A stretch of 64,000 bases of DNA from Salpingoeca rosetta (Eukaryota; Protista; Choanoflagellata): the NCBI GenBank assembly GCA_033442325.1, contig JAWQFM010000022.1, positions 931,926-995,925 on the forward strand, read 5' to 3'. Each line of letters begins with the position of its first letter. Position 1 is the first letter of the stretch. A program made the position numbers and the translations under genes. Below the pieces are notes generated by a model. That model was given only the letters and a program-made list of their open reading frames with translations, did not search any database and was not told where the DNA came from. Of this stretch, positions 1 to 64,000 are shown piece by piece.

Positions 1-3
1 GGG

Positions 4-147
<144 letters not shown>

Positions 148-189
148 ACACAAACACCCATCTCCACCCGCCTCCCATTCTTCTCCCAC

Positions 190-728
190 CCTTCTTTGTG
201 TTGAATTCGCAGTCAGCGACGTCCTTGAGGACAAATGCCGGCTCGTCATCGTCGGGGTCCTTGTACAGCATGAGTGTATCCTCTTGGTACACAACCCACC
301 GCGAACGCCTCTTGCCGTTCTCCTTCACGTCCAGCCACCCTTCCTTGTCCTTCACCACCTCGTAGTCGTCGCGATCAACAAACTTGAGCCGCACGTCCTG
401 TGTCTTTGGGTTGGAGGGGACAGGGGATATGAACCAGTAGTCGCTAGCTCCGCCCTTCTTCCCCCCTTTCCCCTTGGCTTGGCGCCGCGCCTGCAACAGC
501 TGTTCTCGCTGCTGCCGCTGCTGTTGCTGTCGCTGCTGCTGTGCTCTCTTCTTTGCGGCCTTGCTTTTGCCTTTCCCGTTGTCCTGGCCCTGCGCTGATC
601 GCCCGAACGCGCGCGCAAACTGCGCCCTCCTGCAGCACATAGAGGGTGTGTACGATTGATGGGGTGAGGTGAGCCACTGGGAGATGCAGACGGTTGTTGT
701 TGTTTAAGTTGTTGTTGTTGTTGTTTAA

Positions 729-760
<32 letters not shown>

Positions 761-793
761 AGTAGTAGTTGTTGTTGTTGTTGTTGTTGTTGG

Positions 794-851
<58 letters not shown>

Positions 852-1461
852 GCTGGTACTGCTGGTAGTTGCGCCTGCTGGAAACCTCAATGTGAGGACA
901 GGGGCAGAAGTATGCTACTTGTGTGTTTGATGGCATTACGTCAAGCACAGGACACACACGCACGCATGCACACGCACGCACGCAAGCACATACACACAAC
1001 TTCACGTGCTGTCACGTACAGTTGCCTGAACATGATGCGCTCCCACGCCTGTCGAACAGGTCGCATCTGGGGATCGTCCAGCCGCATGTCCTTGGGCAGG
1101 AACCGCTCTCTCGGGGCATCGCCACCGGCAGGCGTGCACACTTCAACGATGGCATACCTGTCACGGACATCATCCGTGCTGCTGTCCTCACCTGAAGATA
1201 TGTGTGGTTGAGGGTGGGGGACGGGAGGGGGCGCGGTGACGACGACGTTGTTGACCGCGATGCGTTGCAGTGATGAGCCAGTGAGGCTCGGAGATTGAGC
1301 GGAGGCGGTGGCAGGAAGACGCGGAGAGAAGAGCACAGAGATACAAGAACAGGGACGCAAGAAGAAGGGCGAACAGAGGGAGGAAGGACACACAACAGAA
1401 ACACACACACACACATCTACACAAACACACGCACACATCTACGCACAAGTGCACACATACA

Positions 1462-1507
<46 letters not shown>

Positions 1508-1967
1508 AGCTTTGAAGGACAGCGGCTTCTGGCCATCCACGTTAATCTCAGCCCAGTCGTCTTGAACTCGCAACATGTGGTCAACAAGATCCTGAATGGT
1601 GGCTGTCTCTGCCATCCGGATGCACCGGCACTCGTCTCCGTTTGCCAGGAAGATCACGGCCTTCACCTGGGCGACACACACGTAATAGGACGTGTTCAGT
1701 TGCACATGTCGCACAACAACATCATGGCACTCACAACACCACACCACACTCACAACGCAGCATCATGGCACTCACACACAACACAACACAACACACAACA
1801 ACAACAACAACAACAACAACAACACACACGCACACACACACACACACACGCAACACCACACCACATCATCTGGCCACACCCACCAAACACACTCTTCTCT
1901 GCTCCTCTTTCTCAGCCGTGCACCCTCCCTTGCTTACCGTGGCCTCCCTTTGCTTTGGAGCAGACAT
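190..1967 (-). CDS. RA (Ras-association, ubiquitin-like) + PH domain adaptor protein, multi-exon, 3' end outside the window
   Basis: Hand-spliced exons 1967-1938 (MSAPKQREAT), 1666-1507 (VKAVIFLANGDECRCIRMAETATIQDLVDHML...), 1191-1020 (...RYAIVEVCTPAGGDAPRERFLPKD...IMFRQL), 629-~190 (KEGWLDVKENGKRRSRWVVYQEDTLMLYKD = PH strands 1-3). GT..AG junctions keep the frame. The TxQDLV / YAIVE / ERxL motifs are typical of RA domains. Confidence 0.7.
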
Positions 1968-3039
1968 GGTCTTGCACCAGGCAGCTACCCAGCAGTGGCC
2001 TTCCCTGCCACCTCCCCTTGCACGTTCGTTTGCAAGCAGGAGCTCAAAGGTTCAGCCCCCTTTGTCGCCGCTGCTGCTTGGTGGGTGTTCCTTCCTGCAG
2101 TGCTGTCTGTATCCTCTCTCCCTTCTTCCTCTCTTTCTTGTCCGTCTTGTTTTCCTGTCTGCCGCCAGTTTTTAAACTGCCGCCGTCTGTCCGTTGGTTC
2201 GGAACGCTGATGCGCGCAACACACCATAAGGCAAGCAAGCAACAAGGCACCTTCTCGCGTCGCCCCAGCGCCTCCCATGACTCGCTCCGCTCGACCCCAC
2301 AACCACGCGCCTGCTTCCCCCCAAGGCCTTCAATCTATCTCCAACAAATGCATGACATGCATAAGGTGGCACGGTGTGGATGCACAAGGTCGGAATCTCC
2401 CGACTCCCCGCACCGCAGAGTGGCACGAAGAACAGGGTGCCTCTGTTCCACACAACAGCCACCCTCGACCGCCCGTGGCTCTTCCCCACCTTCGCTGCTG
2501 ATCCGGCTATGACAACGCATCTGACCCAGCATGCACAGACCACCCTTGTTCATCTACAAGACGGGACGGGGCGCGGAATAGAGCGGATGGCAGTTTGTGC
2601 GGGCAAGTGGAGCCCTTCCACCTGTAGACCTGTACTCCAACCACCAAACCAGCCATCGTCAGATCGTCCGCTGATCGAACAGCAACAACAGCAATGCACA
2701 TCAACGCCAAGGTTCATTCTTCGCCGCTCCGCAGCTCCCCTTCGTTCCCGTGCGTAGCTGATAACCACCATCCAACCACCCATCCACTCCGCTCGAGGAC
2801 AAGCCCACCCACCAGCCAAGCGTCGGCGCTGCAGCTCGCTTCATCCTCCTCCCGACTAATCTATCAACGCCCTAGGTCGCCGAGCAGCACGCCTGCAGCT
2901 GCAAACTGGGTCGAGGCACAGGGAAAGGCAATTCCCTGTATTTGCCGTTGACACCTGCACATGACTTGAAGCAGCACGCACAAGCGCTGTCTCCGCCACG
3001 CCCTGCGTGTTGAAACGGGTAGACGGTTCATCCTGAACC

Positions 3040-10802
<7,763 letters not shown>

Positions 10803-11636
10803 TGACAGTGACAGCGGTGGCGATGGCGATGATGGTAGAGGAAGAAGCGCACGCATGCGCAAGGGCCCCTTGGTTGGTGGTGCAGACTTCTTTGATGCCG
10901 CAAAACTGGCCAAGCTGAGGGATGCGCACGCAAAGGCGCTGCGGGAACGTGCACCAACAGCGGCGTCCATGATGAAGATGGCCACGATCATGGCCACGAT
11001 GGAGCGGCAGGACCGCGCTCGCTCGCGTGCTGCGCACACAACGGCACACGGACGCACAGCACCATCTCAGGTGCCGACTGCCTCAACAGGGGAGAATTTG
11101 GTGGGAAACAGGAGCTCGCCAGCACCGTCGTCCCCACCGCCGCTGAGAGAACAGCGCAGCAGTGGCGGACGCGAGAGTGGCATGAGCAGTGGTGTGGCGT
11201 CTCCGTCCGAAGACAGGGCGGCTCGCACAGGGACGCAGGTCAATGTAGACAACAGGAGTGGTTGCGGTGAGGGCGACCGCAGCTCATCGCCAGGTACCGC
11301 TGTTTCCGCGCCCAGCACCGCATTGACCACCGCAACCACCACTCGCGCCAACTCACGATCATCCATCTCCATGGCATCATCGTCATCATCGCCGCCACCG
11401 TTGCCATCGTCAGCATCGTCATCGTCGGTGTTGTCGACCTCGTCGACTGTTCGCGAGATGACGCGAGAAGAGCTCTTCCGCTTCATTGACCGCCGCACAA
11501 GCAGGCGCCTCGGTACGTACGCATGCGTGTGTGTGTGTGTGTGTGTGTCTGCCTGTCTGTGCCTGTGTCTGTTTGTGTCTGTGTGTGTGTCTGTGTCTGT
11601 TTGTGTCTGTGTATGCATTCGTGGCCCTTTCAAACT

Positions 11637-11708
11637 CACATGCGTGTGTTCACACTTGCCTATCGTGACAGCTACCAAACAAGACGGCAACCTTCGCAAC
11701 ACATGACA

Positions 11709-11744
<36 letters not shown>

Positions 11745-11990
11745 TGTGTGTGTGTGTGTCCTAATCAGATACGCGGTCGGACGATGGGGAGATGTAACCG
11801 AGGTCCTCAATACTCAACACATAGGGGCAGTACCTTAGCTTAGAGAAGAAACAGTACTCTCGACAAGATACGCCTTTTGGTCCTATTGGGGTCTGTCCTA
11901 TTGCCACCTCACATGCGTGTGTCCACACTAGCCTTGGTAACAGCTACCAAACAAGACGCCAAACTTCGAAACACATGAAAATATGGAGGT
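11637..11990 (+). repeat. Imperfect ~75-bp direct repeat (11637-11712 and ~11910-11990) flanking (GT)n and an atypical spacer
   Basis: cacatgcgtgtgttcacacttgcc..acagctaccaaacaagacggcaaccttcgcaacacatgacaatatg vs cacatgcgtgtgtccacactagcc..acagctaccaaacaagacgccaaacttcgaaacacatgaaaatatg. Confidence 0.75.
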
Positions 11991-12362
11991 GAGTGTGTGT
12001 GTGTGTGTGTGTGTATGTGTGTGTGTGTGTGTCATGTGCATACCCAGCTTAGACCCTTAACTCCATTCGTTTCGGTTCGGTTCCAGCAGTGATCATAAAC
12101 CATGTGTCCCGTCCACTTGGTGTCAATAGCATCGTTTACATCATTCATCATCACAATACAAGCAGCAGCAATCATAAAGGGGGGAGGATGTGGGCGTAAT
12201 ATCAACAGCAATGCTAGCTAGTGTGTGTGTGTGTGTGTGTGTGTGGTATCAAGGAAAGGAAGAAGGATATGACAGCACGGAAACACAGACACAAGGGAAA
12301 CTGGGAGAAGTACATGCATCTACAATGGACTTTAGGCATACGCGTGCACACACGCACGCGTG

Positions 12363-14141
<1,779 letters not shown>

Positions 14142-14225
14142 GATGCCAGCCGGCTGTCTGTCTGAGAGTGCTGGACGGACGGACGGACGTGTGTGTGTGT
14201 TCTTTTGGTTCGTTGGACGATGATC

Positions 14226-14258
<33 letters not shown>

Positions 14259-14988
14259 GTCGGTCGCCTCAGGCGGGTGGGTGGGTTGCGTGCGCGGACA
14301 AACCACAAACCAAGGCAGCGCGGTCGTTTTTTTGGCTTGTGGTTTGCAGGCAAGAAGCAGCGTGTTTTCGCAAATCCGGATAGTTTATGCTGTCGGTGAA
14401 TGTATGTTCTTGAAGCTCTTACTCCAAATCCTACCGACTCGTCACACGCGCTTCAACGCACTTCAACGCGCTTCAAGGCCGCCTGGACCTGTGACGAACG
14501 CTGTGTCCCTTCTGTTTGCGCGCCACGAAAGAGGAGTGCTCAGCACAGCAGCACAGCAACACGTCGTCGTCATGCCGGTTACATCAGCGCTCGTCAGAGA
14601 GAGAAAAACAACAACGGCTGCGATCACCAGCAGTTTTGTTGTCCTCCAATACAAGTTGCGACGCCACAAACACTGCAAGCAGCAAAGCAGCAAAGCAAGC
14701 AAAGCAGCAAAGCAGCAAAGCAGCAAAGCAGGTGCGTCGCCGTGTGAGTGTTGGAATCCACGGCGGATACGTGTTACATGACCACACTTACTGCTCCAGT
14801 CGGTTTGTCCTCTTCATTGCCCTTTGTGCTGGCTTTCTTCCATCTGTGATCAATCTCACATCCACTTTGACAACACCGTTGAACGTCTTTCCTTCAACAA
14901 ATCCTTCCTATTTCTCCCACTCCAAAGCAAGCCAACGAGCCTTCTCCAAGCAGCTACCAAGGACAAAGGAATCAGGGTAACAGCCACA

Positions 14989-15822
14989 ATGGGAGGCAAG
15001 GATCAGGAGCAAGCCGTTTCGATTGAGATGCCCGAAGTTGGCAAACAACAAAGCGGCAATGCGGGCAGTGCGTCTCAGTCCTCCTCCAGCGGCTGCTTGG
15101 CGGCGCATCCTGTGATTGCAGCCATCGCTGTCATGCTGGTGGTGAGTGCTGCCGTTGCCGTACCCCTTGCCGTCGTTTATGGCAGTGAGGATGACAATGG
15201 CACAGCTGCCGCCAAGGCCTTTCAAGCCTCCGCCTCGCAATGCGCAACTCAGGTGTGTGTGTGTGTGTGCGTATCTACGTGCGCGCACTCCAGCGCCCCC
15301 ATTCCCTTGATAGCTGATGAGCTCATGATGCTTTGACCTTGCTGTCATCCTGTTCCTCCAGTGCTTACTCACCTCAACTGTTGTTTGTTGCGATCTTTGC
15401 GGTGTTCAGTATGTCAGCAACCTGACGGCTTTCGGCACGTGTGTCGTGCAGCTGGGCCATCATGTCAACCTGATGAGCACGACGGATCTCACCGCCTGCG
15501 TGCAGGGCTGTCCCATGGCCAATGCTACATGCCTGTAAGTCCACCACACAGCAAGGGACTCGCTCACCAAACTTGCTTGCTCGCAGGCCCGTGCTTGCAG
15601 GCAAATGAAGCATAGCCCTTGTTCCACAGCGCTTGCCCCACTTCCAGCCACCCCAACCAACACACGTGCACTCACGTACGCCTCTCTCGCGGTACACCAT
15701 AATCTCAGGTCTCGGTGCGCATACATGACCAGCGACTTTGCGGAAACAACCACCACCACCACAGCTACCTCGGCAACAACGGCAGCGACCACAACGGCAA
15801 CAACAACAACAACAGCAGCAGC

Positions 15823-15889
<67 letters not shown>

Positions 15890-15903
15890 GCAGCAGCAGC
15901 AGC

Positions 15904-15953
<50 letters not shown>

Positions 15954-17068
15954 CGCAAGCCTGCCCAACATTGGCAACTCCCACGGCAGAGCTGACGAAT
16001 GGGGATCACATCATGTTCACTGTGATTGGTATCGACACTGGCAACACCATCCGATGCGTTGCGCTGCGGAGCAACCCTGCTGCAATGTACGAGAACCTCA
16101 CGTCGTCCGAGAACGACTTTTGGAGCATCGCGCTCTCAAATGGCACGTACGGGGCTGATTACGCTGCTTTGGAAGCCGCTTCGGAAACAGGAGTTAACGT
16201 CAGCGTAACAACCGGCCAGCTGGACGGCGCATTCACTCACGTGTGCAGCGCGCGCCCCTCTGACAGCACCCAACTGTGCCCACTCATTGCCACAGACCCG
16301 CCTTCCACCGCCCCCTGCTTTCCTGGCTGGGCCGAGGTCATCTTGGAGAGTGGAGAGCGTGTGCAGCTGCGCGACCTCAAGACTGGCGACCATGTGCTGT
16401 GCTTGTCGGCTTCGAACGGCAACAGCCTGGCCTACTGCGACATGAAGACATTCATCAACGTCCAGCACAACAAGACCAGCCCCTTTGTGGAGCTGCACTA
16501 CACGGACAAGGACGGTAACGCCAGTGTGCTCACCTCGACCCCCGACCACTTCATCTTTCGCGCTGGCGAGGATGTGGATGTGTCCAACGCATCCACCACC
16601 AAGCCCGCCGGCGACTTCATATTTGCAGAGGACTTTGTTGTTGGCGACCGCCTTGTGCGCTACGACGACGCCGGCTTTGTGTACACCGTCGCCATCACCA
16701 GCATCACGGAGACGACGTACAATGAGTTCTACTCGCCCGTCACCAACGACGGCTCCACGCTGTTTGTGGACGACGTGTTTGCGTCCTCTTTTGCCTTCCT
16801 CGCATCCGCGGAGGCCCTGCGCAAGCTGAACGCCCCAATCTGGCAGAACGACGACGCCCGCTTCAGCGTGCCCACCCCTGGCAGTGACTTCCCTGTTGGC
16901 CTACACCCATTTGTGGCGGAGCGCGCCCGCCTCATTGTCCAGGCAAACGTCAGCGACAAGACGATTGACTTTGGCGGCCTTCTTGGCTACATTGGCCAGA
17001 AGCTTGCGCAAGGCCACATCTTCTCCGAGCAAGAGATGCTCGACCTCATTCCCACTTACATCAGCTAA
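14989..17068 (+). CDS. Type II membrane protein with Cys-rich region, Thr-rich mucin stalk and C-terminal Hedgehog-type Hint/Hog autoprocessing domain
   Basis: Exons 14989-15252, 15410-15534, 15709-17068 in frame. TM segment VIAAIAVMLVVSAAVAVPLAVVY; poly-Thr ~15746-15953; Hint starts CFPGWAEVILESGERVQLRDLKTGDHV (Cys codon 16316), block B TPDH, C-terminal YSPVTNDGSTLFVDDVFASSF. Confidence 0.9.
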
Positions 17069-17085
17069 CTCTGTGCGTGCGTGCG

Positions 17086-17135
<50 letters not shown>

Positions 17136-17886
17136 TGGGTGTGTGTGGGTGTGTGGGTGTGGGTGTGGGTGTGGCGTCCTTTCATCAGTTTCATCATTCA
17201 TGGAAATGCGTACACCAAAGACCTGCGGCTTGTCTGCTTTCGTACATTTTCAAACTTCCTTCCAGTGCATGTCCACTTGCGCTTCCACCCAGACAATGTA
17301 TTCGCTCTTCCCCAGTTTGCATGCATGCGAACAAGATTGTTCGGTGATGACATGAGTTCTTTGAACCTTTGAGTCATCCTCAGCCTCTGTTGCTGTCTGT
17401 TGTCCCGTTGTGTGCTTCTTTTGTCTCTCCCGTTAACATCAAACACACCACAACTATGGACGCCGCACGACCCCTGCCTGCCTCTGTCACGAACGAGCGT
17501 TTATGCTTGATGAGTGCTGGAGTGAGTGGAGGAGTGGGCCACTTGCATACGCAGTTGTACTCCAGCAGGGAGGACAGAGGGAAAAGGCCACACAGAGCAA
17601 ACAGGGGAACAACAAGAAAGAACAACGATGCACGTGCGCGCATTGCAAAATCACAGGCGAGCACGGACAGCAGGAAAAGCAAGAACATACTTCGCATGGC
17701 GAAACAGGTGGTGCAGCACGCAAATGCAATAGCCGTCCAGACGAACACATGCGAGTACGATGGGCAGGCGGATGAGGTCTTGTGTGAAACAAATAAGCAA
17801 CAAATTGCGCGTTACATGCATGCCAAAGCACTCACATATGCACGAGCAAAGTCACCGACAATAACAACACGACAACATGTGCGCGG

Positions 17887-19807
17887 CTAAAGTGAAACGG
17901 GTGGGTCCCGAGCTTGCGCTTCAGGGCCAACACCACCACGATGTTCGCTCGGGTCAAAATCATCGTCAAACTCGCCATCGACGGGCTCCAGCTCAAAGTA
18001 ATACTGCGTGGTTGTGGTGGTGTGGTAGACGGGGGCCTGTGGGGACACCAGCGATGCCGGGCTGGTCGAGAGTGCAGCGCTGGAGGGGTCGGTTTCCACC
18101 AGCACCAGCCTGCTTCCGTGCATACGGCTGCCGGTGCTGCCGCCTGTGGTGTTGGGCGTTGCAATTGCGCTACTCGTCACATCGGACGAGGCAACAAACT
18201 GCGTCTGCAGGTGTTCGTACTCGTGCTCATCGGGTACGTATCTGCTGCGGCTTGGACTCAGCACCTCTGTTCCAACCAGGCGCGTGCTGGACCCCACGGT
18301 GCTCGGCGACAGCCTCTCGTGTGAGTGTGGTGGCGCCGGTGCTGCGTTTGAATGCTGCCGTGCATGCGGCTGCTGTGCGTAGTCTTGCTGCAAAAGCAGC
18401 TGGCTATCCCCTGTGCCACTGACACCACTCACATCATGCACCGTTGACGGGGACGGCTGGGGCTGTGGAGACCCCCACGAATGGGTCCAGCTCGTATCAG
18501 CACTCGAGTTTACCTGTCGCACAAGCGTGCTCTGCAACGCGTTTGCATGTGGAACAGAGGGGGATGGTTGAGAGGGTGTGTGAGAGGGTGTGTGTGTGTG
18601 AGGGTGTATGTGTATGTGTGTGTGTGTGAGGATGTGTGTGAGGATGTGTGTGAGAATGTGTGTGTGAGCGTGAACATGAATGCGAGTGTCGTGAACATGA
18701 ATGGGAGTGGTGTGCAAGGTTAAGAGGTTAAGAGTGAATGTGTACTTTGTGTTGAGAAGCCGTGCATCTTTACATGTGCACTTGCAAAAAAGCTGTTCGG
18801 ATGTTGGTAAGCCACAAGGATGCGTGACTGTAGGTCATTGACCTATTGGCGAGCACTGCACGGCCAAGCAGCATGGAGCAGGCTTACCACTGGTCGGATG
18901 TCAAGCCGCAAGACAACACCATTGAGGTCACTTGCGCCCTTGGGTGTGCTGCATGTTCACAAGTTCCGAGCAGAGTGAACAAGCGCATGAGTGCAGGAAA
19001 GACAGCGGTGGAGCAGCTCAGCTAACATGCTGTCCATGCCTGCTCGGGACAACAGACGTCAAGACCCGCCATTCACTGACACGCTGATACACCTGCACAG
19101 TGCACAACAACATTGATGCAAACCACAATGGGACATCGATTGCCAGCCCAGTCCACAAGACAACTAAACAACGCAAAAGACAAAAAGAAACAACAAGCCA
19201 TTGCATTCTCGATTGCTTGGCGCACTCCACCGTCGTCGGCAAACCTGTAATAGGCGATGAGATCGGGCAGAGAGGAGAACGCATGCCTGGAATACTCGAC
19301 ATGGTATGCGCCATCGTCGCTGCGGCGTTTGATCAGATACTCTCGTGGTGTGCCAGCCTCGCTGCAGTTATGTGTGTGCGCGTATGTGCGTATGTGTGTG
19401 TGTGTGAGTGCGTATGTGTATGTAAGTGTGAGTGAGTGTGAGTGTGAGTGAGCGAGAGTGTGAGTGAGCGAGAGTGAGTGAGCGAGAGTGTGTTGTTACA
19501 TATGTGCGTGTGACATGAAGACTGCGTACACATGCTTGTTCCAGCCAGGTCTTCCCATCCCATCCCCCATCGCACATCACAGCCACACACCATCATCAAC
19601 TTCCTCGCTTCCATCACCACCACCACAACAACAACAGGAACGGTACCTGAGACACAGGACGAAGCAGCCTGGGTATGTGCCACTTGACCTCACGCCAAAC
19701 ACGCCCTCCGTCTGCTCTGAGATCAGGTCCAAGACGGCCTGCCTTGATGCCAGTGGGTACATCCATGCAGCGCGGCTCAGCAGCGCTTGCTCTTCCTCGT
19801 TGGCCAT
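17887..19807 (-). CDS. SH2-domain adaptor with disordered, tyrosine-motif-bearing C-terminal tail
   Basis: Spliced exons read WMYPLASRQAVLDLISEQTEGVFGVRSSGTYPGCFVLCL / SEAGTPREYLIKRRSDDGAYHVEYSRHAFSSLPDLIAYYS / TPKGASDLNGVVLRL, a full SH2 pattern; last exon ~18531-17887 is S/T/P-rich with YVPD, YEHL, YYFEL. Confidence 0.8.
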
Positions 19808-19845
19808 GGATGAGGTTGTCGAGGGGTGTTGGATTGCTCTTGCTC

Positions 19846-26262
<6,417 letters not shown>

Positions 26263-26388
26263 CGTCAGTGTCTTGTTCGTGTCTCTTGTGCTCGTTGCAG
26301 TTGATTTTACCAACACACGCTGATTTTGCCCACTCTTGGGTGACTTTTGCCACAACGGGTTTTGCCAACTGCCGTTGTCTGTTGTTGG

Positions 26389-26555
26389 ATGGCGGAGGAC
26401 AGTGGCGGCGATGGTGGTGGTGGCAGGCGTCATGGTGATGCCACTGCCGTCATGACAAGGCGCAGCGCGTACGTGCGGCTGCTTGGCATCCATGTGCAAC
26501 TCCTCAAGCCGTTCCTAGAAGGCCGAGGCGTAGGCAGCACTGGAAGTACGAAAGC

Positions 26556-26626
<71 letters not shown>

Positions 26627-27414
26627 CATTGCGTACACTCGCTACAAACACGCACGCACACACACTTCCTGTACTTGCTCCTCATATGCTTGTTGCTTTC
26701 TTTGTGTGTGCATTGCCAATTCGAGGTGGTGGCAATGGCCTTTGTTTGCCAAATGGACGCCACGTGCGGTTGGCCATGCTCGCTGGAATCGTGACGGAAG
26801 TCGACAAAGGAACCCACTTTGTCGCCTACAAAGGTGCTGCTGTATGCGCTTGCTTTTGTGTGTGTCTGTGTGTTTCTGTGTGTATGTGTGTTTACTTCGA
26901 TTTGGGATGGATTTCATTGGTGCTGGAGTTGTGGCGCATGTGTCTCTGTCTCCAATGTCCTTGTTGATTGAACATACACACACACACTTTCTCTTTGTCC
27001 CCTCCCCCGCCTGTCATCAAAATCATGTTTTGTCGCCTTTGCATGAAAAGTGGACGATGGGACGGCAGAGGTGCCCTGCATCGTCTGGCGACGGGTATGA
27101 TGTGTGGTGGGGATGGTGTGCTAACACTGGACCCATGATATGGTTTCTCTGCTTGAACTGGTCCTTGCCTTCCTATTTGACATCTGACTACTTCTGCTCA
27201 TGCTCGAGCTCTGAACGCACGCATAGGCATCCCCTCATCTTCCACTCACACACACACACACACACTCACTCTCACTCACTCTGTCTCTCTCTGTCTCTCT
27301 CTCTGTCTCTCTCTGTCTCTCTGTCTGTCTGTCTCTCTCTCTCTCTCTGTCACTCACTCACTCACTCACTCACTCACTCACTCACTCACTCACTCACTCA
27401 CTCACATACACACA

Positions 27415-27481
<67 letters not shown>

Positions 27482-27765
27482 ACACACACACACACCGCCT
27501 CGTTCTTGTCAGGATGAGAGCGAGCGGCACGCACGGTTCAACCTGGAGTTGGGATGCCACGTGCTCGCGTGGGGCGCCGTCACCGTGTTTCGCGGCAAAC
27601 GCCAGCTCACCACCCACGGCATCAGTGAGTGAGGGCAGTGTGAGGGAAATGGCTAAGTGTGCGTGTGATGTCTCTGCTATCGTAGCGTGCTTTGTGGCCG
27701 GCATGTAGATGCCTGGCTATCAAGCGCACGGAAGCATACACACATGCATCATGGATGTACGACGC

Positions 27766-27832
<67 letters not shown>

Positions 27833-27981
27833 CATACACACACACACACACACAACGCACACATACAACACACACTCACACACTCACACACGTCCCAGGC
27901 GAAATCACGGCAGTGGAAGAGGCAGTGCACTGGGCAGAGGCGATGGCAGCCGTGCCCGCGCACACACTGCAGCCATTGTGA
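26389..27981 (+). CDS. STN1: STN1 (CST complex) OB-fold protein, short form without winged-helix domains
   Basis: Spliced peptides YVRLLGIHVQLL / NGRHVRLAMLAGIVTEVDKGTHFVAYK / VDDGTAEVPCIVW / LELGCHVLAWGAVTVFRGKRQL / EEAVHWAEAM..QPL*. This is the Stn1/RPA2 OB-fold pattern; the terminal ExxHW helix favours Stn1. Confidence 0.7.
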
Positions 27982-28175
27982 GCATGTGTTGCGAGACCAC
28001 TCACTTTGTTGTGCAACCTCCCTTTTTTGACTGGTCGCCATTAAAAGTGCAACGAATCCACCTGCAACACTATCGTCATCAAGCGCAACAGCACACAACA
28101 GCTGAAGCAAGCAACAAACAAAGACACCCCATATCACAGCATCACGGCACACAAGAAGCAAAGCAAGCAAGCAAG

Positions 28176-29199
28176 ATGGCTGAGCGAGTGTGTGTGACCG
28201 GCGCCTCTGGTACGTGGCTGAGCGAGGGCTAGGGCCGCCACCACCTGGTTATGCGCCAGTTGTCTCATACACTTGGCTCACACCGTGCACCAACACTGCA
28301 TGTCGCACACATCAACAAACACGCAGGCTACATTGCCACGCACATTGTGCAGCAACTGCTGGAGGCTGGCTACCATGTGCGGGGCACGGTGCGTGACCCG
28401 TCCAACGAAGCCAAGACCAAAGTCTTGATGGCCATCGCCGAGAAGGTATGGGAGAAAGTGCGTGTGTGAGTGTGTGCGTGAGTGAGTGAGTGAGTGTGTG
28501 TGTGTGTGTGTGTGAGTGTGAGTGAGTGTGTGTGAGTGTGTGAGTGTGAGTGAGTGAGTGTGTGTGAGTGCGTGATCGAGTGAGTGTGTGTGAGAGTGTG
28601 CTTTTGACGTTGTTTGTCGTGTAGCTTATGATTGGTGCCACAGCTCATGCTACAAATCTGTGGGATTGATTGCCAACCAAGGCCCAAGCTGCAGACCGAC
28701 TGGAGCTTGTCAAGGCGGACCTGCTGGACGAAGGCAGCTTCGACGAGGCTGTCAAGGGCTGCAAATACGTCCTGCACACCGCAAGCCCCTTTCAGCTGCA
28801 GGCGGTGCGTGTGTGTATTTGTGTGCGTGTCACGTGGCGCACTGACCGAAGACCGCAACGCAAGCCAAGCAGGACAGCCAGGAAAGGCAGGCAAACCGGC
28901 ATGCTCATACTCCACACGCCACACGCCACACGCCACACACACACTACTCACAACCGTTCCGATTCTTGCTTGACTTACAACGCACCCACAGCGCGGCAGC
29001 CCCGAGGAGTACTTTGTGATCCCCGCGGTGAAGGGCACAGAGAACGTCCTCAACGCCGTGGCCAAGGCTGATTCCGTGGAGCGCGTGGTGCTCACATCGT
29101 CGTGTGCGGCGGTGGAAGGCTATGCCGATGATAAGGACACCCCGTTCACAGAGGACGACTGGAACCGTACCTCTACCCTCAGCGTGAGTGACCACCTGT

Positions 29200-29251
<52 letters not shown>

Positions 29252-29897
29252 GTGTGGCGGCTGCTTGCAAGCAAGCAGCTGTTTGGCTGCGCGTTCGATA
29301 TGCCCTCCCCCCAGCCTGTTAACACTCCCTTCCTCCTTCACCCTTTTAGGATGGAGCGTATTCGCTCAGCAAGCGCCGTGCTGAGGAAGCGGCATGGAAG
29401 ATGGCCGAGGTAGCCCCTGCTGCACTCTGCCGTATTTGCATCCACTTGCATCGTGTTGCACCCATTTGCACCTCTGCCACGTGTCCTTGTGTGGCGTTTG
29501 TCCTGCATGAAGTGATGTGCATGCATGCAAACACCCACGTACACACACACACATTTACACAGACACATTCATTCACACACACACGCACACACACTGACGC
29601 ACGCGCATGTGGTTTGCTGCAGCAACAAGACAAGTACACGCTTGTGACCATCAACCCTGCCTTTGTGATGGGCCCAACGCTCACTGGCCGAAACGACACG
29701 GCCTCTGTTGAGTTCTTGAAGGTGCGCCTCGTTGTTGGTGTCGACGGCGTCGATACGCACTGCCTTGTGACCGAGCAGGCGTGCGTCTGTCTAAATGCAA
29801 CTGCAACTGCGTGACCAAATGGCTTTTGTGCCCCCAAACGCGCTTTGCACAATGCCTAACCTCCCCCCCCTTTGCCCTGTCTCCTGCACTGTGCATG

Positions 29898-29958
<61 letters not shown>

Positions 29959-31314
29959 NNNNNNNNNNNNNNNNNNNNNNNNNNNNNNNNNNNNNNNNNN
30001 NNNNNNNNNNNNNNNNNNNNNNNNNNNNNNNNNNNNNNNNNNNNNNNNNNNNNNNNNNGCCCAACCACGGCTTGGCTACCTGTCTGAGTTGTACCAATTT
30101 TGTTTCTGCTTCTATTTTGCGTTTGTGCGACGTGCACGAATGTGCTTGTGTTTGTCCGTTTCTTTCTTTCCTTCGGTCGACACTGTCCGTGCTGTGTGCT
30201 CACACATCGTACCTCTGGTGCCTTCGCTACCTCTGCTGCCTCTGATGATCGCGATTGCAGGTGGACGTGCGCGACGTCGCACTTGCTCACATCAAGGCCA
30301 TGACTTCTCCAAAGGCTCAGGTTCGCCGCTTGTGTGCATGTGTGTGCATGTGTGTGTGTGTCTGTCTGTCTGTCGGTCTGTCTCTATGTCGGTTACGTGC
30401 ATCATGGGAACCACTGCACGTGTGTACATACACATGTGCCTCCCCCCTCCTCCGCCCTTCGCTGGCTTGCTGTCTCACCCGGCCATCTCCACGCGCGCCT
30501 TTGTGCCGTTGTTCCCTTCTGTGTGCAGGGCCGCTACATCTGCAGTGCCAAGTCCATGTCTGTGCTTGAGATTGCCGCCGCCATCAGTGCCAAGTACCCA
30601 AACTACCGCGTTCCAACGTGAGTGACATAGCAGCACGCTTGTGTGGTGGCATGGTTGCAGGATTGTGGTCAATCCCTATTTCGCTCACCCTTTCTCACCA
30701 ATATTGCCCCACCTCCATCACTACACACTCACACTCTCACTCACACGCACACTCACACTCACACACACTCTCTCCCACAACAACAACAACAACAACAACT
30801 TAAACAACAACAACGACCACCACCACCACAACAACAACAACAACAACTTAAACAACAACAACAACCAAAATTGGACACCGTGTGCAGGCGCAAGGTGCCA
30901 AAGTTCCTGCTGTATCTGTTTGGGCCGTTTCAGGGGCTGAGCTGGTCGTTCATCTCCCACAACGTCGGTGTTCCACTGGAGTTTGACAACTCCAAGATCA
31001 AGCGCGACCTCGACTTTGAGTTCAGAGACGTCGACACAAGTACGTGTGCGCAAACGCAAAGAAGAGAGGGGGAGGGACGATGTGTGTTTGGAGACAAGCG
31101 CGTGCCCCCCCCCCCTTCATCATCCTCTCTCTCTCTCCCTCTGTCTCTGTCACACAAATACACACACACTCTCTCTCTCCCTCTGTCTCTCTCTCTGTCA
31201 CACAAATACACACACACTCTCTCTCATCCTTCCACCACCCTTCTCTTGCATACAGGCTTGGTTGAGATGGTGGACAGCATGGTGCAGCATGGCCTCATCC
31301 CTGACCGTCGTTGA
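28176..31314 (+). CDS. NAD(P)-dependent epimerase/dehydratase, dihydroflavonol-4-reductase/cinnamoyl-CoA reductase-like extended SDR
   Basis: [11 protein letters not shown] (TGxxGxIA), [38 protein letters not shown], catalytic [15 protein letters not shown]; spans N-gap 29959-30058. Confidence 0.92.
29959..30058. other. Assembly gap (100 N)
   Basis: N run after (GT)n. Confidence 0.99.
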
Positions 31315-31591
31315 GTCCGAGTGTGACACGTCTCTCCACGCCTTTGTTTGACTCCTACGCTCGCTCGTCCTTACGCCTGGCAGCCTTCACAAACACGACA
31401 CAAACACACACACACACACGCACACACACGCACACAATGGTCCTATTGCTGCCTCTCCTATTGAATGGCAATTGAGAAATGGACAAAGCAGGAGCAGGAT
31501 GCCCACAAATGAGAGTGACACACATAGACTGAGACTGAGAGACACACTGAGCTACAGACTCGCACACACGCACACGCACACAGACTCGCAC

Positions 31592-31661
<70 letters not shown>

Positions 31662-32281
31662 GACACACAGAGCATCTCGTCATCTCTTTTGGTCATCGAA
31701 AATTGCATGAAAATAATCCTTAGATTTCGGTGCCCAACACGACGCCATTCCACCCACCACCAACAACAATAAGCAAAAGCACCCACCCAAGCAAGCAAGC
31801 CCTCCTCCCATTGACACCAACACCACAACACCACGCCTTCCAGCATCGACAGCATCATCGGCGTTTTGCCCCTTGCTCTTCACACAGAGCTGACACACGT
31901 GCTGTGTTTGTAAACAAGAAGCTGTCCCCTTGTGCTTTCACCTTCCCGCTCTCTTGACTGCGTTCGACAACAACCACAAGTGAGTGAGTGCGAATGAAAC
32001 ACCTCTCAACACACAAAACACAGCTGCAGCTCTCTGTTTTGTCTTTTGTTCTCTTCTGCATGTGCATTGCTCCCTGCCCTGCGTCGACTCCATAAGACCC
32101 ACCAACAACGAAATATCTCTTCTACACTGCATTGCTTTCACCCAGACTTACGACTCACACTTTGCATCCATTCTGCCCATCCACTTGTTTCACCACCACC
32201 TGCACACTGCACCTCCCCCCCCCCCTCCAAACCACCACTAGAACCAGCCCAAACACATCATCATCATCATAACCACCAGCA

Positions 32282-34417
<2,136 letters not shown>

Positions 34418-35012
34418 GTTGTGTATGCTTATGTGTGTGTTTATGTGTGTGTGTTTATGTATGTGTGTGTGTTTATGTATGTGTGTGTGTTTATGTATGT
34501 GTGTGTGTTTATGTATGTGTGTGTTTGTGTGCCCTTGTGTCGTGTGTGCAGCACTAAAGCTTGGCGTTTACATGTGTGTTGTCTTGGGTGTGAGCGTGTG
34601 CAGCTTAGCAGATGGTCTCAGTGTTTCTCATTTTGTATCGACTCCTTCTCGTGTGTGTGGTTGTCCTTGGCTCTACTATGATAGCCTTGCTGTGGACTAG
34701 TGCCCTTGATCATTCATCTATCCTCAATATGTACCCGTGGTGTGTGTTGTGTGTTTGCGTGTTGTTTGCTGTGGTGCAATTGCATGTGTGCTTTGTCTCT
34801 TCTCCTCTCGTGGACAGACCTGCCCCTCTCCCCGATTCCACTGTGCTTGGCCAGCTGTAAGTTAAGGTGCTCGGCCCACAGCTGTCCATGAGATTTTGTT
34901 TGTGTTGTTGCTGTTTTCATGTCTCAACGACGCCGCAAGCGCCACAACCAATCAACCCTTTATGTTCTTCCATAGTACAAAACACAAGCAAGCAAGTGCA
35001 CCAAGCTGTTTG

Positions 35013-35081
<69 letters not shown>

Positions 35082-35463
35082 GCTCCGTGATTCATGAGGG
35101 TCTTGTGGGGGATTGATTGACTTGCTTAGAAGCGAGAGGACGAAAGGCAGAAAGAAAGCACAAAGCGCAGGCAAGAAGTAGGAAGCACGAAAGATCAACG
35201 TGACCAAAGCTCTAGCTTGGGAGCCGAAGCGAGCGAGCCTTCGATCGTAGACATGTGTAACACATGGAACACCCGAATGCTTGTTTCAACATCCACACAC
35301 GCACACGCACACAGTACACACAAACGCACACAACTCAATACACGCACATGCACACAACAACACAACGCATACACACAACAACACAACGCATACACACAAC
35401 AACACAACACAACACACATGCACACACATGCACACACACACACACCATGCGCGCATATCAGTT

Positions 35464-36930
35464 TCAGCAGCCGGTTTCGAGGATGAGGATCGCCGGGTGC
35501 GTGTCGGGGATGGCGTAGATGAGTCCGTTGCGCGCGAGTGCACCACCACTCCACTTCTGGGTGCCTGAGCCGACTTGGAAGGACGTCACGTCCACAGCGT
35601 GGGTTTCTGGGTCCAGGACAAGCGCCGCATTGGCGTAGTACGGGATGAACACCAGCTTGCCATTGCGTGCAAGCACAGCACCGTTCCATTTGTACGACGA
35701 GCTGCCTCCGAGGCCGGAGACGGAGATGGACATGTCAACGCTGTTGTCGGCTGGGTCAACCACGAGAACATACGACGCAGTGTACGGGACGCCGTAGATG
35801 AGGCCGTTGCTTGCAAGCACGGTGCCGTACCACTTGTCGCCGCCACCGAGGTTGTTGATGCTCGTGGTGTCGACCGCGTTTGTGGCTGGATCAATTATGA
35901 GCACCGACGGTGAGGTGCGAGGGAGTGCGTATATGAGGCCGTTTGCAGCAACGACGGCGTCGTACCATTTGTCTTGCTGGCTGCCAAGGTCAGCGATGGT
36001 TGTGATGTCGTAGGTGTTGGTGAAGGGGTCGATGATGATGGCGGTCGATGCAGAGCCCGGCATTCCGTAGATGAGTCCATTCGGGGCGACGGTGCCGCCA
36101 TGCCACTTGTTACCCGCACTCGACAAGTCCGTCATCGTCGTGGTGTCGGCGGTGTTCGTGAAGGGATCGATGACCAGGACGGAGCGGGAGTGTCGCGGGA
36201 AGGCATAGATGAAGCCGTTGTTGGGCGCCACGACGGCGTTGCTCCACTTGGAAGAGCCACCGAGCGCGCCGATGGTCGTGAAGTCGGCGGTGTTGCTCTT
36301 GGGGTCCAGAACGAGGACGCCAGTAGAATCCTGTGGAATACCGTAGATCAGGCCGTTGCCTGCAAGCACGCCACCGTTCCATTTGTGACCTGTGCCCAGG
36401 TTGGAGATGGTGGTTGCGTCCCAGCGCGGTACCTCAAGCTTGCACACGCGAGCGTCCAGAGCCTCAAGGGCGTCCGAAGCGTTTATGGTTGAGTGCTGCT
36501 CTTCAGCCAGCATGTCATACTGCACCTGGAGTGTGCTCAGCTGCGTGCTCATGGCGTCGCGCTCGTCCTCTGCAACTTGCACGGCCGTGGCCAAGGCGTT
36601 GAGCTTGCCGAGCACGAGCTGGTTCGTGTTTTCCTGTTCCGTCAGCATGCTCTGCTGTACCTGGACGGTCTCAAACAAGCGCACGACATCGAGCCCGTTA
36701 ACGTACATGGACTGGGCGGCCGGGTCCGTGGTGTTGATGTGCAGGGAGCCCGCACTGTCCTCCATAAGCACCACCTTTGCCAGACACCCAAGCTGCCGTT
36801 GCTGCTGCGCAAGGACGACCGCAACTGTGACCACAGCAAGAGCAGTGGTGACGGCAGCTGCAACTTTTCTCAGTCGTAGACGGCACGCCGAAGAAGAGGA
36901 AGACGAAGAACCATGACGCTGCTGGGCCAT
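35464..36930 (-). CDS. Intronless secreted/signal-anchored protein: coiled coil plus seven KWxGxVxAxNGxIYxxP repeats (predicted beta-propeller)
   Basis: Single ORF; hydrophobic VAAAVTTALAVVTVAVVLA; heptad-rich middle; seven ~45-aa repeats (KWNGGVLAGNGLIYGIP ... KWSGGALARNGLIYAIP). Confidence 0.85.
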   Translation of the reverse strand: MAQQRHGSSSSSSSACRLRLRKVAAAVTTALAVVTVAVVLAQQQRQLGCLAKVVLMEDSAGSLHINTTDPAAQSMYVNGLDVVRLFETVQVQQSMLTEQENTNQLVLGKLNALATAVQVAEDERDAMSTQLSTLQVQYDMLAEEQHSTINASDALEALDARVCKLEVPRWDATTISNLGTGHKWNGGVLAGNGLIYGIPQDSTGVLVLDPKSNTADFTTIGALGGSSKWSNAVVAPNNGFIYAFPRHSRSVLVIDPFTNTADTTTMTDLSSAGNKWHGGTVAPNGLIYGMPGSASTAIIIDPFTNTYDITTIADLGSQQDKWYDAVVAANGLIYALPRTSPSVLIIDPATNAVDTTSINNLGGGDKWYGTVLASNGLIYGVPYTASYVLVVDPADNSVDMSISVSGLGGSSSYKWNGAVLARNGKLVFIPYYANAALVLDPETHAVDVTSFQVGSGTQKWSGGALARNGLIYAIPDTHPAILILETGC

Positions 36931-37379
36931 GGTTTCTTGGATTGCAGGGGGGGGGGATTCGGTTTGGTGTCGCACGGGCAAGAGGAGAGGGATGAAGGGA
37001 GGGATGAAGGACTGAAAGGACTAGAAGGGAGGAAGGGAGGCTACATGCACAGGCACAGAGACAGAGGCACTGAGGCACAGGGGCAGGGGCTGCAGGGGGC
37101 TAGGGGGGGGGGGCATTGGGTCCAAGCAAGAGGGGTGTGGCAAGGGGCGAAATGCAAGAAGACAAAGAAGAGCTGCACAGGCGCGAGGAGTTGCCTCTGC
37201 CCTGAATTCAGTCGACGCCTTTCCCGTGTCCGTTGTTCGCCTGCGCAACCAACCAACAAGCAACGAACACTCCACCACATCTCTGTCCCCTCCACCTCCT
37301 CCACATCCTCAGCACGTCTACGATTGGTGCGCAGCCTCCCCCCCCCCCCTCTGTTCCGCACACCACCACAACAAACGAC

Positions 37380-38163
37380 ATGGCTGAGGACGGGTGGCAC
37401 TTGGCGTGCGAGGCGACGGCGATCCCGGAGAAGAAAGGGTTCAAAGTACGCATCGAGGACCGTGACATTGCCTTGTTCCGGGACGGGGATCACGTGTTTG
37501 CCCTGGACGCGCGTTGCTACCATGCAGGTGTGTGTGTGTGTGCACGTGAGTGTGTGTGTGTGTGTGAGTGAGTGTACGCGTGAGTGTGTGTATGTGAGTG
37601 TGAGTGAGTGTACGTGTGTGTACGTGTGTGTGTGCGAGTCTGTGAGCATGTGTGAGTGAGTGAGTGTGTGTGTGTGTGTTTGTGTATGTGTGTATGTGTG
37701 TGTGTGTGTGAGGACATGGGTGCTTTGTGTTATCAATCATGCGTCAGTGTCATGGGCGCCGAATGTACCACATGCCCGATTGCCCTGTTGTGCGGATCTG
37801 TTGTGCGGCTGCTTCCACTCGCCACCCAGTCACCAACCCATGCACCCCCTACCCCATCCACCACCTGCTCCCATCAAATACACGTATGCACACAACCTAG
37901 GTGGACCGCTGCATATGGGCGACATTGAGGATGTGGCGGGGAAGACGTGCATTCGGTGTCCTTGGCACCACTACAAGTTTGCAGTGGGCACAGGCGAGTG
38001 CGTTGGCATGGGGCGAATCACCACAAACACAGGAGTCAAGCAGCGACGACATCGCGTCAAGGTGGAGGACGGCAAGGTGTTTGTCAAGGTCAACACATCG
38101 GGAGCGTTTCCATCCGACAGATACTACACACCCCAGATGGAACGCCTCTTCAGGATTCCATGA
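37380..38163 (+). CDS. Rieske [2Fe-2S] domain protein (RFESD-like soluble ferredoxin)
   Basis: Exons 37380-37527 and 37901-38163; ligands CYH(AGGPL) and CPWH; GDIED and KQRxHxV motifs. Confidence 0.9.
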
Positions 38164-38822
38164 GTGTGTGTGTGTGTGAATGTGCTGTGTGTCTGTTTGT
38201 TTGTGGGGTGTGTGTGTGTTTGTTTGTGCGGGTGTGTGTGTGCATGTTTGTTTCTGTTTCTTTGTTTGCATGTCTGTGTCTGTGTGTATGCGCACGGGTG
38301 TCTTTGTTATATGTCAAGCTATAACTTGCAGACTGCTTGTTTGCAGCGCATGCTATCATTTTCTCGCTCGTTGTTTGGCTCCCACCCTTATCATTTCCTT
38401 CCTTGCTTGATTTGTGGCCTCGCGCCTGACGCATGTATTGAACACTTTGTGACTTGCTTTGATATTGCTAATCTGTGTTGTCGAGAGTTGTTGGGGTTTG
38501 TGTTAATTCAATAAGAACACACAACACACAACACACACAGAGTCATTCGCGTGTGACACGGCGATAACAACAGCACGAAAAAACAGGTCGTGGAAATGTA
38601 ATGTAACACGAACAGAGCACAGGGCCAACTGATAAACAACCCACAACAGCAATAGAACAACAGCAAGGTAACAACGACACGATGCAAGAATAACACAAGG
38701 CGGGATATGCGAGTCAGAACACTCATCATCACGTCGCAAGCAGAGCAAGCGCTATTTGATCAAATCACACACAAAAACAAACAAACAAACAAACAACCAA
38801 ACAAACAAAACAAACAAACTGT

Positions 38823-44484
<5,662 letters not shown>

Positions 44485-44777
44485 GACTGCCGGTGTTGTG
44501 CTGCACGCGCGGGCGTGTGGATCCGATCAGGCAAGCTGTACCCCTCGCTTCTCTTGCCGTGTACACAAGATACCAACCGATTGGCGCTGATGGCGCTGTC
44601 AAGCAAGCGGGTGGCTGCAAGCAAGCACGCAAGTCAACAAAGTGAGGACCACACACCACACGTTCACCACACACACGGACGGCAGGTGAGAGTGATGCCA
44701 AGTTGTTTTGTGTTGTGCTGTTGTGGTCCTGTTTTGTTTGTTTGTGTGCGTGGTTTGTGTGCGAGGGTGGGAATCCC

Positions 44778-45775
44778 CTATATTTTTATTGTGGGGAGAC
44801 GCAGGTTTGATGCGAGCGTGAGCAGCATCGAAAAAATGATCGCCACCAGCGTGCTTGTCAGCATGATCACGTTGAACGGCATCGACATGTCAGGCACAGC
44901 TGGATGAACATGCAGTGAAGCGCGTGAGTGAGTGTGCGTGAGCGAGTGAGTGAGTGAGTGTGTGTGTGCGTGAGCGAGTGAGTGAGTGTGTGTGTGTGTG
45001 CGTGTGTGTGAGTGAGCGAGTGCGTGTGTGAGTGCGTGAGTGTGCGAGTGAGTGTGTGTGAGTGTGTGAGTGAGCGAGCGAGTGAGTGAGAATGCGTGAG
45101 TGTGTTTGTGCATGTCTTTGTGCCTTGTGTTGGTAGTTGTATGACGCGCCAGGAAAACAGAAAGCCAAACGCCCGCACTACCCTTTGGCTTCAGTACATA
45201 CCCATGTGAATTGCCAGTGGATTGGAGATGAAGCGAGACGTGTGGTTCTCAAACACGTCCGCCAGCACAATCGTAGGCAACACCTAACGCGCGTGTGTAT
45301 GTATACATGAGTGCACGAGGGGAAAAACCCATCAAAGAAACACACCATGTGTGTGTGTGTGTGTGTGTGTGTGTCGAGTGCTGCTGCATTGCACACGGCG
45401 CACCTCAAGCCCGCGGAAGGGATCGGACGGATAATCGGAACTGCGCAGAAATCCGTGGTGAAAGGCAATCCTGGCATGCACACACGGAACCAGAACACTC
45501 GATCAGAAAACACGAAGGTGCCACCTTGTCTCCAATTGCACGCACGCACACACACACACACACACACACACAACGTGTAGAGCTGCAGCAGGTTGTACCT
45601 CAACTCGAGTGTTGTGTGCGCAGGAACGGTTGTCCACGTCGTGAGATGCGCCGGGCGCACGCGCGCCTTTGCCGGCACAAACGTGTCATTGTACGCCTGA
45701 ATAAATTCGTATGCGCATGTGTGTGAAAAAGAAAAAAAAAAGCACCCGCTCATACTTCGCAAATTCACACACACA

Positions 45776-45848
<73 letters not shown>

Positions 45849-46774
45849 NNNNNNNNNNNNNNNNNNNNNNNNNNNNNNNNNNNNNNNNNNNNNNNNNNNN
45901 NNNNNNNNNNNNNNNNNNNNNNNNNNNNNNNNNNNNNNNNNNNNNNNNNNNNNNNNNNNNNNNNNNNNNNNNNNNNNNNNNNNNNNNNNNNNNNNNNNNN
46001 NNNNNNNNNNNNNNNNNNNNNNNNNNNNNNNNNNNNNNNNNNNNNNNNNNNNNNNNNNNNNNNNNNNNNNNNNNNNNNNNNNNNNNNNNNNNNNNNNNNN
46101 NNNNNNNNNNNNNNNNNNNNNNNNNNNNNNNNNNNNNNNNNNNNNNNNNNNNNNNNNNNNNNNNNNNNNNNNNNNNNNNNNNNNNNNNNNNNNNNNTCAC
46201 ACAATGAGAGAGACAGAGCGTACATGGGTTTGCGCATGTGCTATGCTGCATGGTGTGTGCTTGTGTGAATGTTTGTGTGAATGTTTGCGTGAATGTTTGT
46301 GTGAATGTTTGTGTGAATGTTTGTGTGAATGTGGTGCCTGCCTGTGTGGGCATGTGCTCGTAGAGATGCGTGGAAGGCATAAAGGGCTGTGTGCATCGGT
46401 GCATGATGGCACCATGCGCACCGCTATCGCCGTGTCCCAGTTGTTGTGAATCTGCAACAATCAAGGCAGCCAGAGCCGTGTGAGCACAAGGTAAACGCAA
46501 ATTACCCAAATGAAGATCGTTGGATCTGCAAAACACGAAGACCGACAGCGACATGGACAGAACAAACACATGTGTGCACTCACCCGAGTGCTGATGGCGC
46601 CCTTGTACGTGCCACGGCCGATGTAAACCTTGGTGACCGCCAGCGGAACATCAGGAGCTGCCTCACCATTTTGATTGCGCAATATCGAAAGGAGTGCAGA
46701 GCGCTGCCACGACAGCTTCACGCGAAGCGAGGGCGGTGGCGCAGACAAACTCGTGTTGCTGCTGCTGCTGCTGC

Positions 46775-46871
<97 letters not shown>

Positions 46872-47665
46872 GCTGTTGTTGTTGTTGTTGTTGTCGTCGT
46901 GCTCGTTGAAAGTCTGAGCTGTGTCCGCGAGCGTGAAGCGGACAAGAGCGCCGCCGTCGCTGTCAACGCGGGCGAAGCCTGGTACCACGGTGGCAATGTT
47001 GGTCATGGCATAACAAGATCCCAAGATGAGTGGCGTAAGCAGATACCAGCACACGGACAAGCAGCCAAACACACGCGGGATTACCGCTGCGCCTCACCTT
47101 GGTGCTCAGCGTTCACATGTACGCGATGCAGTTGCTGGCGCGTGTCAATCACAAACGTGGTGACATCCGCAGCAGCGCACCTGATGAAGGCGATGGTAAT
47201 GGTGGTGGTGGCGGCGGCGATGGTGTTAGTGGTGGCGTTAATGGAAACACGTGGCTGGCGGTTGGTGTTGATCACGGGTAAGGAAGGGGCCGCTTGCGTG
47301 ATTCACAACACGAGAGAGCAGCGAGGTGCGGTCAAAGGGAAACGAACACTACCATGCGCGCTGCCTCCATGTGCGGGTGTTGTAGAAACGACCGAGATCA
47401 ATCGACTCCAGCGTTGCATGCTCACTGCTGCGTGCGAGTGACAGAGGAACAGCGCGAGTGTGGTCGGCGGCCACAGCTTCAATCGTCACGTGCATGCTCA
47501 CGTCACCCGCGCACACGACAGGCGATGGCCGCTGGGAGATTGCCAGTTGTCGGTGTGCTCTCCTGGCCGACCACCCAAGACTGTGAAACGAACCTGTTGC
47601 GGGTGTGTCGCGAGTGAGCGAAGCAGGCAGAATTGCAGCACACACTATTCCACCAAAACATGTCA

Positions 47666-47713
<48 letters not shown>

Positions 47714-48460
47714 CAAAGAACAGCGCTGGCCAGTGGTTTGCTGCGTGTGCGCACCTGAGAAGAACTTCCTGGCGTCAATCAGTGATGCAAGGCCGGCAAT
47801 GCGCCCGCACGGCAGTAGATGCTGCAGTGGTGTCAGGTTCTCGGTGCACAGGGCCTCTCGTTGCAGGAACCCGCGCACTGTGGTTGTGGGGGAATCGCTG
47901 CTGCCGCTGGTGAAGAGGGCAGTGTCGTAGATGACGTGCTCGGCCGTGATGGTGGAGAGTGATGCGCACAGCATGCCGGAGAGCATGTGCATGAGCTGCT
48001 CGAACCGATCGGGCACGGATGCCCGCAACGCTGAAGGCCACGTCGCTTCCACCTCGGCCCCCATCATTGGTGTTTGCTGTTCGTACGGGTAGGCTCCCCA
48101 AGCATCGTCACGCCATCGGCCTTGTGTCAGCCGCACGCTGACAGCCTCTGCGCCTGTGGCCTCGAAGATGCGGCGAACAGGCAGCGGCACCAAGCTGGAA
48201 TGTTGTGCACAGTCGTTTGCCGTAGCATTTGGGGCGTGGGCACCACGCGGTGTTTCTCCGAAAGCACCATCTTTGAGCTTTCCTCTGTGGTCGTGCGCTA
48301 CTGGTCTTGCATCGAAGCGTGGCTCCACCCGGAACAGTACGCTGCCGTCTGCCAGAGTGATGAACGATGTCTGCTCAGAGTACGTCTCGTCCGCCAGGCC
48401 TTCCGTCACAACAGCACACAAGCAACACGCCAGCGCAACCAACGCAGGTGCCACGGCCAT
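44778..48460 (-). CDS. PIGT: GPI transamidase component PIG-T (Gpi16)
   Basis: Signal peptide MAVAPALVALACCLCAVV; LTQGRWRDDAWG; LSGMLCASL; REALCTENLTPLQHLLPCGRIAGLASLI; C-terminal VPDMSMPFNVIMLTSTLVAIIFS TM; spans gap 45849-46196. Confidence 0.93.
45849..46196. other. Assembly gap
   Basis: N run. Confidence 0.99.
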
Positions 48461-48469
48461 CGCTCCAGC

Positions 48470-48665
<196 letters not shown>

Positions 48666-48773
48666 CTTCTTGTGGATGTCGGTCGGTGCACTCGTTCACC
48701 ACCGTTGTCGATCTGCCGAAAATTGGCAGGAATCATTCAATAATCGCCACAACTTGAGCCAAACAAAAAGACG

Positions 48774-50664
48774 ATGATGACACAGCGTCGCACATCAGGC
48801 GCAGGGAGCGTCACAGGAACAAGTAGTGCAGCAGCAGCGGCAGCGGCGGGTGCAGCTGACAGGACAGGGACGGGCCAGCGAAGAAGGGATACCGTTGTTG
48901 GCACGCATGATGACAGCGGTGGGCGCGGTGGCGATGGTCCTGAGCGGGGCACAGACAGTGACAAGGATCAGAACACAGATGTTGACGAACACGCAAATCA
49001 AGTCCAGCGACCACAAGTTGACATTGGTCTCATGGCTGACGCCTTTGACCGCCTCGTCCTCGAGCTGCACCCTTTCATTCGAATCGGCAGCGCTATTCGC
49101 TACATCCTCAGGTCAGTCTCTATGTTTGCGTGTGTGTTTGTGTGTGTCTGTGTTTGTGTTTGTGTTTGTGTTTGTGTGTGTTTGTTTGCTTTGTGTTGCA
49201 TCTTGCGCAGGCTTGCGAGTTTGCTTGTTCACAGCCACAACGTGCAATCTCACACCCGCTCTGCGCCATGGACTGTGTCGTGATGGGGTTGCGTTTTCTT
49301 GACAACAGCTGGGAGAACCCAAAAGCAACGCTCGTGGTGCTTGCGGTCTGCTTGCTTTGCAGCTTCCTTCCGCGTGCGTCACGTTGTGTGTGTGTGTGTA
49401 TCCGTGTCTGTATGCGTGTGTGTTGCTTGGCCCAGATTGTTTGCGTCCGTTGCCCTGAACACACACACACACACACATACATTCACAAATACGACGGTCA
49501 GACCGTCGTCTCCAACGTTTGTGCTGCGAACAATTCACTTTGCCATCTTGTTCAAACCAACTGTGCACCGATGCACATTACCAGTGCTGGTCCCGTTCTT
49601 TGTGGCGTCGTCGATGCTCGCCTGCTTGTGGTATCGCTACTACATGCGAGGCGACGTCTCTGCCATCCTCTTTGATGCCGATCTCGTCAAAGGTGCGCCT
49701 GGTGCTGCACCCTGCTTGCGCTATCACGAGCGCATGAACCGGTGTGCGCTGCATGGTTGCACGAAATCATGGACTGCGGTGCTTCTGATGATCTACGTTT
49801 GTGTCTGTGTGTTGGCGTCTGTGCGTGTGTTTGTACAGCTGTGGACAGCTACACGCGCGCACTGCCCAAGATGTCACAGGTACGTCAATTGTGTACGCGG
49901 GAGTTGCGAGGCAACTGAGCGCTCGCACAGCCGAACGCAATGCGTAGCTGTTTCACCATCACGCTGCCTGATGCGCATGGTTCACATTTCTGACGTCCAA
50001 CGCACACAACTCTTTGCATGGTCTCATCTACAGGAGGCGGCAATGCAAAGGAAACTCAACCGCTTTCATCACATGTGCGTACAAGCACAACGCACACCTG
50101 CGCGCAACACCACAGCCTGCATGCAACCTTGATCACTGACTTCTCTCGTCTACCTGCCACCATCTGACACGTGTCACCATGCACCTGCGTATTGGGTATT
50201 GTGTCATGTTTGCAGATTGCTGATGCTGCAGTCCTCCATGCTGGCGGCAATGAAACTGCTCATCTCCATACGCACGTGCGTACTGTGGAACACCGTGTGT
50301 GTCTATGTATGTGTGTGTGTGTGTGTATGTGTGTGTGTGTATGTGTGTGTGTGTGTGCGTGAGTGTTTGTGAGCGTTAGTTTTTGTGAGCGTGCAGGTGT
50401 TTGTCTTTGTCCTTCTTCGCCTGAATACACATCCACTCCACCGCCTGTGTCTGCTCATCAGCTTGCCCCACTGCCTCGTGTGCACCTCCCCTTCATTTCT
50501 TTGGTCGTCCTAATTGTTGTTCTCCCAGGCTGCTGTTCTGGAAACACCCAACGATAACGCTGTGGTCGGGTGGATCGCTGTCTGCAGTGATTGCGTCATG
50601 ACCACACCCTCGTCGCGCACCTGAAGATACGCTGCTTTTACCTCCATTTTTCTTTCTCACAATG

Positions 50665-50747
<83 letters not shown>

Positions 50748-53183
50748 ACACACACACACGCACACCTTCCATAACAGGTTCATTGGGAACATCATTGGTG
50801 TTGCTGCGGCGGTGCTGGTAATGCCAAAGGAATATGTCTTTGCATTCATGGTCGTGTCTGTGTTCGCAGCTGAAACGCATTTAGGGCGGGCCTGCCGAAG
50901 TTTCTACATCCCTGCGCTGCCGCCTGTGGACCTTGCTGAGGAGGCTGCAGAGGTACGGCCGCTCGTGGAACAGGACGAGGCAAACAGGGAAAAGATTTCA
51001 AAACACCTGCACGAAATGCAGGCAGAGCTGAACGCGGGCGCACTCGAAGACAGCAGCAGCCAGCGTGGTGGTGGCGGCGGGACAGACCGGCTCTCAACGG
51101 CAGGCGGTGACAATGATGATGATGAAGATGGTGATGGCGATGATGGCGATGAGGACGGAGGCAGTGTTGCGGGGAACGGGAGCGGCAGTACCACCGGTGC
51201 GCCGTTGAGTGACCAAACACGCAGAACCATGGCTGCTCTTGGCTCGTCGCATCTCCAACAAAGGTATGTGTGGTGTCGTGCTGTGTTGTGATGCCCCGTT
51301 GTGTGATCAATGTGGTGTCTGCGCGACGACCTCGGTTGTTGCTGTTGCTGCCTTGACTGCTGACGATTGTTTTCCCACGGGGCGCGGCGCTTCAGGTGTG
51401 CGACGCCGGATTCCGTCTCCGTGTACAACGACGGTGGGTTTGTCTGGGTGGACGTCGATAAGGTGTGTACGCATGAGAGGGTAGGCGCGTTGGCGGTGTC
51501 GCTGTGTTGGCTGCCCCTTGCTGCTATACTCTTTGGTCGCTGCCGTTGTTTGTTTTTCTGTCACCTGCCTATGTTGCGTTGCGTTGCGTTGTGTTGTGCT
51601 TGATCGTGTTCCCCTCTTCTTCCCTGTTCCTCTCCTGTCAGCCTCCACAATGTCTTTCTTGATCTTCGTCTGCACCTGCTTGTGCTTTTCTTTCAGTGAC
51701 CAAGTCACGTTGCTGCTGCTGCTGCTGTTGTTGTTGTTGTTGGTGGTGCCTCACTTGTCTCATCTCCCTCTGCTTCGTGCGCGCGTGTGGCTGCACCTGC
51801 AACAGCATCACCACCAACGTGCTTCGGTGGCTCACAGCACGCCTGTATCAACCAGCTCCCTCGACCCACCCTTATCCAGGTATGTGCACGTGTGTGAGTG
51901 AGTGTGTGCGCGTGTGCGTGTGAGTGTGTGTGCATGCGTGTGGCTCTTTGTTTGCGTGAGCATTGCAGTGTGCTGTCTTGCCTACCACCACCATTGGTGC
52001 AACTACCACTGCTGCAACTACTGCTACTGCTAGTGGTTGCTTTGTCCGCTGCACCGTAGCGTCTGTGCTTTGCATGCGTAATTGTGTGCCCAACTCACTG
52101 CAACCACTGGGGCTGCGTAGGCGAGTGCCGGCGTCCACGAGTGCGTTGCGACGGCGGTCTGGCGCATCGGCACCACCGCCGCGAGCAGCAGCACAACCAC
52201 GGTCATCGTCATCGTCGTTGTCGGCATCAGTGCACGCGCGGCGGACAGCAGCAGCAGCGGCACAGCACCACCACCATGCATGTGCACAGTGCGGTTCCGC
52301 CTTCAACATCATGCGCTCAAAGGTCTGTGTGTGTGTGTGTGTGTGTGTGTTTGTGTGAGCACCGTGTCGGCTTGTGTGTGTGTGTGCGCATGTATGTGCG
52401 TATGTATGTACGCATGCGTACACGTGTGTGTGTGTGCGCATACCTGAGCGGCCCTTCAGCTATCACTTGTGTGGGATGCACGATATCATACCGTGCTCAC
52501 ATGTGTGCATCTCCACCATCCACAATCCACTGCCGCTGCCACTGCTGCGTGTGCGTGCATGTGTGTGTATGTATGTATGTGTGTGTGTGTGTGTGTGTGT
52601 TTGCATGTGTGCGCGTTTTGCGATGACAGTACGACTGCAACAGCTGCGGGTCACCAATCTGCAGCCGCTGTGCCGTCAAAGTCAAGCGCTCTGCTCTCGG
52701 CACCGTCGGTATGGCGCAACGCATGTGTGCATGTGTGCGTGTGTGCGTGTACATTTGTGCATGTGTGCATGTGTGCATGTGTGCATGTGTGTGTGTGTGT
52801 GCATATGTGTGTGTGTGTGTTCTTGTGGTTTGTTTAGTTTGTTTGGCTCTGCGTTTGTGTGTGCACTGTGATTGCGTGCGTTTACTGTGCGGCTTGACTG
52901 TTCATGTGCGCCTGCATGCGCGTGTTGGGCCACAACCGCCTCTCTGGTGTATGTATGTTTGTGCGTGTGTGTGTGTATGTATGTGTGTGTGTGTATGTGC
53001 TTACATGCTTTGCTTCCTTCCATATGTGTGTGTGTGTGTGTGCATGTGTGCATGTGTGCAGGCAATGCGGCGGCGTCGACGGTGCGGGTGTGCGGGCCGT
53101 GTGCAGAAACGCTTCGTGTGCGAGCTGAGGGCCTGCGCCCAAACGAGCACGACATTGTGCTTGGCTCCGACACCCACACCTGA
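48774..53183 (+). CDS. ZFYVE27: Protrudin-like ER membrane protein (hydrophobic hairpins + atypical C-terminal FYVE)
   Basis: [52 protein letters not shown] segments; [18 protein letters not shown]|[31 protein letters not shown]. Both regions match the protrudin pattern. Confidence 0.78.
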
Positions 53184-53198
53184 CCACCACAGTGCGCA

Positions 53199-53307
<109 letters not shown>

Positions 53308-53563
53308 ACCTGTACATTGATCGTGCCAACGTAAGTGCGCGCCATTCTCAAACCGTCCGGCTGTTGTGTCAATCTAACAACATAAAAAGCAAGTCAACCC
53401 TTCTCATTCTGTTGCTTCACAGTAGTTTCCTTTACTGCAACAAGCAATCAAGCAAGCAAGCGCGACAACAAGAGACAAGAGATGCTGCAGCAATGGCGAC
53501 AGCAAACACCAGCAATAAGCAACGGGGGCGGGGGCAAAAGCAGAGTCAGGAGGTGCCCAGTCT

Positions 53564-55118
53564 TTACAGCTCATCCAGCTGCACAAGCAGAGACAGATCC
53601 AAGCAGAGCGAAGCAGTGGTGAGGGACACAGTGATGGCGGTGCTGCGCGTTCGCAGCAGGTAGAGCATGGATTGGCCTGTGGACAACGCGCCCACAACGA
53701 CCACAAACATACGGTCCTTTGAACAAAAGTACCACCACGGCGACTGCAATCACCAGTGCAAACCCTCACCAGGTCTTCCTCTTCGTCGTCGTCAGCAGCG
53801 GTGATGGAGGCGGAGGCCGCAGGGGCGGTGGCAGAGAGGAAACTGTCTGCATCCAACTGTGACACGTCGCTGTCGTGGTGGCGATGGTGGTGGTGATGAT
53901 GATGAAATGGTGTGATGATGAGGTGATCATTGAGCAGGTGGCGGGAGAGGAACAAGGGAAAGCCACGAAACCGGATGTAGAGGCAGGCAACACGAAGGCA
54001 TGCATGCATGTACGTGTNNNNNNNNNNNNNNNNNNNNNNNNNNNNNNNNNNNNNNNNNNNNNNNNNNNNNNNNNNNNNNNNNNNNNNNNNNNNNNNNNNN
54101 NNNNNNNNNNNNNNNNNNNNNNNNNNNNNNNNNNNNNNNNNNNNNNNNNNNNNNNNNNNNNNNNNNNNNNNNNNNNNNNNNNNNNNNNNNNNNNNNNNNN
54201 NNNNNNNNNNNNNNNNNNNNNNNNNNNNNNNNNNNNNNNNNNNNNNNNNNNNNNNNNNNNNNNNNNNNNNNNNNNNNNNNNNNNNNNNNNNNNNNNNNNN
54301 NNNNNNNNNNNNNNNNNNNNNNNNNNNNNNNNNNNNNNNNNNNNNNNNNNNNNNNNNNNNNNNNNNNNNNNNNNNNNNNNNNNNNNNNNNNNNNNNNNNN
54401 NNNNNNNNNNNNNNNNNNNNNNNNNNNNNNNNNNNNNNNNNNNNNNNNNNNNNNNNNNNNNNNNNNNNNNNNNNNNNNNNNNNNNNNNNNNNNNNNNNNN
54501 NNNNNNNNNNNNNNNNNNNNNNNNNNNNNNNNNNNNNNNNNNNNNNNNNNNNNNNNNNNNNNNNNNNNNNNNNNNNNNNNNNNNNNNNNNNNNNNNNNNN
54601 NNNNNNNNNNNNNNNNNNNNNNNNNNNNNNNNNNNNNNNNNNNNNNNNNNNNNNNNNNNNNNNNNNNNNNNNNNNNNNNNNNNNNNNNNNNNNNNNNNNN
54701 NNNNNNNNNNNNNNNNNNNNNNNNNNNNNNNNNNNNNNNNNNNNNNNNNNNNNNNNNNNNNNNNNNNNNNNNNNNNNNNNNNNNNNNNNNNNNNNNNNNN
54801 NNNNNNNNNNNNNNNNNNNNNNNNNNNNNNNNNNNNNNNNNNNNNNNNNNNNNNNNNNNNNNNNNNNNNNNNNNNNNNNNNNNNNNNNNNNNNNNNNNNN
54901 NNNNNCATGGATATCAATGCTGAATTGGACCAGGTGATTGATGAAGGAGCAGTTCGATATCTGGTTGGTGAATTGAAGTCCAGCAAGAGGAACAGAACCA
55001 GGCAAGATCCGTCCAAGTGTCATCATTCAAAAAAATTTGATTAATCAGGTGGGACATCCATCCAATTTTATTTTCGGGACTCACTCACACACACGGACAC
55101 GCACACACACATACATGT

Positions 55119-55168
<50 letters not shown>

Positions 55169-55330
55169 CGCTGTCACCTGGTAGAACATCTGGATGGCCG
55201 GGTTGAAGGTGTATTCTGGCTCGTACGCCTCCACCTCATCGCCGTCCTCGTCCTGCGCAACCGCAGCAACAGGTGGGGAGGGCGGTTGTGGATGGGGTGA
55301 GGGCACAAAGGGGGGCACAATGGAGCTGTT

Positions 55331-55379
<49 letters not shown>

Positions 55380-56339
55380 GCAACAAACCAAACAAACCCA
55401 ACTGACAAGCAACACAAAACAAACAAACAAAACAAACACAACACAAACAAACGACACAACAAACAAAAAACCAGGCGACACGAGAAACGTACGACGTAGC
55501 CCTTCATGAGATCCATGCTGGCAATGACATCCTCCACGGCGGCGCGCTGCTCCTTGTCAAAGTCCGCGTTTTTGTTCTTTGCGAGCGACGCAAACTCGTA
55601 GGGCCGAATGTCCTCACGGAAGGGCAGCGACACGTAGTACAGGCCTTTGTACTCCTCGCTGATCGTCTGTTTCAACAAAGGGGTGGGGGGGGGCGGGATG
55701 GGGTGAGTTGGAGTTTGAGTGTGAGTGAGTGACTGGGGGAGTGGCAGGCACAGGAACACACACACATATGTAAAATCATGTCTCCAACAACAACAACAAC
55801 AACAACCACTCCCTTCCGTTCACCATCTCCAATTTGGCTCGGACCGGGAAGAGCATGCCGAGCTTTGGGGCGGCCTTGTTCCTGAAGACGTATCGCACAA
55901 TGGCGACCGACTCCATCTCGTGCAGCGCCTGCGCCAGACACGCAATCCCGCGCGCAGCGTCCTCGTCGTCGTGGGCCGGCAGCACGCACAGCAGCGGCTC
56001 AAGCTGGTGGTGGCGCGGGACCTGTCTTGGCCGTTGCGGGCGAGAGGGTGGTGTGGAGTGTGTCATTGGGGGGAAGAGGGAGAAGGGATGAGTTGAGATG
56101 ATGCAGAACAGTCTGCCAATCGTGAGCATCGTTGTGTCTCCTCACACACACACACACACGCACAACGCACGTTGTCCTGGTGGGTGAAGCAGATGACTGA
56201 GAGTTCCTTGTCGGGCTTGAGCGTGAGGTTCTCCTCGTGCATCTTTTCCCACGGCACAATTGTGCGCCCGTAGCGGTAGCCCTTGATGCGCTCCTCACCA
56301 GGCACCTGGAGGGGGGAGGGGCGTGTGATGTCAGGGGAG

Positions 56340-56421
<82 letters not shown>

Positions 56422-57754
56422 GGTGGTGGTGGTGGTGGTGGCGAAGGCTGTGGTGAGAATATGTCAATCAAGTGCAACCTGACAAGCTTCCAAGAAGCAC
56501 GTGCGTGTCTCTTCAAGTTTCACAGAGAGAGAGAGAGAGAGCAATCATCGCACGTCCATGTGCACCTCTGTTTCGTCCTCGTCCAGCTTGTGATATGTCA
56601 CCTCCCGCTCAACTTTCGCAGAGTCCGCGTCCGTTGGGTCCTGTAGGTTGTGTATTAGGCGCATGCGCGTGCGCGTGGGTGTGCATGTAAGTGAGCGTAT
56701 GCGTAAGAGCTTGTGTGTGCGTGTGCATGTGCATGTGAGCATGTACGCATTTACGTTTGTGGAACACAACACCGCGTCGTTGCTGGTACTGACACCCCAC
56801 CCCTCCTCTCCTCCTCCCACGGCCACAACGCACGAGGTCGACGAGTGCTGAGAGTTTCTTGAGCGTTGGTCGCGGCTCCCGCTTCTCCTCCGTGTACAGA
56901 AACACGGGGATCTGTGTGCACATGTGCACGGCAAAGATGGGGTGGATGTGCAGAGGGCGCGAACAAGTATTGTTGGTGCGAGGAATGAGACAGCAAGAAC
57001 AAGCTACACTTGCATCAGCTTACATCTACTCACACACACGACTACGCACACATGCACGAGTACACGAGGACACACAGCAGAGCAGGGCCCCGTACCTCGC
57101 CCTCAACGGCGTCCACGATGCGTTTGATAATCTGCACATTCTCCTTCTGCAAACACACGCGCGTGTCATTGGTGTGAAAGGAGGCAGCCTGTTCGATACG
57201 TGCAGTGCAACCCCTATCCAACACCACAAAGACACACATACACACACACGCACGCACGCATACATGACGCACCTGCGTTTGCGTCATGTGGGCGACAGAC
57301 TCGTCGTCTTCGTCTCCGTCCTCGTCGATGCCGACACCACTGGTGCAACAACAACAACACAAGCAGCGCAACAACGCATTTGGCATGGTCACATGGCAAC
57401 AGCAATGAAATGCACAGGTGTACGAACACACACGCACGCACGCACGCAAGCATTCAAACAACCCCTTCTTGGCTCCACTGCTACACGGTGTGTATACGCA
57501 CATGACGCGGAGATCGATGCCGTGCGCCTTCATGCCGTCGATAATCTGGTCGAGCGAGCTGTCATTGACGGGGGACCCTGCGTCCGTGAACATGTAGATC
57601 TTCTTGTCGCCCTTCTTCTTCTCCCCGCCCGTGATCAGGCAGTCCAGCGCAACCACAAGCGCGTCCACAACTGAGTGTGTGTGTGTGTGTGTGGGGGGGG
57701 GGGGGGGTGAATGCGAAAAGCGTGCATGCTGCCTATTCCAACAAACGAGCACAT

Positions 57755-57787
<33 letters not shown>

Positions 57788-58366
57788 ACCACCACCACCA
57801 CCACCACCACCACCACCACCATCGCCGCCGCCGCCGCCGCCACTGCCAAAACGCACAGTCTGTGGGTTGATCGCCTGGCTGGATCTCTGTTTCGATGAAG
57901 CGGAGAAGATCGAGGTCTGGCGAGGTGAGGGTGCGCCGCACGCAGATGTGCTGGTACTCGCCGTCGCTGGCGAGCGGGTTGTCTGTTTCATTGTCGCCAA
58001 ACGTAATCAGCGCCACCTCATCCTTCTTCGTGTGCAGAACCTGCGCGAAGTGTGTGCATGTGTGTGCGTGTGTGTGAATGGGTGTGTGTGTGAATGTGCA
58101 TGTGTGTGTGTGCATGTGTGCGTGTGTGCGCGAAGTGTGTGCATGTGTGTGTGTGAATGTGTGTGTGTGCGTCTGTGTGAATGTGAATGGGTTGAGCGAC
58201 AAGTTCGCGCACAAGCAAGAGTTGGACACACACCAACCTTTTGCTGGACGAAGAGATCGATGGCCTTGACGGCGGTCTCAAGGTGCGACTTGCCCGAGGA
58301 CAGCTTCGTGCTCATGGACGGGCCAACGTCCAGCACAATCGCCGTCAAATCCCCACTCCGCGACAT
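53564..58366 (-). CDS. XRCC5: Ku80, non-homologous end joining DNA end-binding subunit
   Basis: [98 protein letters not shown]; terminal EEEDL|LDEL*; spans gap 54018-54905. Confidence 0.95.
54018..54905. other. Assembly gap, probably hiding Ku80 exons
   Basis: N run. Confidence 0.99.
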
Positions 58367-58640
58367 GACACCGAGAACAGCACAGGAGGACAAGGCAAGG
58401 GAAGGAAGGCAGAAGGAAAGGAAGACAACAACACCCCAACACAGCGGTCACTGGCTCTGATGATGCGTGTTCGTCAAACAAGTCTGTGCGTGAAATTGTT
58501 GTTGACATTTCTGCACACACACACAACGCAACGACAACGGATACAAGAGCAAGAAGACGACGACACTTCGGCAACCAAACCACAACAACAACTTCGAGCT
58601 GGCTTCTCCTGCTTCGCGGATTCTCTTGACGCACAACAGC

Positions 58641-58892
58641 ATGTCGCATGCACAGCCGCCTCTGGGCTACCCACAAACGGTAAGAAGTGATGGATGCACC
58701 ACGTATGCTTGCGTGCACCTTGTCTGTGCCACGATTGCGCCAACCCCAACACGCACACGTACACATCCCACGTCGTGTCTGATGTCTGCGCTTCCTTTCC
58801 CCCTCCCCACGTATCTGTGTATCTGTGTATCTGTGTATCTGTATCTGTGTGTGTATCTGTGTGTGTATCTGTATCTGCGTGTATCTCTCTCT

Positions 58893-58948
<56 letters not shown>

Positions 58949-59514
58949 TGCTTGTCCTGCTTGTCCTTCTATCTTCTTCCTCCCTTCCTCCTCCCCCAAT
59001 TCGTCTCCCTCTCTCTTTCTCCTTGTTCCTCCTTCTCCCTTGTTCCTCCCCTCCTTTCCTTCTCTTCCTCCCTCCTTCCCCTCTCTTCCCCCCTCTTCCT
59101 CTTCCTCTTTGCCATTGCGTAGCACCACCAAACACCGTATGCCACAGCACCACCTGCTGCTGTCGAGTATGAGCAGCACCAACAGCACAGCAACTTCTCA
59201 TACCCTCCCCCACAACAACAACCACAACCACAACAACAACACCAACAACCACAGCAGCAGCAGCAGGGCTACGGCTATGGCTATTACCCACCACAGCAGC
59301 AACAGCAGCAACAGCAGTACTATGCTCCCCCACCTTATGGGCAACAGCAGTACCCGTACGCGCAGCATTACGGCCCCGGATACGTCACATCGGTAGGCGT
59401 CGCGTATACGTACACATGTGTGTGTGCTGTTGTTTGTCTCCTTCGAATCTGCTCTTCACGTGTTGCTGCTGCTGCTGCTGCTGCCGCCGCATGTTCTTCC
59501 TTCCCCTGATGCAA

Positions 59515-59545
<31 letters not shown>

Positions 59546-59735
59546 AACACATGCAAACACACACACACATGCAAACACAACACAGCAACCACAGGTTGCG
59601 CCTCCCCCAAGTCATTACAACCAGCAATACTCCAACACAGGCAACAGACCAAACCAGAACTCGCAAGCAGAGGGCTTCCTCGCCGGCCTCGCCGCATGTG
59701 CATGCTTGCTCTGCTGCTGTGACATCCTGACTTGA
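58641..59735 (+). CDS. CYSTM-family tail-anchored protein (Q/P/Y-rich N-terminus, Cys-rich C-terminal membrane module)
   Basis: Exons 58641-58679 (MSHAQPPLGYPQT), ~59123-59392 (QQGYGYGYYPPQQ..YAPPPYG), ~59586-59735 ending GFLAGLAACACLLCCCDILT*. Confidence 0.8.
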
Positions 59736-59802
59736 TGTCGTCCCCGCCCCCGTCTCGCATAGCTGTTTGCCACCTCCGTCCTTTCTCTCCCTCTCTCTCT
59801 CT

Positions 59803-59892
<90 letters not shown>

Positions 59893-60006
59893 TGTACTTG
59901 GCGGCGTGCCACCCTGTTACATTACTCTCAATCCATTATAAATGACCCAGAAGCAAGAGAACAAGCCAACATGCAATGACGCCAAGCTTGCGTGCGCGCG
60001 TAAATG

Positions 60007-60052
<46 letters not shown>

Positions 60053-60061
60053 CATGTCACA

Positions 60062-60512
60062 TCACTTGACACTTGCATCCCTGTCTTCCTTGTCAGAGAA
60101 TACATCATCACTATCATCACCCTCCTCTTCCTCTTCATCCTCATCCTCATCCTCTTCCTCGTCATCATCATCGTCGTCGTCGTCATCATCATCATCATCA
60201 TCCTTGCGTGCACGCCTGCCCCCCACGGGCACGTCGATCAGCTGCTCGTCCAACTCAGACCCGCTGCTGTCGTCATCACTCAACAGTTCCAACACGTCAT
60301 CGTCAACATCACGGTCGTCAACATCACCACCATCACCGCCACCGCCATCACGACTCGTGCCACCCTTCCTGCCACCACTCGCTGCCGCTGTTCGATTGCG
60401 TGCGCTGCGCATGCGCCCCTGCACGGCGGCATTGTACTTGCGCTCCCACCACGCATGCTCGTTCGGATCACCCATCTCAACACCAGGCACACCAAGCAGC
60501 GTCGTCTTCGTC

Positions 60513-60549
<37 letters not shown>

Positions 60550-62128
60550 GTGTTGCCTTCCCTGCGCCTGCAACAGGTGGTTGTGGTTGTTGTTGTCCAA
60601 CGTTCATGCCACCGCCGCTGCTAACTGAAGCGTGTGCATGTGGCGTGGATGCCTGCTGCAGTCGCGATGACGGTGGCAGCAGTTTGCGTCCACCCCGTGG
60701 ATGCTCCTTCCCGCTCTCCCTTCGACCACGCGCGTCGTGGCCACTCGCCAGCCCCGTTCCACCCTGCAGATAGGACTGCACATCCGCATCCAATACCACC
60801 GCCGTTGCCACCCCGAGCTGTTGCCTCAGCTGCTCCGCCGCACCGCGCGCGCGCCCGTGTGCCAGCACCGTCCACCCATCGAGAAACGCGTATGCATTGC
60901 CTGCATGGGCATGTGATTGCGAGCCCAACGGCGTGCCGTCACCATGGGTGTGGCACACCGCGGTGACACCGCTTGCTCCACCGGACTTGCTTCCGTCGCC
61001 ACTGTGGCGGCCGTTGCCGGGCTGACCACGGCGATGGCGGGCACTCGGTGCGCGTGACAGCTGCAACTGGCCAAGACGCGGCATTGCGCGCCGCTTGTTT
61101 GCGCCGCTTCCATGCGACTGCGACGTGGCTGGCGCATCGTGCGCTCCCGTGTGGATCTCAACACCACTGCTGTCACTGGTCACTGGTTGTTGGGACTTGT
61201 GATCATCCAAGGGCCTTGAAGCTGTTTCATCTGCATCTGGTTGGTCTGGCGCGGTGACACTGTCATTGGCTTTGGCGCCGCCTCGTTGCTGTGACGACTT
61301 CTGCTTTGCTGTTGCCGCTATTGTTGGCTGCTGTTTTTCAGCGAGACTGCTCTTCTCCCGCTGCCGCGAATCGGCGGCCGTGCTCGCTTGTGGCGGGTTC
61401 TTGCTATTCGCTGATGTCGCGGTCGTGGAGCTGGCGTGTGCAGGGTCCTCAGCTGTTGGACTGCTGCGTGGCGGCGTTGGCGTTGCAGGCGACGCCGTGG
61501 TGCTTCGCTTCGACGGGCGTGATCGCTTGCCCGTGCCGCGCAGGAGCTGGTCGCTGCCCAACTGCTTCATGACCTGCTTGCGCTCCATCTCGTGATAGTA
61601 GTCATTGAAGTATGTCAGGGTCGTGGAAAAGTATGTGGCAAGCAGGGCGGTCTCCGTCTGCATGTGTGCACGCTGCCAGAGGCACACGCGCTCGCCCGCA
61701 TTTCTGATTGCCAGCAGCGTGGCTGGATCCACGTCGTCGGCGCGCAGCTGCGCGAGAAGGATGCAGTCGCCGTGCTCCTCGCACAACCATGGCAAGAACG
61801 CCTTGTACACGCCCAAGCACGAGTGCGGGGCCTCCCGGCCAAATCCTTTGATGCCACCCACGATCAACGCCCGTGCAACGGCATCCACCACGTCCTTGTT
61901 GCTCTTGCTGCTCTTGCTGCTGTTCTTGTTGTCGCCGCCATTGTCACTGTTGTTGTTGTTGGCGTTGGTGCTGTGATTGGTGGTGGGGCGTGCTGATGCA
62001 AATGACGAGGCCGGCCGGGGGGCACCGGATGGGTGCGAGGTGTCTTGCCCGTCCCCATCGCCATCCCCGACACAGCGGGTCAGCAGTGGCGTCAAGTGTC
62101 CAATCAGCCGCTGCACAAGCACCGTCAT
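60062..62128 (-). CDS. Protein with N-terminal RUN-like domain, low-complexity middle and acidic C-terminus
   Basis: Long uninterrupted ORF. VVDAVARALIVGGIK...GERVCLWQRAHMQTETALLATYF..YY resembles RUN blocks (LxxxLxHGLK...GRxRAWIRxxLxExxLxxYL..YY). Hidden introns are possible. Confidence 0.55.
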
Positions 62129-62421
62129 CGTTGTGCTTGTTTGTTGTCTGTTGTTGTGTGTTGTTGTTGGCCCCGCTTGTAAATGAAGTCTTATAAATAG
62201 GCCATCGTCCTGATTACAGCATTCAACCCATCCACGTGCACAGCAAAGCACACACAACAACAGAACGCACGCTGCACCTGCTGCGCCTGCCTGCTTCCTG
62301 TTGTGGTTGGTTTGACAACACCAACTTGTACCTCTTCCTCTCTCCCTCTCTCCCTCTCTCCCTCTCGGTCACATCAACCAGCACGCCTTGATCTTGTTGT
62401 TCCTTCTGTTTGGCCGCAACG

Positions 62422-63831
62422 ATGAAGGTGGACTTTAAGCTGTCCAACCTGGCGTTTCTTCCAGATGGCAACTCCATCTGCAGCCCTGTCGGCAACCGCG
62501 TCGCCATCTTCGACCTTGTCAAGTATGTCTCAACCTTTTTTTGTTGAGGACTGGCTCTTGTCTGATGATAGGCCGCTCAGTGGCTGGGATCAAAGGATGT
62601 GTGGCTGGGATCAAAGGATGTGGGAGAGGAATGGAAAGTGAGAGGGTGGGGGCAAGAAGAGACAGCGATTTGAAACGGGTGCGACATCGTCGCTGCGTGT
62701 CGTCTCAGCTGATGGTGACGTGACACGTTGCAGTGCATCGAGCAGCACTATCCGAGTTGCGTCGTGTCTCCACTCACGTTCTTCCTACCCCCTCCTTGAT
62801 CCTTGTGCACGGCATGTTTCCTTCCTTTGTGTGCCTGTACACGCACAGCAACAAGTCTCGCACCTTCCCGCATCAGACCCGTGCCGATATTGCTGTGATT
62901 GCCGTGTCCCCCAATGGCAAGCTGCTAATGGCCGTCGATGTCGGTGCGTTTGCCACGATCTTGTGTTGGGTTCGAGGGCGTTCATACAGTCAACCATCAT
63001 GGTTGTACACCAGGGGCGAGCGTCATGATCGTCCACCACACCGCAGTCTGCACACACTGGAGCCCACACCTTATGCATGCTCCCAAAGCACACAGTACAT
63101 ACCCCAATTCGCTCACACGTGTACATGCGTGTGTGCGTGTGTGTGTGTGCGTGTTTATGTGTGTGTGCGTGTTTTTTTATGTGTGTGTGTGGTCGTTTCT
63201 GATGCCATGTATTGCAGATGGGTACGCCGTCCTCATCAACATCCCGCGCAACGTGCTGCTGCATCGCATCAACTTCAAGTCACGCGTGCGCGCCCTCAAG
63301 TTCAGCCCCGACGGCCAGTACGTACATGCACACATGCACACACACACACTCATGCACGCATGGGTTGTGTGCGAGCATGGAAGTTTGTGATGGCGAAAAC
63401 ACACACTTGTGCACACATGCACACAAATCTCGAACAAATGAGTGCGTTGTCTGTGTCGCTTCCGTTTTCAGCCGTGCACGGTACTGCTTCGACGCTGACG
63501 TTATCACGTCCCTTTGCCTCTTCAGATACTTTGCGGTGACCCACGGCAAGAAGCTGCAGGTGTGGAGGACGCCAGGGCTGGAGTGCCAGTTCAACCCCTT
63601 TTCCCTGCACCGCACATACACGGGCCATTCTGATGACATCATCTCGCTGGACTGGTCGCACGACTCGCGCTACGTTGTCACGGGCTCGCTCGACTGCACG
63701 GCGCGTGTGTTTACGCTGCAGACGCTGCGCGGATACCGCCCCTGTGTGCTGGCGTCGCACAAGTCGCGGATTGTGCAGTGCGCCTTCTTCAAAGACTCAT
63801 ATGACGTGAGCATCTGCGTGTACTTTGCGAA

Positions 63832-63878
<47 letters not shown>

Positions 63879-64000
63879 TGGTGCTGCTTGCTGTCCTTTG
63901 GACATTGCTTCAAAGCGCCTGTGCTGACACAAGTGTCACCTCCCCCTCCTTTCACCCACCACCTTGTTGTATCGACCGTCATCGCTGCGGCCGCAGATTG
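62422..64000 (+). CDS. PWP2: Periodic tryptophan protein 2 (PWP2/Utp1), WD40 SSU processome protein, 5' part only
   Basis: DGNSICSPVGNRVAIFDLVNNKS, VSPNGKLLMAVD, LKFSPDGQYFAV, FNPFSLHRTYTGHSDDIISLDWSHDSRYVVTGSLD; continues past the window end. Confidence 0.93.
62580..62621. repeat. Perfect 21-bp tandem duplication in PWP2 intron 1
   Basis: gtggctgggatcaaaggatgt x2. Confidence 0.9.

Follow-up and report, generated by a model that had tools for sequence, protein, structure and literature searches.

The window analysed here (the whole 64,000-nucleotide stretch of Salpingoeca rosetta contig JAWQFM010000022.1) contains a genuine S. rosetta gene whose product, as read from its sequence, is a threonine-rich surface protein ending in a Hedgehog-type module predicted to be self-cleaving. 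As judged from comparison with its relatives, the unusual catalytic residues of this module are inherited traits of a conserved subfamily and not a one-off rewiring. The explanation that we favor, with moderate confidence, is that a single three-exon gene encodes a 582-aa type II protein with a self-cleaving Hog module, which would act without a base-activated attack by sterol. The locus probably corrects a split public annotation; it adds incrementally to a family already known and does not represent a system of a new kind. Its features, all on the forward (+) strand, are as follows.

14989-17068, +: whole gene as modelled, three exons; the joined exons form an open 582-aa frame, in frame throughout
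14989..15252, +: exon 1, with ATG at 14989, predicted cytosolic tail, TM and start of the ectodomain; open frame, phase 0, donor CAG/GTGTGT
14989-15105, +: predicted cytosolic tail, 39 aa, in the exon 1 frame
15106-15180, +: predicted TM or signal-anchor helix, residues 40-64; Kyte-Doolittle 19-residue maximum 2.74
15253..15409, +: intron 1, 157 nt, GT..AG
15410..15534, +: exon 2, Cys-rich linker YVSN...CVQGCPMANATC; acceptor TTCAG/, donor CT/GTAAGT
15535..15708, +: intron 2, 174 nt, GTAAGT..CAG; read-through stops at once at a TAA within the donor
15709..17068, +: exon 3, with SRCAYMTSDF linker, poly-Thr stalk, FN3-like domain, Hint and ARR tail; acceptor CTCAG/, one uninterrupted frame
15746..15955, +: poly-Thr mucin-like stalk, residues 143-212 (70 aa), 78% Thr, (ACN)n repeat
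15956..16315, +: FN3-like beta-sandwich "cargo" domain, residues 213-332 (120 aa), AF2 pLDDT 94.6, with the linker DPPSTAP at its end
16313..16318, +: predicted scissile junction Pro332/Cys333 (Pro codon 16313-16315, Cys1 codon 16316-16318); Cys333 aligned to Hh-C Cys1
16316..16810, +: Hint domain (Pfam PF01079; Foldseek 1AT0), dN/dS 0.11-0.29
16457-16459, +: Asn at the Asp46 position (Asn380)
16538-16549, +: TPDH, aligned to TPAH
16787-16789, +: Ser at the Cys143 position (Ser490), motif ASSF aligned to ASCY
16811..17065, +: ARR (adduct-recognition region), 85 aa, corresponding to the sterol-recognition region of Hedgehog; predicted to form five helices, dN/dS 0.17-0.41
17066-17068, +: stop codon TAA

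Exon 1 is probably spliced to exons 2 and 3 as part of the same gene, because the frame, the canonical GT-AG sites of both introns and the identical exon phases of a paralogue on contig C4 all connect them. In this C4 paralogue TM, Cys and poly-Thr exons are found with junction positions and phases matching those of the window gene: its first exon shows 47% identity to exon 1 and the same donor position, its intron agrees with intron 1 in position and phase, its exon 2 is 36% identical to that of the window gene, and its exon 2/3 junction is likewise in phase 2, with a donor containing TGA. The motif CxxxCxxxxNxC is also present at the end of the corresponding exon in the paralogues L013 and L014, and the motifs flanking intron 2 are conserved in other paralogues; an in-frame splice from exon 2 to exon 3 could be derived for L014 and none for L013. 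Among approximately 47 million RNA reads sampled from three runs no splice-junction reads were recovered; four reads matched the locus, three of which (run X10) lie cleanly on exons and one on low-complexity parts only. A 175-nt contig from run X4 spans 14937-15111, its 3' end being covered by a few RNA reads. The public annotation (GCA_000188695.1) presents two genes, encoding 194 aa at 14989-15995 and 327 aa at 16085-17068. A brute-force rebuild of the 194-aa model returned 20 equally valid intron combinations, and a word search with the exon 1 frame gave no match, the annotated 194-aa product itself also being missed. The window gene is flanked by an SH2 gene. PTSG_10584/10585, which look like a similarly split Hog locus, were rejected as the window gene, their neighbour being a zinc-finger gene and not SH2.

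The joined frame would specify a type II membrane protein comprising a cytosolic tail, a signal-anchor helix, a Cys-rich linker, an O-glycosylatable poly-Thr stalk, an FN3-like head and the Hog module. The TM exon is the probable means of entry to the ER because exon 3 has no other route, the only other ATG-initiated frame there beginning with MKHSPC and having no hydrophobic core. The ectodomain nevertheless carries conserved pairs of Cys as well as 10 N-glycosylation sequons, and the complete-ORF homologues P0004 and P0005 have signal peptides. Since the homologues and group B paralogues with readable N-termini use cleaved signal peptides, the TM anchor appears to be unique to the window copy; the poly-Thr stalk is found in all paralogues. 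If the exon 1 TM is part of the same gene, the N-terminal fragment would stay on the membrane. The tethering proposed in the first-pass annotation thus holds as far as the frame, the splice sites and the C4 paralogue make the TM exon probably a part of this gene; junction reads, sought in the RNA sample, did not add to it. The order of elements that it had listed (tail, TM, Cys-rich region, poly-Thr, a domain then without assignment, Hint and C-terminal tail) was recovered in full, with every element where it had been placed.

Database, profile and fold searches were run with single exons as queries. We assign the 120-aa domain preceding the cleavage site to FN3 at the level of fold, on the basis of its predicted structure: the best VIA-align match has a Z of 9.5 (rmsd 2.3, 88 residues aligned), only slightly over the tool's background Z of 7-8, and nearly all of the top 50 matches are FN3 domains, two being glycoside-hydrolase chains. 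Identity to the FN3 chains is 5-15%, and no Pfam family, fn3 included, matches the domain at E values up to 1. It lies directly before Cys1 also in P0004, P0005, P0007, P0018, P0024, P0047 and P0070, with C34, W56 and C97 invariant among the relatives that carry it in this position. Bacterial AB5 B-subunit clusters were also considered for this domain and set aside, the ESM Atlas feature scores all being below 0.9 and taken as chance.

The Hint domain scores 83 bits (cut-off 29.7) with Pfam PF01079 at E 3e-23, and its AF2 model (pLDDT 88) retrieves 1AT0 in Foldseek with E 3.9e-12 and a target TM-score of 0.91, Hh-C ranking ahead of all inteins. Equivalent positions were not judged by eye; they were read off HMMER alignments with Drosophila Hh-C (1AT0, 6TYY, 6TD6). 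In these alignments Cys333-Phe334 of motif A pairs with Cys1-Phe2 of Hh-C, and motif J is present at the end of the Hint fold with its Cys replaced by Ser. They bear out the intact Cys1 (16316) and TPDH of the first-pass annotation, as well as its Pro at -1, Asn at 46 (16457) and Ser at 143 (16787); where cholesterolysis uses the set of Gly-1, Asp46 and Cys143, the aligned residues are Pro, Asn and Ser. In the alignment neither Asp nor His falls at position 46 of the window protein, and neither is conserved next to it, the +3 His being Arg in L003 and absent in P0004-P0006. A literature search on Pro at -1 yielded nothing usable; in some inteins Pro at this position blocks N-terminal cleavage, which would speak against cleavage here. 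At the start of the ARR the profile alignment extends to Hh residue 417, pairing LAPI with LAPM, and the helices of this tail have block-mean pLDDT values of about 82-97; in the tails of group B paralogues Pfam Hint positions are matched up to 207/213. No HH_signal (Hedge) domain is matched by Pfam on any exon at E values up to 1, in keeping with the earlier description of a Hog protein lacking Hedge.

The S. rosetta genome has at least 10 paralogues, and the search for co-variation among positions -1, 46 and 143 that had been proposed separates them into four with P/N/S and six with T(S)/H/S. Outside S. rosetta, P/N/S is seen again in S. infusionum, Choanoeca flexa and Pompholyxophrys. In the 143 Hog domains nearest to the family, Cys1 is present in 143/143, neither Cys1-Phe nor His72 varies, and residue 69 is always Thr or Ser. 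Position 46 is His in 81 of these domains, Asp in 42 and Asn in 9, Ser occupies position 143 in 26/143, and Gly stands at -1 in 41%. Asn46 never occurs together with Cys143 (0/9 domains with both positions readable, namely P0001 and 8 others). The view that this gene has peculiarly "rewired" catalytic residues is therefore not supported as it was put: Asn46 is common to four paralogues and to homologues in three other genera, His and not Asp is the commonest residue at 46, no more than 41% of the domains have Gly at -1, and the replacement of the motif J Cys by Ser in non-animal Hogs was described earlier (Burglin 2008, PMC2362128). Taken as a whole, the earlier interpretation is partly supported.

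The dN/dS of Hint and tail is 0.06-0.41, and as estimated from these substitution ratios the Hog part is under purifying selection. Poly-Thr, CPT..TP, FN3-like domain and Hint follow in continuous order in every paralogue with an assembled poly-Thr (L002 and L008 have N gaps). The Hog part has been homogenised among the paralogues, with the 5' edge of the tract at the cleavage site, and the cargo domain diverges fast; this pattern suggests that the module is an interchangeable processing unit. The Fairclough 2013 supplements show family members, not tied to the window copy, to be expressed for the most part in thecate (attached) cells.

Formation of a thioester and self-cleavage are expected of the window protein because its Hog module retains Cys1 and the Thr and His of TPDH, the residues of the N-to-S acyl shift. 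Most likely, a thioester would form at Pro332-Cys333, followed by self-excision of the Hog module in the secretory pathway, and the product would be an FN3-tipped mucin-like stalk with an N-terminal membrane anchor. As the pairing of Asn46 with Ser143 is a conserved trait of the subfamily, the thioester would be resolved without base-activated sterol attack, the attacking group most likely being water or some nucleophile for which activation is unnecessary. In Hedgehog, D303A and D46A abolish transfer of cholesterol and keep the thioester, cleavage by thiols is sped up in D303A/N/R/E and D46A, and the Asp has been proposed to act as a restraint on wasteful hydrolysis (PMC9163320; PMC13738340). 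By analogy, these published results for D46 mutants favor thioester formation without sterol transfer in the window protein. The invariant catalytic residues and the low dN/dS further point to a Hog module that is active and not decaying. Sonic Hedgehog needs Cys143, C143A and C143D being dead (PMC12054796), and because of this requirement Ser143 could mean weak or no cleavage here.

Taken to its end, the last point would give a Hint-ARR unit that no longer cleaves and has been kept at the stalk tip for a structural or binding role. Pro at -1, Asn46 and Ser143 are three departures from the Hedgehog catalytic set found together, and no processing is seen in the two Cys143 mutants of Sonic Hedgehog (PMC12054796). 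We nevertheless consider such a loss unlikely: all relatives, among them the P/N/S subfamily in its several genera, have an unvarying Cys1-Phe and His72 and retain Thr/Ser69, and an intact nucleophile site is not expected of a dead domain. In inteins Ser can serve as the second nucleophile. Moreover, thiol-induced cleavage is raised, not lost, in D303N (PMC9163320). Another departure from the favored reading, in which Pro332 receives a sterol or different lipid from the Hog module, as happens in Hedgehog, and the ARR binds that lipid, is distinctly unlikely. It draws on the conservation of the ARR tail (dN/dS 0.17-0.41), whose beginning aligns with that of the Hh sterol-recognition region, and on the His46 of the sister paralogues, D46H Hedgehog being active with a wider range of sterols (PMC9163320; PMC12054796). 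However, Asn cannot serve as a general base, D46A shows no activity with cholesterol at concentrations up to 100 uM (PMC13738340), and a second, lipid anchor would presumably be of little gain to a protein already anchored at its N-terminus.

A different use of the thioester can also be conceived, namely that an amine or hydroxyl of the extracellular matrix, the theca or a neighbouring cell attacks it at Pro332, so that the FN3-tipped stalk becomes cross-linked to what surrounds it in attached cells. The mainly thecate expression of the family (Fairclough 2013 supplements) would fit such covalent attachment, as would the ready formation of the thioester expected from loss of the Asp brake (PMC9163320; PMC13738340), the conserved ARR, which suggests a bound partner, and a cargo domain that diverges fast while the Hog part is homogenised. 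This scheme is nonetheless conjectural and improbable, and the expression values belong to family members and not to the window copy. We know of no Hog domain with a macromolecular nucleophile. In a broader form, which we also regard as quite improbable, the P/N/S subfamily would represent a natural "base-less" Hog chemistry that couples self-cleavage to a non-sterol event, such as covalent ligation of the fast-evolving FN3-like head to the matrix, the theca or adjacent cells. Were this true, gene conversion beginning at the scissile bond would keep the Hog cassette uniform while the cargo diversifies, and a modular system of surface attachment or self-recognition would exist in the closest relatives of animals. 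Finally, the locus might hold two genes, one encoding a small protein with TM, Cys and repeat parts and the other an independent Hint-only protein starting at Met256, as in the gene calls of GCA_000188695.1; a TM, Cys and poly-Thr module without Hog does exist in the C4 paralogue, and the sampled RNA has no junction reads. We give this little credence. The 327-aa model begins midway through the conserved FN3-like domain, for which a single folding unit is predicted at pLDDT 94.6, the Hint-only product of this model would be missing an ER entry signal, and the 194-aa model can reach 15995 only if the repeat is read in another frame. The Thr frame is unbroken between the acceptor of exon 3 and the stop codon, and the order from poly-Thr to Hint is continuous in every paralogue in which the tract is assembled.

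The cholesterol-adding module of Hedgehog arose from Hog domains, and no living group is more closely related to animals than the choanoflagellates. The notion of a pre-animal surface autoprocessing system, advanced in the first-pass annotation, is the one already published for Hoglet of Monosiga ovata. As far as Hoglet is described (Snell et al. 2006 via Burglin 2008, PMC2362128), it resembles the window protein in coming from a choanoflagellate and in having a long stretch rich in Thr and a C-terminal Hog without Hedge, and differs in that the description has it secreted, with a cellulose-binding-like N-terminal region, whereas the window protein is predicted to be TM-anchored, with an FN3-like domain ahead of the cleavage site. 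No cellulose-binding (CBM) domain was matched by Pfam in the window protein. The non-metazoan Hogs surveyed from red algae, mosses, alveolates, jakobids and others (Burglin 2008, PMC2362128) are likewise preceded by secreted N-terminal regions of families without assignment and show Ser, Thr or Asp in place of the motif J Cys; a TM-anchored form, an FN3-like cargo and the residue at position 46 are not described in that survey.

Closer relatives are the S. rosetta paralogues PTSG_09162 and PTSG_07446, which share poly-Thr, FN3-like domain, Hint and ARR with 61-64% identity over Hint plus tail, but have His46, Thr or Ser at -1, and, where their 5' exons are readable, a cleavable signal peptide and extra Cys-rich exons. 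Inteins differ in their C-terminal Asn and downstream nucleophile set, which the window protein does not have, its Hint being followed by the ARR tail and the stop with no C-extein. With Hedgehog Hh-C (1AT0; D46H mutant 6TYY) it shares the Hint fold, Cys1-Phe, TxxH, the A-S-x-aromatic motif J and the L-A-P start of the extension; it differs in having no Hedge signalling domain, in its Pro and not Gly at -1, Asn and not Asp at 46 and Ser and not Cys at 143, and in an amphipathic tail where that of Hedgehog is strongly hydrophobic. The cholesterol-activating Asp of Hedgehog is a minority state among the nearest Hog domains, and this, together with the conserved Pro/Asn/Ser subfamily, provides natural test cases of a Hog without the general base and without Cys143.

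The window gene at 14989-17068 is a choanoflagellate Hog (Hint plus ARR) or Hoglet-like protein. It lies in eukaryotic, GC-rich and microsatellite-rich DNA (C22:931926-995925 of a 55.4-Mb assembly), 12,984 bases of which are identical in GL832975.1 of GCA_000188695.1, and among named proteins Salpingoeca rosetta PTSG_09162 and PTSG_07446 are the closest. Joining three exons yields an open frame of 582 aa:

14989-15252, plus strand: exon 1, ATG at 14989
15253-15409, plus strand: intron 1, canonical GT..AG
15410-15534, plus strand: exon 2
15535-15708, plus strand: intron 2, canonical GT..AG
15709-17068, plus strand: exon 3
Residues 1-39: hydrophilic tail
Residues 40-64: hydrophobic helix (Kyte-Doolittle maximum 2.74)
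Residues 65-142: linker with six Cys
Residues 143-212: stalk, 78% Thr
Residues 213-332: 120-aa FN3-like domain
Residues 333-497: Hint domain
Residues 498-582: tail, the ARR/SRR counterpart

The first-pass annotation had described a membrane-anchored Hog protein without a Hedge domain and with "rewired" catalytic residues. Its observations were sound, both in the features listed and in all coordinates (16316 for Cys1, 16457 for the Asn codon, 16787 for Ser). Exon 3 matches the Pfam Hint family (PF01079; E 3e-23; score 83 bits, cut-off 29.7), and Pfam found no Hedge signalling domain on any exon, in agreement with that description. Alignments to Drosophila Hh-C by phmmer and by the family profile both cover the Hint domain and pair Cys333 with Cys1, Asn380 with Asp46 (PDB 6TYY is the D46H mutant), TPDH with TPAH and ASSF with ASCY, which upholds Asn at the Asp46 equivalent and Ser in place of the ASCY Cys. 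As the profile alignment reaches the beginning of the Hedgehog sterol-recognition region, with LAPI opposite LAPM, the 85-aa tail is taken as the ARR/SRR counterpart. Residues 213-582, modelled by AlphaFold2 with 70 sequences, have a mean pLDDT of 88.4; for this predicted structure Foldseek ranks 1AT0 (E 3.9e-12, target TM-score 0.91) and then 6TYY above every intein.

At least 10 loci of the S. rosetta genome encode a Hint domain, and all belong to one family. Group A comprises the window gene and loci L002, L003 and L004 (95, 92 and 77% identity over Hint and tail), with x-Pro|Cys-Phe, F/Y-I-Asn, TPDH and S/Y-S-F; the six copies of group B (~62% identity) have Thr or Ser before the Cys, F-Q-His, TPDH and S-S-F. 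L002 (C19:965844-969593) is a tandem pair, in which the group A copy (Asn46) lies beside a group B-like copy, PTSG_07446, with His46 and a tail truncated after RFTV. The poly-Thr repeats of L002 and of another locus, L008, are broken by runs of N.

Since the claim depends on the rarity of these residues, we searched 1.84 billion representatives exhaustively with a profile and recovered 415 relatives. The best 150 gave 143 domain instances, ranked by likeness to the window family and hence not an unbiased census. Position 46 is His in 81, Asp in 42, Asn in 9, Glu in 3, Lys in 2, Ala in 1 and Tyr in 1; position -1 is most often Gly (58), followed by Ser (14), Ala (8), Pro (6) and others; and position 143 is Cys (87), Ser (26), Asn (10), Thr (4) and others. 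Among the relatives tabulated, the Pro -1/Asn46/Ser143 (P/N/S) triple occurs only in S. rosetta group A, Salpingoeca infusionum (P0004), Choanoeca flexa (P0006) and the rotosphaerid Pompholyxophrys punicea (P0005), which lies outside the choanoflagellates. The P. punicea protein, from a transcriptome (EukProt EP00733), is a complete ORF with a signal peptide, the FN3-like domain and a P/N/S Hog; its presence there means that the subfamily is deeply conserved in Opisthokonta or that the RNA came from prey or a contaminant. In a quick maximum-likelihood tree the P/N/S proteins fall inside one clade of 18 (SH-aLRT 97), which includes two Monosiga brevicollis proteins and has no member with Asp46 or Cys143; in this tree either Asn or His may be the earlier state. 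The residues are a family trait rather than a one-off, and Ser, Thr or Asp for the motif J Cys in non-animal Hogs was already reported by Burglin 2008 (PMC2362128). Asn46 is combined with Cys143 in 0 of the 9 domains with both positions readable.

Whether the transmembrane exon belongs to this gene bears on the anchoring of the N-fragment. The public annotation of GCA_000188695.1 has two genes here, of 194 aa (14989-15995; 4905-5911 in the counterpart locus L015) and 327 aa (16085-17068; 6001-6984; P0001). Both models look wrong, as the 327-aa product starts at Met256, midway through the conserved FN3-like domain, and an end of the 194-aa product at 15995 requires leaving the Thr frame. Among ~47 million reads sampled from three RNA runs, four were placed at the locus; three, from run X10, lie on the end of exon 1, exon 2 and the start of exon 3, with no junction callable. 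A (GT)n tract (15253-15272) forms the intron 1 donor, giving several alternative GT donors in a row. The positive support for the three-exon model is comparative. A paralogous gene, L011 (C4:694000-701500, ~6061 down to 4651, minus strand), has a transmembrane exon (47% identical), a Cys-rich exon (36%) and a ~150-aa poly-Thr exon opening with the C-A-x-x-T-S-D-F-A motif of the window gene; its donors and acceptors match those of the window gene in codon position and phase, and here too the second donor contains a stop codon. Paralogues L013 and L014 likewise have the motifs that flank intron 2. Without exon 1 the window protein has no ER entry signal; complete-ORF homologues carry signal peptides, and its ectodomain has 10 sequons and conserved Cys. 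We therefore regard the three-exon model as probably correct, in which case the N-fragment would stay anchored in the membrane.

The L011 gene stops directly past the poly-Thr, with no Hog found within 4.6 kb. This free-standing N-terminal module suggests shuffling between genes, perhaps through the Thr-coding repeat. Compared with copies whose N-termini are readable, the predicted anchor is particular to the window gene; group B proteins instead start with a cleavable signal peptide, and their genes have additional Cys-rich exons. The extra upstream exons of group B and L004-type copies, seen in L014 (C34:381000-388700, ~2295-4270) and L013 (~2190-3540), encode the signal peptide, Cys-rich modules and a separate first poly-Thr block, very long in L013, which would give these proteins two Thr stalks.

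The ~115-aa domain that had been left as unknown acquires a fold, if not a sequence family. Modelled alone, residues 213-332 form a beta-sandwich (pLDDT 94.6), and a structure search independent of Foldseek returned almost exclusively fibronectin type III domains among its top 50 matches (best Z 9.5, rmsd 2.3 A, 88 residues aligned; identity 5-15%). As these residues match no Pfam family, we predict an FN3-like domain at the fold level only. It lies directly N-terminal of Cys1 in several distant relatives, with Cys34, Trp56 and Cys97 invariant.

Pairwise dN/dS is 0.06-0.29 in Hint and 0.13-0.52 in the tail (0.17-0.41 in window-gene pairs), indicating that the Hog module is maintained. Against L002/L003, synonymous divergence of the window gene is 1.5-2.0 in the FN3-like domain versus 0.14-0.27 in Hint and tail, and the 60-nt bin starting at 16310, which contains the Pro|Cys codons, is where sliding nucleotide identity rises from 50-75% to 88-100%. 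The tract (16310-17140) returns to background ~70 nt past the stop codon. This step and the contrast in synonymous divergence point to homogenisation of the Hog cassette as a unit among paralogues, seemingly by gene conversion, beginning at or within ~60 nt of the predicted cleavage site while the FN3-like cargo diverges. A (GT)n microsatellite (17069-17165) directly follows the stop codon, within the homogenised tract.

In Hedgehog, D303A retains DTT-induced cleavage and loses cholesterol transfer; changes to A, N, R or E each speed DTT cleavage, and the Asp is proposed to restrain the thioester until sterol binding; D46H is active with broader substrate acceptance (PMC9163320). In fish and frog Sonic Hedgehog, D46A has no activity on cholesterol and 2-6 times faster thiolysis (PMC13738340). 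Sonic Hedgehog also requires Cys143, the residue that makes a branched thioester (PMC12054796). Given the intact Cys1, Thr and His and the Asn at 46, the simplest reading is a two-step self-cleavage: a thioester would form readily at Pro332-Cys333 and be resolved by water or a nucleophile needing no activation, instead of base-activated sterol attack. The Hog part would be shed and an FN3-tipped stalk would stay on the membrane. Ser143 could serve as an oxyester in the branched-intermediate role, and Pro -1 could provide a substitute brake.

For the family members PTSG_10584, 11398, 13209 and 09162, FPKM is high in attached (thecate) cells and near zero in rosette colonies (Fairclough et al. 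2013, PMC4054682), a possible reason why the sampled runs yielded almost no reads. The Hint gene PTSG_10584 and its domainless neighbor PTSG_10585 have near-identical FPKM (~85-258 attached, <12 colonies; PMC4054682 supplements, files 7, 8, 9, 11) and are probably another Hog gene split by annotation. One supplement of that study, captioned 'upregulated in colonial cells', is headed log2Fold(Attach/Colony) and lists genes high in attached cells. A Choanoeca flexa preprint names Hint as one of the domains enriched where Ka/Ks between strains is >2, which fits fast-evolving cargo and is only a lead.

The original interpretation is partly supported, for a Hog without a Hedge but not for residues peculiar to this gene. 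What is new is the combination of a probable transmembrane anchor, P/N/S subfamily membership and FN3-like cargo. Choanoflagellate Hog and Hoglet-like proteins as a kind were known already, Hoglet itself with a 200-residue Thr stretch (Burglin 2008, PMC2362128), and the window gene is a variant of them.
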